Positions 1 to 64,000 of a stretch of DNA of 64,000 nt are shown piece after piece. Numbering within the stretch: position 1 is the stretch's first letter; every line of letters begins with the position of its first letter. The DNA is taken from assembly GCA_965199855.1 (NCBI GenBank), contig OZ241326.1:1856001-1920000 (forward strand), read 5' to 3'. This stretch comes from a bacterium (GTDB taxonomy: Bacteria > UBA8248). The position numbers were made by a program, and so were the translations under genes. A model generated the notes under the pieces. The model did no database searches. It saw nothing but the letters and a program-made list of their open reading frames with translations, and had not been told where the DNA came from.

Positions 1-846
1 ATCCGCGTCGCGTCGGAGGGGTTCGCGGTCGAGGGCGCGCCCGCCGACGCCGAGAAGGCGCGCCTGTTCCTCGATGAGCTCATCGACTGCCTGGACGAGG
101 GGATTCGCTTCGATTCGCCGAGCGTCAGGACGCTGGCGCGGACAGTGGCGGCGGAGGCCGGCGTTACGCTTCGCTCCCTGGCGGCGGATCGGATATCGGG
201 GCTGTCGAAAAAACGCTGCGTGGTTCCCAAGGGCCCCGTCCAGAGTCGATACATACGGGCGATTCGGGAGAAGGGCGTAACGTTCGGAGTCGGGCCGGCC
301 GGGACCGGGAAGACCTATCTGGCCATGGCCATGGCGGTTTCGGGGCTGCTGGAGAAGGCCTACGCCCGCATCGTGCTGACGAGGCCCGTAGTGGAGGCGG
401 GGGAGAAGCTCGGATTCCTGCCCGGAGACCTGCATGAGAAGGTGAATCCGTATCTCCGGCCGCTGTTCGACGCCCTGAACGACATGGTGGACTTCGACAG
501 GGTGGAGCGCTTCATTCAAAGGGGCGAGGTCGAGATAGCCCCGCTCGCCTACATGAGGGGCCGTTCGCTGAATGATTCGTTCATCGTCCTGGACGAAGCC
601 CAGAACACGACGCCCGAGCAGATGAAGATGTTCCTCACCCGCCTCGGCGCGGGCAGCAAGGCGGTGGTTACGGGAGACATTACCCAAATCGATCTGCCCG
701 AAGCCTCCGGGTGCGGGCTGATTCACGCCCGGGACGTTCTCAAGGACGTCGAGGAAGTCCGCTTCATCCATTTCAGCGAGCGGGACGTGGTTCGCACGCA
801 ACTGGTGAGAAAAATTGTCTCCGCATACGAGGCCCATAGCCTGTAG
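1..846 (+). CDS. phoH: PhoH-family ATPase (5' end outside window)
   Basis: Frame 1 is open from base 1. Motifs GPAGTGKT, LTRPVVEAGEKLGFLPG, MRGRSL and LDEAQN are typical of PhoH/YbeZ. Confidence 0.93.
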   Translation: MRVASEGFAVEGAPADAEKARLFLDELIDCLDEGIRFDSPSVRTLARTVAAEAGVTLRSLAADRISGLSKKRCVVPKGPVQSRYIRAIREKGVTFGVGPAGTGKTYLAMAMAVSGLLEKAYARIVLTRPVVEAGEKLGFLPGDLHEKVNPYLRPLFDALNDMVDFDRVERFIQRGEVEIAPLAYMRGRSLNDSFIVLDEAQNTTPEQMKMFLTRLGAGSKAVVTGDITQIDLPEASGCGLIHARDVLKDVEEVRFIHFSERDVVRTQLVRKIVSAYEAHSL

Positions 847-945
847 GCGATTTCTCCGAACGGGACGCTCGCGCCGCCGGGGCTTTCCCGCGCCATCGCC
901 GCGTCCAAGTTCCTTCCTCGTCGAGGGATTCCGGGGGCTGATCGC

Positions 946-3432
946 GTGATTCATCGAACCGGCGGCGGGAGAACGGCCGGAAAGACCAGAAACATTTTCC
1001 TGCGCCTGCTCGCGCGCGCGGGACAGCGGCTCCTGAAAGCCGCTTTCGCGTTCACCCAGGCGCGCGCGTATCCGTGGATTCTGGGCGCGGCGATCGCTCT
1101 CGCGCTCTCGTTTCTTCTCACGATAGACGTTTCGGGGCCTCGCGTTTCCTTCGAGGCGGGCGACGTCGCTCCCAGGGACGTCAAGGCGCCCCGGAACATG
1201 CGCGTGGCGGACCCCATCGCCACGAACGCGAAGCGGCAGGCGGCCAGAGAGAAAGTCCTGCCGCGCTACGACATCGACACCCAGCTCCCGAAGGTCGTCC
1301 TCGCCCGGCTGACCGGCGCGTTCGAGGCCGTCCAGCGGACGATAGACAAGGAGCTGGAGAGGGTGAAGAGCGCGCAGCTGGGCAGGCGGGCCAAGCAGGA
1401 GGGCCGGACGCTCCTCTCCGAGTCGGAAGCCTACCGCGAAATGTATGCCGCCCCGGCGTACGTCGAGGCGGAGAAGGCGTTTCACAACCTGGTGGGCGGC
1501 TCGGTTCCCGATGAATTGTCGGCCTGGTTCAGGAGCGAGAGATTCGCCGGCTGGATTCGGGACGCCGCCGCCGCCCTGCTGAAGGTGGCGTTTTCACGCC
1601 AGATCGTGAGCGACAAGCAGCTATACGCCACCCACGCGGCGAAGGGCGTTACGGCGCGAGACATCCGAACGGGGGAGCGCGTCTCCGTAAGTCCGGCGAT
1701 GAATCCCCTGGAGCTCAGGCAGGTCGGCGAGCTTCTCAGGCGCGAAGCCCGAAAGATGCCCCTTCAAGCCCCGCGCCGAATCCGGGGCCTGCTCGTTCCC
1801 CAGATCCTGAAAATGATTCAGCCGACCCTGACGTTCAACAACAGGGCGACGCTCGAGAGCAGGGAGAAGGCCGCCGCCTCCGTTCCGCCCGTCTCCGAAA
1901 TTCTCAAGCAGGGAGAGATGATTGTCCGCGAGGGCGAGCGGGTGAGCGAGGCGCAGATTACGAAACTCAAGGGGCTGGAGGAAATCTACCGGCAAAGCCG
2001 CGTGCTCGACAATTTCGCGGGAACGGCGCTGGTGGTGTTCCTCCTGCTCATCCTGGCGTGGAGCTGCGTCCGGAAGTATGACGCGAGCTTTTTGTCCTCG
2101 CAGAAAAACGTGGCTCTTTTCGTCATCCTCCTCCTGAGCCAGGCCGTTTCGCTGAAGCTGGGCATTCTCTTCTCGCAGGTGCTCCATGAGACATTTCGCG
2201 GGGTTCCGCTGCAGTCGTTCTACTACGTCGTTCCCTTCTGCTCGGCCTCCCTTCTCGCGGCCGTTCTCCAGGGGCGCTCCGCCGCGGTGCTGATGGCGGT
2301 CTTCTCCGCCGTTCTCACCGCCCTGATTCTGCCGGGACACGTGCATTTCAGCCTCGTGGCCCTGGCGGGCGGCGTGGTCGCGGCCATTCGCTGGAAGGAG
2401 TATCGGCGCAGGACGTCCGTGCTCATCGCGGCGCTCATCCTGGGCCTGCTGGGCGCCGCCCTGGCCCTGGGCTTCAACATGCAGGAGGGCTTCCGGACGG
2501 CGGTCGAGCGGTGGGCGGAGATTCCCATCGCCCTGCTGGGCGGCCTCTCGAACGTCATCATCGTGGCGGGGGCCATGCCCCTGCTGGAGTCGGCGTTCAA
2601 GCTCACGACCGACATGCGCCTCCTGGAGCTGGCGGACCAGAACCACCCGCTGCTCCGCAAGATGGTGGTCAGCGCGCCGGGCACCTACCACCACAGCCTT
2701 CTCGTGGGGAACCTGGCGGAGGAGGCGTCCGACGCGATCGGGGCGAATCCGCTCCTCACCCGCGTGGGCGCCTACTTCCATGACGTGGGCAAGATGATGA
2801 AGCCCGAGTATTTCATCGAAAACCAGGGAGAAAAGAACCGCCACGACAGGCTCAGGCCCAACATGAGCGCGCTCATCCTGATCAGCCACGTGAAGGAAGG
2901 CGTCGAGCTTGCCCGAAGCCACAAACTGCCGAAGGAAATCATCGATCTGATCCGGCAGCACCACGGCACGGCCCTGATTCGGTTTTTTTACGAAAGGGCG
3001 AAGGAGCGGAACGGAGGCGACGTGAGCGAGGAGGCCTTTCGCTATCCGGGGCCGAGGCCGCAGACGAGGGAGGCGGGCATCCTGATGCTGGCCGACATGG
3101 TGGAGGCGTCGGCGCGCTCGCTCTCGGAGCATTCCCTCGGGCGCCTGAGCGGGCTGGTCGAAAGAACCGTCCAGAGCGCCTTCGTGGAGGGGCAGCTGGA
3201 CGACTGCAGCCTCACGCTCAAGGATTTGAGCAGCATCCAGGACGCCTTCATGCGCGTTCTGGTCGGCATTCACCACCACCGGATCCACTACCCGGAGCGG
3301 GGAGCCGCTCCCAGGAAAGGGGCCGCGAATGGAGGTCCTCATCAAAAACGCGCAAAGGCTGCTGGCGCTGAACCGCAAGGCGCTGCTGCGGCGCCTGGGG
3401 GTCATCGGGAAAGCTATTCGATGCGAGGATGA
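946..3432 (+). CDS. 7TM-HD phosphohydrolase (HDIG domain; PgpH-like cyclic-dinucleotide phosphodiesterase family)
   Basis: Large extracytoplasmic domain, about 7 hydrophobic helices, then APGTYHHS, YFHDVGK, QHHGT and LADMVEA. Sits in the usual phoH-HD-ybeY order. Confidence 0.88.
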   Translation: MIHRTGGGRTAGKTRNIFLRLLARAGQRLLKAAFAFTQARAYPWILGAAIALALSFLLTIDVSGPRVSFEAGDVAPRDVKAPRNMRVADPIATNAKRQAAREKVLPRYDIDTQLPKVVLARLTGAFEAVQRTIDKELERVKSAQLGRRAKQEGRTLLSESEAYREMYAAPAYVEAEKAFHNLVGGSVPDELSAWFRSERFAGWIRDAAAALLKVAFSRQIVSDKQLYATHAAKGVTARDIRTGERVSVSPAMNPLELRQVGELLRREARKMPLQAPRRIRGLLVPQILKMIQPTLTFNNRATLESREKAAASVPPVSEILKQGEMIVREGERVSEAQITKLKGLEEIYRQSRVLDNFAGTALVVFLLLILAWSCVRKYDASFLSSQKNVALFVILLLSQAVSLKLGILFSQVLHETFRGVPLQSFYYVVPFCSASLLAAVLQGRSAAVLMAVFSAVLTALILPGHVHFSLVALAGGVVAAIRWKEYRRRTSVLIAALILGLLGAALALGFNMQEGFRTAVERWAEIPIALLGGLSNVIIVAGAMPLLESAFKLTTDMRLLELADQNHPLLRKMVVSAPGTYHHSLLVGNLAEEASDAIGANPLLTRVGAYFHDVGKMMKPEYFIENQGEKNRHDRLRPNMSALILISHVKEGVELARSHKLPKEIIDLIRQHHGTALIRFFYERAKERNGGDVSEEAFRYPGPRPQTREAGILMLADMVEASARSLSEHSLGRLSGLVERTVQSAFVEGQLDDCSLTLKDLSSIQDAFMRVLVGIHHHRIHYPERGAAPRKGAANGGPHQKRAKAAGAEPQGAAAAPGGHRESYSMRG

Positions 3433-3811
3433 CTGGCTGAGCCTCGCGCTCACGCGGGACGGGGCGATGCGGGCGCTGAACGCCCGCTACCGCGGAGAGG
3501 ACGAAGCGACGGACGTGCTTGCCTTCCCGCCGCCGGACTCTCCGGCGGCCTCGGCGGAAGGGGAAGGAGGGAGGAGGGCGTTTCTGGGCGAGGTGATCAT
3601 CTCCGCCGACGAGGTGCTTCGCCAGGCGCGGGCGGAGGCGGTCGATTGCGGAATCCTGGCGGACCGCCTCCTCGTCCACGGCCTTTTGCACCTCAAGGGG
3701 TATGATCATCACACGAAAGCGGAATCCGCCCGGATGCGAAAAGAGGAAAAAAGGGTGGCCGGGCTCTTCGACGAGGGCTGGCTGCTCCCGCGCGGGGCGC
3801 GGACGCGCTGA
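3329..3811 (+). CDS. ybeY: rRNA maturation endoribonuclease YbeY
   Basis: LNARYRG..TDVLAF and HGLLHLKGYDH metal-binding motif. Confidence 0.92.
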   Translation: MEVLIKNAQRLLALNRKALLRRLGVIGKAIRCEDDWLSLALTRDGAMRALNARYRGEDEATDVLAFPPPDSPAASAEGEGGRRAFLGEVIISADEVLRQARAEAVDCGILADRLLVHGLLHLKGYDHHTKAESARMRKEEKRVAGLFDEGWLLPRGARTR

Positions 3812-3901
3812 GCGGAAGCGTTCCGACGGCGCCGAGGGACGTCCCGCGGCCAATTCCGCCCTGATTCCGCGGCGCCGACATTCATCGGACCTGGTGGACG
3901 C

Positions 3902-4300
3902 ATGGGCAACCTTCGACTCATCGCCGGCCTGATTCTCGCGCTGGCCATCACGAGCTTCGGCGTCGTCAACATGGAGCCGGTGACGGTCGCCTACTATCGG
4001 GGCAGCGTCCGCCTGCCCCTTTTCTACGTTCTGCTCGCGGTCTTCGCGGGCGGATTCATGGCGGCGTGGTTCGGCGGGGCGTTCGACAGGCTGAGGTTCA
4101 GGAGCGAAATCGGAAAACTGAAGCGCGAGGCGAGAACGCTGAAGATCAGCCTGGACGAGGCGCGCGAGAAGGGCGGCAGGCTGCTCGCGGCCGAGAATCC
4201 GGCGCCCGAAGAAGCCGCGGCCGCCCCGGATGAGCGCGCGCCGCAAGCCGCCCCCGCGTCCCGGACGAGCGCGCCCCCCCGCGAACCAAAGGCGGAGTAG
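3902..4300 (+). CDS. lapA: LapA-family (LPS assembly protein A) membrane protein
   Basis: Two TM segments around N.EPVTV..Y..LPL, followed by a coiled coil. Confidence 0.65.
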   Translation: MGNLRLIAGLILALAITSFGVVNMEPVTVAYYRGSVRLPLFYVLLAVFAGGFMAAWFGGAFDRLRFRSEIGKLKREARTLKISLDEAREKGGRLLAAENPAPEEAAAAPDERAPQAAPASRTSAPPREPKAE

Positions 4301-4302
4301 GA

Positions 4303-6984
4303 ATGTCCCTCCCCGAAAGCGTTCTCCACCCGGCGGGAAAGAAGGAAAAAAGCGCGCCCCGGCCCAGGGGGCGCGGCCCGTCCCCGGCGATGCGGCAGTA
4401 TCTGGAGATGAAAAGGCGCTATCCGGACGCGCTGCTGTTTTTTCAGATGGGCGATTTTTTCGAGATGTTCTACGAGGACGCGGAGCGCGGGGCGAAGGCC
4501 CTGGAGCTCGCGCTGACGTCGCGCCAGAGCGACGCGCAGGGGCCCATCCCCATGTGCGGCGTGCCCTGCCATTCGGCGTCCTCCTACTGCGGGCGGCTCC
4601 TGGAGGCGGGCTACAAGGTCGCCGTATGCGAGCAGGTGGAGGACGCGGGAGAAAGCAGGGGAATCGTGAAGCGCGAGGTGACCCGCGTTCTGACCCCGGG
4701 CACCTCAATCGCCGACCTCGAGCTGCTGGACAGCAAGGAATCCCAGTATCTGGCGGGGATCGTCGCGTCGGCGGGAGAAGAGGGCGCGCTCTGGGGGATG
4801 GCGTGGCTCGACAGTTCGACCGGCGAGTTTTGCGCGACCCAGGCGGCGGGCGAGTTCGCCGTGACGCTCATCGCCAACCAGCTGGAAAGGATCGCTCCCC
4901 GCGAACTCATCCTGCCGGATGATTTTTCCCCCTCCGATGAACTGAAAAGCCGGATAGCGGAACTGGGAATTCACGTCGAGAAAAGGCGCGCCGACGCTTT
5001 TCAGGCGCCGCGTGACTTCCGGGACACGGACGCGGCGCTTCCCGATGAGGCGAGCGCGCTGGCGAATCCGGCGGCGGCGAGCGCGGCCATGGGCGTCATG
5101 GGGTATCTCAGGGAAAACCAGCCCGGCGACTTTCCCCATCTCAAGCCCGTGTCCTTCTCGCGCCTTTCGGACGCGATGATTCTCGACGCGGCCACCCTGC
5201 GAAACCTGGAGATCGTCCATTCGGCCGCGGATCGAGGAAAAAAAGGCTCCCTGCTCGGCCTGCTGGACGAGACGCTCACGGGCATGGGGGGGCGTCTGCT
5301 CAAAAAATGGCTGCTCTCGCCCCTGATTCAAAAGGAGCCCGTTGATTATCGCGCCGCGGCCGTGGGGGAACTCGTGGATGGTTCTGAAATCCGCGAGGCG
5401 CTGAAAAGCGCCATCGAGCCGATGCAGGACATCGAGCGCCTCCTCGGCCGCGTGGGCTCCCGGACCGCGAACGCCAGGGACCTGGCGGGGCTGGGCGCCT
5501 CCCTGGCGATGCTTCCGCAGGTGCGGGAGGCCATAGGCGAGGCGGAGGCGGAGCTGTTCCGCGGCGTGTCTTCGGAGTGGGACTCTCTCGAGGACGCGGC
5601 GGCGGAGCTCCTGAGCGCGCTCGTGGACGCGCCGCCCGCCTCGATTCGGGAGGGAGGCATTTTTCGCGATGCCTACGACCCCGAGCTCGCCCGCTTGCGA
5701 AAAGCGCAGAGCGAAGGCGACGCGTGGCTGAAAAGCTATGAAAGCGGGGAGAAGGAAAGAACCGGCCTGCCCCTCAAGATAGGCTTCAACCGCGTTTTCG
5801 GATACTACCTCGAAATCTCCAGGCGCTTCAGCGACAAGGCGCCCCCGGAATACGCGCGCAAGCAGACCCTCGTCTCCGCCGAGCGATACGTTACCCCCGA
5901 GCTCAAGCGGATGGAGGAGGACATTCTCGGGGCGGAGGAGAAGGCCCATCAGCTCGAATTCATGCTCTTCGGACGCCTGAGAGCGAAAATAGCGAAGCAG
6001 GCGAAGCGCATCCTCGCCGCCGCGGAAAGGATAGCCCTTCTCGACGCCGTCCTGTCGCTGGCGGCCGTCGCGCGCAGGCGCGGCTACGTCCGCCCGGAAA
6101 TAACGAACGCTCCGCATCTCGAGATCATCGAGGGGAGGCATCCCGTCATGGAGGCGGAGCGCCCCGACCTTCCTTTCGTGCCGAACGATTTGTCCATCGG
6201 CGGCGAGCGGCAGATACTCATCATCACGGGGCCGAACATGGCCGGAAAATCCACCTATCTGCGCCAGGCGGCGCTCATCGTCCTGATGGCGCAAATCGGC
6301 AGCTTCGTTCCCGCCAGGAGCGCGAAGGTCGGCCTGGTGGACAGGGTATTCACCAGGGTCGGCGCGCATGATCGGCTTCTGGAGGGGCGGAGCACCTTCA
6401 TGGTGGAGATGGTGGAGACGGCCGCCATACTGCGGGAGGCGACGCCGAGAAGCTTCATCGCGCTGGACGAGGTGGGACGCGGCACGAGCACGTATGACGG
6501 CGTGAGCATCGCGTGGTCGATTGTGGAGTATCTCCACAGCGAGGCCGCCCACAGGGCGAGAACCCTGTTCGCGACCCATTACCATGAACTGGCCGAGCTT
6601 GCGAAAGACCTCGAGCGGGTGAAGAACCTGACGGTGGAAGTCCGCGAATGGGGCGATGAAATCGTGTTTCTGCGAAAAGTGGCCGAGGGCAGCTGCGACA
6701 GGAGCTACGGCATTCACGTGGGGAGGCTGGCGGGGCTTCCCGACGCGGTCATAGAGCGCGCGAGGGTTTTGCTCTCCGGGTTCGAGAGCGCGGAGACCAA
6801 GGCTCATTCCGGCGGGGAGGACGGCGGTTTTCCGGAAAGCGCCCGCCGAAACGGACAGCTGCCCCTGTTCTCGCGCGAGAAATCGCAGGTCGAAAAAGCG
6901 CTTGAAAGTCTCGACCCGGACGCCATGACCCCGCGCCAGGCGCTGGAGGCCCTCTATCAGCTCAAAAAGGGCGCGGGAGAATAG
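4303..6984 (+). CDS. mutS: DNA mismatch repair protein MutS
   Basis: MRQYLEMK, GDFFEMF, TGPNMAGKST, STFMVEM, DEVGRGT, ATHYHEL. Confidence 0.97.
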   Translation: MSLPESVLHPAGKKEKSAPRPRGRGPSPAMRQYLEMKRRYPDALLFFQMGDFFEMFYEDAERGAKALELALTSRQSDAQGPIPMCGVPCHSASSYCGRLLEAGYKVAVCEQVEDAGESRGIVKREVTRVLTPGTSIADLELLDSKESQYLAGIVASAGEEGALWGMAWLDSSTGEFCATQAAGEFAVTLIANQLERIAPRELILPDDFSPSDELKSRIAELGIHVEKRRADAFQAPRDFRDTDAALPDEASALANPAAASAAMGVMGYLRENQPGDFPHLKPVSFSRLSDAMILDAATLRNLEIVHSAADRGKKGSLLGLLDETLTGMGGRLLKKWLLSPLIQKEPVDYRAAAVGELVDGSEIREALKSAIEPMQDIERLLGRVGSRTANARDLAGLGASLAMLPQVREAIGEAEAELFRGVSSEWDSLEDAAAELLSALVDAPPASIREGGIFRDAYDPELARLRKAQSEGDAWLKSYESGEKERTGLPLKIGFNRVFGYYLEISRRFSDKAPPEYARKQTLVSAERYVTPELKRMEEDILGAEEKAHQLEFMLFGRLRAKIAKQAKRILAAAERIALLDAVLSLAAVARRRGYVRPEITNAPHLEIIEGRHPVMEAERPDLPFVPNDLSIGGERQILIITGPNMAGKSTYLRQAALIVLMAQIGSFVPARSAKVGLVDRVFTRVGAHDRLLEGRSTFMVEMVETAAILREATPRSFIALDEVGRGTSTYDGVSIAWSIVEYLHSEAAHRARTLFATHYHELAELAKDLERVKNLTVEVREWGDEIVFLRKVAEGSCDRSYGIHVGRLAGLPDAVIERARVLLSGFESAETKAHSGGEDGGFPESARRNGQLPLFSREKSQVEKALESLDPDAMTPRQALEALYQLKKGAGE

Positions 6985-7015
6985 GAAGCGCGCGGCGGGA
7001 GAATGAAAAAGGGTA

Positions 7016-7675
7016 TTGAGGCCTTTCGTTTTATCGGCTAGAATGGAACTTAAAGCCCGGGGAGAACTTATGTTCTCTATGATTCGGAAAACACTTGTTC
7101 TGGGAAAATCGACCGCGGCGCTCTGCGCGCTGTTTCTTCTGGCGGGGCCGGCGCTCCCCGCCCACGGCGCGCAGGGAGGAATTCGCGTGGAAGACATTGT
7201 CGTCGTCGAGAAAAACGGGGAGTTGCTCGTTTTTGGTTCGTTCCGGGGGGCGTTTTCCCAGAAACTTCTGGAAGCCATCCACAGCGGCGTGCCGGCCAGG
7301 TTCATCTTCGACGTGAGCCTGCTGCGCTCCCGCAGGCTCATTCGCGACGCGGCGGTCTTCTCGCGGCAGCTGCATTATCAGGTAACATACAGCGCCTTGA
7401 AGAAAACCTATACTTTCCTTCTGGGCGAGGGGGCGAAAAGCATCGAGAAGAAGGTGACGAAGAGCAGGGATGAAATGATTGACTGGATGCGCGAGCTGAA
7501 CGGCGCGCCCATCGCTTCCGGCAAGGCGCTGGCCCCGAGCGAGCGGTATTACGTCGGAATCAGGGCGCGGCTGGGTTCCGTCGAGCTGGTATTCCCCTTT
7601 AATTACCTGCTCGATTTCCTGACGAAAAAATCCGACTGGAGCTATTCGCCTCCCTTCGGCGTGAAAGGAATGTGA
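7016..7675 (+). CDS. Exported DUF4390-like protein (true start probably ~7070)
   Basis: Signal peptide and EAIHSGVP..F motif. Lies immediately upstream of ntrY, where DUF4390 genes usually occur. Confidence 0.6.
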   Translation: MRPFVLSARMELKARGELMFSMIRKTLVLGKSTAALCALFLLAGPALPAHGAQGGIRVEDIVVVEKNGELLVFGSFRGAFSQKLLEAIHSGVPARFIFDVSLLRSRRLIRDAAVFSRQLHYQVTYSALKKTYTFLLGEGAKSIEKKVTKSRDEMIDWMRELNGAPIASGKALAPSERYYVGIRARLGSVELVFPFNYLLDFLTKKSDWSYSPPFGVKGM

Positions 7676-9942
7676 ACTTGGACGCGGCGCGCCCCGGCTA
7701 TGGGAAATCCGCTTCGAGGCGGCGAAAGACCGTTCTGCGCTCTTTCATCGGGCTGATTTGCGCCGCCGCGCTTTCCCTCACGGCCTGGATTTCCTTCAAG
7801 GAGGTCGAGCCGGGAATTCCTCTCCTGAACAACATCGTCGTATTCGCGCTCGTGAACCTGAGCGTCATTCTGCTCCTGGTGGTCGTTCTCCTCGTGGCGA
7901 AGAACCTGATGCGCCTGTATTACGAGAGAAACCTGGCCGCCGGCGGTTCGCGCCTTCAGCTGAGGCTCGTGGCGGCTTTCGTCGGATTCGCGCTCATTCC
8001 GATCGCGGCTCTTTTCGTGGTGGCGAGCGGCCTGATCAACCAGAGCTTCAACGCCTTGTTCAGCGTGAAGGTGGAGAGGGCGCTGAAAGGGTCGTTCGAG
8101 GTGGCCCAAACGTATTACCGCGAACTGGAGAAAGACGCGCTCTCCAACGCGAACCGGCTCGCGCTCATGCTGGCGAATGCGCGCCCCGAAGCGAGAGAGA
8201 ACCCCGGGACGATCGGGAAAATGCTGGAGGCGGAGAGAAGGAATCTGGGGGCCGACCTCATCCAGCTCTACGACCGGGAGCGGAGGGAAATCGCATCGGC
8301 GAGGCGTCCGGCGCTGGCGAAGGCCGCGGCGTTTTCGCCCCTGGTGGGATACATGGATCAGGTGATCGACGGAGCCTCGCTGTCGAGCGTGGAGAACTGG
8401 GAAAAGGGCGACGCCATCCACGGCGTGGCTCCCCTGAAGATTGAAAAGAAGGTGGCGGGGTTCGTCGTCGTATCCAAATACCTGTCCGACCGGCTCGTCG
8501 ACGAGGTAAAGGCCATATCGGATTCCTTCGTGGACTATAAGGCCATGGAGCTCTCCAGGACGCCGCTCAAGGCGAGCTACATCATCACGTTTCTGGTGTT
8601 CGCGCTGCTCATCTTGTTCGCCGCGATATGGCTTGGCCTCTACCTCGCTCGCGGAATCACGGTTCCCATCGAAAAACTGGCGGAAGGCACCCGGGCGGTG
8701 TCGGCCGGCGATCTCGATCACCGCGTGGACGCGCGGGCGGACGGCGAGGTGGGCATTCTGGTCGAAGCGTTCAACGACATGACGGCGGAATTGTCGACCA
8801 ACAGGGAGAAAATCGAAGAATCCGCCGAAACCCTGCGCCGCTCCAGCGTGGAGATCGACCAGAGGCGCAGATACATGGAGGCGATGCTCGAGAACATCGG
8901 CGCCGGCGTGATATCGATCGACCGGCGAGGGCGGGTCGCCATCTTCAACAAGGCGGCCGGAGACATTCTGGACATCAGGCCGGAAAACGCGCTTGGGCGA
9001 TCGTTCGGCGATGTTTTCGAGAGAGGCCATCTCGATCCCGTTCGCAAGCTGATGCGCTCCATGAGAAGCCGCGAGCGTGAAAGCGCCTCGGCGCAGGTGG
9101 AGGTGCTGGTTCGCGACCGTCTGCTGACGCTGCGCGCCAGCCTGACGCTGCTCCGGAGCGCGGACGCCGGCAGGCTCGGCGCCGTCATCGCGTTCGACGA
9201 CATGACGGTGCTGATGCGCGCCCAGAAGGCGGCGGCGTGGCAGGAGGCGGCGCGGGGCATCGCGCACGAGATCAAGAATCCCCTGACGCCGATTCAGCTC
9301 TCCGCGCAGAGAATGCGAAGGAAATTTGAAAGCGGCGCCTGCGATTTTCCCGACGTGTTCGAAGCCTGCACCGACACCATCGTCAGCCAGGTGCAGGGCC
9401 TGGAGGAAATGGTGAACGAGTTCAGCCGCTTCGCGCGGATGCCGGAGCCGAGGCTGAGGCTTTGCGAGTTCGAGCCTCTCATCGAGGAAGTTGCGAATCT
9501 GTATCGCGGCGGGAGGGAAAGCGCGCAACTTTCCGTTCAGCTTCCCGCCGAGAGCGCGACCATCCTGGCGGACCCGGAGCAGCTGCGGCGCGTGTTCATC
9601 AATTTGCTGGAAAACGCCTTCGAGGCGCAGGAGAGCGAGGGCAAGATAGACCTTCGGGCGTGGATCGATCAGGAGAGGAACGTGGCGGTCGTTGAAGTCG
9701 CCGACCAGGGCGCGGGCGTATCCGAAGGCGTGAAGGACCATATATTCTCGCCCTATTTTTCCACGAAAAACAGGGGGTCCGGCCTGGGTCTGGCCATTTC
9801 CCACCGCGTCGTGTCCGATCATCACGGAACCCTGGGCCTTCGGGACAACCACCCGAGGGGTTCCGTTTTCCGGGTGACGCTGCCGCTGTCGCCCGCCGCG
9901 GACGCCGCGCCCGAGAGGCGAAGGACGGCCGCCATTGGATAA
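7672..9942 (+). CDS. ntrY: NtrY-family sensor histidine kinase (TM-HAMP-PAS-HisKA-HATPase)
   Basis: AWQEAARGIAHEIKNPLTPIQL H-box, NLLENA, DQGAG, GSGLGL. Confidence 0.9.
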   Translation: MNLDAARPGYGKSASRRRKTVLRSFIGLICAAALSLTAWISFKEVEPGIPLLNNIVVFALVNLSVILLLVVVLLVAKNLMRLYYERNLAAGGSRLQLRLVAAFVGFALIPIAALFVVASGLINQSFNALFSVKVERALKGSFEVAQTYYRELEKDALSNANRLALMLANARPEARENPGTIGKMLEAERRNLGADLIQLYDRERREIASARRPALAKAAAFSPLVGYMDQVIDGASLSSVENWEKGDAIHGVAPLKIEKKVAGFVVVSKYLSDRLVDEVKAISDSFVDYKAMELSRTPLKASYIITFLVFALLILFAAIWLGLYLARGITVPIEKLAEGTRAVSAGDLDHRVDARADGEVGILVEAFNDMTAELSTNREKIEESAETLRRSSVEIDQRRRYMEAMLENIGAGVISIDRRGRVAIFNKAAGDILDIRPENALGRSFGDVFERGHLDPVRKLMRSMRSRERESASAQVEVLVRDRLLTLRASLTLLRSADAGRLGAVIAFDDMTVLMRAQKAAAWQEAARGIAHEIKNPLTPIQLSAQRMRRKFESGACDFPDVFEACTDTIVSQVQGLEEMVNEFSRFARMPEPRLRLCEFEPLIEEVANLYRGGRESAQLSVQLPAESATILADPEQLRRVFINLLENAFEAQESEGKIDLRAWIDQERNVAVVEVADQGAGVSEGVKDHIFSPYFSTKNRGSGLGLAISHRVVSDHHGTLGLRDNHPRGSVFRVTLPLSPAADAAPERRRTAAIG

Positions 9943-12070
9943 GGGATGCGTCCTCATCGTCGATGACGAGCGTGAGATACTCGCGAGCCTGGAAGGCGTC
10001 CTGGGCGACGAGGGCTATCGCGTGGAGCGGGCCGAATCCGGCGAAATGGCGCTTCAGATGGTTCGCTCCGAAGCGCCGGACGTGGTTCTGGTGGACGTGT
10101 GGATGCCGGGAATCGACGGAATCAAGACCCTTCAGGCGGTGAAGGAGTCCAACGCGGACGTCGAGGTCGTCGTGATGTCGGGGCACGGCAGCATCGACGC
10201 CGCCGTGACCGCGACGAAGCTGGGCGCCTTCCACTTCATCGAAAAGCCCCTTTCCATCGACTCGGTCCTGAACGTGGTCGATTCCGCCGTTCAGACGAGA
10301 AGAGCGAAGGAATTCAGGGCGAATGATATCGTTGACGCGATGCTCGACGGCGCCGGCAGGAAGATTCAGGGGATCAGGAAAGCCGTCAGGAGAGCGGCGA
10401 AAGGCTCCGGCGCCCTGGTGATCTCGGGCGAAAAGGGAACCGGCAAGCGCGTCGTCGCCAAGGCGATTCACATGAGCGGCGCCGCGAAAAAAGAAGAGTT
10501 CAGACCCGTTCATTGCGGCTCTTTGCCGCCGGCTTCGGAGAAGGGGGAATGGGAAAAAGAACTGGAGCGCCTGCTTCCCGCCGCTTTTCGGGGGACGGCG
10601 TATCTGGATGGCCTGGAGCAGCTGCCCGCCAGGGAGCGGGAGAGACTCATCAGGCGCGTCCTGGCGCGCGCGAACGATTCGCTGCGCCTGATAGCGTCCT
10701 TTGACCACGTGGGCATCCCGAAAGACAGGAGCGCCGCGCAGAGACTGGCTGAAAAAACAGGCGCCGACCTGATATATCTGCCTCCCCTGCGCGAGCGCAG
10801 GGAGGACATTTCGCTGCTGGCCGAGAAATTTCTGGACGAGCGCGCCGAGGAGGCCGGAGACGAGAAGGAGTTTTCCGAAGAGGTCATGGCGATTCTCGAG
10901 GAATACGACTGGCCCGGCAACGTCGCCGAACTGAAGGGGACGGTGACCAGCGCGGCGCGCTCCTCGCCCGGGGTGGAGATTCGCATTGATCACCTGCCCT
11001 CCTCGATGCGCGAAGTTCCGCATCCCGAAGCGGAGGCGTCGGAGAGCGGAGCCGCCTCCCGCTTCCATATCGAGAGAACCCGGTGGGAGCGGCAGTATCT
11101 CTCCTTCCATCTGGAGCGGTGGGGCTGGGACGTCAAAAAGACGGCGCGCGCGGTGGGCGTGTCCGAGGCCGCCCTGAAGCGAAAAATAAAGGCATACGGG
11201 ATAAAGCGCGCGCCGCCGTCGCCGCCGGAGAATCCGGATCGGGCGAAGCAGCGAACGATATCGAAAAGCGTCGTGCTGCATGGCCGGGGGCTTCACTCCG
11301 GGCGGAAAACCGGGTTGATTCTGGAGCCCATGCCGCCGGGGAGCGGGATACGGTTCGGCGGCCTGACGAGCTCCGAGACCATGGAGGCGCGCGTCGATTT
11401 CGTGGACGGGACGAATCACGCGACGAATCTGCGCAGCGGGGCGATGACGGCGCGGACGATAGAGCATCTCATGAGCGCGCTGCACGCCTACGGGATAAGC
11501 AACCTCCTCGTCAAAATCGGCGGGGAGGTGCCCGCCCTGGATGGTTCGGCGGTGGAATTCTGCCGTTTGCTCGAAGAGGCCGGGATAGCGGCGCAAGAAG
11601 AAGGGCGCGAGGAATTGCGCGTTGACGAACCCTGCCAGGTGGGCGAGCCGGGCGCCCCGGAAGGCCATATTCGCATCGAGCCCGCGGATTCTTTCTCGAT
11701 CTCCTATCTCATCGACTACCCGGAGCCGATCGGAAAGCAATCCTATCTGTATGAGCATGAAAGCGCGCCGGGCTTTCGGGAGGAAATCGCGCCCGCCCGC
11801 ACCTTCGGCTTCGCCTCGGAGCTGGGGGAGCTCGAGAAGATGGGGCTGGCCGAAGGCGGCCGCTGGGACAACGTGATTCTCGTGGACAAGGGGCGCATCC
11901 TGAACACCCCCCTGCGCTTTTCCGACGAGTTCGTCCGCCACAAGATTCTCGACGTGATGGGCGACCTGTATTTGACGGGCCGTCCGATTCGGGGAAAGGT
12001 GACCGCCGAGAGAAGCGGGCATCGGCACAACGTCGCCCTGGTCAGGAAATTGCTGGAGGCCCGGAGCTGA
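9935..12070 (+). CDS. lpxC: Fusion of NtrX-like response regulator (REC, degenerate AAA+, Fis-type HTH) with LpxC UDP-3-O-acyl-GlcNAc deacetylase
   Basis: N-terminal part: LIVDDE, LVDVWMPG, MSGHG, FIEKP, GEKGTGK, WPGNVAEL. C-terminal part: QRTISK..G.GLHSG, TIEHLMSAL, EIAPARTFGF, RHKILDVMGDL, SGHRHN. One continuous 711-aa frame. Confidence 0.9.
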   Translation: MDKGCVLIVDDEREILASLEGVLGDEGYRVERAESGEMALQMVRSEAPDVVLVDVWMPGIDGIKTLQAVKESNADVEVVVMSGHGSIDAAVTATKLGAFHFIEKPLSIDSVLNVVDSAVQTRRAKEFRANDIVDAMLDGAGRKIQGIRKAVRRAAKGSGALVISGEKGTGKRVVAKAIHMSGAAKKEEFRPVHCGSLPPASEKGEWEKELERLLPAAFRGTAYLDGLEQLPARERERLIRRVLARANDSLRLIASFDHVGIPKDRSAAQRLAEKTGADLIYLPPLRERREDISLLAEKFLDERAEEAGDEKEFSEEVMAILEEYDWPGNVAELKGTVTSAARSSPGVEIRIDHLPSSMREVPHPEAEASESGAASRFHIERTRWERQYLSFHLERWGWDVKKTARAVGVSEAALKRKIKAYGIKRAPPSPPENPDRAKQRTISKSVVLHGRGLHSGRKTGLILEPMPPGSGIRFGGLTSSETMEARVDFVDGTNHATNLRSGAMTARTIEHLMSALHAYGISNLLVKIGGEVPALDGSAVEFCRLLEEAGIAAQEEGREELRVDEPCQVGEPGAPEGHIRIEPADSFSISYLIDYPEPIGKQSYLYEHESAPGFREEIAPARTFGFASELGELEKMGLAEGGRWDNVILVDKGRILNTPLRFSDEFVRHKILDVMGDLYLTGRPIRGKVTAERSGHRHNVALVRKLLEARS

Positions 12071-12121
12071 TTTCGGCTTCGCCCCGCGCGCCGCCTCCGT
12101 CCCCCTCGCTGAGCGTCTTCC

Positions 12122-13174
12122 TTGAGCAATCATCCTCTGACATACCGCGGCGCGGGCGTGGACGTGGAGGCGGGCGAGCGCTTCGTTCGCTCCATCGCGC
12201 GCGCGGTGAAGTCCACGCACGAGAGCCAGGGCGGGCGCGTCCTGAAGGGGACGGCGGACTTCGCCGGTCTGTTCCGCCTGGGCGGCGGCTATGAGGACCC
12301 CGTTCTCGTTTCAGGGACGGACGGCGTCGGCACGAAACTGCTCCTGGCCCAGCAGCTGAACCGCCATGACTCCGTCGGGGTCGATCTGGTGGCCATGTGC
12401 GTCAACGACATTCTGACCGCGGGAGCGGAGCCTCTTTTCTTCCTGGACTACGTTGCGGCGGGCCGGATGGAGCAGGGGGCGTTGGCGGACGTCGTATCCG
12501 GCGTCGCCCGGGGATGCCGCGAGGCCGGCTGCGCCCTCATCGGCGGCGAGACGGCGGAGATGCCCGATCTGTATGGTCCCGGCGCGTATGATCTCGCCGG
12601 GTTCTCGGTGGGCGTGGTCGAGCGAAGAAGCCTGGAAGGCGCGGCGCGCGCGGAGGCTGGCGACGCGATTCTCGGCCTTCCCTCGTCCGGCGCCCACAGC
12701 AACGGATATTCCCTGCTGCGCAGGATATTGGACTCGAAGGCGAAGCGGGACGCCGCGTCCCGAAGACTCGGCGCCCCCGTCGAGGACGTCCTCCTGGAGC
12801 CTACGCGCATTTACGCCAGGGGCGCCGGCGCCGTTCGGGGAGACGGGGCGGTTTGCGGCGCCGCGCACGTCACGGGGGGAGGGCTTCCGGGAAACGTGAG
12901 CCGTCTGATTCCGGATGGCCTGCAAGCCAGGCTGCGTCCCGACCGCTGGCCCCTGCCGCGCGTATTTTCGCTGGCGCAGGAGCTCGGCCCGGTCGAGAGC
13001 GCGGAGATGTATCGCACGTTCAACATGGGGCTGGGCTTCGTCTTTCTCGTGAAGGCGGGGCGGACGGAATTCCTCCTCAAGCGTTTGAAAAACGCGGGCG
13101 AAGAGGCCATGGTTGTCGGCGAGGTCGTGAAAAGACCCAAGGGCGGCCGCTCCGTCGTCATCGAGGGCGCATAG
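12122..13174 (+). CDS. purM: Phosphoribosylformylglycinamidine cyclo-ligase
   Basis: TY..AGVD, TDGVGTKL, GGETAEMP, SSGAHSNG, TFNMG. Confidence 0.96.
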   Translation: MSNHPLTYRGAGVDVEAGERFVRSIARAVKSTHESQGGRVLKGTADFAGLFRLGGGYEDPVLVSGTDGVGTKLLLAQQLNRHDSVGVDLVAMCVNDILTAGAEPLFFLDYVAAGRMEQGALADVVSGVARGCREAGCALIGGETAEMPDLYGPGAYDLAGFSVGVVERRSLEGAARAEAGDAILGLPSSGAHSNGYSLLRRILDSKAKRDAASRRLGAPVEDVLLEPTRIYARGAGAVRGDGAVCGAAHVTGGGLPGNVSRLIPDGLQARLRPDRWPLPRVFSLAQELGPVESAEMYRTFNMGLGFVFLVKAGRTEFLLKRLKNAGEEAMVVGEVVKRPKGGRSVVIEGA

Positions 13175-13175
13175 C

Positions 13176-13847
13176 GTGTCTCCCCGGAAGCGGCTGCGAG
13201 CGTGCGTTCTGGCCTCGGGACGCGGGTCGAACCTCCAGGCGCTCATCGACGCGGGTCGGGACGCGGATTTTCCGGCGGAAGTCGCGCTGGTGCTGAGCGA
13301 CCGGAAAGGGGCGGGCGCGCTCAAGCGCGCGGCGGAGGCGGGCATACCGCATCGATATCTCAGTCCCGGGGATGGCTTCTATTCAAAAATGGGCGATGAA
13401 ATCGAGGAGCGCGGAATCGGGCTCATCTGCTGCGCCGGCTTCATGCGGATTCTGCCTCCCTGGTTCGTGGAGCGGTTCTCGGGCAGAATCATCAACATTC
13501 ATCCCTCGCTTCTGCCCAGTTTTCCCGGCCTCCGCGCGCAGCGGCAGGCTTTGGAGGCGGGCGCGCGGGTGGCGGGCTGCACGGTGCATTTCGTGGACGA
13601 GGGAGTGGACACGGGGCCGATTATCCTCCAGGCCGCCGTGCCGGCGCATCCCCGGGACAGCGAAGAAACCCTTTCGGAGAGAATTCTCGCCTATGAGCAC
13701 CGGATATACCCGCTGGCGGTGCGGCTCATCGCCGAGGGGCGCGTTCGCTGCGCGGGCGGGGGCGTGGAATACGCGGAGGGCGCGCTCCCGGAGGAGGGCG
13801 GCTTCATCTCGCCCGCTTCGGAATCGACCTTCTCGAAGGGTGGATGA
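13176..13847 (+). CDS. purN: Phosphoribosylglycinamide formyltransferase
   Basis: SGRGSNLQA, NIHPSLLP, GCTVHFVDEGVDTG. Confidence 0.96.
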   Translation: MSPRKRLRACVLASGRGSNLQALIDAGRDADFPAEVALVLSDRKGAGALKRAAEAGIPHRYLSPGDGFYSKMGDEIEERGIGLICCAGFMRILPPWFVERFSGRIINIHPSLLPSFPGLRAQRQALEAGARVAGCTVHFVDEGVDTGPIILQAAVPAHPRDSEETLSERILAYEHRIYPLAVRLIAEGRVRCAGGGVEYAEGALPEEGGFISPASESTFSKGG

Positions 13848-13848
13848 G

Positions 13849-14580
13849 GTGGCGCGCAAACCGGTTTTGTGGGCGCTTTTGTTCGGGCTTCTCGCCCCGG
13901 CGCTTCCCTGCGCGCTCGCCCCCTCCGCGCGGGCGGAGGAGGAATCGCGCCCGAACGCGGAGAAGGTAATCGCGTCCCTTCAGAAAAAATACGAGGCCAT
14001 CGAGTCTCTGCGCGCTTCCTTCGAGCAGAAAAACGAACTGAAAACCCTCGGCCGGACCACGCTGTCGAGCGGGCGCCTCCTGCTGCGCAAGCCGGGCAGG
14101 CTGCGCGTGGAGTATCGCAAGCCCGAAAAGCAGATTCTCGTCTCGGACGGCGAGACGCTCTGGCTCTACACGGCGCGCTTCGGGCAGGTGATGGTCTCAA
14201 AGCCCGGACGCGCCGGCCTGGGCGGCGCGCCTCTGCTGTTTCTGGCGGGCAAGGGGGATTTAAGGAAGAATTTCGACGTCTTCGTCGAGGAAATCGGAAT
14301 CGCCGAGCGAAGCGGGGGCGTCTGGAAAGCCGGCCACCCCCATCGCATCCGCCTGGAGCCGAAAGCCGCGGGCGCCTCATTCCGGCGGATGTGGATAGAG
14401 GTGGAGCCCGAGAATTTCAAAATCCTCGCGTTGTCGTATATTGACGGCGTCGGCAACAGGAGCAGCCTGCGGTTTTCAAACGTGAGGGAAGACGTCAAAA
14501 TCGAGGATGGGGAGTTTCACTTCGCCGCGCCGCCGGGCGCCGAGATCGTTCAAATGCCGGCCCGGGGCGGCCTCCGATAA
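13849..14580 (+). CDS. lolA: Outer-membrane lipoprotein carrier LolA family
   Basis: GTG start right after purN, signal peptide, ASFEQ...SGRL..RKPGRLRVEY..P..Q..VSDG..LW.Y. Confidence 0.85.
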   Translation: MARKPVLWALLFGLLAPALPCALAPSARAEEESRPNAEKVIASLQKKYEAIESLRASFEQKNELKTLGRTTLSSGRLLLRKPGRLRVEYRKPEKQILVSDGETLWLYTARFGQVMVSKPGRAGLGGAPLLFLAGKGDLRKNFDVFVEEIGIAERSGGVWKAGHPHRIRLEPKAAGASFRRMWIEVEPENFKILALSYIDGVGNRSSLRFSNVREDVKIEDGEFHFAAPPGAEIVQMPARGGLR

Positions 14581-14598
14581 ACAGGGACGCATGCAGGA

Positions 14599-15801
14599 AT
14601 GCTGACGCAGGCGATTGACTGGGCGATGGGCTTCGGACAGACGATTTTCTGGGCAGTGCTCGTCCTGGGACTGCTCATTTTTATCCACGAGCTGGGGCAC
14701 CACCTCGTCGCCAAATGGCTCAAAATCGGCGTCTCGACCTTCTCGCTGGGCTTCGGGCGCCGCATCTGGGGCTTTCAAAGGGGAGAGACGGAATATCGCG
14801 TATCGCTCATCCCCCTGGGCGGCTACGTAAAGCTCGTGGGCGAGGACCCGGAGGCGCTTCCCGAAGGCGCCGACGCGACCGGGAAGCCGGATGAGCGGGA
14901 AAAATCCTTTTACCTGCGTCCGGTGAGCCATCGGCTGGCGGTCATTTCGGCGGGGCCCCTGTTCAACGTCGCCCTGGCGATACTCCTGAGCTGGGGGCTG
15001 CACCTGGCCGGCATTCCCGTGCCGGGCACCTGGGTGGGGGCCGTTCTGCCCGATACGCCGGCGCAAAGGGCCGGCCTGAAAACGGGCGACCGCATCGTGG
15101 CCATCGATGGAAGGCCGGTGCGGAAATGGACCGAGCTCGTCGCGATTGTGCAAAAAAGCGCAGGCAGGCAGCTGGCGCTGACGGTGGAGCGCGATCGCCG
15201 CTCCTTTGAGACGGCCATCACGCCCACGTCCAAGAGCGCGGCCGGCAAGGAGCTGGGGCGCGGCCGAATCGGCATCAGCATCGGGCCGGGCGCCTACACG
15301 GAGCGGTTCGGGCTTCTCGAATCCCTGGGGAAGGGCGTCGAGCAGAACTACCGCATCGTGAGCCTTACGGTCATGACGCTGTATTCGATGCTCACGAAGA
15401 CGATTCCGGCGGACATCGGCGGGCCGATTCGCATCTCCGTGGTGGCCGCCGAGCAGGCCCAGCGCGGACTCCGCTATCTCGTCATGTTCACGATTCTGCT
15501 CAGCGTGAACCTGGCCATTCTGAACCTGCTGCCCATTCCGGTTCTCGACGGCGGCCACATTCTCTTTCTGCTCATCGAGGCTTTGCGGGGAAAGCCCGTC
15601 AGCCTGCGGATTCGGGAGAAGGCGATGCAGGTGGGCACCGTCCTGCTCATCGGCTTGATGATCTTTGCCACCTACAAGGACAGCGTGTATTATCTCTTCA
15701 GGGGCGAGGCGCCCTCCGCCGAGAGGCGGACGCCGGGGCGCGAGAGCGGGAAAGCGAAGGACGCCCCCCTCGAAAAGGGAAAAGACGGGCGAGGTCCCTG
15801 A
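14599..15801 (+). CDS. rseP: RIP metalloprotease RseP
   Basis: HELGH, IPLGGYV, PDZ domain, NLLPIPVLDGG. Confidence 0.95.
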   Translation: MLTQAIDWAMGFGQTIFWAVLVLGLLIFIHELGHHLVAKWLKIGVSTFSLGFGRRIWGFQRGETEYRVSLIPLGGYVKLVGEDPEALPEGADATGKPDEREKSFYLRPVSHRLAVISAGPLFNVALAILLSWGLHLAGIPVPGTWVGAVLPDTPAQRAGLKTGDRIVAIDGRPVRKWTELVAIVQKSAGRQLALTVERDRRSFETAITPTSKSAAGKELGRGRIGISIGPGAYTERFGLLESLGKGVEQNYRIVSLTVMTLYSMLTKTIPADIGGPIRISVVAAEQAQRGLRYLVMFTILLSVNLAILNLLPIPVLDGGHILFLLIEALRGKPVSLRIREKAMQVGTVLLIGLMIFATYKDSVYYLFRGEAPSAERRTPGRESGKAKDAPLEKGKDGRGP

Positions 15802-15803
15802 CG

Positions 15804-17048
15804 ATGTTCGAGCCGTTCACCGACGACGTATTCTACGCGAAGCCCGTCCCGGGCGTCGGCCTGCCGCGCGGGGAGCCGGGCGACTCCGCTCTCCCGATGG
15901 CTGGCTCAGGAGAGGCCGGCGAGGCGCCTCCCTGCGCGGATCCTTCCCTGTTTCCGCTGAAGCGGCGCAAGAGCTCCCAGGTCAGGGTGCGCGGCGTCGC
16001 GGTCGGCGGCGGCGCGCCCATCGCCGTGCAGTCGATGTGCAACACCTACACGCACGACGTGGAGGAGACCGTCGCCCAAATCGAGCGCCTGGAGGCCGCC
16101 GGGTGCGAAATCGTCCGTCTGGCCGTTCCCGACGAGAGGGCGGCCAAGGCGCTCTACGAAATCAGGACGCGCACGGAAATGCCCCTGGTGGCGGACGTTC
16201 ACTTCGACTACCGCTACGCCCTGACGGCGGCGGACGCGGGCGTCGACTGCCTGCGCATCAACCCCGGCAACATCAACGGGGAGGAGCGGGTGAGCGAGGT
16301 GGTCGCCTCGGCGAAGGACCACGGCCTGCCCATCCGCGTGGGCGTGAACGCCGGCTCCCTGGAGAAGCACCTGCTGGATCGCTTCGGCGGCGCCACGCCC
16401 GAGGCGATGGTGGAAAGCGGGCTGCGCCACGTCGCCATGCTGGAGAAGCGCGGATTCCACGACACGAAAATCTCCCTCAAGGCCTCGGACGTGGCCAGGA
16501 CGGTGCGCGCCTACCGGCTGATGGCGAAGCGCGTCGAATATCCTCTCCACCTGGGCGTCACGGAGAGCGGGAGCCTTCAGACGGGCAGCGTCAAAAGCGC
16601 CGTCGGGCTGGGCGTTCTGCTCTCCGAGGGCATCGGCGACACCCTGCGCGTCTCCCTGGCGGCGGACCCGGTGGAGGAGGTGCGCGTCGCCTATGAAATC
16701 CTGAAAAGCCTCAAGCTGCGCCAGAAGGGCGTGAACGTCGTCGCGTGCCCCTCCTGCGGCCGCGTCCAGATCGACGTGGACAAGCTCACCATGGAAGTGG
16801 AGCGGGAGCTCGCCCACGTCGACGCCCCCATCACGGTGGCCGTCATGGGCTGCGAGGTGAACGGCCCCGGCGAGGCGCGCGAGGCGGACATCGGCGTGGC
16901 CGGCGGCCACAGGCGCGCCCTGATTTTCCTGAAGGGCGAGAAGGCGGGTCTGGTGGCGTATGAGGACATCAAGAAGAACCTCGTGGAGCGCGTGGAGGCG
17001 CTCGCGGCGCAATACGACAAGAAGCGTTGCGAGACGGCTCTTTCCTGA
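15804..17048 (+). CDS. ispG: HMBPP synthase IspG (GcpE)
   Basis: VQSM, VADVHF, RINPGNI, GIGDTLRVSL, CPSCGR, MGCEVNGPGEA. Confidence 0.96.
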   Translation: MFEPFTDDVFYAKPVPGVGLPRGEPGDSALPMAGSGEAGEAPPCADPSLFPLKRRKSSQVRVRGVAVGGGAPIAVQSMCNTYTHDVEETVAQIERLEAAGCEIVRLAVPDERAAKALYEIRTRTEMPLVADVHFDYRYALTAADAGVDCLRINPGNINGEERVSEVVASAKDHGLPIRVGVNAGSLEKHLLDRFGGATPEAMVESGLRHVAMLEKRGFHDTKISLKASDVARTVRAYRLMAKRVEYPLHLGVTESGSLQTGSVKSAVGLGVLLSEGIGDTLRVSLAADPVEEVRVAYEILKSLKLRQKGVNVVACPSCGRVQIDVDKLTMEVERELAHVDAPITVAVMGCEVNGPGEAREADIGVAGGHRRALIFLKGEKAGLVAYEDIKKNLVERVEALAAQYDKKRCETALS

Positions 17049-17057
17049 TTCCGCCTC

Positions 17058-18773
17058 ATGCGATTCTCCCGAGGGTTTTTCCCCACGCTGAAAGAGGCGC
17101 CCGCCGAGGCGGAAGTCGTCAGCCACAGGCTCATGGTGCGCTCGGGCATGATTCGCCGCCTGGCGGCGGGCGTGTATTCGCTTCTGCCCCTCGGCGTGCG
17201 CGCCCAGCGCAAGGTGGAGCGGATTCTGCGCGAGGAGATGAACCGCGCGGGAGCGCAGGAGGTGTTCCTGCCCGCGCTGAACCCCGCCGGGCTCTGGCGA
17301 AAAACGGGACGCTGGGAGATTTACGGCAAGGAGCTGATCCGCCTGAAGGATCGCCACGAGCGCGATTTCTGCCTGGGACCCACGCATGAGGAGGTGATCA
17401 CCGACCTAGTGGCGCGCGAGGTGCGGAGCTACCGAGACCTGCCGCTCAACCTCTACCAGATTCAGACGAAATTCCGCGACGAGATCAGGCCCCGCTTCGG
17501 CGTGATGCGCGGGCGGGAATTCACGATGAAGGACGGCTACAGCTTCGACCGCGACGAGGCGGGCGCGGAGCGCAGCTATGAGGGAATGGTGAGGGCCTAT
17601 GAGCGCGCGTTCCGGCGGTGCGGGTTGAGGTTCAGCGCGGTGGAGGCGGATTCGGGGGCCATCGGCGGGAGCTTTTCGCACGAGTTCATGGTCATGGCCG
17701 ACACGGGCGAGGAGGCTGTCGCCGCGTGCGATTCCTGCGGCTACGCGGCGAACGTGGAAAAGGCGCCGGTTCGTCTGCGCCTTCCCGAAGGCGAGGACGG
17801 CGAACTCGAGAAAATCCGCACGCCCGGCGCCCATACGGTGGAGGAAGTGGCGGAATTCTTCTCTTTGCCCCCGCATCGAATCGTCAAGACGCTTTTGTAC
17901 GTCGCGGACGGCGAGCCGGTGGCCGCGATGATTCCGGGCCACAGGGATTTGAACGAAGTCAAACTCAAGAACGCGCTCGACGCGGCGGCGCTCGAGCTCG
18001 CCGATCCCGGAACGGTGGAAAGGCTCACCCGCTCGCAGGTGGGCTTCGCCGGCCCCGTCGGCCTGCCGGGCGTTCGCCTCGTCGCCGACCAGTCTCTCGA
18101 GGGCGCGGGCGGCCTCGTCGTCGGCGCGAACGAGACGGATCATCACTACGGGGGGGCGCGCGAGGGGCGGGATTTCGAGGCGGGCGCGTTCGCGGATCTC
18201 GCCCTCGCCCTCGATGGAGACGCCTGCCCCCGGTGCGAGGCGGCGCTCGGCGTCAGGCGCGGCATCGAGGTGGGGCACGTCTTCAAGCTGGGCCGCAAGT
18301 ATTCCGAAGCGCTGGGCGCCGACTATCAGGACGAGAACGGAGAGACGCGCGGCATCGTCATGGGCTGCTACGGCATCGGCGTGGGCCGCACGGTGGCGGC
18401 GGCCATCGAGCAGAACCACGACGAGCACGGCATCATCTGGCCGACGCCCATCGCCCCATACCACGTGGACGTCATCGCGGTGAAGGCGGACGACGAGGAG
18501 ACCATGCGGGTTTGCGGCGGCCTGTATGACGCGCTCGCCGCCTCGGGGGTGGACGTCGTCCTCGACGACAGGGACGAGCGGCCGGGCGTGAAGTTCAAGG
18601 ACGCCGATCTCATCGGCTTTCCCTACAGGGCGGTCGTCGGCCCCAGGGGACTCAGGGAGGGGAAAATCGAACTGAAGTCCCGAAGAACGGGAGAGACGCG
18701 GCTTCTGGAGGCCGAGACGGCGGCGTCCTTTCTGAAAGACCTGATTTTCGAGGAGGTGAGCGCCGCGGGATGA
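17058..18773 (+). CDS. proS: Proline--tRNA ligase (with editing insertion)
   Basis: LGPTHEE, KFRDEIRPRFG, GIEVGHVFKLG, MGCYGIG, DDRDERPGVKF. Confidence 0.97.
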   Translation: MRFSRGFFPTLKEAPAEAEVVSHRLMVRSGMIRRLAAGVYSLLPLGVRAQRKVERILREEMNRAGAQEVFLPALNPAGLWRKTGRWEIYGKELIRLKDRHERDFCLGPTHEEVITDLVAREVRSYRDLPLNLYQIQTKFRDEIRPRFGVMRGREFTMKDGYSFDRDEAGAERSYEGMVRAYERAFRRCGLRFSAVEADSGAIGGSFSHEFMVMADTGEEAVAACDSCGYAANVEKAPVRLRLPEGEDGELEKIRTPGAHTVEEVAEFFSLPPHRIVKTLLYVADGEPVAAMIPGHRDLNEVKLKNALDAAALELADPGTVERLTRSQVGFAGPVGLPGVRLVADQSLEGAGGLVVGANETDHHYGGAREGRDFEAGAFADLALALDGDACPRCEAALGVRRGIEVGHVFKLGRKYSEALGADYQDENGETRGIVMGCYGIGVGRTVAAAIEQNHDEHGIIWPTPIAPYHVDVIAVKADDEETMRVCGGLYDALAASGVDVVLDDRDERPGVKFKDADLIGFPYRAVVGPRGLREGKIELKSRRTGETRLLEAETAASFLKDLIFEEVSAAG

Positions 18774-18951
18774 TTCAGAGGGCTCCCGGACGTTTTATCG
18801 AGATCGCCCGCGCCCGCCGGGACGCGCCGCGGAATCCGGAAGCCGCGGGGAGGGGAGAGCCGCGAAACGGAAAACTTGACGCTTTCGGGCCCGCGCGTCT
18901 ATATTCCCCTTTTGCGGCGAGGCGGCGTTCGCCGGAGGGGAGTGTCCGCTC

Positions 18952-19149
18952 ATGGCCTACGAGGGGGTTCGGGAATGCGCCGTTTGCGCATGGAGAGAGA
19001 CTTGCCGCCTGAAGTATCGCAACGAGCCGAACGGGGCGCTTTTCTGCCCGGAATTCTCACCCGACCTCAGGCTGCGTCGGGCGGACACGAAGAAGACGCC
19101 GCCTTCGCCCGAAGGCCGCGGCGGGGAGCGAGCGACAAATGAGGCGTGA
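18952..19149 (+). CDS. Small Cys-rich hypothetical protein (CxxCxWRxxC...FCPE)
   Basis: 65-aa ORF with four Cys in a possible metal-binding pattern; GGAG upstream. Confidence 0.55.
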   Translation: MAYEGVRECAVCAWRETCRLKYRNEPNGALFCPEFSPDLRLRRADTKKTPPSPEGRGGERATNEA

Positions 19150-19294
19150 AATCGAGATTCTGATCCTGCTCTTTCTGGGATATTTGTGCCTGATGGTGGG
19201 GCTTCGCGTGGAAGACGTCGGCATGAAGGTGTTTTCCTACATCCTTTCGGTCATGTTTTTTTTCGCCATCTTCCGACCCAAGCAGTCTCCCTGA
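19139..19294 (+). CDS. 51-aa small membrane protein (too short for the ORF track)
   Basis: MRREIEILILLFLGYLCLMVGLRVEDVGMKVFSYILSVMFFFAIFRPKQSP*. Two hydrophobic helices, GGGGAG upstream, overlaps the previous ORF's end. Confidence 0.55.
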   Translation: MRREIEILILLFLGYLCLMVGLRVEDVGMKVFSYILSVMFFFAIFRPKQSP

Positions 19295-19307
19295 GGGGGC
19301 GCATTCT

Positions 19308-19384
19308 GGCGGCGTAGCTCAACCGGTTAGAGCATACGGCTCATATCCGTAGTGTTGGGGGTTCAAGTCCCTCCGCCGCTACCA
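19308..19384 (+). tRNA. tRNA-Met (CAT), probably elongator
   Basis: 77-nt cloverleaf GGCGGCG...TACGG-CTCATAT-CCGTA...GTTCAAGTC...CGCCGCTACCA. Confidence 0.92.
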
Positions 19385-19418
19385 AACTTTCTCGCCGTCT
19401 GGGGCAGGAGACCCTCCC

Positions 19419-20942
19419 GTGACCTCGGACATCGCGCGGGCGGCTTCTTCGAGAATCACAAGGGCATTCGAGTCCGGGGTGCGGAAGGGCCTCGAAAAAT
19501 GCGGCTACGAGGCGGGCCCCGCCCCCCTGCTCATCGGCTTCTCGGGCGGGGCGGACTCCACGGCCCTTCTGCTCTCTCTCAAATCGCTTTTGGCGGAATC
19601 CCGTCCCCTGCGCGCCGTCCACGTCGAACACGGGCTTCGGGGCGCGGCGTCCCGCAAGGATGCCGAGCGCGCCGGGGAGCTGTGCCGGCGGATCCGCGTT
19701 CCGTTTCGCTGCGAGCGCGTTCGCGTGCCGCGGGCGCCGCGGCGGGGGCTGGAGGCGGCCGCCCGGGAAGCGAGGCGCGCGGCCTTTCTGGCCGTCGCCC
19801 GGGAGACGGGGGCGGATGTCCTCGCCCTGGCGCACAACAGGGACGATCAGGCCGAGACCGTCCTCATGCGCCTGTTTGAAGGGGCGGGCGCGAGAGGGGT
19901 TTCGGGCATCAGATGGCGGACCCCGCTCTCGTCAAAAGAAGACGACGCGCCCTGCGTCATCCGGCCCCTGCTGGACGCGCCGCGCGCGGAAATCCTCGAA
20001 TACCTGGAGGCGCGGGGCGTCTCCTGGGTCGAGGACGAGACCAACGAGGACGAAAGCCGCCTGCGAAACAGGCTGCGCGGGAAAATCCTGCCGGCGATTC
20101 GGGAGCATCTGGGCGAGGCGGCCGTCGGCGGAATCGCCCGGAGCGCGGAAATCTCTGCGCCGCTCGCTTCCTTCGTCGATGAAATGACGGCGGACGCGGC
20201 GGGGCGCTTCATCCGCGAGAACGACGGGGAGCTCGCGGTTTTTCCGCTGGGGGAGGTGGGGAGACTGCCCCGGGCGCTCCGGGCCGGCGTCTGGCGCGCG
20301 GCGATCGAGGGGCTGGAAGGCGGCTCGCGCGGCCGCAGGCGCGCCCTCCGGAAATGGATCGAGGCGCTGGACGCCCTGGCGACGGGAGAGAACCCCTCGG
20401 GCGCCTTGAGTCTGCCGGACGGCCTGGGGGCGAGAAGGGAATATGATCGCCTCATCTTCGGGCCTCTCCCTTCCGATTCGGAATTGCCCGAGGAGCGGGC
20501 GCTGCGGATTCCGGGAAAAACGCTTCATCGCTCCCTGGGCGTCGAGATAGAAGCGTTTCCGGGCTTCGCGCATTCTTGCGAAGGCTTGTGGGAAGCGCGC
20601 CTCGACGCGGAAAAACTGGGCGCGAACGCCTGCGTCCGCACCCGGCGCGGCGGGGATCGCTTCCATCCCCCGGGCCGACGAAAAGAGAGGAAGCTCAAGG
20701 ATTATCTCATCGAGCGGAAAACGCCGAAGCGCCTGAGAAACCGAATTCCCCTGCTCGCCGTGGAGAACCGGGTGGCGTGGATCATCGGCCATGGCGTTTC
20801 GGCGGAGTTCGGCTCGGAGGGCGGCGCGGGGGGGAGGGGAGTCGTCCTCAAGGCGCGGAGCGAGGGCGGCGGGAAGCCTCCTGATTCGGCGATCGCGCAG
20901 CCGGGTTTTTCCCGCATGGACGGATGGAGAAAATCCTGCTAG
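19419..20942 (+). CDS. tilS: tRNA(Ile)-lysidine synthase
   Basis: SGGADS PP-loop, HVEHGLR, EAAAREAR, AHNRDDQAET, RNRLR. Directly precedes ftsH. Confidence 0.94.
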   Translation: MTSDIARAASSRITRAFESGVRKGLEKCGYEAGPAPLLIGFSGGADSTALLLSLKSLLAESRPLRAVHVEHGLRGAASRKDAERAGELCRRIRVPFRCERVRVPRAPRRGLEAAAREARRAAFLAVARETGADVLALAHNRDDQAETVLMRLFEGAGARGVSGIRWRTPLSSKEDDAPCVIRPLLDAPRAEILEYLEARGVSWVEDETNEDESRLRNRLRGKILPAIREHLGEAAVGGIARSAEISAPLASFVDEMTADAAGRFIRENDGELAVFPLGEVGRLPRALRAGVWRAAIEGLEGGSRGRRRALRKWIEALDALATGENPSGALSLPDGLGARREYDRLIFGPLPSDSELPEERALRIPGKTLHRSLGVEIEAFPGFAHSCEGLWEARLDAEKLGANACVRTRRGGDRFHPPGRRKERKLKDYLIERKTPKRLRNRIPLLAVENRVAWIIGHGVSAEFGSEGGAGGRGVVLKARSEGGGKPPDSAIAQPGFSRMDGWRKSC

Positions 20943-20993
20943 TCTGTTCTTGAACGCGAGGGAGACGCCCACCCGAAAGAGAAGGAACGGGAC

Positions 20994-22913
20994 TTGAACC
21001 AATTCTACAAGAACCTGGCGCTTTGGCTGATCATCGGCCTGATCATGGTGGGGCTGTTCCAGGCCTTCAACGGCCCGCGCTCGATGGACAGGACGGTCGT
21101 CTACAGCGACTTCCTCAAGGCGGTGGCCGCCGGGCAGGTGAGCGAGGTGGTCGTCCAGGGCGACAACATCCGGGGGCGCTATCTGAGCGGCGCCCCGTTT
21201 CAAACCTACGCCCCCAAGGACCCGAAGCTTATCGACACCCTCCGCGCCAAGGGCGTCCGCATCACGGCGAAGCCCGTGGAGCAGAACGCCTGGTATATGA
21301 GCCTGCTGATGAGCTGGCTGCCGATGCTGCTGATGCTGGGGGTGTGGATTTTCTTCATGCGCCAGATGCAGCTGGGCGGCTCCAAGGCGCTCTCGTTCGG
21401 AAAGAGCAAGGCGCGGATGATGCCCGATTCCGCGAAGAAGAAAATTACGTTCGCGGACGTGGCCGGCATCGAGGAGGCGAAGGAGGAGCTCGAGGAGCTC
21501 GTGGACTTCCTCCGCGATCCGCAGAAATTCACGCGCCTGGGCGCGCGCATTCCGAAGGGCGTTCTCATGGTCGGCCCGCCGGGAACGGGCAAGACCCTGC
21601 TGGCGCGCTCCATCGCGGGCGAGGCGGACGTGCCGTTCTTCTCCATCAGCGGATCGAGCTTCGTGGAGATGTTCGTCGGCGTCGGAGCGTCGAGGGTTCG
21701 CGACCTGTTCGAGCAGGGCAAGTCGAACGCGCCGTGCATCATTTTCATCGACGAGATTGACGCCGTAGGACGGCACCGCGGCGCCGGTCTCGGCGGCGGC
21801 CACGACGAGCGCGAGCAGACGCTCAACCAGCTCCTCGTCGAGATGGACGGCTTCGAGTCGAACGACGGGGTGATTCTGGTGGCGGCGACGAACCGGCCGG
21901 ACGTCCTGGACCCCGCCCTCCTCAGACCGGGCCGCTTCGATCGCCAGATTATCGTCTCCCTGCCGGACATCAAGGGGCGGCTGGCGATTCTGAAGGTGCA
22001 CGCCCAGAAGGTGCCGCTCGCCGAAGCCGCCGATTTGAACCTCATCGCCCGGGGCACGCCGAGGTTCGCGGGCGCCGACCTGGCGAACCTGCTGAACGAG
22101 TCCGCGCTCCTGGCGGCGCGGCGCGGAAAGCGCGCCGTTGAAAACGACGACCTCATGGAGGCGAAGGACAAGGTTCTCATGGGCAAGGAGCGGCGCAGCA
22201 TGGCGCTCAGCGAAAAGGAGAAGAAGAACACGGCCTACCACGAGGCGGGGCACGCCCTCGTCTCGCAGCTCATACCGGGGACGGACCCGGTCGAGAAGGT
22301 GACCATCATTCCGCGGGGCTTTTCGCTGGGAAGCACGTGGTCTTCGCCCGAGGAGGACCGCTACAGCAACGACAAGACGTTTCTGACGAACCAGCTCGCC
22401 TGCCTGATGGGAGGACGCGCGGCGGAGATGCTGGTTTTCGAGGAGCTGACCACGGGGGCGAAGGCCGACATCCAGTCGGCGACCGACCTGGCGAGAAGCA
22501 TGGTCTGCGAATGGGGGATGAGCGAGAAGCTCGGGCCCCTGGCCTACGGCAAGAAGCACGAGCAGATTTTTCTGGGCCGCGAAATCTCCCAGCACAGGGA
22601 CTACAGCGACCACGTGGCCCTGGAGATCGACAGCGAGGTGAAGGGGATGGTCTCCTCGGGCTACGACCGCGCCTACGGGCTGCTCGAGGAGAACCGGGAC
22701 AAGCTCGATTTGCTCGCCGACGCCCTGCTCGAATACGAAACCATCGACCTCAAGGACATCGAGTCCCTGATGGCGACCGGAAAAATCTCCAGAAGCCCGA
22801 AGAGCAAGGACGGGGTCGGCGAGGGGGACGCCCCCGTCTCTCCGCAGCCCGGGAAAGAGCCCCAGGAGGGCTCGCAGGCGTCGCCGCCGGATCTCGCGCC
22901 CGGACAGGCCTGA
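20994..22913 (+). CDS. ftsH: ATP-dependent zinc metalloprotease FtsH
   Basis: [31 protein letters not shown]. Confidence 0.98.
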
Positions 22914-23025
22914 GCTTCTCCCCGAACTCCGGATTGATGACGCCCCGGCGCCGCTCCCGCGCGCCCGCGCCGGACGGCCGCGCCGCGCCTTCTCGGGGCG
23001 CTTTCTCCATCGCCGGGAGAGTGAG

Positions 23026-23754
23026 GTGCCCAAACTCTGCGTGAACGTGGATCACGTCGCCACCATCCGGGAGGCGCGCAAGACGAACGAGCCCGATCCG
23101 GTGGCGGCCGCGCTCATCGCCGAGCGCGCGGGGGCGGCCGGCATTACGGTTCACCTGCGCGAGGACAGAAGGCATATTCAGGACAGGGACCTGCGCCTGC
23201 TGCGCCAGGTGGTTCGGGGCAAGCTCAACCTGGAGATGGCGTCCGTGTCCGAGATGCGGGACATCGCGCTGGAGGTGCGGCCGGAGCAGGCTACCCTCGT
23301 CCCCGAGCGGCGCGAGGAGATAACGACCGAGGGCGGGCTGGACGCGGCGGCCGGCGCCGGACATATCGCCGGGCTTCTGGAGCCGCTTCGCGCGGCGGGG
23401 ATTCTGCTGAGCCTTTTCGTCGATCCCGCTCCCGCCCAGATGGAAGCCGCCGGGGCGCTGGACGTCGATTTCGTGGAGCTGAACACGGCGGCCTATTCCG
23501 AAGCCGCGGACGGCGCCTCCCGCGAGAAGGAGCTGGAGGCTCTCCGCCGCGCCGCCGAGCAGGCCCACGCCCTCGGCCTGGGCGTTCACGCGGGCCACGG
23601 GCTGACCTACCTCAACGCGCGCCCGGTGGCCGCGCTTCCCCGCCTGCAGGAGCTGAACATCGGCCACAGCATCGTCTCGCACGCCGTTTTCGTCGGCATG
23701 GAAAGAGCCGCGCGCGAGATGGCGGAGCTCATCGAGCGGGCCGACGGCGCCTGA
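23026..23754 (+). CDS. pdxJ: Pyridoxine 5'-phosphate synthase
   Basis: [40 protein letters not shown]. Confidence 0.96.
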
Positions 23755-23756
23755 AC

Positions 23757-25343
23757 GTGCCGATTCCCGTCGTCACCCCGCAGGAAATGTCGAACATCGA
23801 CAAGCGCGCCATCCGGGAATACGGCATTCCCTCCGCCTGCCTGATGGAGACGGCCGGGGCGGTCTCCGCCCGGAAGATCTGGGAAAAATACGGGCGCGGC
23901 GGGCTTCGCGTCCTGGTCGTTTGCGGGAAGGGCGGCAACGGAGGAGACGGCTTCGCCGCCGCCAGACACCTGCGAAACGCCGGGGCGGACGTCCGCGCCG
24001 CGGCGCTGTTTCCCCTGGACGAGGCCGCGGGCGATTCCGCCGTTTTCCTGAAGGCGCTGAGGAAGATGGACGTTCCCGTCCTCGAGGTGGGCGAGGGGAG
24101 CGCCGCGTCCCTGGAGGAGAGGGCGAAAGACGCGGACGTAATCGTGGACGCCATTCTGGGAACGGGGTTTCGTCCCCCGGCGCGGGGGCTTCCGGCGGAG
24201 GCGATCCGCGTTCTCGCGGCGTGCGGCGCTCCCGTCGCGGCCATCGACGTGCCCTCGGGGCTCGACGCCGGAACCGGCGAGGCCGGGCTTCCGCACGTCG
24301 CCGCCGACCTCACCCTCGCCCTGGGCGCCTTGAAGCGCGGACACCTCCTCATGCCGGCCGCCGCGCGCGTGGGCGAGCTCGTGAAGCTCGACATAGGGAT
24401 TCCCCAAAAATGCGTGGACGAGGAGGAGGCGGCGCTCCGCGTCACGGAGCCTTCCGACGCGGCGCGGAACCTGCCCCGGCGCGCCCCCGACGCCCACAAG
24501 GGAGACGCCGGCCACCTCTTCGTGCTGGGCGGCGCGCCCGGCATGTCGGGCGCCGCCCTGCTGACGGCCATGGCGGCGCTGCGCGCGGGCGCGGGCCGGG
24601 TGACGCTCTGCGCGCCGGAAAGCATTCGCCCGCTCGTGGAGGGTAGGCATCCGGAAGTCATGACCCTCTCGCTGCCGGCCACGGAGGCCGGCTCCGCGGC
24701 TCCCGCGGCGTTCGACCTCATCCTCGAGCGCTCGGAGGACATGAGCGCCCTGGTCGCGGGGCCCGGCCTCACGACGAATCCCCGGACGGTGGAGCTCGTC
24801 CACCGACTCGTCCAGCACGTCGACGCCCCCCTCGCGCTGGACGCCGACGGCCTGAACGCGCTCTCCCGGGATTTGACCATTCTGGACGGCAGGTCCGCGC
24901 GGCTGGCGCTGACGCCGCATCCCGGCGAAATGGCGCGGCTGCTGGGCGTCTCGACCCGCGAGGTGCAGGAGGATCGCGTCGCCCAGGCGAGCCGCTTCGC
25001 CGCGCGCCATCAGGTGGACGTCGCGCTGAAGGGCTGGGGAACGATTGTCGCCACGGCGGAGGGAGAAGCCTGGTACAATCCCACCGGAAACTCCGCCATG
25101 GCCACCGCCGGCAGCGGGGACGCGCTGGCGGGCGTCGTCGGCGCCCTGCTCGCCCAGGGGCTTTCGGGCAAATGGGCGCTGGCGTGCGGCGTCTATCTGC
25201 ACGGCCTGGCCGGGGATCTGGCCTCCGGGGAGATGGGCGGAATCGGCGTCACGGCGACCGATATTCTGCAGGCGCTTCCGAGGGCGAGGCGAAGCCTCCT
25301 CGCGGACGCGGGAGGCTCCGACGCTGCTCGAATTTCCCTTTGA
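23757..25343 (+). CDS. nnr: Bifunctional NAD(P)H-hydrate epimerase/dehydratase
   Basis: GKGGNGGDG, DAILGTG, DVPSG, DADGLN, TPHPGE, ATAGSGDALAG. Confidence 0.93.
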   Translation: MPIPVVTPQEMSNIDKRAIREYGIPSACLMETAGAVSARKIWEKYGRGGLRVLVVCGKGGNGGDGFAAARHLRNAGADVRAAALFPLDEAAGDSAVFLKALRKMDVPVLEVGEGSAASLEERAKDADVIVDAILGTGFRPPARGLPAEAIRVLAACGAPVAAIDVPSGLDAGTGEAGLPHVAADLTLALGALKRGHLLMPAAARVGELVKLDIGIPQKCVDEEEAALRVTEPSDAARNLPRRAPDAHKGDAGHLFVLGGAPGMSGAALLTAMAALRAGAGRVTLCAPESIRPLVEGRHPEVMTLSLPATEAGSAAPAAFDLILERSEDMSALVAGPGLTTNPRTVELVHRLVQHVDAPLALDADGLNALSRDLTILDGRSARLALTPHPGEMARLLGVSTREVQEDRVAQASRFAARHQVDVALKGWGTIVATAEGEAWYNPTGNSAMATAGSGDALAGVVGALLAQGLSGKWALACGVYLHGLAGDLASGEMGGIGVTATDILQALPRARRSLLADAGGSDAARISL

Positions 25344-25758
25344 GGCGCGAAGCGGCTCCGTGGAGCGGACGGCCGCGCTGGGCGCGCGGCTGGCGAGGGC
25401 GTCGCGGCCCGGCGAGGTCGTTTTGCTCGACGGCGACCTGGGCTCCGGGAAAACCGTATTCGCAAGGGGCTTTGTCGGCGCGCTGCCGGGGGGCGAGGGC
25501 CGGGTCGTCAGGAGCCCCACCTTCGTCTATGTCCACCATTACCCGACCGCTCCGCCCGTTCACCACATCGATCTGTATCGCCTCCCCAGGGGCGCGGACC
25601 TCGAGGGAATGGGGCTGTGGGAGCATATCGGGGAGGGCGACTTCGTCCTGATCGAATGGCCCAACCACGTGGAGCGGCGGCGCTTCCCCGCGCTTACCCG
25701 CGTCGAGTTCGAGACCCTGGCGGGAGGCGAGCGGCGGCTCCGCGTCTCCCGTCCGTGA
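25324..25758 (+). CDS. tsaE: t6A biosynthesis ATPase TsaE (start uncertain, possibly CTG after GGAGG)
   Basis: GDLGSGKT, SPTF, HIDLYRL, IEWP. Follows nnr as usual. Confidence 0.88.
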   Translation: MLEFPFEARSGSVERTAALGARLARASRPGEVVLLDGDLGSGKTVFARGFVGALPGGEGRVVRSPTFVYVHHYPTAPPVHHIDLYRLPRGADLEGMGLWEHIGEGDFVLIEWPNHVERRRFPALTRVEFETLAGGERRLRVSRP

Positions 25759-26065
25759 AGCGAATTCGGCGCGCGCCATTGCGGCGTCCCCGGTCGGGCG
25801 GGGGAGCGGGCGGCCGCGATGACGATAAAAGGCGGAAAACCCCTCAGCCTGCGCCGGGCGCGCTGTCCCCATCCCATGAATTTTCTTTACAGGAAAAGAA
25901 AAGGGTGGCAATCTGGCGGAGGCATTGTCCTTGCGTACGATGCCGGGGAAGGAGGCTTGGCGAGCCGGAGCGGGGACGTTGCGGGGTTCCCCCGGGCGGG
26001 CCTCCGAATTCCCGGAACCGCGCGGACGAAACGCCGAAGGCCGCCGCCGTCTTGAGGGGTTCCCG

Positions 26066-26659
26066 ATGGCTTTCCGCAAGGCGCTGAGAATAACGCTGCT
26101 CGGCGCTCTGCTCGCCACCTGCGGCGTCGTCGCCTATTTTCTCACGCAGTCTTCGGGCTACCGGTTCAGCGCGGGAGACGTTTCGTTCAGGGGTTCGGAC
26201 GCGGATCTGGATATAGACGGAATGCACGTCGTTCAGAACGCGGAGGGCGTGAAGCAGTGGGAGCTGTGGGCGGACTCCGCCCGGGTGTATCGCGGGAAGG
26301 ACGTAACCGTTCTGAAGAATCTTCGCCTTCGCTTCTACCCGAACGACGGCGAGGCGGCGGACGTAAGCGCCCGGCAGGGGACGATGGAGAACAAGAGCCG
26401 GAACATGAGAATCAGCGGCGACGTCGTCATTCTCGCCTCCGACGGCGTTTCCCTGAAGACGGACGCCCTGCGCTTCCGCCCCGGGGAGAAGCGCATCGCC
26501 TCGGATTCGCGGGTGCTGATAGAGGGCGCCCGCTTTCGTCTGAGCGGCACGGGCCTGCGGGGCCGAACGGATCTCGGGCGCTACGAACTGCGGGAGAAGG
26601 TGAGCGCGACGATCTACGGCGCCGGCGAGGCGGCATCCCCGTCGGCGGAGAGAAACTGA
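26066..26659 (+). CDS. lptC: LPS export protein LptC
   Basis: N-terminal TM helix, WELWADSA, beta-jellyroll pattern; upstream of lptA and lptB. Confidence 0.82.
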   Translation: MAFRKALRITLLGALLATCGVVAYFLTQSSGYRFSAGDVSFRGSDADLDIDGMHVVQNAEGVKQWELWADSARVYRGKDVTVLKNLRLRFYPNDGEAADVSARQGTMENKSRNMRISGDVVILASDGVSLKTDALRFRPGEKRIASDSRVLIEGARFRLSGTGLRGRTDLGRYELREKVSATIYGAGEAASPSAERN

Positions 26660-26718
26660 ACCTCCCGGCGCGCGGGGCGCCGCGCGGCCGGGCCGAGGGG
26701 AGCGGCCTGACCTTGAGA

Positions 26719-27306
26719 ATGAGAAGCCGCCGCCTGAAGCGCTTTGGCGGCCTCATCCGCGCGGGGCTGTGCGCGTGCCTTCTGCTGTGGGGCGCAGCCG
26801 CCGCGGACGGGCAGGAGCGCGGCGGGAAGCGCCGGGCGAACGACGGGAAGCCGCTCCGCGTCACCTCCGACAAAATGGAGGTGATGAGCAGGGAGAATCT
26901 CATCGTGTTTCTGGGAGACGTGAAGGCGAACCGGGGGGATTTGCGCATCCAGGCGAATCGCCTCGAGGTCTATACGCGGGAAGGGAAGCGGACGGGAGCG
27001 AAGCCCGAGGCCGCCGCCGGGGGCGCGGGCGAGATCGACAGAATCGTGGCCATCGGAAACGTGCTGATGGATCAGGGCAGGAGAAGGTTCGCCGCGGCCG
27101 AGAGGCTCGAATACAGGGAATCCACAGGCGTCGCCGTCCTGACGGGCAGCCCCCGCGCGTGGGAGGGGAAGAGCCAGGTGACGGGCGCCAGAATCGAGAT
27201 GAACCTGAGAGAAGAGAAAACGATCGTGCGCGGCTCGCCCCGCCAGAGAGTCGATGTTACCCTTTTTCCCTCCGGCGAGACGCCCCCTCGCAAAAAATCC
27301 AACTAG
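26719..27306 (+). CDS. lptA: LPS transport periplasmic protein LptA
   Basis: Signal peptide, [24 protein letters not shown] (OstA-like). Confidence 0.85.
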
Positions 27307-27310
27307 AGCC

Positions 27311-28075
27311 ATGGCCGCGCCGACGAACGGCGGACTCGCGGAGCGGACGGGGGCCGCTTCCGTCCTCGCCACGGGCCTGACGAAAAGCTACGCGGGCCGG
27401 GAGGTCGTCTCCGGCGTGGAGATCGAGGCGCGCCCGGGTGAAATCGTGGGACTGCTCGGGCCGAACGGGGCGGGCAAGACGACGATATTCTACATGATCG
27501 TCGGCCTGGTCGCCCCGGACGCGGGCCGGATTTTCCTGAACGGCGAAGAAATCACCGACCAGCCTATGTATGCGCGCGCCAGGCGGGGAATCAGCTATCT
27601 GCCGCAGGAGGCGTCCGTGTTCCGCAGGCTTTCCGTGAGGGACAACGTCATGGCGGCGCTCGAGCTGGCCGGCGGCGGCGCGGACCGCCGAAAGGAGCGG
27701 CTGGAGGAGATTCTGGAGGATCTGGACATCGGGCGCATCCGGTCCCTGAAGGGATACGCCCTCTCCGGCGGCGAGCGCAGGCGCGTGGAGATCGCCCGCG
27801 CGCTCGCCGCGCGCCCCGCCTTCATGCTCCTCGACGAGCCCTTCGCCGGCATCGACCCCATCGTGATGCACGACATACAGAACATCGTCGTGGGGCTGAA
27901 GGAGCGGGGCATCGGCATCATCCTCACGGATCACAACGTGCGCGAGACGCTCCGGATATCCGACCGCGCCTACGTCATCAGCGAGGGCGAGATACTGGAG
28001 TCCGGCGCGCCGGAGAAGATCGCCGTGAGCGAGAAGGCCCGAAGCGTCTATCTGGGCGAAAAATTCAGGCTCTGA
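27311..28075 (+). CDS. lptB: LPS export ABC ATPase LptB
   Basis: [48 protein letters not shown]. Confidence 0.96.
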
Positions 28076-28097
28076 GCGGAAGACGGGGGAAGCGGGC

Positions 28098-29540
28098 ATG
28101 GCTTTGGGGCACAATCTGGAGGCGAGGGCGGAGCAGCGCCCGGTCATGACGGCCGCGCTCCAGCAGGCGATCGCCCTTCTGCCCCTGAGCCGCGCGGAAA
28201 TGCAGCAGGCGGTTCAGCGGGAGATGCTGGAGAATCCCCTGCTGGAGGAAATCCAGGACGAGGCGAGAGAAGCGGCCGACGGCGAGACGCCGCCGGAGCT
28301 GCGGGAGGACGCGCCCGAAGGCGGGAGCGATGAAAGGGACGAGATGGAAATCGCCTGGGAGAGCGTCGCGCAGGACGCCTGGGAGGATTTCCCGCCCCCT
28401 GCCTCCGATGACGATTTTCCCTCTCCCGAGCAGACGCTGGCGCGGCGCGACACCCTGCACGAGCATCTCTCGCGGCAGCTGAGCCTCTCGCGGGCGCCCG
28501 GGCCGATAGCGCGGGTCGCCGGACAGATTATCTGGAACCTGAACGATCGGGGCTATCTCGAGGCCGACCCGGAGGAGCTGGCGGCAGGCGTCGGGCTCGG
28601 GCGCGCCGAAGCGGAGAGGGCGCTGAGGCTGGTGCAGGGCTTCGACCCGCCCGGCATTGGCGCGAAAACACTTCAGGAATGCCTACTTATCCAGTTGAAT
28701 AATTTGATGTTGTATATGGATGAAAACGACGGGATCGTGGAGCTGGCGCGAAGCCTGGCGCTTCACGACATCGAGAAGCTGGATGAGCGTCAGTATGCGA
28801 GGCTCGCCCGGGCGAACGGCGTCGGGGTGGAGGACGTCGTCGAGGCCATGCGCGTCATCCGCAGTCTCGATCCCCATCCCGGGCTGCGCTTTTCCGACCA
28901 GAGGACGGAGGTCGTGACCCCGGACGTGAGCGTCGAGAAGCGGGGGGGCGACTACGAGGTGACGCTCAACGACGACGGCCTGCCCCCCCTGCGCGTCAGT
29001 TCCCGCTACGCGCTCATGGCCGCCGACAAGACAGGCACGCCCCCCGAGACGCGGAAGTATCTGGATGAGAGGCTTCGGGCCGCCGCCTGGTTCGTCAAAA
29101 GCGTAGAGCAGAGGAGGCAGACGATTCTCAAGGTTTCCCGGAGCATCGTCCGCTTCCAGAAGGATTTTCTCGATCACGGCGTGAGCCGCCTGAAGCCCCT
29201 CGTCCTGCGGGACGTGGCGCGGGACATCGGGATGCACGAATCGACCGTGAGCCGCGTGACGACGGACAAGTATATGGATACGCCGCAGGGCGTCCTGGGC
29301 TTCAAGTATTTCTTCCACAGCGGCCTGGACACGGGGGCGGGGGAGAGCGCCTCCTCGATGGCGGTCAAGCAGCTCATCCGGAAGGCGGTGGAGCGGGAAA
29401 ATCCCCGAAAGCCGCTCACCGACGAGCGGATCGCGGAGAGTCTTCGGGAAGAGGACATAGTGATAGCGAGGCGCACGGTGGCGAAGTATCGCAAGGAGCT
29501 GCGCATCCTCCCTGCGAGCGGAAGACGCGCGAGACGCTAA
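28098..29540 (+). CDS. rpoN: RNA polymerase sigma-54 factor
   Basis: LQQAI..L, ENPLLE, MHESTVSRV, RpoN box ARRTVAKYR. Confidence 0.97.
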   Translation: MALGHNLEARAEQRPVMTAALQQAIALLPLSRAEMQQAVQREMLENPLLEEIQDEAREAADGETPPELREDAPEGGSDERDEMEIAWESVAQDAWEDFPPPASDDDFPSPEQTLARRDTLHEHLSRQLSLSRAPGPIARVAGQIIWNLNDRGYLEADPEELAAGVGLGRAEAERALRLVQGFDPPGIGAKTLQECLLIQLNNLMLYMDENDGIVELARSLALHDIEKLDERQYARLARANGVGVEDVVEAMRVIRSLDPHPGLRFSDQRTEVVTPDVSVEKRGGDYEVTLNDDGLPPLRVSSRYALMAADKTGTPPETRKYLDERLRAAAWFVKSVEQRRQTILKVSRSIVRFQKDFLDHGVSRLKPLVLRDVARDIGMHESTVSRVTTDKYMDTPQGVLGFKYFFHSGLDTGAGESASSMAVKQLIRKAVERENPRKPLTDERIAESLREEDIVIARRTVAKYRKELRILPASGRRARR

Positions 29541-29779
29541 GCGGCGAAGGCGCGGGCCGCGCGCGATTCGCGCTCGCGCCGCCGTGGCTCCCTGCGGCGA
29601 ATCGAGAGATTCCGCGGATCCGCCTGAAAAACAAGGGAAATGTCTGGTATCATCCCCCCATGCCGGCCATTCCGCCTCCGGGGAGGGCGGCTTCGGGGCT
29701 TTCCGCGGGGCTTCGTATCGCGCCGGCGGGAGACGCTCCATCTTCCGGAGCGTTCCGGCCTTGATTGTCGAGGAGCGAG

Positions 29780-30742
29780 ATGAGCCGGCTCTCGGTGTCC
29801 CAGCTATACGAAGACCTGCGCGAGGAGCTGGCGCTGTCCGTCCTCTCGGGCGAGTCCGGCATGGAGCGCCGGATCGGGCATACGCGCTTTCAAAAAAACG
29901 GGCTGCCGCTCGCCGGGTTCCTGAAGGCCGTGCATCCGGACAGGGTTCAGGTGTGGGGAAGCACCGAGATCGGCTTTCTGGAGCACCTGGAGGAGGGGGA
30001 GCGCGTCGAGGCGGCGCGCCGCTATTTCCGCCTGCCCCTGTGCGCCGTTCTGGTCACGGGAGGGAGGCGCGTTTTCCCGGACATCGCGGAGGCGTCCGCC
30101 GCCTCCGGCGTCCCGATTCTCGTCTCGGGGCTGCCGGGCGAGGACCTGCTGCCCAAATTGTCCGAATATCTCCAGGAGCATCTCTCCCTCCACGCGCGGC
30201 TGCACGGCGTTCTGGTTGACCTGTACGGCGTCGGCGTCCTCATCCAGGGGAAAAGCGGCATCGGGAAGAGCGAGTGCGCCCTCCATCTCGTCACCCGGGG
30301 GCACCGGCTCGTCGCCGACGACGTGGTGGACATCCAGCTGCGCGGGCATGAACTGGTCGGGAAGAGCACGGATTTGCTCAAGCACCACATCGAGGTGCGG
30401 GGGCTCGGCGTCCTGAACCTGAAAGACCTTTTCGGGGTCGTGGCGATTCGCTACGAGAAGAACGTGGACATCGTCGTGGAGCTGGTCCCCTGGACGCCGG
30501 ATTCGCCCTTCGAGCGCCTCGGAATCGACATCGAGACGCAGACGATCCTCGACAAGCCTCTGCCGCGCGTGCGGATTCCCGTCGCCCCGGGGCGGAACAT
30601 CCCCACGCTCATCGAGGTGGCGGCGAGGAACCTCCTGCTGCAGCGGATGGGCTACTTCTCCGCGCAGGAGTTCAGCCGCGCGCTCTCGGCGCGAATCGCG
30701 CTCGAATCGACGGGCGCGGGAAGCGAGAAGGGCTGGACGTGA
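29780..30742 (+). CDS. hprK: HPr(Ser) kinase/phosphorylase
   Basis: GKSGIGKSECAL, RGHRLVADD, EVRGLG, PGRN. Confidence 0.95.
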   Translation: MSRLSVSQLYEDLREELALSVLSGESGMERRIGHTRFQKNGLPLAGFLKAVHPDRVQVWGSTEIGFLEHLEEGERVEAARRYFRLPLCAVLVTGGRRVFPDIAEASAASGVPILVSGLPGEDLLPKLSEYLQEHLSLHARLHGVLVDLYGVGVLIQGKSGIGKSECALHLVTRGHRLVADDVVDIQLRGHELVGKSTDLLKHHIEVRGLGVLNLKDLFGVVAIRYEKNVDIVVELVPWTPDSPFERLGIDIETQTILDKPLPRVRIPVAPGRNIPTLIEVAARNLLLQRMGYFSAQEFSRALSARIALESTGAGSEKGWT

Positions 30743-31161
30743 TCGGTCTGGTGATCGTCGGACACGGGGACTACCCGGACGCCCTGCTTCACGCGGCGGC
30801 GTCCGTCCTCTCGGGCGCGGCGCAGATGAAGGCGCTCTCCCTGCGGCCCGACGCCGACCCCGCCGGATTCACGGAAAAAATAGAAAAAGCCGCCGCGGAG
30901 GTGGAGGCGGGCGAGGGGGTGATCATCATGACGGACATGATGGGCGGCGCGCCGACGAACGCGGCTCTTGCCATGCTGAATCATCCCGGTGTAGAGGTGG
31001 TAACGGGGGTGAACCTGCCGATGCTGCTGAAACTGCCGTTCATCAAGGGAAAAACAGTATCCGAAGCGGCGCGCTTCCTGGTGGAATACGGAAGGCGGAA
31101 TCTGGCCCAGCCGAGCGAGATGCTCAACTCCGCAAGACACCGCCCGACCGGGGAGGCGTAG
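30739..31161 (+). CDS. PTS mannose-type EIIA component
   Basis: IVGHG, TDMMGGAPTN, GVNLPML. Confidence 0.9.
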   Translation: MIGLVIVGHGDYPDALLHAAASVLSGAAQMKALSLRPDADPAGFTEKIEKAAAEVEAGEGVIIMTDMMGGAPTNAALAMLNHPGVEVVTGVNLPMLLKLPFIKGKTVSEAARFLVEYGRRNLAQPSEMLNSARHRPTGEA

Positions 31162-31169
31162 GCGCCGTC

Positions 31170-31439
31170 ATGGCGGAGCGGACGGTCGTCATCGCCAGCC
31201 CGATGGGGCTTCACGCCCGCGCGGCGGCCGCGTTCGTGCGGCTCGCCAGCAGGTTCGAGAGCGAGATTCTCGTTCGCTTCCGCGACATGGAGGTGGACGG
31301 CAAAAGCATCATGGGCGTCATGATGCTCGCGGCGACTCCCGGCTCGGAGCTTCTGATCGCCGCGAGCGGCGCGGATGAGGAGGCCGCGGTCGCCGAACTG
31401 GAGGCGCTCGTTCAGTCCGATTTCGGAGAGCGGAAATAG
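31170..31439 (+). CDS. ptsH: Phosphocarrier protein HPr
   Basis: GLHARAA (His15) and DGKSIMGVM (Ser46). Confidence 0.95.
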   Translation: MAERTVVIASPMGLHARAAAAFVRLASRFESEILVRFRDMEVDGKSIMGVMMLAATPGSELLIAASGADEEAAVAELEALVQSDFGERK

Positions 31440-31519
31440 CGCCCGGTCGAAAGCGCGCGGGGGGCGCGTTCCGACCGCTTCGCCGACGCGGCCGGGAGTT
31501 TTGCGAATTTCGACAAAAA

Positions 31520-31562
31520 CAGACAAATTGACGGCCTTTTCAGACAAATTGACGGCCTTTTC
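31520..31562. repeat. Perfect 21-bp tandem duplication
   Basis: CAGACAAATTGACGGCCTTTT at 31520-31540 and again at 31541-31561. Confidence 0.9.
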
Positions 31563-31684
31563 CCGTCCTTTTGCGACCTCTTTGACGCCCCTTTTCCTTC
31601 CCCGATTCGCCCGCCTTCTCTCCCCTCGCGGGCGCACCCCTCCCGCATCAGGAATATATCCCGACGGACGCCCGCCTGCGCGCC

Positions 31685-31713
31685 GCAAATGCGGGCAGAT
31701 GCGGGCAAATGCG
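31685..31713. repeat. Imperfect 10-bp tandem repeat, about 3 copies
   Basis: GCAAATGCGG-GCAGATGCGG-GCAAATGCG. Confidence 0.7.
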
Positions 31714-32139
31714 CGAGAGACTCATTTTGGCGGAGCGATTTTCAGGGGAAAATGACGCGATCCGCCCGCCCCGCGCGCCTCCCGGGGGCGCATCCATGTG
31801 TCCCGCCGGCCCCTCATCGCCTCTTTCGCCCGATGGATTCCTCACATCCGCCCGATTCGCAATCCCCTCCGCGTCATGGCCGACGCCGCAACGAAGGGGA
31901 GAGGCGAAAAGGGGCGCGCGTGAGCGGGATATGTCATTGCCATTGAAAACGCCATCGAATATATTGCCGGGCGCGCCCGCCTGATAATCCAGCAATGGCT
32001 GATTTCGCACAGCGCTTCCGCCGCAGGCTTCCTTCCCGGCGCGGGAAGTGATACAAGACGCCCGGAAAACGCGCACGGCTCTGGGCGGGGGCTTTGCTCG
32101 CTTCCACAGACGCCCCGCAATTCATGGGAGACGCATAAG

Positions 32140-33318
32140 ATGGGTTCCACGCACGGGCAGAATTACATTTTCACCTCCGAGTCCGTCTCGGAAGGACACC
32201 CCGACAAGATCGCAGACCAGATCAGCGATTCGGTTCTGGACGCCATATTCCGCGAGGACCCGCACGGGCGCGTCGCCTGCGAGACGCTCATCACGACGGG
32301 CATCGCGTTCGTGGCGGGCGAGATTACGACGACGGCGAACTATGACGCGAGAGAGATTGCGCGCGAGACGATACGGCAGGTCGGCTACGACGACGCGGCA
32401 TACGGCTTCGACTGCGACACGTGCTCGGTCGTCACGGCGATCGACAGGCAGTCTCCCAACATCTCCCAGGGGGTGACGGAGGGGGAGGGGTTTTTCCGCG
32501 AGCAGGGCGCGGGCGACCAGGGGATGATGTTCGGCTTCGCCTGCCGCGAATCGGACGAGTTGATGCCGCTGCCCATCATGCTGGCGCACAAGCTGGTTCG
32601 CAGAACCTCGGAAATGAGAAGGGAGGGCGTCTTGCCCTACCTGAGGCCCGACAGCAAAAGCCAGGTGTCCGTTCGCTATGAAGCCGGAAAGCCCGTGGAG
32701 ATCGACAACGTCGTCATCGCCGCCCAGCATTCCCCGGACGCGGACCTCGAGCGGATACGAGAGGACGTCATCCGCGAGGTGATACGCCCCGTCATCCCGG
32801 ACGCCATGACGACGCAGGCGACCGAATTCTACGTGAATCCGACAGGGCTTTTCGTCATCGGCGGCCCGATGGGCGACACGGGACTGACGGGCCGGAAAAT
32901 CATCGTGGATACCTATGGAGGATACAGCAGGCACGGGGGGGGCGCCTTTTCGGGAAAAGACCCCTCGAAGGTGGATCGCTCCGCCGCCTACATGGCGCGG
33001 TATATCGCCAAGAACATTGTCGCCGCCGGACTCGCGGACAAGGCGGAGGTCCAGCTCGCCTACGCCATCGGCGTGGCGGACCCCGTCTCCGTCCTGGTCG
33101 AGGATTTCGGGACGGGCCGCGCCGCGCCGGACGCCCTCGCGCGCGCCGTCCGGGAGGTGTTCGCCCTCAAGCCCAGGGAAATCATCGACCACCTCGAACT
33201 GCGCCGCCCCATATTCAGGAACACGGCGGCCTACGGGCATTTCGGCAGGGAGGAAGCCGAATTCACCTGGGAGAAGACGGACAGGACGGCTGATTTGAAA
33301 ACCGCCGTCGGCGCCTAG
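32140..33318 (+). CDS. metK: S-adenosylmethionine synthetase
   Basis: [42 protein letters not shown]. Confidence 0.98.
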
Positions 33319-34626
<1,308 letters not shown>

Positions 34627-34669
34627 AACCGCCCGAAACGGACGCGCCGCCCGCCGTGGAGAAGTTTCG

Positions 34670-35989
34670 GTGGCAGAAAACCCGTTCACTCCCTCGCGCG
34701 GCGAGAAAAAGAAAAAACCGCCAGCCGCGAGTTTCTGGCTCATCCCCCTTGTTTTCCTCGTCTGCTGGGCGGGCGGCGAGCCCGCCGCGCTTGGCGCGCC
34801 GGGCGCAAGCGTTCTCGGGGTGCGGCAATTCTCCACCGCGGGCTACGCGCGGATAGTCCTGATACTGGATCGCGAGACGTTCGACTTCACGTCGGGCGTC
34901 TTGAAGAGGCCCACGCGCATTTTCGTGGACATTCCGCGCGGGCGCGTCGGACGGAGCGTCCGGCTCCCGAAATTTCCGACAGGGCGAAGCGTCGTTTCCC
35001 GGCTCCGGTTTGGCAGGCCGGAGAAGAACAATCTGCGCCTCGTGCTCGACATCCCCCCGAAGCATGATTTCAGACACCGCATTTTCACCCTCCCGAACCC
35101 TCAGCGCATCGTGATTGACGTGCGGGCGAAAAGCGGCCTCGCCTCGAAATCTCCGACAAGGAGAGGAGCTGCCGCACCCTCGAAAGCGGGAAAATCCGCC
35201 CGCGCGCGAAGGCCGCCTCCCCGCGAGAGACCTGCGGAAAAGCTGGATCGCCGCGAGATGACCCTGGCCCAAAGATTCCGCCGCGGCCTCGGAAGAATCG
35301 TCCTCGACCCGGGACACGGCGGCAAGGACCCGGGAGCGTCCGGCCTGTATGGGCTGAAAGAAAAGGACGTCGCCCTGGACATCGCGTTTCGGACGAGGCG
35401 AATCCTGCGGCGGGTCTTGCCCGGGAACCGGATTTATCTCACCAGAACCACCGACAGGTATGTTTCTCTCTCGCGCAGAACCTCGTTCGCCAACGAGCAT
35501 GACGCGGATCTGTTCGTGTCGATTCATGCGAACAGCGCGCATTCGCGCCGCGCTCACGGAGTGGAAACCTATCTTTTGAGCGAGGCGTCATCGAAGCGGG
35601 CGCTGGCGCTGGCGGCCAGAGAGAGCAAGACGACGGTGGCGCGCATGACCGCCTTGCAGAAGATACTGCATGATCTGGGGCTGAGGTCCAAAGTCACGGA
35701 GTCGCGGGCGCTGGCGCGGCGGGTTCAGGAAGCGATGCTCTCGCGTCTGAGGCCGGGCTATCGGGGCGTCCGGGATTTGGGCGTGAAGCGGGGGCCGTTC
35801 TACGTGCTCATCGGCGCCCGGATGCCGAGCATCCTGATCGAGGTCGCCTTCATCTCGAACCGACGGGAAGCGCGCCGGGTGAAGCGTCCGGCGTATCGCC
35901 AGGCGCTTGCGGAAGGGATTGCGAAAGGTATGATGCGGTTCGTGGGCGTCGGCTACCGAAAAGCCGAAGTCCGCGCCCCGGCTCGCTGA
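34670..35989 (+). CDS. N-acetylmuramoyl-L-alanine amidase (AMIN + Amidase_3; AmiC-like)
   Basis: AMIN-like P.RI..D repeats, LDPGHGGKDPG, EKD, SIHAN, LIEVAFISN. Confidence 0.9.
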   Translation: MAENPFTPSRGEKKKKPPAASFWLIPLVFLVCWAGGEPAALGAPGASVLGVRQFSTAGYARIVLILDRETFDFTSGVLKRPTRIFVDIPRGRVGRSVRLPKFPTGRSVVSRLRFGRPEKNNLRLVLDIPPKHDFRHRIFTLPNPQRIVIDVRAKSGLASKSPTRRGAAAPSKAGKSARARRPPPRERPAEKLDRREMTLAQRFRRGLGRIVLDPGHGGKDPGASGLYGLKEKDVALDIAFRTRRILRRVLPGNRIYLTRTTDRYVSLSRRTSFANEHDADLFVSIHANSAHSRRAHGVETYLLSEASSKRALALAARESKTTVARMTALQKILHDLGLRSKVTESRALARRVQEAMLSRLRPGYRGVRDLGVKRGPFYVLIGARMPSILIEVAFISNRREARRVKRPAYRQALAEGIAKGMMRFVGVGYRKAEVRAPAR

Positions 35990-36022
35990 AGCGCCTCTTC
36001 CTCGTCTCCGGAAGCATATCCC

Positions 36023-37390
36023 ATGGCTTCTCCCGTATTCGTCATCGTGGGCCGGCCGAACGTGGGCAAATCCACGTTCTTCAACCGCCTCATCGGAAGA
36101 AGGGCCGCCATCGTGCAGCCGGAGCCCGGTGTGACGCGCGACAGGCGCTACGGCGCGGGAGAATGGGCGGGCCGGAAATTTCTCGCCGTGGATACGGGCG
36201 GCATCGCGGCGGAGGAGGCAGACCCGTTCCTGCCGAAAATTCAGGAGCAGACGGCTGCCGCCATCGAGGAAAGCGACGTCGCGCTGTTTCTCGTTGACGG
36301 ATTGGAGGGTCTCCTGCCCGGAGATCATGAAATCGCGCAAATGCTTCGCGTCTCGCAAAAGCCGGCCCTGCTCCTCGTGAACAAATCGGACGCCAAACGC
36401 GCGAGAGAGGCGGGGGGGGATTTCTACCGCCTGGGTTTCGGCGAGGTTTGGCCCGTCTCGGCGGAGCATGGCGCGGGCGTGTCCGCCGTGATGGACGAAG
36501 CGATGCGCATCGCCTCGGATGAAGCCGGGGGCGAGGAGGAGGGGGATGCGGAGGAGCGGCGCGTCGCCGTCGTGGGACGTCCCAACGTGGGCAAATCCTC
36601 CTTCGTGAATCGAATTCTGGGAAGCGAGCGAACTTTGGTGAGCCCCGTGCCGGGGACGACGCGGGACCCGGTGGATTCCCTCTGTCAGCGGGAGGGAAAA
36701 TCCTATCGCCTCGTGGATACGGCCGGCATCAGAAGGCGAGGGAAAATCGGCCGGCGGCAGGCGGAGGCGATGAGCATGATCATGGCGTATCGCAGCATCG
36801 AGCGCGCCCAGGTGGTTTTGCTCCTCCTCGACGCGACCGAAGGCCCCAGGGCGATGGACGCGCAAATAGCCCGCCACATCAGGGAATCGGGCCGAGCCTG
36901 CGCGATTTTGCTGAACAAATGGGATCTCCTGGCGAAGGAGGGCAGGACGTTTGACGAGAAAGCGCGGGAGATCAGGGAAAAACTGGCGCACGTCCATTTC
37001 GCTCCGCTCCTCTCCGTATCCGCTCTGACCGGACAAAGGTGCGAGCGCGTTTTCAGGGTGGTGGACAAGGCGCATTCGTCTCATCTCAGGCGCGTCCCGA
37101 CGGGGCAGCTGAACCGGGCGATAGCCGAGATCGTCCAGGCGCACCCGCCGCCCGTCTCGCCGGAAGGCCGTCGTCCGAAGGTGTATTACGCCACGCAAAG
37201 CTCCGTTTCCCCTCCCTACTTCGTCCTCTTCACGAGCCTTGCCAGCCGCATTCCCGCCGAGCAATACGGGAGATACGTGGAGAACAGGCTGAGAGAGCGT
37301 TTTGATTTCGAGGGAACGCCGCTGCGCGTCGGCTTTCGCCAGCGAGGCCGGAGCAACCCTTCGGGAAAAAGAGGGAAATCAGGGCGATAA
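36023..37390 (+). CDS. der: Ribosome biogenesis GTPase Der
   Basis: Two GRPNVGKS P-loops, TRD, DTGG and DTAG, NKSD and NKWD. Confidence 0.97.
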   Translation: MASPVFVIVGRPNVGKSTFFNRLIGRRAAIVQPEPGVTRDRRYGAGEWAGRKFLAVDTGGIAAEEADPFLPKIQEQTAAAIEESDVALFLVDGLEGLLPGDHEIAQMLRVSQKPALLLVNKSDAKRAREAGGDFYRLGFGEVWPVSAEHGAGVSAVMDEAMRIASDEAGGEEEGDAEERRVAVVGRPNVGKSSFVNRILGSERTLVSPVPGTTRDPVDSLCQREGKSYRLVDTAGIRRRGKIGRRQAEAMSMIMAYRSIERAQVVLLLLDATEGPRAMDAQIARHIRESGRACAILLNKWDLLAKEGRTFDEKAREIREKLAHVHFAPLLSVSALTGQRCERVFRVVDKAHSSHLRRVPTGQLNRAIAEIVQAHPPPVSPEGRRPKVYYATQSSVSPPYFVLFTSLASRIPAEQYGRYVENRLRERFDFEGTPLRVGFRQRGRSNPSGKRGKSGR

Positions 37391-37479
37391 CTTCAAGCAT
37401 TTTCGAGGGTTTCGAGCGAACAGTCGCGTTCATACCTCATGCCGCGCTTTAATAATATCTCTACAAGTGCTCATTTTTA

Positions 37480-37508
37480 TTGACAAAATATATTTTAGAC
37501 CCCATTAT
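37480..37508 (+). promoter_or_regulatory. Candidate sigma70 promoter upstream of the EF-G paralog
   Basis: TTGACA (37480-37485), 17-bp spacer, CATTAT (37503-37508), in a conspicuously AT-rich patch. Confidence 0.55.
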
Positions 37509-37600
37509 GTCTGTATAACTGTCCTTCGCATTCATCAGGGAGTCGGCGGCGAGAGCCTTTCGGGAGGTTGCGTCGCCGGGAACCGATAACAGAGGAGTTG

Positions 37601-39694
37601 ATGCGCATGGCGGCGCACGAAACTGAAAATATCCGCAACGTCGCTTTTGTAGGCGAAGGAGGAAACGGCAAGACGTCTCTCGTGGAGGCCTGCCTCTTCA
37701 CCGCGGGAAGCACGGACAGGCAGGGGAAGGTCGATGCGGGCAACACCATACTCGACTCCGAGCCGGAGGAAGTGAAGAGAAACTCCTCTATTCTGGGAGC
37801 GGTGGCGTACGCCGACTGGAACAGGCATCGCATCAACCTCCTGGATACGCCCGGGTCTTCAAATTTCATATCAGACACCCTCGCCGCCATTCGCGCGTGC
37901 GACAACGCCGTCATCGTCCTGAACTCCCACTCGGAGCCGAAAGTGGTTACCGAAAAAGTCCTGGCCTGGGCGGAGGAAGAGGGGCTGTGCCCGTTCCTGT
38001 ATCTCAACGGGATGGATCATGAACAAGCCGATTTGAGCCGCGCGATGGAGTATGCGGGAAAAACAATCGACAAGCGGCTCGTGGTTCTGCAACTGCCCGT
38101 GAACCCCGGCGCCGGCTTCAGCGGCGTGGTCGATCTCGTTACGGGCAAAGCCTACGCCTATGAGCCGGAGGGGAGCGGCAAGGGCGCGGAGATCGAGATT
38201 CCGGCGGAGCTCGCCGAAGCCTTTGAGGAGCGCCGCGGACACCTCATCGAGTTCGCGGCGGAGGCGAGCGAGGAGGCGCTCGAAAAATACCTGGAGGGCG
38301 AGGAGCTCTCGCCGGAGGAGATCATCCAGGGACTGCGTCAGGGCATCCAGGAGCGCTCCTTCCTGCCGGTTTTCTGCGGATGCGGTATCAGGAACGTCGG
38401 CACGGACCTGCTGCTCGATGCGATTCAGCAATTCGGCGTCTCGCCCCCGGCGCATGAATTCAAGGCGAAGACCGAAGCCGGGGAGGAGGTGAGCGTCAAG
38501 GCGGATGCGGATGAGCCTTTCCGCGCCCTGGTGTTCAAGACGGTCGTGGACGCCTTCGCGGGCAAGCTCAATTATTTCCGCGTGGTCTCGGGCGAGATTT
38601 CCTCCGACGCCGGCGTTCTCAACACCACGCAGTCGGAAAAGGAAAGGATAGGCTCTCTCCTCTTCATTCAGGGGAAGGGGCAGTCTCCGGTCTCGGACAA
38701 ACTCGTGCCGGGAGATATCGCCGCGCTCGCCAAGCTGAAAATCACCCGAACGGGGGATACGCTCTGCGATGAGGCAGGCGCGGTCGTGTTCGACCCCATC
38801 AGGTTTCCCTCGCCCGTCATTTCCTACGCCGTGGCGCCGAAGAGCAAGGGGGATGAGGAGAAGCTCAGCACGGCGCTCGCGCGTCTGCGCGAGGAGGACC
38901 CCGCGCTCACCGTCAGCCGCGACGCCCAGACGAAAGAGATGCTTCTCTCCGGGCTCGGCGTTTTGCACATCGAGGTGATAGTCGAGCGCATCAAGCGCAA
39001 ATACGGCGTGGAAGTGGAGATGAGAACCCCGCGCGTGCCCTACAAGGAAACGATCAAGGGCAGGACCAAGGCGCAGGGCCGCTACAAGAAGCAAACGGGC
39101 GGGCGAGGGCAGTTCGGAGACGCCTGGATCGAGATCGAGCCCTTGCCGCGCGGGGGCGGGTTCGAGTTCGTGGACAAGATTGTGGGCGGAGCGATTCCCA
39201 AAACGTTCATTCCGGCCGTGGAGAAGGGAATCGTCGAGGCGATGGGAGCCGGCACCCTGGCGGGCTACCCGGTGACGGACCTGAGAATCACCCTTTACGA
39301 CGGCAGTTTCCACAATGTCGACAGCTCCGAGATGGCGTTCAAGATAGCCGGATCGCTCGGCTTCAAAAAGGGCGTGCAGGAATGCAGGCCGACCCTCCTG
39401 GAGCCCATCATGAACATGAGTATCGTCGTTCCGGAAGAGTATATGGGCGACATCATCGGGGATATGAATTCGCGCCGGGGCAGGGTGCTGGGCATGGACC
39501 CGGGCGCCGGCGGCAAGCAGGTCATCAAATCCCAGGTTCCCATGGCGGAAGTGCTGAACTATGCGCCCGCGCTGCGCTCTCTCACTGCGGATCGAGGCGA
39601 TTTTTCCATCGAGTTTTCGCATTACGAAGAAGTGCCGGCTCCGGTTTCCGAAAAAATCATCTCCGAAGCGGCGCTCGCCAATGAAAGCGAATAG
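37601..39694 (+). CDS. fusA: Elongation factor G paralog (EF-G2 type)
   Basis: IRNVA, LDTPG, KKQTGGRGQFG, DGSFHNVDSSEMAF, LLEPIM. Not in a ribosomal protein operon, and G motifs are divergent. Confidence 0.9.
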   Translation: MRMAAHETENIRNVAFVGEGGNGKTSLVEACLFTAGSTDRQGKVDAGNTILDSEPEEVKRNSSILGAVAYADWNRHRINLLDTPGSSNFISDTLAAIRACDNAVIVLNSHSEPKVVTEKVLAWAEEEGLCPFLYLNGMDHEQADLSRAMEYAGKTIDKRLVVLQLPVNPGAGFSGVVDLVTGKAYAYEPEGSGKGAEIEIPAELAEAFEERRGHLIEFAAEASEEALEKYLEGEELSPEEIIQGLRQGIQERSFLPVFCGCGIRNVGTDLLLDAIQQFGVSPPAHEFKAKTEAGEEVSVKADADEPFRALVFKTVVDAFAGKLNYFRVVSGEISSDAGVLNTTQSEKERIGSLLFIQGKGQSPVSDKLVPGDIAALAKLKITRTGDTLCDEAGAVVFDPIRFPSPVISYAVAPKSKGDEEKLSTALARLREEDPALTVSRDAQTKEMLLSGLGVLHIEVIVERIKRKYGVEVEMRTPRVPYKETIKGRTKAQGRYKKQTGGRGQFGDAWIEIEPLPRGGGFEFVDKIVGGAIPKTFIPAVEKGIVEAMGAGTLAGYPVTDLRITLYDGSFHNVDSSEMAFKIAGSLGFKKGVQECRPTLLEPIMNMSIVVPEEYMGDIIGDMNSRRGRVLGMDPGAGGKQVIKSQVPMAEVLNYAPALRSLTADRGDFSIEFSHYEEVPAPVSEKIISEAALANESE

Positions 39695-39720
39695 GCTTCA
39701 CGCGCGGAGGAATCCAGGCC

Positions 39721-40722
39721 ATGGCGAGAAAACGGGTGAACCTCCTCGAAGGCGAGGATGACGATCCCATGGACGGCGGCTACGACAGAAGGCATGAGCG
39801 GCGCGGCGGCGGCTTCGTCGACGCCCTGATGGTCATCCTGTTCGTGTTCGTCATGCTGGGGGGCGTGGGGTGGGCGGGATATCAATTCTGGTGGCTCCCG
39901 AAACTCGAGAAAGAAAAGAAAATCAGGCAGGCGCAGGCGAAGCAGCAGGAGCAGACGAGAACACGCCTGGCGAGGCTCAGAAGCGAGGCCGAGCTCAAGA
40001 AGCAGGCGCTCATGATTCTTGAGCAGGTGAGAAAGGAGCAGGCACAAAAAAGCCCGGGCGCCGCGCCGCCAAACGTGAAGCCGAAGGACGGCGCGACAGT
40101 CGCCGGCGAGAAAACGGAGGCGAGAAAAGGGACGCGAAGGCGTCCGGGCGCCGCCGGGAGCGGGATCGCCGAGAAACGGCGCGCGAGAAGCGGGGGTTCG
40201 GTGAGGACGGCCTCTCGCGGCGGGGCGTCCCGGAGAGGCTTCTCCTACAGCGTTCAGGTAGCTTCCTGCCGCAGCAATTCCTGCGCGAACGCATTTCTCA
40301 GACGCTTGAAGAGCAAGAGATTCCCGGCGTTCAAGACGACGAGGCGCGTCCGGGGGAGGAGCGGCGCCGGCCAGACGACGGAAGTGCGCCTCGGGTCGTT
40401 CCCGCTTCTCGCCGACGCGCAGGCGCTGGCCGACAAGGCGAGACGGGGGAAGATATCGGTCAGGGTCTATAAGCGCCGGAATCGCTGGCGGGTGGCGGCG
40501 GGAAATTTCAGGGATTTGGAGGAGGCCGCCATTCTGCTGGATCGCTTTGAGGACGCCGGCCTTCGCGGCGAACTGGCCCCGGCCCCCCGGCCCCGCGCCG
40601 GGGCGAAGCGGCTCTACGCCATACGAACGGGCAGATTCGGGAGCTTTCGAGAGGCGTCGGCGTTCAGGCGAAGAGTCCTCCGCGCCGGATTTTCCAATGC
40701 CGTCATCGTTCGCCAAAACTGA
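39721..40722 (+). CDS. Membrane-anchored SPOR-domain protein
   Basis: One TM helix, coiled coil, YSVQVAS, and repeated V..G.F SPOR-like segments. Confidence 0.7.
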
Positions 40723-40741
40723 AAGAACGGGAAGCCGAGTG

Positions 40742-41155
40742 ATGGCTCAAGCCGCCCAGGATCATCAGATACCCGACAAGCTGTTCTTCAAGATCGGGGA
40801 AGTGGCCGAATTGACGGGGACGAAGCCTCACGTGCTTCGCTACTGGGAGAGCGAGTTTCACATACTCCGTCCGGCGAAGGGCGATTCGGGACAGCGCACA
40901 TACCGCAGAAAAGACGTGGAAATCGTTTTTCTGATCAAGCAGCTGCTGTATGAAGAGAATTTCACCATCGCCGGCGCGAAGAAGCAGCTGCAAAAGCAAA
41001 GGGCGGCGAAATCCGCGGGAAAGACGAAAAAGACCGCCAGGCTCCAGGCCGTCCCTCCGCCGCCGCCCGAAAGCGAAGGCAAGGAAAGCATCGATCTCGC
41101 GTGGCTTCAGCGAGAGTTGAGGGAAATACTCGAAATTCTCACCAAAAGCCGCTGA
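40742..41155 (+). CDS. MerR-family transcriptional regulator
   Basis: [13 protein letters not shown]....[10 protein letters not shown]...GQR.Y...LLY..FTIAGA. Confidence 0.9.
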
Positions 41156-41367
41156 AATCAGCCTTTAATTGTCGGCTGGCGCGGCTAAAAATCCGCCCTG
41201 ATGCGCCTTTTTTCCATGCGGCTCGCCATATCCGCCTCACAAGTCGAGATATGCTTTTCTGAATGCCCCCAGGTGGGAGCGAGACTTGGGGAGAGTGATT
41301 GACGGGTGCGAAGCGTTGCGCTTATCGTGCCGCCTTGATGAACCGCAACAGGCGGCGATTTCCATGA

Positions 41368-42051
41368 ATGAAAGATGGTGAGATGGCCAGAACTTTTCGG
41401 AAGGAAATCCGGCGGCCGGACGCGCTGCAGACCTACGGAAGGCGGGCGCTTCTTTGGGTCGTGGAAAATCGAAGGGTTTTCTACGTCGGCCTAGCCTGCA
41501 TCATCCTGGCGGCGGCTCTTTTTACGGGATACCGCATGTGGGATGAGCGGGCGCGGGCGAAGGCGTCTCTGGCGTATGGTCTGGCGCGAACGGCGTCTCC
41601 GGACGGCAAGGGCGAAGCCGTGGAGGGGGCGCTTCAAAAGGTGGCCGCCGACTATCCGCGCTCAAGACCAGGGCTTCTGGCGCGCCTGCGTCTGGCGGCC
41701 TTGCTGCGCGAGAGGAAGGAATACCGGGGCGCGCGGGCGCAGTATGATCTCGTGGCGAGGAGCGGCGCATCGCTTGCGAGCGACAAGGAGCTGGCCAAGC
41801 GCGGGCTGGCCTCCGTCCTGATGCTGGAGGGCGCCTGCGCCGACGCCATCGCGCTCTGGAAATCGATTCTGGCGAAAGGGAGCCTCTTCGCGCCTGAGGA
41901 TCTCTATCTCTCCATCGCCGCTTGCCAGGAGACGCTCGGCAAGCCGGACGACGCGAGGAACACGTATGAGGAATTGAGCAGAAAGCATCCCGAAAGTCCA
42001 TTCCTGAGCGAGCGAATCCGCTCGAAGCTGGGCGCGAGCGCCTTGAAATGA
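41368..42051 (+). CDS. Membrane-anchored TPR protein (YfgM-like)
   Basis: RKEIRRPD N-terminus, one TM helix, TPR-like helices (DYP.S, A.L.LA, YEEL...HPES). Confidence 0.7.
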   Translation: MKDGEMARTFRKEIRRPDALQTYGRRALLWVVENRRVFYVGLACIILAAALFTGYRMWDERARAKASLAYGLARTASPDGKGEAVEGALQKVAADYPRSRPGLLARLRLAALLRERKEYRGARAQYDLVARSGASLASDKELAKRGLASVLMLEGACADAIALWKSILAKGSLFAPEDLYLSIAACQETLGKPDDARNTYEELSRKHPESPFLSERIRSKLGASALK

Positions 42052-42164
42052 GGCGCGCCCTGAACAACGCCCGTTCTTTCGATAAGATATATTATGTAAA
42101 ATAATATATCCGCGCGTTTCACATCCACTTTCGGGCGCTTCCTCCCCGCTTGGCTAATCAGTTT

Positions 42165-43244
42165 TCACCCATGACGGGAGCTGTCCCGATCGAGAACCGG
42201 GTCGGCATGACCCTCGATGTCGATTTCAAACCCCGCGTCTCGGATCATTCGATGCGCCGCGCCCGACTCCTGACCGGGCGTGGTGAGGTAGCCGTCCACG
42301 AAAATGGAGTTGGCCGGAAACAGCGCGAGGGGCTGCAATTCCCTCAACTGGACTTCCCGTCCCCCGGCGACCCGAATTTCCGAGCGAGGATTGTAGAAGC
42401 GCATCAGGCACAGCAGCCTGAGGCAGGCGATCGGGCCGAGCAGAGGTTTGCCGCCGAATGGCGTGCCGCCGATGGGGTTGAGGAAGTTCACCGGTATGGA
42501 TTCGGGGCCAAGCGCGCTCAGCGCCTCGCAAACGTCTATCACGTCCTCGCCGCTCTCCCCCTGTCCGAAAATCACGCCGGAGCAGAGTTCGAGGCCGGCC
42601 CCTCGCGCCGCGCCCAGGGTATCCATGCGGTCGTCATAGGTGTGCGTGGCGCAGATTTCGGGATAATAGCGCGCGCTCGTATTGAGGTTGTGGTTGAAGC
42701 GGCTCACGCCCGCCTCGCGGAGCCTCTCGGCCTGAGAAGCCGCGAGCAGGCCGAGAGAACAGCATACGGAAAGGCGATGCCGCTCCCTGATTTTCGAGAC
42801 GGCGCGGCAGATCTTTTCGATTTCCTCGTCGGATGGCCCCCTCGCGCTGATGACGATGCAGTAGCGCCTCGCCCCGGCCGTCCGGGCCCGCGCCGCTCCC
42901 GCGAGAAGTTGCTCCTCGTCCACCAGGTCATGCCTGTCGATCCGGGCTTCGGATACGGCGGACTGGGAGCAATACCCGCAATCCTCCGGACAAATGCCGC
43001 TTTTGGCGTTGATAAGGTAGTGAATCTGCACTTTCTTGCCGAAATAGGCGCGCCGCACCTGAAAAGCGGCGTCAAGCAACTGAAGTATCTCCTCGTTCGG
43101 CGCGTGAATGACGCGGAGCGCCTCCTCGCGCCCCGGTCGCTCATCCTCAAGGGCGCGACGCGCCAGTTCCCGGTAATCCAAAAAGCCTCTCCTTTCCGCA
43201 AGCGTCCGGCCTCGAAACTTAACGCGCCTCCCCTCCTTTGGCAA
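42165..43244 (-). CDS. bioB: Biotin synthase
   Basis: NAKSGICPEDCGYCSQS radical-SAM motif, NHNLNT, CSGVIFG, SIPVNFL, AGGRE. Confidence 0.95.
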   Translation of the reverse strand: MPKEGRRVKFRGRTLAERRGFLDYRELARRALEDERPGREEALRVIHAPNEEILQLLDAAFQVRRAYFGKKVQIHYLINAKSGICPEDCGYCSQSAVSEARIDRHDLVDEEQLLAGAARARTAGARRYCIVISARGPSDEEIEKICRAVSKIRERHRLSVCCSLGLLAASQAERLREAGVSRFNHNLNTSARYYPEICATHTYDDRMDTLGAARGAGLELCSGVIFGQGESGEDVIDVCEALSALGPESIPVNFLNPIGGTPFGGKPLLGPIACLRLLCLMRFYNPRSEIRVAGGREVQLRELQPLALFPANSIFVDGYLTTPGQESGAAHRMIRDAGFEIDIEGHADPVLDRDSSRHG

Positions 43245-43386
43245 ACGGAACGGCGCGCGCCGATGAAAGGAGGCGAGGCTTCCCTTGTTTCACGCACCCG
43301 CCTGGCTTATGATGAATCTGCTTTTTCATAACTTGAAGTTGTTTATGAACATGCGAGATTATTTATATTGTATTTCAGTAGGATAA

Positions 43387-46359
43387 ATGATGAAACATAA
43401 CTTGACGCTTGAAGAAGAGTTGCGCGACGCCATTGACGGTGAGGCGCGCTTTGACGTTTTCACCAGGAAGATATACAGCACCGACGCGAGCATGTATGAG
43501 ATGGAGCCCGTTGGCGTCGTCCTCCCCAGAACGGACGACGACGTGCGGAAAACGCTCGAGATCGCCCGCCGCCATCAGGCCGCCATCCTCCCCCGGGGCG
43601 GCGGCACGAGCCTCGCCGGCCAGACGGTGGGCGAGGCGATCGTCCTCGATTTTTCCAAATACATGAACCGGATGATCGAACTGAACGCGGATGAGAAATG
43701 GGCGCGCGTCCAGCCGGGACTGGTGCAGGATCATTTCAACGATTATCTGAGTCCGCATGGCTTTGTTTTCGGCCCCAATACCTCCACGAGCAGCCGCGCC
43801 ACCATCGGCGGCATGGTGGGGAACAACTCCTCCGGCTCCCGCTCCATCGTCTATGGGAAGACGGTGGATCACGTCATCGAGGCGTCCGGCTATTTCGCCG
43901 ACGGCGCGCCCTTCTCCTTCGGGCCCCGGGACGCGGACTCTCTCGAGGAGCTCATGGAGCGGGACTCGCGCTCGGGCAGGCTTCACAAGGCGATCAAGGG
44001 CGTCGTGGACGCCCACCGGAAGGAGATCGCGGATCGCTATCCCAAAATCATGCGCCGCGTGAGCGGCTACAATCTCGACGAGCTCGCCAATGAGGCGCGG
44101 CCCTTCAATCTCGCCAAGCTTCTGACGGGCTCGGAGGGAACCCTGGGCGTCATCACGGAAATCAAGGCGCGCGTGTGTCCCAAGCCGAAGGCGCTCGGCG
44201 TTCTGGTGGTTCATTTTCACGGCATCGAGGAGGCGCTCGCCGCGAGCGCGACCATTCTGGCGCACGACGTGGCGGCGATAGAGATCATCGACAGGGTGAT
44301 CATCGAACTCGCGAAGCGGAACCTCGAAGCCCGGCGCCTCATGGGCAGCTTCGTGGAGGGAGACCCGGATTCCTTCCTGACGATTGAATTCTTCGCCGAA
44401 AGCGACGAGGAGGCCAGGGAGAAAGTCGGACGCCTGCGCGATGAGCTGGAAGCGAAAAACATCGGCTACGCGCGCGTTCCCCTGAACGATCCCGCGCACA
44501 AGCGGGATTGCCTGAACATGCGAAAGGCGGGGCTGGGCTTTCTCCTCGGGCGGCGGGGCGACTGGAAGCCCTGCGCCTTCGTGGAGGACTGCGCGGTGGC
44601 GCCCGAGCGCCTGCTGGACTATTACCGGCGCTTCGAGGCGATCATGAAGAAATACGACACGGCCACCTCCTACTACGGCCACACGAGCGTGGGCTTGCTG
44701 CACCTGCGCCCGCTCATCAACCTCAAGGACGGCGCGGAGATCGAAAAAATGGCCGCCATCGCCGAGGAGGTCTCCGACCTCGTGCTCGAATACGGCGGGG
44801 CGATGAGCGGGGAGCACGGAGACGGGCTGGCGAGGAGCCAGTGGGTGCCCAAATTCTTCGGCGAGGAGCTCTACGGCGCGTTCCTGGAAGTGAAGCGGCT
44901 CTTCGACCCCGAGAACCGGATGAACCCCGGGAAAATCGTCAACGCCCTCCCCTTCACGCGGAATCTCCGCTTCGACGGAGCGCATCAGACCCCGGAGGTG
45001 CCGACCATCATGGATTTCTCGGCCGACGGCGGCTTCGCGCGCGCGGTCGAGCTTTGCAGCGGGGTGGGCGCGTGCCGGAAGCGGGACGGCACGATGTGCC
45101 CCTCCTACCAGGCGACGCTGGAGGAGGAGCACTCCACGCGCGGGCGGGCGAACGCGCTTCGGGAGGTTATCGCCAACGGAATCCCCGGGGCGGACCTGGG
45201 CAGCGAGCGGCTCTACGAGGTGCTCGACCTTTGTCTCTCCTGCAAGGGCTGCAAGGCGGAGTGTCCATCGAGCGTGGACATGGCGAAGATCAAGGCGGAG
45301 GCGCTTCAGGCCTATTACGACAGGAACGGGACGCCCCTGCGGGCGCGGCTGATGGCGCGCGTCGCGCGCGTCAACCGTCTGAGCCTCCCCCTCGCCCCCC
45401 TCGTGAACCGGACGCTGGGCAGCCGCTTCGTGCGGTTCCTTCTCGACAGGCTTCTGGGCATCGACAGGCGAAGAAGCCTCCCTCCCCTGGCGACGCCCAC
45501 CTTCGAGGAGTGGTTCCGGGGCCGCCCCGCCGCCGGAGGCTCGGCCCCCGCGCGCGGCCCGGTTTTCTTTCTGAACGACACGTTCACGAATTTTCATTAT
45601 CCCGAAATCGGCAAGGCGGCGATCAGGGTGCTCGAGGCGGCCGGCTTCGGGGTCGAACTCGCCGAGGCGGGCTGCTGCGGGCGGCCGATGATATCGCACG
45701 GCCTTCTGCGCGAGGGCCAGAAGCTGGCGGAGGAGAACGTAGCGAGGCTCGCGCCCGCGGTCGAGGCGGGCGCGCCGATTGTCGGCGTCGAGCCGAGCTG
45801 CCTGCTGACTTTTCGGGATGAATACCCGGATCTCGTGGCGGGGGACGCTACCAGGCGCCTGGCGAAAAACTCCTGGATGCTGGAGGAATTCCTGCTGCAC
45901 TTGCGCGAGAAGGGAGAACTCGATTTGAAATTCAGGGGCGGGAGCCGGAGGAAAGCCCTCTTCCACGGCCATTGCCATCAAAAGGCGCTCGCGGGCGCGG
46001 AGCCTTCCCTGGCCGCGCTTGGCCTGATCCCCGGCCTGGCGGTGGAGCAGATCGCCTCGGGCTGCTGCGGCATGGCGGGTTCATTCGGCTACGAGAAGGA
46101 GCATTACGACGTTTCGCTCGCCATCGGCGAGATGAAGCTCTTCCCCGCCCTGCGGGAGGCGGAAGACGACGCGGCCATCATCGCCAACGGCGTCTCCTGC
46201 CGGCAGCAAATCGCCGCGGGCGTAGGCAAAAAGGCGCTTCACCTGGCCGAGGCGCTCGCCGAGGCGCTGGAAGAACAGGAGAAAAATGATATGGTAAAGA
46301 GAAACGTTGTCTCAGTGCACACGCTCAATAGGAGACTTGAAAATGGCCCAGATTATTGA
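43387..46359 (+). CDS. FAD-linked, Fe-S-containing oxidoreductase (YdiJ / D-2-hydroxyacid dehydrogenase-like)
   Basis: PRGGGTSLAGQ, GSEGTLG, SGEHGDG, CSGVGACR, CLSCKGCKAECP, CCG domains. Confidence 0.88.
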   Translation: MMKHNLTLEEELRDAIDGEARFDVFTRKIYSTDASMYEMEPVGVVLPRTDDDVRKTLEIARRHQAAILPRGGGTSLAGQTVGEAIVLDFSKYMNRMIELNADEKWARVQPGLVQDHFNDYLSPHGFVFGPNTSTSSRATIGGMVGNNSSGSRSIVYGKTVDHVIEASGYFADGAPFSFGPRDADSLEELMERDSRSGRLHKAIKGVVDAHRKEIADRYPKIMRRVSGYNLDELANEARPFNLAKLLTGSEGTLGVITEIKARVCPKPKALGVLVVHFHGIEEALAASATILAHDVAAIEIIDRVIIELAKRNLEARRLMGSFVEGDPDSFLTIEFFAESDEEAREKVGRLRDELEAKNIGYARVPLNDPAHKRDCLNMRKAGLGFLLGRRGDWKPCAFVEDCAVAPERLLDYYRRFEAIMKKYDTATSYYGHTSVGLLHLRPLINLKDGAEIEKMAAIAEEVSDLVLEYGGAMSGEHGDGLARSQWVPKFFGEELYGAFLEVKRLFDPENRMNPGKIVNALPFTRNLRFDGAHQTPEVPTIMDFSADGGFARAVELCSGVGACRKRDGTMCPSYQATLEEEHSTRGRANALREVIANGIPGADLGSERLYEVLDLCLSCKGCKAECPSSVDMAKIKAEALQAYYDRNGTPLRARLMARVARVNRLSLPLAPLVNRTLGSRFVRFLLDRLLGIDRRRSLPPLATPTFEEWFRGRPAAGGSAPARGPVFFLNDTFTNFHYPEIGKAAIRVLEAAGFGVELAEAGCCGRPMISHGLLREGQKLAEENVARLAPAVEAGAPIVGVEPSCLLTFRDEYPDLVAGDATRRLAKNSWMLEEFLLHLREKGELDLKFRGGSRRKALFHGHCHQKALAGAEPSLAALGLIPGLAVEQIASGCCGMAGSFGYEKEHYDVSLAIGEMKLFPALREAEDDAAIIANGVSCRQQIAAGVGKKALHLAEALAEALEEQEKNDMVKRNVVSVHTLNRRLENGPDY

Positions 46360-48037
46360 GGCCAAGGAACAAAGACTGGGGGATATATTCAACGACGCTT
46401 ACGATTTCAGAATACCCCCATATCAACGGCCTTACGCATGGACGACGGAGCAAACGTCCGCTCTTCTCGATGACCTGCAGACGGCTCTCAATACTGGCGG
46501 AAATGTAAAGATAGAGGAAATGCCGCCCTACTTTCTTGGGAGCATTGTCGTCATAAAGGAAAGAGAGAAGGCGCCCTCTGACGTCATTGACGGCCAGCAG
46601 CGGCTCACCACTCTCACGATTCTGCTTTGCGTCCTGCGCGAGATCGAAGAGGAGCCCAAAAGGAAAATCGCTCTTCATAAACGTGTGAACGCATCGGGAG
46701 ACCCCTTTGTAGGCACTCCCGACAGGTTCAGGTTGCAGTTGCGAGAGCGGGACAAAGAATTTTTCAGAGCGAGGGTGCAAACCGAGGGACATCTGAAAAA
46801 ATTCCTGGATGAAAGTCAAAACGAGAAATTGACGGATAGCCGGAAGCGGATATTTGAAAACGCTCAACATTTGTGGACTGAACTCTTTAAGCTTGATCAA
46901 TCAAAGCGGCACAGACTGATAGAATTTCTTCTCCAGCGTTGTTATCTCGTCGTCGTCTCCTCCTCAAACCTGGATTCGGCGTACCGCGTATTCGCCGTGA
47001 TGAATGATCGCGGACTCGACCTTTCCGCTACGGATATCCTCAAGGCCGAAATTATCGGAGAGTTGCCCGAAGATAACCGTGAGGCCTACACCGAAAAGTG
47101 GGAAGAAATTGAAGAAGAGCTGGGGCGTGATGATTTCGCAAGCCTCTTTGCCCATATTCGGATGATCTATCAGAAGTGCAAACAGCAACGAACCTTGATT
47201 CAGGAATTTCTCGAAGGCGTCCTGCCTCAGACAAAAGGCGAAAAATTTATTGACGATGTGCTCGTACCGCTTTCGGAGTCATATCAGGTCGTCGTAAAGA
47301 CTGGCTATGAGAGCGCCAACGATGCCGACAAGATCAATAGATACCTAGAGTATTTGAGGGGTCTCGACAATTTCGATTGGGTGCCGCCGGCAATCGCTTT
47401 TTTCGCACGTCACAAAGGCGATTTTGATCGGCTCCTTCAATTCACGCGCGATCTTGAGCGACTGGCCTATGTCTTGTTCATTCGCGGAGCAGACGTCAAC
47501 AAACGCATCATCCGTTATGCGAAGATTCTACTGGCGATCGAAAAAGGGGACGGTCTTTACGAGGATACCGCGCCGCTCCCACTGAAACCCGAAGAAAAGA
47601 GAGAAGTTCGTGAGATACTTGACGGAGATATCTACAATACTTGGCGTACCAAGTCCTTGCGCCTCTTGCTCCTCCGGCTGGATAGCCTGTTGGCCGGTGA
47701 AGGGGCTACCTATGATCACAAAACCATCAGCGTCGAGCATGTCCTTCCCCAAGCCCCGGCAGGGGAATGGTTGAAGTTGTTCCCCGACGAGCAGGACAGA
47801 GAAAACTGGACGCATAAGCTTGCCAATCTGGTTTTGCTCTCCCGCAAAACAAATGCGAAAGTGCAAAATCATGACTTTGAGCGCAAAAAAACAGGGTATT
47901 TCTCAACAGAAGATGGCGTTAGTCCCTTCGCCCTCACCACCCAGGTGTTGCAACAATCGGAATGGACTACGGATGTTTTGGAAAGACGCCAACGAGAGCT
48001 CCTGGAGAAGTTGGCGAAAGAATGGCGGCTTGATTAG
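46343..48037 (+). CDS. GmrSD-family (DUF262 + DUF1524 HNH) predicted modification-dependent restriction nuclease
   Basis: IPPYQRPYAW, IDGQQRLTT, FAVMNDRG (DUF262); SVEHVLPQ, LANLVLL...N (DUF1524). Visibly lower GC than its neighbours. Confidence 0.88.
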   Translation: MAQIIEAKEQRLGDIFNDAYDFRIPPYQRPYAWTTEQTSALLDDLQTALNTGGNVKIEEMPPYFLGSIVVIKEREKAPSDVIDGQQRLTTLTILLCVLREIEEEPKRKIALHKRVNASGDPFVGTPDRFRLQLRERDKEFFRARVQTEGHLKKFLDESQNEKLTDSRKRIFENAQHLWTELFKLDQSKRHRLIEFLLQRCYLVVVSSSNLDSAYRVFAVMNDRGLDLSATDILKAEIIGELPEDNREAYTEKWEEIEEELGRDDFASLFAHIRMIYQKCKQQRTLIQEFLEGVLPQTKGEKFIDDVLVPLSESYQVVVKTGYESANDADKINRYLEYLRGLDNFDWVPPAIAFFARHKGDFDRLLQFTRDLERLAYVLFIRGADVNKRIIRYAKILLAIEKGDGLYEDTAPLPLKPEEKREVREILDGDIYNTWRTKSLRLLLLRLDSLLAGEGATYDHKTISVEHVLPQAPAGEWLKLFPDEQDRENWTHKLANLVLLSRKTNAKVQNHDFERKKTGYFSTEDGVSPFALTTQVLQQSEWTTDVLERRQRELLEKLAKEWRLD

Positions 48038-48085
48038 CCAGACGAACTGCAGGCCAAGCCCGGCAAGTCGCCGATATGCCCCCTC

Positions 48086-49180
48086 CTAGTCCGGATTCCG
48101 GATGACTGACCTGAGCGTCTCGCCGCGCTCCATGGCCTCGAAGGCGGGCTCCACGTCCTCCAGGCCGATGACCTGGGTGACCATGCGGTCGAGGTCCAGC
48201 TCCCCCTTCTCGTACCAGTCGGCGAGAAGCGGAAAATCCCTTGAGGGCAGGCAATCCCCATACCAGCTCACGCGCAGCGCGCCGCCCAGGCCGAAGAACT
48301 GGAGCATGGGCAATTCCACCTTCATGTCGGGAGACGGCACGCCGATGAGCGTGCAGGTGCCGGCCAGATCGCGCGACCAGAGGGCCTGGAGAAGCGTTCC
48401 GGGCGTTCCCACGGCCTCGAAGGAGTAATCCACGCCGCTGCCGCCGGTGAGCTCCTTGATCGCCTCGACCGGGTCGGTCTCCGAGGCGTTGACGACGTCG
48501 GTTGCGCCGAACTCCCGGGCCCAGGCGAGCTTGTTCTCCGCGATATCGACGCCGATGATTCTGGCCGCCCGCGACATTTTGGTGCCCATGATGACGCTGC
48601 ACCCCACGCCGCCGCATCCATACACCGCCACGCTGCTCCCGCGCCTGACCTGGGCGGTGTAGAGCGAGGCGCCCACGCCCGTCATCACCCCGCAGCCGAT
48701 GAGGCAGGCCTGCTCCGGCGTACAGACGGTCGGCACCTTGACGGCCTGCTTCGCCGAGACGACCGTGTGCGTGCAGAACGTGCCGATGCCGAGGGAGGGG
48801 CTCAGGGGCTGTCCGTCTTTTTTCGCGCGGATTCTGGAGGCCGCGTTCAGGCTGGCGGCGCAAAGATGGGGCTGGCCGATGGCGCAGAACCGGCAGACGC
48901 CGCAGGGGGCGCGCCAGGCGAGGACGACGTAATCCCCCGCGGCCAGATCGGACACGCCCTCCCCCACTTCCTGGACGACGCCAGAGCCCTCGTGGCCGAG
49001 GAGATAGGGAAATTCATCCCCGATTTTTCCGAGCTTGTAGTGGAGGTCGGTGTGGCAGACGCCGCTCGCCTGGATTTTGACCAGCGCCTCGCCGGGGCCC
49101 GGGGAACCAAGCTCGATTTCCTCCACTTCCGCGCGCGCCCCCGCCTTTCTCGAAATCACGCCGTGGCCGATGATGCTCAT
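48086..49180 (-). CDS. Zn-dependent alcohol dehydrogenase, S-(hydroxymethyl)mycothiol dehydrogenase (MscR)-like
   Basis: GVCHTDLHY, LLGHEG, CGVCRFC..G.P.LC, GCGGVG, SWYGDCLPSRDFP. Confidence 0.8.
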   Translation of the reverse strand: MSIIGHGVISRKAGARAEVEEIELGSPGPGEALVKIQASGVCHTDLHYKLGKIGDEFPYLLGHEGSGVVQEVGEGVSDLAAGDYVVLAWRAPCGVCRFCAIGQPHLCAASLNAASRIRAKKDGQPLSPSLGIGTFCTHTVVSAKQAVKVPTVCTPEQACLIGCGVMTGVGASLYTAQVRRGSSVAVYGCGGVGCSVIMGTKMSRAARIIGVDIAENKLAWAREFGATDVVNASETDPVEAIKELTGGSGVDYSFEAVGTPGTLLQALWSRDLAGTCTLIGVPSPDMKVELPMLQFFGLGGALRVSWYGDCLPSRDFPLLADWYEKGELDLDRMVTQVIGLEDVEPAFEAMERGETLRSVIRNPD

Positions 49181-49306
49181 TCGCTCCCCCCTTTCCCCGG
49201 ATCGCGCATTCCCGGCGCGCCCGCTATAATGCGCCGCGCAAGCTTCGATGCTTTCAAGAATGGCATGATTGTCGCGCATGAGGGATTTTCGCGCAAGGAG
49301 GGGAAT

Positions 49307-50497
49307 ATGTCCGAAGAACTGTATCCGCGCTTCTCGGAAGAGGAGATGGGCAGGCGGCACGGGCTGGCGAGGGGTCTGATGGAGACCGAGGGTCTGGACG
49401 CCCTCCTGTTCTTCGGCCTCGGCGGGACGAACCGAAACGCCCAGGCGAACATTTACTGGCTCTCGTGCTACAGGGATTTCAACCACTGCTATCTGATTTT
49501 TCCCCGGGAAGCCCCCCCTTCCCTTTTCACCGGCCTCTACAACCACCTGCACAACGCCCGGATGCAGTGCATCTTCGAGGACGTGCGCCACGGCGCCTAT
49601 GGGAACCCCGAGCGCATGGCGGATCAGCTCGACGCCCTGGGGCTGGGGAGCGCGCGCGTCGGCCTCGTGGGGCTGAACCCCCGCTTCCGGATTCTGCTGC
49701 CCTTCGAGCACATGGACTACCTCAAGGAGCGCTTTCCCGAAGCGCGCTGGATCGACGTGAGCGCCAAATTCCGGGACTTGAGGCTGGTCAAGAGCGAGGA
49801 GGAGATCGCGTGGCTCACCGAGGGAGCGAGGCTCACCGACCTCGCCATGGAGGCGGCGACCGTTCACGCGAGGCCCGGGATTCGGGAGATCGAGCTGTCG
49901 GGCCGGATGGCCTCCGCGTTCCGGGAGCAGGGCGGCGAGCAGATGGTGCAGTTCGTGACGGCCACGCCGATGGCGAATCCCCGCACCCCCGTCCCCTGGC
50001 AGAATCCCACGATGAGAAAACTGGAGGTCGGCGACGCGCTCATCATGGAGATCAGCGCGGCCTGGCAGGGCTACGCGGGCCAGAGTTTGCGCACCTTCAC
50101 CATCGGCGCGGACCCGACGCCGCCCTATCAGGCGCTGCTCGACGCCGCCATCGAGGTGTTCGAGAGCGTGGGCGCGACGATGAAGGCGGGAAATTCCGCC
50201 CGGGCCGTCTTCGAGGCCACCGATTCTCTGCCCGAGAAGGGATTTGAGATTTACGACTCCCTCGCCCATGGCTTCGGCACGGATTTGCTTCAGCCCTCCA
50301 TCGGCATCCGGGGGTCGAACTACCTCGCCCCGCCGGCCGATTTCAGATACGAGGAAAACATGGTGATGGTGATTCAGCCGAACCCGATGGACGCGGAGGG
50401 CCGCGGCGTGCAGATGGGCGATTTGGGCGTGGTCACCCGGGAGGGCTTCCGGTCCCTGCACACGTTCCCCATGCGCGCGTTTCGGTGCGGGGGCTGA
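49307..50497 (+). CDS. M24 / creatinase-fold hydrolase
   Basis: FSEEE..RR N-domain, RLVKSEEEI, RPGIRE.E, GY...RT, HGFG. GGAGG upstream. Confidence 0.8.
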   Translation: MSEELYPRFSEEEMGRRHGLARGLMETEGLDALLFFGLGGTNRNAQANIYWLSCYRDFNHCYLIFPREAPPSLFTGLYNHLHNARMQCIFEDVRHGAYGNPERMADQLDALGLGSARVGLVGLNPRFRILLPFEHMDYLKERFPEARWIDVSAKFRDLRLVKSEEEIAWLTEGARLTDLAMEAATVHARPGIREIELSGRMASAFREQGGEQMVQFVTATPMANPRTPVPWQNPTMRKLEVGDALIMEISAAWQGYAGQSLRTFTIGADPTPPYQALLDAAIEVFESVGATMKAGNSARAVFEATDSLPEKGFEIYDSLAHGFGTDLLQPSIGIRGSNYLAPPADFRYEENMVMVIQPNPMDAEGRGVQMGDLGVVTREGFRSLHTFPMRAFRCGG

Positions 50498-50608
50498 GGG
50501 CGCTCCCTCGGCGGGAACCTTCCGCCGTCCCGTTCAGTCCCCATATTCTCGGCGGATGGCCCCGGCCGCGCGAACGCTCGCGCCGAAATGCCCGGCCGCA
50601 GGGGATAT

Positions 50609-51526
50609 TCAGGCGTCCAGGTGATCGGCCAGATAGGCGATGGCCCTCCCGATCGCCGCTTTCTGGAGATCGTCAACGGCGTATTCTCCATCCTCTCCCC
50701 GCTCGGGGAAAATATATCGGTGCATCGGATGATCGTATGAAGCCCACTCGACGTCGCTTCCCGCCTCGCGCATCAAATCGTAAACGGCCCGGAATATGCC
50801 CTGGAGATGATCCCCCTCTCTGCCCATGACGAGAATCGGCGCGCGGACGCGCCGCATTCTCTCAAGCGCCAGTTCTTCGTTGATGCGCGCCCTGACCTTC
50901 TCGACCTCCGCCATCACCATCCCCTCGATGTTTCTGAGGCGGGTTTCCTCGTTGACGAACGCGGTCTCGTCCGGCGCGAGGTCGAGAAATTCATGGGCGG
51001 CCGGCTCGCAGGCCACGCAGGCTCGAACGCCGTCGTATTCCGCGGTGATTTTCAGGATCATCTCACCCGCGTGACTCACGCCCATGAGGCCGATGCGGTT
51101 CTCGTCCACTTCGGGCAGCGTTCTCAGATGCCTGATGATCGAAATTTCGTCTTCGTATTCCAGCGGGGAGCGGTTCAGAAGCTGCCTGCCCTGCCGGACG
51201 TCCTCGACGAGGCGTCCCCCCTTGCTGTAGCCGAGCTCCACTTCCGCGCGGTATCTCAGCCAGGCGCAGGCGTAGCCCGCCTCCAGCAGACGCTCCTGAA
51301 CGTAGCCTTTGCTTCGGGTCGCCTCGCGCACCCAGGCCATTCCGCCGCCGCCGTTTCCGCTCGCCAGCAAGACGGCGGGATGAGGCCCCGCCCCCTTGGG
51401 CGTCCTCAACCCTATCGGCGCATATACGCCGTCGAGCAGTTCGACATACATGAGATGAACGGGGTATTCCGAACCCGGGACCCGCTCGGCGATGACGACG
51501 CGCTCGGGATTGATTCCGGTTTCCAA
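50609..51526 (-). CDS. Alpha/beta hydrolase (S9 / dienelactone hydrolase-like)
   Basis: VDENRIGLMGVSHAG nucleophile elbow; C-terminal His in HPMH. Confidence 0.72.
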   Translation of the reverse strand: METGINPERVVIAERVPGSEYPVHLMYVELLDGVYAPIGLRTPKGAGPHPAVLLASGNGGGGMAWVREATRSKGYVQERLLEAGYACAWLRYRAEVELGYSKGGRLVEDVRQGRQLLNRSPLEYEDEISIIRHLRTLPEVDENRIGLMGVSHAGEMILKITAEYDGVRACVACEPAAHEFLDLAPDETAFVNEETRLRNIEGMVMAEVEKVRARINEELALERMRRVRAPILVMGREGDHLQGIFRAVYDLMREAGSDVEWASYDHPMHRYIFPERGEDGEYAVDDLQKAAIGRAIAYLADHLDA

Positions 51527-51599
51527 AGAATGCTCCTCATCGGGGCGAAGCGCTTCCGGCCCGGCGCGAGAGTCCAGCAGTCGGGACGGCGATTTCTCC

Positions 51600-51676
51600 T
51601 GGTACCCCCGGCAGGATTCGAACCTGCGGCCTACGGATTAGGAATCCGGCGCTCTATCCTGCTGAGCTACGGGGGC
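51600..51676 (-). tRNA. tRNA-Arg (CCT)
   Basis: Reverse complement GCCCCCGTAGCTCAGCAGGATAGAGCGCCGGA-TTCCTAA-TCCGT...GTTCGAATC...ACCA, 77 nt. Confidence 0.95.
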
Positions 51677-51702
51677 ACGAGACGAAGGCGGCGATCCTTT
51701 CC

Positions 51703-52230
51703 TCAATCGTATTTTATCAAAGCGCGCACGGGGTGTGGAGCGAGGCGCTCGCGCCCGTTGAGAAACGCGAGCTCGATGAAGAACGAGAGTCCATGCACGC
51801 GGCCGCCGAGGGATTCCACGAGCGACACGCAGGCGGCGGCGGTGCCGCCGGTGGCGAGCAGGTCGTCGGCGATGACGACCTTCATGCCGGGCGCGACGGC
51901 GTCCTTGTGAATTTCGAGCGCGCCGCTCCCGTATTCGAGTTCATAGGCGGCCCGCGCCTTCTCCCAGGGAAGTTTTCCCGGCTTTCTCGCCAGGACGAAG
52001 CCCGCCCCGATCTTGCAGGCCAAAGGCGCCCCGATGATGAAGCCTCGCGCCTCCGCGCCCAGCACCATGTCGATTTCCTCTCCCATCAGAGGCTCCGCCG
52101 CCATGTCCAGCGCCGTCCGGAAAGCCCTGGCGTTTTGCAGAAGGGGGGTGATGTCCTTGAATACGACGCCCTCTTTAGGGAAATCCGGCACGTCCCGGAC
52201 GTAGGGCAGAAGTTCGCTGATCCCGGACAT
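51703..52230 (-). CDS. apt: Adenine phosphoribosyltransferase
   Basis: [35 protein letters not shown]. Confidence 0.97.
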
Positions 52231-52266
52231 GAGCCCGAATCCTCTCGGCGGGGAGCGGATGCGTTT

Positions 52267-53106
52267 TTACGGCAAATAGGATAGCGGGTTTTGGGGCCGC
52301 GTGCGATGCCTGATCTCGAAATGAAGGCGCGCGCTCTTGAAGCGCCGCGTGCGGCCCGCCAGGGCGATGGGCGCCCCGCGCGAGACCCGCTGACCCTTGC
52401 GCACGAGGTTCTTGGCGACGTGGGCGTAGATGGAGTGATACTCGCCTCCCCGGTGGCGCAGGATGATGAGGCGACCGAGATTCCCGGGGCCGAAATCGGA
52501 GAAAATGACGCGGCCCGGCGCGGCGGCGCGCACCTTGTCGCGTTCGCGGGCGGCGATGAGGATGCCGTTCGCCCTTTGGCCGCCTCGCGCCCTGAAGCGG
52601 CGCATCACGCGGCCCCGCAAGGGCCAGGAGAATCGGGGCGCGCCCTTGACCGCCGCCCTCCTCCCCTCCTTCGCGCGCGCGCGGCACTCCCCGCCGGGGC
52701 TTTTCGCTCTCGCTTTCGGTGAGGCGGAGACGCGGCGCGGCGGAGGCGTCTTCCGGCGAGGCGGAGCCGCCCATCGAGGGCGGCGCTTCGGGGGCTGGCG
52801 AGGAACTTTGGCTGCCGGGACGCGGCGCGCGCCTTTCGCGCCCGGGATGAAGAGCCGCTTGCCCGCCTGCAGGCGATCGGGGTTGTCGATGCCGTTCAGG
52901 ACGGCGATTTGCTCGACTTCCACCCCATAGGCGCGTCCGATGAGCCAGAGGCTCTCGCCGCGCCGCACGGTGTGATGAACGCCGCCCGGGTCCCGGATTT
53001 CGGGGGCTTCGCGCCGCTCCCTCGCGTCCCGGCTTCTCTGCGGCGGTTCAACCAGTGCGCAGCCGCTCAGCAAAATCAAGAAAAACAGGCATCCCCTGCG
53101 CCGCAT
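52267..53106 (-). CDS. nlpD: LysM + degenerate M23 lipoprotein (NlpD-like)
   Basis: Lipobox LLSGC, LysM HTVRRGESLW, WPLRG, NGILI, YAH, LHFEIR. Confidence 0.82.
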   Translation of the reverse strand: MRRRGCLFFLILLSGCALVEPPQRSRDARERREAPEIRDPGGVHHTVRRGESLWLIGRAYGVEVEQIAVLNGIDNPDRLQAGKRLFIPGAKGARRVPAAKVPRQPPKRRPRWAAPPRRKTPPPRRVSASPKARAKSPGGECRARAKEGRRAAVKGAPRFSWPLRGRVMRRFRARGGQRANGILIAARERDKVRAAAPGRVIFSDFGPGNLGRLIILRHRGGEYHSIYAHVAKNLVRKGQRVSRGAPIALAGRTRRFKSARLHFEIRHRTRPQNPLSYLP

Positions 53107-53176
53107 TGCGCGTCGTCCTCCTGCAACTGGAGCGGGCGAAACGTCCAATCAAGCCTCCACACCGCGCGTCATTGCG

Positions 53177-53623
53177 TCAGGAATCCAAAGCGAGCCTCAC
53201 GGCCTCCCGGGGGCTGGAGGCGCGAAGTACCCCCTCCGGGCTGTTCTCGCGCCCGAGGGAGACGACCCGCTTGCCGAGTTTTAACCCCAGTGCGATTTCA
53301 GACAGGGTGCCGTGCGCGCCCGCCAGGGCGATGAGCGCGTGGGCCGTGGCCGCTATGATGGCGTTTCGGGCGTGTCCCATGCCGGTGGCGACGGGAATGT
53401 CGATGAACGGATTGGCGGATTTCGCGTCATAGGAAGGCAGAACGCCCACCGTGAGGCCGCCCGCTTCTTTCGCCCCGCGCGCGGCGGCGCACATGACGCC
53501 GCCCAGCCCCCCGCATACGAGCACGGCGCCCGCCTTGGCGATTTCGGCGCCCGCCGCCTTCGCCAGGGAGTCCGTCTCCGGGGCAGGATCGGAATCGCCG
53601 ACCACGCCGATGATGGTTCGCAT
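53177..53623 (-). CDS. TIGR00725 / LOG-superfamily protein
   Basis: CGGLGGVM, TVGVLP, TGMGHARN, GTLSEIALG. Confidence 0.85.
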   Translation of the reverse strand: MRTIIGVVGDSDPAPETDSLAKAAGAEIAKAGAVLVCGGLGGVMCAAARGAKEAGGLTVGVLPSYDAKSANPFIDIPVATGMGHARNAIIAATAHALIALAGAHGTLSEIALGLKLGKRVVSLGRENSPEGVLRASSPREAVRLALDS

Positions 53624-53765
53624 CAGATCATCCCGGGGCGGATTCTCCGCATGGATTCTATCGGGCGCGGGCGTTTCGTCAAGTCATCCCGAATTTCACG
53701 CGGCCTTGCTCCCGTCGCCGCGCTTTCGTCAAAGCGCGGCTTCCCCCGCGGGCGGCGCTTCGCCG

Positions 53766-54953
53766 TTATTGGCCCTCGGGGATGATCACCCTCTTGTCGT
53801 GGTCCGCCGGCAGACCGTTGTTCAGCGTATGCAGCATCCAGTCCGCGATGGCGGGATACATGTCGGCCGCCACCTCGCCCATAGGGTGAAAAACGCCCTC
53901 GTAGAGCCAGAGTTCGCGCGGGCACGTGAGATGCTCGAAGAAAACCTCAATATCGTCCGGCGTGCAAAGCTCGTCCATGTCGCCGGCTACGAGCAGATAG
54001 TCCGACTTCATCCTGCCCGCCGTGGGCAGCCAGATGTCGTCGCGCTCCTCAACGAAGGCGTCGAACGCATCCTCGTCCAGGATGTTCGTCATATACATGT
54101 AGATTCTCTTGAAGTTGGGCTGGGCCTGGTTGAAGATGATGTCCGAAGGCCCCACGTTCGCCATCTGGCCGACGACGGCGCTGACGCGCTCGTCCTGGGC
54201 GGCGATCTCCACCGTCCAGCGGCTTCCCATGCTCATGCCCATGAGGCCGATCTTGGAGGAATCCACCTCTTCGCGCTCTGTGAGCCAGTCGATGACCCTG
54301 CTGCCCGCGCGCGCGTAGTTGTGGTGATCCACCCACACCTGGTTGACGTTGCATTCGCCCTGCCCGGGGCCGTCCATGATGGCGAAGTTCATGCCTCGCT
54401 CGCGGAACCAGTTGTTGTAGGGCAGGAGCCCGTCCTCCTTGATCATGTCCATGCCGGGAATGAGCAGAACGGTCGGCCTGGCGCCCTCGCCTTCCGCCGG
54501 CCAGTAGTAGAAATACGCGCTCTTGCCCGGCTCGAACTCCACCTCGCGCTTCTGGATGCCGCCGCCCATGAGTTCGCGCATTTTCTCGAAGCAGCGCGCC
54601 ACGCCCGCGTAGTATTCCTTTTTGCGGGGATGGCCGTCCACGGGGATGAGGTGCTGGCCCCGCCCGTAGCAGAGTCCCGCGCGGTTGTAGTGCATGGCGG
54701 CGGTCACGCGGTTGCCGGCCTCTGCCGCGGCGATGGCCTTCTTCTCCTGAAGGGCGGCCTGCTTTCCCCACAGGAGCGGAATGGAGCGCCTGCCCGAAAC
54801 CCTTGAATAGACCGCCTGGAGGTCCTGGTGCCGAAAGCCCCTCTCGTAGCGCGTGCCCATGATGCCGGGGTGGAGGACGTCCTCATTCTCGGAGAGCTTG
54901 AGAAAATTGTCGAAAATCCAGTTCTGGTTCGCGCGCGATGCCTGTCGTCTCAT
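53766..54953 (-). CDS. Alpha/beta hydrolase (FrsA / DHPON hydrolase-like)
   Basis: PGMDMIKE, DGPGQGE, GMSMG, VAGDMDEL, terminal FHP. Confidence 0.8.
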   Translation of the reverse strand: MRRQASRANQNWIFDNFLKLSENEDVLHPGIMGTRYERGFRHQDLQAVYSRVSGRRSIPLLWGKQAALQEKKAIAAAEAGNRVTAAMHYNRAGLCYGRGQHLIPVDGHPRKKEYYAGVARCFEKMRELMGGGIQKREVEFEPGKSAYFYYWPAEGEGARPTVLLIPGMDMIKEDGLLPYNNWFRERGMNFAIMDGPGQGECNVNQVWVDHHNYARAGSRVIDWLTEREEVDSSKIGLMGMSMGSRWTVEIAAQDERVSAVVGQMANVGPSDIIFNQAQPNFKRIYMYMTNILDEDAFDAFVEERDDIWLPTAGRMKSDYLLVAGDMDELCTPDDIEVFFEHLTCPRELWLYEGVFHPMGEVAADMYPAIADWMLHTLNNGLPADHDKRVIIPEGQ

Positions 54954-55117
54954 GCCGCCGCCTTCTCCTTTGTCTGCGCGGCGGACGGGCGCGAGTCCCC
55001 TCTTATCGCCGCTCCTGAAGTCAGAAAACACCGGGTCCGGCCGCTATCTTCCAGCCGGGAGCCGTCCGGGTCAACCGCCTCGGGAGATCGCCTTCGGGCG
55101 AGTTTTCGGATGCCGCG

Positions 55118-55146
55118 TTGACGAGGCGGCGCATTTTCCGTAGATT
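55118..55146 (+). promoter_or_regulatory. Candidate sigma70 promoter of metY copy 1
   Basis: TTGACG (55118-55123), 17-bp spacer, TAGATT (55141-55146). Confidence 0.5.
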
Positions 55147-55247
55147 CAGGCGTTCATTTTCTGAAGGCGGCGACCGCGCCGGCCTTTGAGAATCCCGGGC
55201 GGGGCGCTTCCCGCCGCCATTTTCGATGCAATATGAGGAGCCGGGCA

Positions 55248-56540
55248 ATGACAGTAGAATCAAGCAACAGCGAAACAATCGTCCTTCACGCCGGATACCG
55301 CAAGGACGACGCCACGAACGCCGTGGCCGTGCCGATTTACCAGACGTCCTCCTACCAGTTCGACAGCACGGAGCACGCGGCCAATCTCTTCTCGCTGAAG
55401 GAACTGGGCAACATCTACACCCGCATCATGAACCCCACGAACGACATTCTGGAGAAGCGGCTGGCCGCTCTGGAGGGCGGCGTGGGCGCCCTCGCCGTCT
55501 CCTCGGGGCAATCCGCCTCGATGATGGCCGTGATGAACGTCGCGCGCGCCGGCGACAACATCGTGAGTTCGACGGACCTCTACGGCGGCACGTGGAACCT
55601 GTTCGCCAACCAGCTGGAGGACATCGGCATCGAGTGCCGCTTCGTGGACCCCGCAGACCCGCAAAGCTTCGCCGAAGCGACCGACGACAGGACGCGCGCC
55701 TACTACGCCGAGACGCTGCCAAACCCGAAGCTGCGCGTTTTCCCGATCAGGGAGGTCGCCGACATCGGGCGCGCGATGGGGATTCCCCTCATCATGGACA
55801 ACACGGCGGCGCACGGCCTCTGCAAGCCCTTCGAGCACGGCGCGGCCGTCATCGCCTCCTCGTGCACGAAATACATCGGCGGGCACGGCAACTCCATCGG
55901 CGGCGTCATCATCGACGGCGGAAACTTCGACTGGGCGGCGCACCCCGAGCGGCAGCCCTACCTGAACCAGCCCGACCCGAGCTATCACGGCGCCGTGTGG
56001 ACGGAGGCCGTCAAGCCGCTCGGCCCCATCGCCTACATCATCAAGGCGCGCGTCACGCTCCTGCGCGACTCCGGCCAGGCGACCAGCCCCTTCAACGCCT
56101 TCCTGTTTCTCCAGGGGCTGGAAACCCTGCCCCTGCGCATGGAGCGACACTGCGAAAACGCCGAGAAGGCGGCGGACTTCCTGAAAAACCACCCCAAGGT
56201 GAGCGCCGTGATCTACCCGGGCCTCATGGAGGGCGAATTCCGCCGCCGCGCCGACGCCTACCTCAAGGGCGGCTACGGCGGCCTGTGCGGCTTCGAGCTC
56301 AAGGGCGGGAACGAGGCCGGCCAGAACTTCATCAACGCGCTCAAGATGTTCTACCACGTGGCGAACATCGGCGATTCGAGGAGTCTGGCGATTCACCCGG
56401 CGAGCACCACGCACTCCCAGCTCAGCCCGGAGGAGCAGGAGAAAACGGGCGTGACGCCGGGCTACGTGCGCCTCTCCATCGGCATCGAGCACATCGACGA
56501 CATCATCGCCGACCTCTCCCAGGCGCTGGACGCCGCGTAG
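55248..56540 (+). CDS. metY: O-acetylhomoserine aminocarboxypropyltransferase/sulfhydrylase (copy 1)
   Basis: PIYQTSS, GNIYTRIMNPT, LYGGT, SCTKYIGGHG (PLP lysine), ANIGD, HPASTTH. GAGGAG upstream. Confidence 0.93.
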   Translation: MTVESSNSETIVLHAGYRKDDATNAVAVPIYQTSSYQFDSTEHAANLFSLKELGNIYTRIMNPTNDILEKRLAALEGGVGALAVSSGQSASMMAVMNVARAGDNIVSSTDLYGGTWNLFANQLEDIGIECRFVDPADPQSFAEATDDRTRAYYAETLPNPKLRVFPIREVADIGRAMGIPLIMDNTAAHGLCKPFEHGAAVIASSCTKYIGGHGNSIGGVIIDGGNFDWAAHPERQPYLNQPDPSYHGAVWTEAVKPLGPIAYIIKARVTLLRDSGQATSPFNAFLFLQGLETLPLRMERHCENAEKAADFLKNHPKVSAVIYPGLMEGEFRRRADAYLKGGYGGLCGFELKGGNEAGQNFINALKMFYHVANIGDSRSLAIHPASTTHSQLSPEEQEKTGVTPGYVRLSIGIEHIDDIIADLSQALDAA

Positions 56541-56555
56541 AACCGACGGAAAGCG

Positions 56556-56592
56556 AAAAGAGGGCGGCCCCGATCGGGCCGCCCTCTTTTTT
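56556..56592. terminator. Intrinsic terminator, probably bidirectional
   Basis: AAAAGAGGGCGGCCC-CGATC-GGGCCGCCCTCTTTT-TT: 15-bp perfect stem with A and T tracts, between metY and the convergent CRISPR locus. Confidence 0.88.
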
Positions 56593-56679
56593 GGTCGCTA
56601 CATATTGAAAATGAATGAATAAATGGCCAGCACTTAAAGCATCAAATGAAGTTTTCAGATTGGGTTCCCCTGGGCCGGG

Positions 56680-56911
56680 CGGGTCGTCAATCCCCACCGC
56701 ACAGGGGCCTATATCCCGCGCAAAACATCCACACCCTGAACTAGTTGCGGTCAATCCCCACCGCACAGGGGCCTATATCTCCGCGGACAGCGCGTCTACG
56801 TCACGCATTGTTGCGGTCAATCCCCACCGCACAGGGGCCTATATCGCAATGTCACGTCGACCTCAATGTTTGTGGGTTGCGGTCAATCCCCACCGCACAG
56901 GGGCCTATATC
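56680..56911 (-). CRISPR. CRISPR array: 36-bp repeat GATATAGGCCCCTGTGCGGTGGGGATTGACCGCAAC, 3 perfect + 1 degenerate repeat, 3 spacers
   Basis: Identical repeats at 56744-56779, 56810-56845 and 56876-56911. The distal copy is identical over 56686-56715 only. Unique spacers of 30, 30 and 28 bp at 56846-56875, 56780-56809 and 56716-56743. Confidence 0.95.
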
Positions 56912-57057
56912 CCGTTTCATGCAAAACCTTGTTTTCATGCTTCGTCCGGCGTTTTCTCCCATAGAGGAATTCTCTACGCCATGGCTTCGGCTGATTTTTC
57001 GACCCGTTGCCGGGCGCGCCGCTGCGCTCTCGTGGGCTTCCTCTCCTTCACGACGCC

Positions 57058-59004
57058 TCAGCCCTCCATGGCTTTTGTGGCGAGGTTCATCGCCCCGTTC
57101 TCGTCCCTGTCATGCTCCGTTCCGCACTCCGGGCATGTCCACCTCAACCCGGGGTCCGCCTCGTTCTGGTAATCGCATTTCGGGGTGGAGCACTTTCTGC
57201 TCGTATATGCCGGATTTATGTGGACGACGCGAACTCCCTCCCGTTCCGCGCAATTCTTTACGGCGCCGATAAAGACGCCCGGCGCCGCGTCGAACAGTTG
57301 CCCCCGCGATTTTTTTGTATGCTCTCCGCCCTTTTTCTCCTTGTCCTTGAATTCGCGGAGCAGGTTCCCGTCCTCGATCCCTATGGGCAGGCGTTCCGCT
57401 TTGGCTTTGTCCACGATTTCTTTCGCCTTCAGGCGATAAAAGTAGTCGCGCTGTCCGATGAGCCGCTTCACCCGATAATGGTATTCATGGTATCGGCCTT
57501 CCCATGATCTCGCCCATCTCGCTATCGCGTCGCGCGCGGCGTCCTCGTTTTCCGCCAGCGCGTCGGGTCTCTCGCGAAGGGCGAGAACAAGGCTGTAAAC
57601 CGTTTCAAAACTGACGGTTCGCTTCTCGCGCTCCGCGTTGCGGACGATGGCGCGAATGATTCTACGGAATGAATCTTTTTCGTTCGCACCGGCCCATGCC
57701 TTTGTTTTCCTGAGCAATGGCCCGACTGCGAGACCAAAAGCGACCGCGCTCTTGTCGAGAGCGGACTTCAACTTGTTCACGCGCTTGGTGGCGTCCCGCC
57801 ATTCCTCGCGGACGGTGATGTGTTCGGGTTTGAAAGCGGTTTTGGGATCATCGGATTCGCGCTTTATGGCGACGGTCGCCGTTCGCAGCTCCCCCTCGAT
57901 TTCTTTCCAGCCGATGTCGATTCCCATCCCCGCGCGAGAAGAGGGAGCGATGCCGGCGGGCGCGTCGGCTTCAACGAAAAAGCAGACGTGGTATTTGAAC
58001 TTGCCCTTCCCGATGCGGCGGCGAACGAGTTGCGCGTTCTTGATGAGCGCGCCTTCCGGGATGAGGCGGTGCAGAACCAGATCGAAATGGCAATATACGT
58101 CCGAACTCCCCGTTCCCTTTTTCGTGGCGAGCTTGAGGCGGGCGCGGCGAATCCGAGCCTCTTCCCCGTTTGGCTTCTTCCGCCGCCGCTTTTCCCATCG
58201 CCGCTCCAGCTTTTCCAGTTTCTGCTCCGTTTCTTCCTTCGGCAGTTTCTTGTTCCGAATCTTGCGGCGATCCTGCTCGAAAGCCTCCCGCTCATCAAGA
58301 ATGACGAAAGGGCGCTTGTCTTTGTCTTTCCTTTTGCGGAGATCTTCAAAGAAAACGCCGTCTGCGGTTTGTTTTTCCCAAGTGCGGCTGAGGCGGTAAT
58401 GGAAATAACCTGATTTTCTTTTGTGGAATGCGTGAAATCTCAAATTGTAATCACCGGCGATTTCCCCCGCGCTTTTCTTCGTCAACGCTTTGAAGAATTC
58501 GCCTCGTGACGTCCTGAATTTTTCAAGAATATCTCCGGCTGTCTTGCTCATAAGTTCGCACTGATCTACTTGGGCCGCCTCCCGCAAGCGACGTTCAGCC
58601 TCCTTTTTGCACTCCTTCTCCCTGGCGGCGAACTCGGGATTCTCCTTGATGAGCGCGTTCGCCTCCTTGCGCGGCTTCTTGATGTCCTCCCACAGTTTTT
58701 TCCTCTCGTCGATGAGAGCTTCCGGCGGCTCATCGCCTTCGCGCTTCGCCTCGCCAAGCGAGCGTTCGATGATTTCCAGTCTCTCGTCGAGTTTCCGATA
58801 GGCGGGGCTGGCCTCCCGCCGCAGGGAATTATAGGCCGCAACGTCTTTTTCGTGGATTTCGACCAGATTGTTCCGCAACCGGTTGGCTCGCTGGAGCTCG
58901 TTTTCCCCCTCGGCGGGAAACGGCTCCACGGGAACCGCGCCGTATTTCATAACGAACTTTCTGGGTTCTCGCGTTTCCATTTCCTTCTCTTCAAAATAAA
59001 CCAT
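57058..59004 (-). CDS. Compact type V CRISPR effector, Cas12m (V-M/V-U1)-like TnpB-derived RuvC protein; likely start 58980 (640 aa)
   Basis: RuvC-I GIDIGW, Ruv[27 protein letters not shown] zinc finger, Ruv[15 protein letters not shown]. Also [25 protein letters not shown] motifs like those I recall from Cas12m. Lies 146 bp from a CRISPR array. Confidence 0.85.
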
Positions 59005-59080
59005 GGTCGGGGCGAGAGGATTTGAACCTCCGGCCTCCTGCTCCCGAAGCAGGCGCGCTACCAGGCTGCGCTACGCCCCG
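59004..59080 (-). tRNA. tRNA-Pro (CGG)
   Basis: Reverse complement CGGGGCGTAGCGCAGCCTGGTAGCGCGCCTGC-TTCGGGA-GCAGG...GTTCAAATC...GACCA, 77 nt. Confidence 0.96.
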
Positions 59081-59113
59081 ACCCGACGCGGGCGACGGAA
59101 TGGCGGCGCTCCC

Positions 59114-59784
59114 CTACGCCTTCTCCCATCCGTATTTGCCCACGAGCTTCACGAAAACGCAGTTCACCAACTCCTCCGGCGCGAGCAACTCACCCGCCTT
59201 CGACGCGCGGCATCGCGCGAGCGTCTGCTTCTCGCCCTCCCCCAGGGGCATGACGATGCGCCCGCCCGGGGCGAGCTGCCCGGCCCACGGCTTCGGAACG
59301 CGGGGCGCAGACGCCGCGCTCACGATGACGTCGAAGGGCGCCTCCGCCGGCCAGCCGTACGTGCCGTCCGCCGTCCAGAGCATATAATTCGTCAGGCCGA
59401 GAGAATCCAGGCGCGTCCTGGCTCTCTCCGAGAGTTCGGGCACCCTCTCGATTGCGCGAACGGCGCCCGAGAGCCTCGCCAGAAGCGCGGTAAGGTAGCC
59501 CGAACCCGCGCCGATTTCAAGCACTTTCTCCCCGCCCCCCAGTTCGAGCGCCTCCAGGGTGGCGGCCACCATGTAGGGCTGGGAGATCGTTTGCCCGTGC
59601 CCGATGGGCAGCGCCTTGTCGGCGTAGGCGGCCTCCTGGAAGATGTCGGGCGCGAAGTGGTGCCGGGGCACCTCGCGCAGCGCGTCGATCACGCGGGCGT
59701 CCCGAATCCCCCTGGCGACGATCTGCTTCTCCACCATCTGCTCGCGCGCGCTGCGCCAGCGGCTTCGGGCGTCCTCTTTTCCGT

Positions 59785-59800
<16 letters not shown>
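59114..59800 (-). CDS. pcm: Protein-L-isoaspartate O-methyltransferase (start uncertain)
   Basis: [39 protein letters not shown]. Follows surE. Confidence 0.94.
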
Positions 59801-62120
<2,320 letters not shown>

Positions 62121-62121
<1 letters not shown>

Positions 62122-62600
62122 TGGCTTTTTCCGAATATCAGGATCCCCGCGCGATTCGGCATATTCTGCGAAACCACCGCCGCGTGGCGATGGTGGGCCT
62201 CTCGGCGAATGAAGCGAGGCCGAGCTACTTCGTGGGCTATTACCTCCAAAGAATGGGGTTTCAGGTCATTCCCGTGAACCCTCGATATGAACGGATATTG
62301 GGGGAAAAATCCTATCCCGACTTGGAGTCGATGCCCGTTCCGCCCGACGTGGTGGACGTATTCCGCAGACCGGATGAAATTTCGGAGGCGGTGGATGAGG
62401 CGATAGCCGTCGGCGCCAAATCCATCTGGATGCAGTTCGGCGTGGTGAACGAGGCGGAAGCCGCCCGCGCCAGGTCCGGGGGCCTCCTCGTCGTCATGGA
62501 CAGGTGCATGAAGATCGAGCACGGGAGACTGAGGGGCGGCTTGCGCTCGGCGGGGATGCGCACCGGCGTCATCACGACGCGCCGAAGCGCGCCCCTTTAG
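62121..62600 (+). CDS. CoA-binding protein (YccU-like)
   Basis: VAMVGLS...RPSY.V..YL, PVNP, DVVDVFR, WMQFG, MDRCMK. Often paired with metY. Confidence 0.88.
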
Positions 62601-62710
62601 GTGGGATTCGCGGCGCGACGGCTTTCGAGCCGCTTGCAAATTCCCGGAATATCCTTTAAGCAGGAAAGCGCAGGAGGTTTCGGCAGTTCGCCGCTTCCGC
62701 AAGAGAGAGC

Positions 62711-63409
62711 ATGAATAAACTCAAAATCCTGATGCTGGGCATTCCTCTCCTTCCCGTATGGATGGCTTCGTCCGCTCAAGCGGAAAACGGGCTCATCGTC
62801 CACACGCGAGCGATTTCCGGCCAGCCCCGCGTCTTTCTCGCGCGCGGAGAGAAAATCTCTCTCAAGGGCGAGCAGGCGATGCGGCCGGGCGATCGCATCG
62901 TCACGAGCGGGACGGCGCGGGCGCTGCTTCGCTTCTCGCACAGTCCCGGCTGTCGGCTCGTGCTGGAACTGGAGCCGAACAGTTCGTTCAAGCTGACGGA
63001 CTCCAAGCCGGGCGGCGCGTATTCCGCCCGGCTCGACAGGGGCGGCGTGAAATGCCGGGGCTCTTCCTGCGGTCTGAGTCTGAGCGTCGCGACGCCGACG
63101 GGAATCCTGAGCGGCAGGGACGCCAAATTCGCCCTGCGCGCCCGGCGCCATTCGACCACCGTGATATTTGCGAGCGGGCGAATGCGCCTGCTCGTCGGCG
63201 GTCAGGCGTTTTCGCTGCGCGAGATGACGCGCATCACCGTCTCGAAAACGGGGGGGCATCGAATCGCCACGATGCGCGGCGGCGATTTCCGAATACGTCC
63301 TCTCCCCCGCGCCGCCTCTCCTTCCCCCGCTTCGCTCTCGCCTGTTTCCGCCAGTCGCCGCTTTCTCCGCCCCGCCGCTTCCCCGGCCGCGTCGACGCGA
63401 AGGCCTTGA
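62711..63409 (+). CDS. Exported hypothetical protein, FecR-like domain
   Basis: Signal peptide, then GDRIVT...A.L.F, LEPNS, LDRG, V.TP.G pattern. Confidence 0.55.
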   Translation: MNKLKILMLGIPLLPVWMASSAQAENGLIVHTRAISGQPRVFLARGEKISLKGEQAMRPGDRIVTSGTARALLRFSHSPGCRLVLELEPNSSFKLTDSKPGGAYSARLDRGGVKCRGSSCGLSLSVATPTGILSGRDAKFALRARRHSTTVIFASGRMRLLVGGQAFSLREMTRITVSKTGGHRIATMRGGDFRIRPLPRAASPSPASLSPVSASRRFLRPAASPAASTRRP

Positions 63410-63528
63410 CGAAAGCCGCGCTCAAGTCTTACTACATGGATTGAAGCTGCATCTCCTCCTCAAGGTCCGACACGGCCTCGCAGGCCGGCGATGCGTCGGG
63501 CCTTTTGGGTGAAGCGTCTCTCTTCGGT

Positions 63529-63605
<77 letters not shown>

Positions 63606-63655
63606 TTTCATTTCCCGGCGACGGGCGAACGGGGCATCCCGGGAGGGGCCGGCGG

Positions 63656-64000
63656 GTGGAGGTCGGGTTCATCGGCCTGGGAAGAATGGGCGGCGAAATT
63701 TGCGCTCATCTCGTTCAGGCGAATCATGCGGTAGCCGCCTATGACGTTCGGGAAGAAGCCACCCGGGAGGCGGAGCGAAAAGGCGCGCGCGCCGGACGCA
63801 GCCCGGCGGATGTCGCTTCCCGCTCAGAGGTTGTTTTCACCTCCCTGCCTCACCCGCAGGCTTCGCGCGAGGCGATTCTCGGCGCGGAGGGAATTCTCGC
63901 GGGCGTTCGGAAGGGAGCGCTTCTGGCGGAGACGAGCACCGTCTCTCCTTCCCTCATCAAGGAACTGGCCCCCGTGGTGAAGGAGCGCGGCGCCGAGTTG
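63656..64000 (+). CDS. NAD(P)-dependent oxidoreductase, 3-hydroxyisobutyrate dehydrogenase family (3' end outside window)
   Basis: GTG start, then EVGFIGLGRMG..I.AHL....H.V..YD, VVFTSLP, ETSTVSP. Frame stays open to the window end. Confidence 0.85.
   Translation, partial: MEVGFIGLGRMGGEICAHLVQANHAVAAYDVREEATREAERKGARAGRSPADVASRSEVVFTSLPHPQASREAILGAEGILAGVRKGALLAETSTVSPSLIKELAPVVKERGAEL

Follow-up and report, generated by a model that had tools for sequence, protein, structure and literature searches.

We identified, in the 64,000-nucleotide stretch of bacterial DNA analysed here (the window), what is probably a minimal type V-M CRISPR-Cas locus, composed of a cas12m gene of the UnCas12m4a branch, a short leader and a three-spacer array, which would act by binding double-stranded DNA. 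Judged from its sequence, the encoded protein is a full-length Cas12m (type V-M, formerly V-U1). It is a new, divergent member of a family that has already been described and does not represent a new class. The features of the locus and its borders are the following:

59004..59080, minus strand: tRNA-Pro (anticodon CGG), found by ARAGORN and by Rfam (RF00005, 67.4 bits)
57058..58980, minus strand: cas12m coding sequence, 640 aa plus a TGA stop; an open frame with a full-length Cas12m match and PF07282
56974..57057, minus strand: what is left of a C-terminal tail; 27 codons and a TAG continue the frame after the TGA
56912..56973, minus strand: putative leader, which separates the first repeat from the ancestral stop and ends in GAAACGG, as in the sister species G025
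56680..56911, minus strand: CRISPR array of three identical 36-nt repeats (GATATAGGCCCCTGTGCGGTGGGGATTGACCGCAAC) and a degenerate terminal repeat
56876-56911, 56810-56845 and 56744-56779, minus strand: the identical 36-nt repeats
56680-56715, minus strand: the degenerate terminal repeat, its first 30 nt identical to the others
56846-56875, 56780-56809 and 56716-56743, minus strand: spacers of 30, 30 and 28 nt
56560..56592, no strand assigned: hairpin rich in G+C, with runs of T on each strand; it follows the Cys/Met PLP enzyme gene and sits immediately beyond the left border of the island that carries the locus

The list of open reading frames confirms the 648-codon frame at 57058..59004 on the minus strand, with the length of 648 aa that an earlier, sequence-only reading had claimed. 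Translation starts at the second ATG (58980), which yields 640 aa, because the first ATG (59004) coincides with the final nucleotide of tRNA-Pro(CGG) and because the orthologous locus of G025 has a stop codon inside the stretch preceding the second ATG. The gene is present in a single copy in the genome, and PF07282 matches residues 578-641 of its product (residues are numbered on the 648-aa frame throughout).

Homology to Cas12m covers the whole length of the protein, its N-terminal WED/REC part included, and is not confined to its TnpB-like C-terminus, as found both by phmmer and with a clade profile, which bears out the earlier assignment to a Cas12m-family effector with its own array. The best solved relative in the phmmer search was UnCas12m4a (PDB 23vu_A, E 4.3e-55), to which residues 17-232 and 286-647 were matched. 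A profile of 22 clade sequences matched PDB 23vu at E 4.5e-223 (positions 3-587), the entry 23vw, "DNA-binding protein Cas12m", at 1.5e-67, GoCas12m (8pm4) at 8.5e-42 and MmCas12m2 (8hhl) at 1.3e-36. These matches span ~560-585 of the 591 profile positions; TnpB, LaTranC and Cas12f match the profile only at its last ~140 positions (~440-587). In a FastTree phylogeny of 123 long relatives (156 proteins minus P0004, which is truncated, and 32 of less than 480 aa), the cluster of our protein falls inside a clade of 24 rows with a local support of 100. The same clade includes P0020, which matches 23vu at 1.3e-157. The protein sits on a long stem branch of 1.06 changes per site in this tree, whose support values are local only; the clade members are 28-34% identical to it, and no other representative in a set of 1.84 billion proteins exceeds 36% identity to its cluster. 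The protein would be placed among the canonical-triad Cas12m clades by the name "Cas12m4a" that the depositors chose, together with the tree of 123 relatives. With this locus, Cas12m, which is in development for base and epigenome editing, gains one divergent sequence cluster.

UnCas12m4a, for which solved structures exist (23vu, 23vv), belongs to the same clade, shows the D-E-D motifs GIDxG, IGxE and HDRDxN and is of similar size (614 aa). The protein of the window differs from UnCas12m4a by a 12-aa insert near residue 175, by a charged insertion of ~45 aa (residues ~237-283), which is specific to its cluster in the 22-sequence alignment, and by a Cx4C instead of a Cx2C spacing in the first cysteine pair of the zinc finger. 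A literature search found no paper on UnCas12m4a and returned only work on "Cas12m1". The sequence-only reading had pointed to a likeness to MmCas12m, which was right as to the family; the particular relative, however, is distant, since MmCas12m2 is matched only by the profile, and neither MmCas12m2 nor GoCas12m was matched by a single-sequence search at E values up to 1. With MmCas12m2 (8hhl, 8hhm, 8hio) and GoCas12m (8pm4) the protein has the family, the domain order and near-full-length profile matches in common, but their site is described in PMC10442227 as His-Asp-Asp, with one magnesium ion bound and no cutting, compared to D-E-D in our protein.

These comparisons already contradict the reading that the gene encodes a transposon-type TnpB lying beside an unrelated repeat array, which we regard as extremely improbable. 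The protein does share the RuvC-II/III region and the zinc-ribbon TNB domain with TnpB (8bf8, 8exa) and Cas12f. Its C-terminal ~130 residues match TnpB models (NF040570, 89.2 bits at a cut-off of 100; PF07282), and residues 569-646 match TnpB/Cas12f at E 7e-07 as a single sequence and 5e-15 as a profile. However, the score for NF040570 stays below the curated cut-off and covers residues ~519-645 only, NF038281 reaches 34 bits against a cut-off of 425, similarity to TnpB and Cas12f is absent before residue ~450, and it is Cas12m structures that are matched over the whole length. TnpB, an RNA-guided nuclease of ~400 aa that accompanies IS200/IS605 elements, uses as its guide an omega RNA derived from its own transposon end. 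Here, the gene occurs in one copy in the genome, with an array in place of the omega-RNA flank, and relatives at 30-42% identity have arrays in the same position, the repeats of which covary. Inspection of the ORF list and of the sequence by eye revealed neither a transposase gene nor transposon ends in the island. The locus also differs from those of TnpB and Cas12f in that a CRISPR array is present and that no anti-repeat of at least 10 nt complementary to the repeat was found by sequence search in 54001-61000. Cas12f is described in PMC11013384 as a dimer that uses a tracrRNA; an assignment to Cas12f was rejected in view of the missing anti-repeat and of the score of the Cas12f2 model NF049972 (49.8 bits, cut-off 450).

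The RuvC triad noted earlier is indeed intact (D363, E544 and D634), as seen both in the phmmer alignment with 23vu_A, which pairs GIDIGW with GIDLGF, IGIED with IGVEN and HDRDEN with HDRDTN, and in the alignment of the protein with 21 relatives. In the latter, D363 and D634 are invariant, as are the zinc-finger cysteines C605, C610, C624 and C627, and E544 is found in 21 of the 22 sequences. The inference drawn earlier from this triad, namely that it is the mark of a branch that is new or intermediate in position between TnpB and Cas12m, was not supported. D-E-D is the majority state, being read in 104 of the 123 long relatives (some of the 19 other readings may be misaligned in the automatic MAFFT alignment) and in 23 of the 24 rows of the protein's own clade. 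In addition, D-E-D types of Cas12m are already known: PMC10442227 lists clades 3 and 4, which it takes from Wu et al. 2022, as D-E-D types; the three RuvC residues expected in these clades are D-E-D (or NED/DND). Going by the alignments, the intact triad is typical of the branch and not a new intermediate form.

Whether D-E-D Cas12m proteins cut DNA has already been asked in print and has partly been answered in the negative. Cas12m members are reported to silence their targets by PAM-dependent binding of double-stranded DNA without cutting (PMC10442227, PMC11013384 and bioRxiv 10.64898/2026.03.26.714355). In the PAM-library assay of PMC11013384, a study with 134 variants and eight tested proteins in its tables, four D-E-D Cas12m proteins showed PAM-dependent binding of double-stranded DNA and none of the four cleaved it, and purified MsCas12m is reported there to have neither target nor collateral cleavage activity on DNA or RNA. 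MsCas12m (Bigelyte et al. 2024) resembles our protein in its canonical triad and its short, tracr-free crRNA, as described in PMC11013384; its first Asp, however, is at position 274 compared to 363, and its N-terminal half is much shorter. Since the tested D-E-D proteins may be of another clade, "binds without cutting" may not transfer to the clade of the protein studied here.

From its sequence, target-DNA cleavage by the protein appears possible, and a triad kept this strictly speaks for some importance of catalysis. In an alternative reading, the conserved D-E-D RuvC site of the clade would still be able to nick or cut DNA, either the target or single strands, and the protein would be a small cutter of the Cas12f/TnpB type with a tracr-free guide. 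We consider this alternative unlikely, although several observations speak for it. Neither the triad nor the HDRDxN motif is disrupted, and D-E-D persists in 23 of 24 clade rows even though the end branches measure 0.5-1 change per site, which would point to selection for a metal-dependent reaction. The authors of PMC10442227 propose in their discussion that clades 3 and 4 may perform two-metal DNA hydrolysis, and the D-E-D proteins assayed so far may not include clade 4. These points are opposed by the absence of double-stranded DNA cleavage in all four D-E-D proteins and in MsCas12m in the assays of PMC11013384, by the title "DNA-binding protein" of the sibling PDB entry 23vw and by the lack of the C-terminal tail in the allele of the window. 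Moreover, converting His-Asp-Asp to D-E-D in MmCas12m2 is stated in PMC10442227 (data not shown there) not to have restored cutting, indicating that the triad alone is not sufficient. It is accordingly doubtful that the branch consists of tracr-free cutters or nickases of ~600-670 aa working with one short crRNA, of which the tail-bearing alleles of the cluster, with their additional charged insertion of 45 aa, would be a very divergent example. We regard the binding mechanism as the likely one for the locus.

The array was found as described earlier, with four 36-nt repeats on the strand of the gene and 146 nt between the stop codon (57058-57060) and the first repeat (56911). Outside the array, the 3.04-Mb genome has no further copy of the repeat. 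The leader is assigned as such because of its position and because the degenerate repeat lies at the far end of the array. In G025, in G015 and at four of six metagenome loci of the clade, the gene is likewise followed on its own strand by an array, in which 36-nt repeats recur every 66 nt. These loci stem from the seven found with a 6-row alignment of the WED segment, of which six were examined; L105, with its match at the end of a 1.8-kb contig, was left out. A 15-row alignment of the same segment gave three pattern matches in viral contigs, none of which was confirmed. A further 80 contig loci picked by the generic motif HDRDxN[AG]AxN were not used, because their similarity to the protein is confined to its final 50-190 residues.

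Sequence comparison supports the view that the repeat, immediately 5' of the guide, folds into the two-stem pseudoknot of Cas12m, formed by the predicted stems 9-12:21-24 and 15-20:29-34. Across six clade repeats, which represent only three independent repeat types, all 60 of 60 cells are paired, compared to 27-52% in slid controls, and seven of the ten pairs are changed on both sides; none of 500 shuffles reached the observed values. The same topology of crossing stems has been published for the crRNAs of PmCas12m and MmCas12m2. Like the crRNA repeats described for MmCas12m2 and GoCas12m, the pseudoknotted repeat ends with C(-1) and A(-2) and has a G at position -23.

The array would be transcribed on the minus strand, and transcription from the tRNA promoter may extend into cas12m, a possibility that is raised by the distance of only 24 nt between the tRNA and the start codon. 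The hairpin at 56560..56592, which was read by eye and is shared by four further genomes of the genus, could end transcription of the array. A terminator scan did not list it, and the three terminator-like sites that the scan reported score below the shuffle mean; a promoter scan yielded no sites, and Rfam returned nothing above threshold besides the tRNA. Cas12m would then bind the pseudoknotted 36-nt repeat, and crRNAs with a guide of ~17-20 nt would mature without a tracrRNA. The Cas12m-crRNA complex is proposed to bind double-stranded phage or plasmid DNA next to a PAM so tightly that transcription or replication is blocked. New spacers would have to come in trans, for example by a type II-C Cas1-Cas2 pair encoded 934 kb away.

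The whole system is contained in an island of ~2.4 kb at the 3' end of a tRNA, without a mobility gene. The island lies between the putative terminator of the Cys/Met PLP enzyme gene and the abutting 3' end of tRNA-Pro(CGG). The tRNA and cas12m share a strand, with the cas12m start 24 nt downstream of the tRNA; in G025, the same tRNA directly precedes the cas12m orthologue. On the left, homology to other genomes stops at 56593-56599. The GC content is 52-60% inside the island and 62-70% outside, and the flanks, which are 2407 bp apart here, are separated by 210-911 bp in nine other genomes of the genus. Among the genomes compared, the gene is present in three of 42 of the family and three of 51 of the phylum. 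The locus is surrounded by housekeeping genes (the Cys/Met PLP enzyme, tRNA-Pro, PCMT and SurE). According to the ORF list and the annotation of the flanking genes, adaptation genes are absent next to cas12m, in agreement with the minimal module proposed before; typical V-U loci as described in PMC11013384 likewise have none.

The only Cas1 and Cas2 of the genome are encoded ~934 kb away beside a Cas9 (type II-C). The type II-C array comprises 24 repeats with spacers of 29-30 nt and has the same 36+30 geometry. As a side observation, its repeat, read from the cas genes, starts with ATTATAG and ends with CACAAC, compared to GATATAG and CGCAAC in the V-M repeat. Type II Cas1 is found in seven of 23 genomes of the genus; the genome of the window (G000) and G015 have it, and G025 lacks it. 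The window and G025 have identical repeats and no spacer in common. That sister species have the same repeats without common spacers, at a locus devoid of Cas1-Cas2, argues for a supply of spacers in trans. Adaptation by the type II-C Cas1-Cas2 pair, suggested by only three genomes and by repeats that look alike to the eye, is no more than a lead.

The spacers were compared with several sequence collections. Against the own genome, no match was longer than 14 exact or 17/18 nucleotides, and blastn searches of phages and plasmids gave matches with E values of 5-6 only. In an exact search of IMG/VR with the repeat-proximal 20 nt, neither spacers 1 and 2 nor the three spacers of G025 had a match, and spacer 3 matched nine contigs (20/20 nt, 23-24/28 overall), i.e. 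one of the six spacers tested. The match lies inside a phage exonuclease-like gene (phrog_7339) that adjoins holin and tail genes. We do not count this phage target as established. The contigs have a GC content of 48-52% compared to 67% in the host, share no similarity with the host genome and are matched by no other spacer of G000, G015 or G025 (115 tested). By a rough estimate, 0.1-0.5 chance events would be expected for three 20-mers in ~1e11 positions, a search space whose size is assumed. The 5' flanks of the matches (TCG, GTG and GCG) do not suggest a consistent PAM.

Comparison of alleles showed that the TGA stop of the window is a strain-level feature, as run X4 has CGA (Arg) and run X8 GAA (Glu) at the same codon. 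The strain contigs break at the repeats, and stretches of the array lack coverage in X4, X8 and X14. The TGA removes a basic C-terminal tail of 28 aa, which is kept by nine of the 11 long alleles of the cluster, for instance in a natural form of 676 aa. The allele of the window, which lost the tail through a recent nonsense change, may thus work less well than the common allele. In G025, an in-frame TGA is located at the codon aligned to R514, and judged from its sequence this sister species carries a pseudogene; P0165 is a frameshifted allele. These disruptions, together with the tiny arrays of three spacers in both species, the absence of type II Cas1 from G025 and differences between strains that are mainly non-synonymous (X4, 10 residue changes among 11 listed differences; X8, 15 of 24), might indicate that the island was acquired once before the split of G000 and G025, worked and is now being lost, with an inactive or nearly inactive allele in the window. 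We regard this as an improbable account of the window allele, because its frame is open over 640 codons with every conserved residue present, the protein ends nine residues past N640 and is no shorter than its shortest aligned relatives (P0017 and P0013), nine of the 11 long alleles are full length and the repeats are perfectly conserved. The nonsense and frameshift alleles show a system in the course of loss in some lineages. The long-term dN/dS ratio relative to the G025 orthologue is 0.28 over 669 codons and 0.21 downstream of the G025 stop, and this low value even past the stop suggests that the disruptions are recent.

Sequence and profile comparisons place the window's Cas12m, a divergent protein, in the branch of the family to which PDB depositors gave the name Cas12m4. 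Pfam matched only a Cas12f1-like TNB domain (residues 578-641; numbering follows the 648-aa frame), and the NCBIfam TnpB and Cas12f models matched only the last ~130 residues, under the models' cut-offs. The best match to a solved structure was 23vu_A, "UnCas12m4a" (614 aa, E 4.3e-55), aligned over the N-terminal residues 17-232 and the C-terminal residues 286-647 of the query; the second best was 23vw_A, "CRISPR-associated DNA-binding protein Cas12m". A profile built from alignment A1 (query and 21 relatives) matched 23vu (4.5e-223), 23vw (1.5e-67), GoCas12m 8pm4 (8.5e-42), and MmCas12m2 8hhl (1.3e-36) over nearly the whole length, which bears out the Cas12m assignment made in the sequence-only reading. 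Matches of this profile to TnpB, LaTranC, and Cas12f were confined to the C-terminal ~140 positions. Among 1.84 billion representative proteins scanned, 1317 matched at E ≤ 0.001, of which only 22 reached ≤ 1e-30; the nearest protein beyond the query's own cluster was 36% identical. In a FastTree phylogeny of 123 long relatives (local support), this cluster sits on a long stem of 1.06 changes per site, nested in a 24-row clade with local support of 100. The branch assignment is based on the depositors' name for 23vu and on the presence in this clade of P0020, a collection protein that matches 23vu at 1.3e-157. The cluster itself, divergent in sequence and carrying a charged insertion of 45 aa, is new here.

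The RuvC triad had been read as D363, E544, and D634, and this proved right: the alignment with 23vu pairs GIDIGW with GIDLGF, IGIED with IGVEN, and HDRDEN with HDRDTN, and in A1 both aspartates are invariant, as are the four zinc-finger cysteines, and all but one of the 22 sequences have E544. D-E-D occupies the triad columns in 104 of the 123 long relatives and in 23 of the 24 rows of the query's clade, so an intact triad is not unusual among relatives. The sequence-only reading had gone further and proposed a new nuclease-competent or intermediate branch. We found no support for this, because D-E-D Cas12m clades have been described, structures have been solved, and some members have been tested and shown to bind without cutting. 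In the parts of PMC11013384 consulted, eight Cas12m proteins, four of them D-E-D, were assayed with a PAM library; none cut dsDNA, six showed PAM-dependent binding, and purified MsCas12m and GoCas12m cleaved no target DNA, target RNA, or collateral substrates. PMC10442227 summarises Wu et al., with Cas12m clades 3 and 4 as D-E-D types, and itself raises the possibility of DNA hydrolysis by these two clades; it also states that changing HDD to DED in MmCas12m2 did not restore cutting (data not shown there). The tested D-E-D proteins may belong to another clade, and our literature search found no paper on UnCas12m4a, so cleavage by the query's clade is unproven rather than excluded.

The gene is single-copy in its genome and lies beside a tRNA gene:

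59004 to 57058, minus strand: cas12m frame, 648 codons
59004-59080: tRNA-Pro(CGG)

Because the first ATG of the frame overlaps the final base of the tRNA and, at the orthologous locus in a sister species (G025), a stop precedes the second ATG, we place the start at the second ATG (58980), predicting a product of 640 residues. Only 24 nt separate the tRNA 3' end from this start (58981-59003), with AAGGA just ahead of the ATG; no promoter-like site was found. The gene may be co-transcribed with tRNA-Pro.

The module is neighboured by genes for a Cys/Met PLP enzyme, tRNA-Pro, PCMT, and SurE, and its GC content is 52-60% over 56500-59000 compared to 62-70% outside. Every genome of the genus (23) has the tRNA-Pro/PCMT segment. 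The distance from the PLP-enzyme terminator to the tRNA 3' end is 210-911 bp in nine of these genomes and 2407 bp in the window, and the DNA between these flanks is unrelated to that of the nine. The module is thus a ~2.4-kb island, which carries neither integrase nor transposase; the tRNA-side mini-island is also new here. As a side observation, two paralogous Cys/Met-metabolism PLP enzyme genes, 55233-56540 (+) and ~60700-62121 (+), bracket the tRNA-Pro/PCMT/SurE block and showed weak cross-matches to each other in locus comparisons. Three genomes, out of 42 in the family and 51 in the phylum, were found to have Cas12m, namely the window's genome, G025, and G015, another genome of the genus:

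L006 1519-3546: G025 cas12m orthologue, at the tRNA-Pro site
L101 1489-3408, minus strand: G015 Cas12m, ~603 aa, D-E-D, same clade, more typical
L007 546-1407: G015 repeats

The G025 locus shares the tRNA-Pro site and has identical repeats. G015 carries a different subtype member at a different site, 42% identical to the window's protein and with at least 13 repeats; two adjacent repeat-spacer units there (L007 945-1010 and 1011-1076) are identical, a duplicated spacer.

The window and G025 proteins are identical at 534 of 669 positions (dN/dS 0.28, dS 0.41). In the G025 gene, the codon that aligns with R514 (CGG in the window) is an in-frame TGA, and dN/dS downstream of this stop is 0.21. By these ratios, cas12m was under purifying selection for most of the divergence time. 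The G025 TGA and the features that follow are signs of loss. The stop codon of the window's gene (57058-57060) is a strain-specific TGA; at this position other strains have CGA (run X4) or GAA (run X8). A basic tail of 28 extra residues is present in 9 of 11 long alleles of the protein collection, and basic tails also occur in other clade members; the TGA ends the window's allele alone, and the tail codons (56974-57057) are still in frame behind it. The window itself carries the truncated, minority form of the gene. P0165 (631 aa) diverges from the cluster's other alleles over its last ~70 residues, has neither the four zinc-finger cysteines nor the third Asp, and looks frameshifted ahead of the zinc finger. 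Most of the listed differences between strains were non-synonymous: in X4, 11 of them gave 10 residue changes, and in X8, 24 gave 15.

The array lies behind the cas12m frame, and the 146-nt gap between stop codon and first repeat equals the earlier figure. Three identical 36-nt repeats are followed by a fourth copy that keeps the first 30 nt only, with spacers of 30, 30, and 28 nt. The repeat does not recur elsewhere in the 3.04-Mb genome. Because the degenerate copy is distal to cas12m, the layout fits predicted transcription from the gene side. On the cas12m strand the repeat reads GATATAGGCCCCTGTGCGGTGGGGATTGACCGCAAC; positions 9-12 can pair with 21-24 and 15-20 with 29-34, forming a putative pseudoknot. 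We compared it with the repeats of G015 and of four loci of the query's clade from marine metagenomes. The alignment is gapless and every pair is kept: 60 of 60 cells are paired, and 7 of 10 pairs are altered on both sides. None of 500 shuffles matched these figures, and slid controls were 27-52% paired. This covariation is good but small evidence for the pseudoknot, since it comes from just three independent repeat types. In topology and at its 3' end (C at -1, A at -2, G at -23) the repeat agrees with the published crRNAs of PmCas12m and MmCas12m2. No anti-repeat of at least 10 nt was found within 3 kb. Elsewhere in the genome (G000:C1:1228650-1229200, outside the window), a crude repeat scan returned a ~190-bp repeated unit with the motif CGATTCTGGATTGTTCAAG, which we rejected as a CRISPR array.

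One spacer gave a candidate target:

L117-L125, e.g. L122 3698-3717: candidate protospacer of spacer 3 in nine related phage contigs (IMG/VR)

All nine contigs are identical to spacer 3 over its first 20 nt (23-24 of 28 over the whole spacer), at the start of an exonuclease-like phage gene (phrog_7339) that neighbours holin and tail genes. Among the contigs this 20-mer is conserved while its flanks vary; no PAM was derivable. Chance is a live explanation, because the contigs are low in GC (48-52%), have no second spacer match and no similarity to the host genome, and five other spacer 20-mers had no match in IMG/VR.

The G025 array holds three spacers (33-55% GC), all unlike the window's. With no spacer in common, the two arrays suggest that spacers have turned over despite the lack of Cas1-Cas2 at the locus; this evidence is new here. 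No type II Cas1 match was found in the G025 genome. The window's genome encodes adaptation genes ~934 kb from cas12m:

L104 5035-11400 (G000:C1:975035-981400, outside the window): complete type II-C-like system with Cas9, Cas1, Cas2, and array

Its Cas9 is a 992-aa frame (TIGR01865 at 3e-203), its Cas1 is of the NMENI type, and its array combines 24 36-nt repeats with spacers of 29-30 nt. In the direction leading from the cas genes, this repeat starts with ATTATAG and finishes with CACAAC, which resembles GATATAG...CGCAAC of the V-M repeat. This system is a possible spacer donor or source of adaptation in trans for the V-M array.
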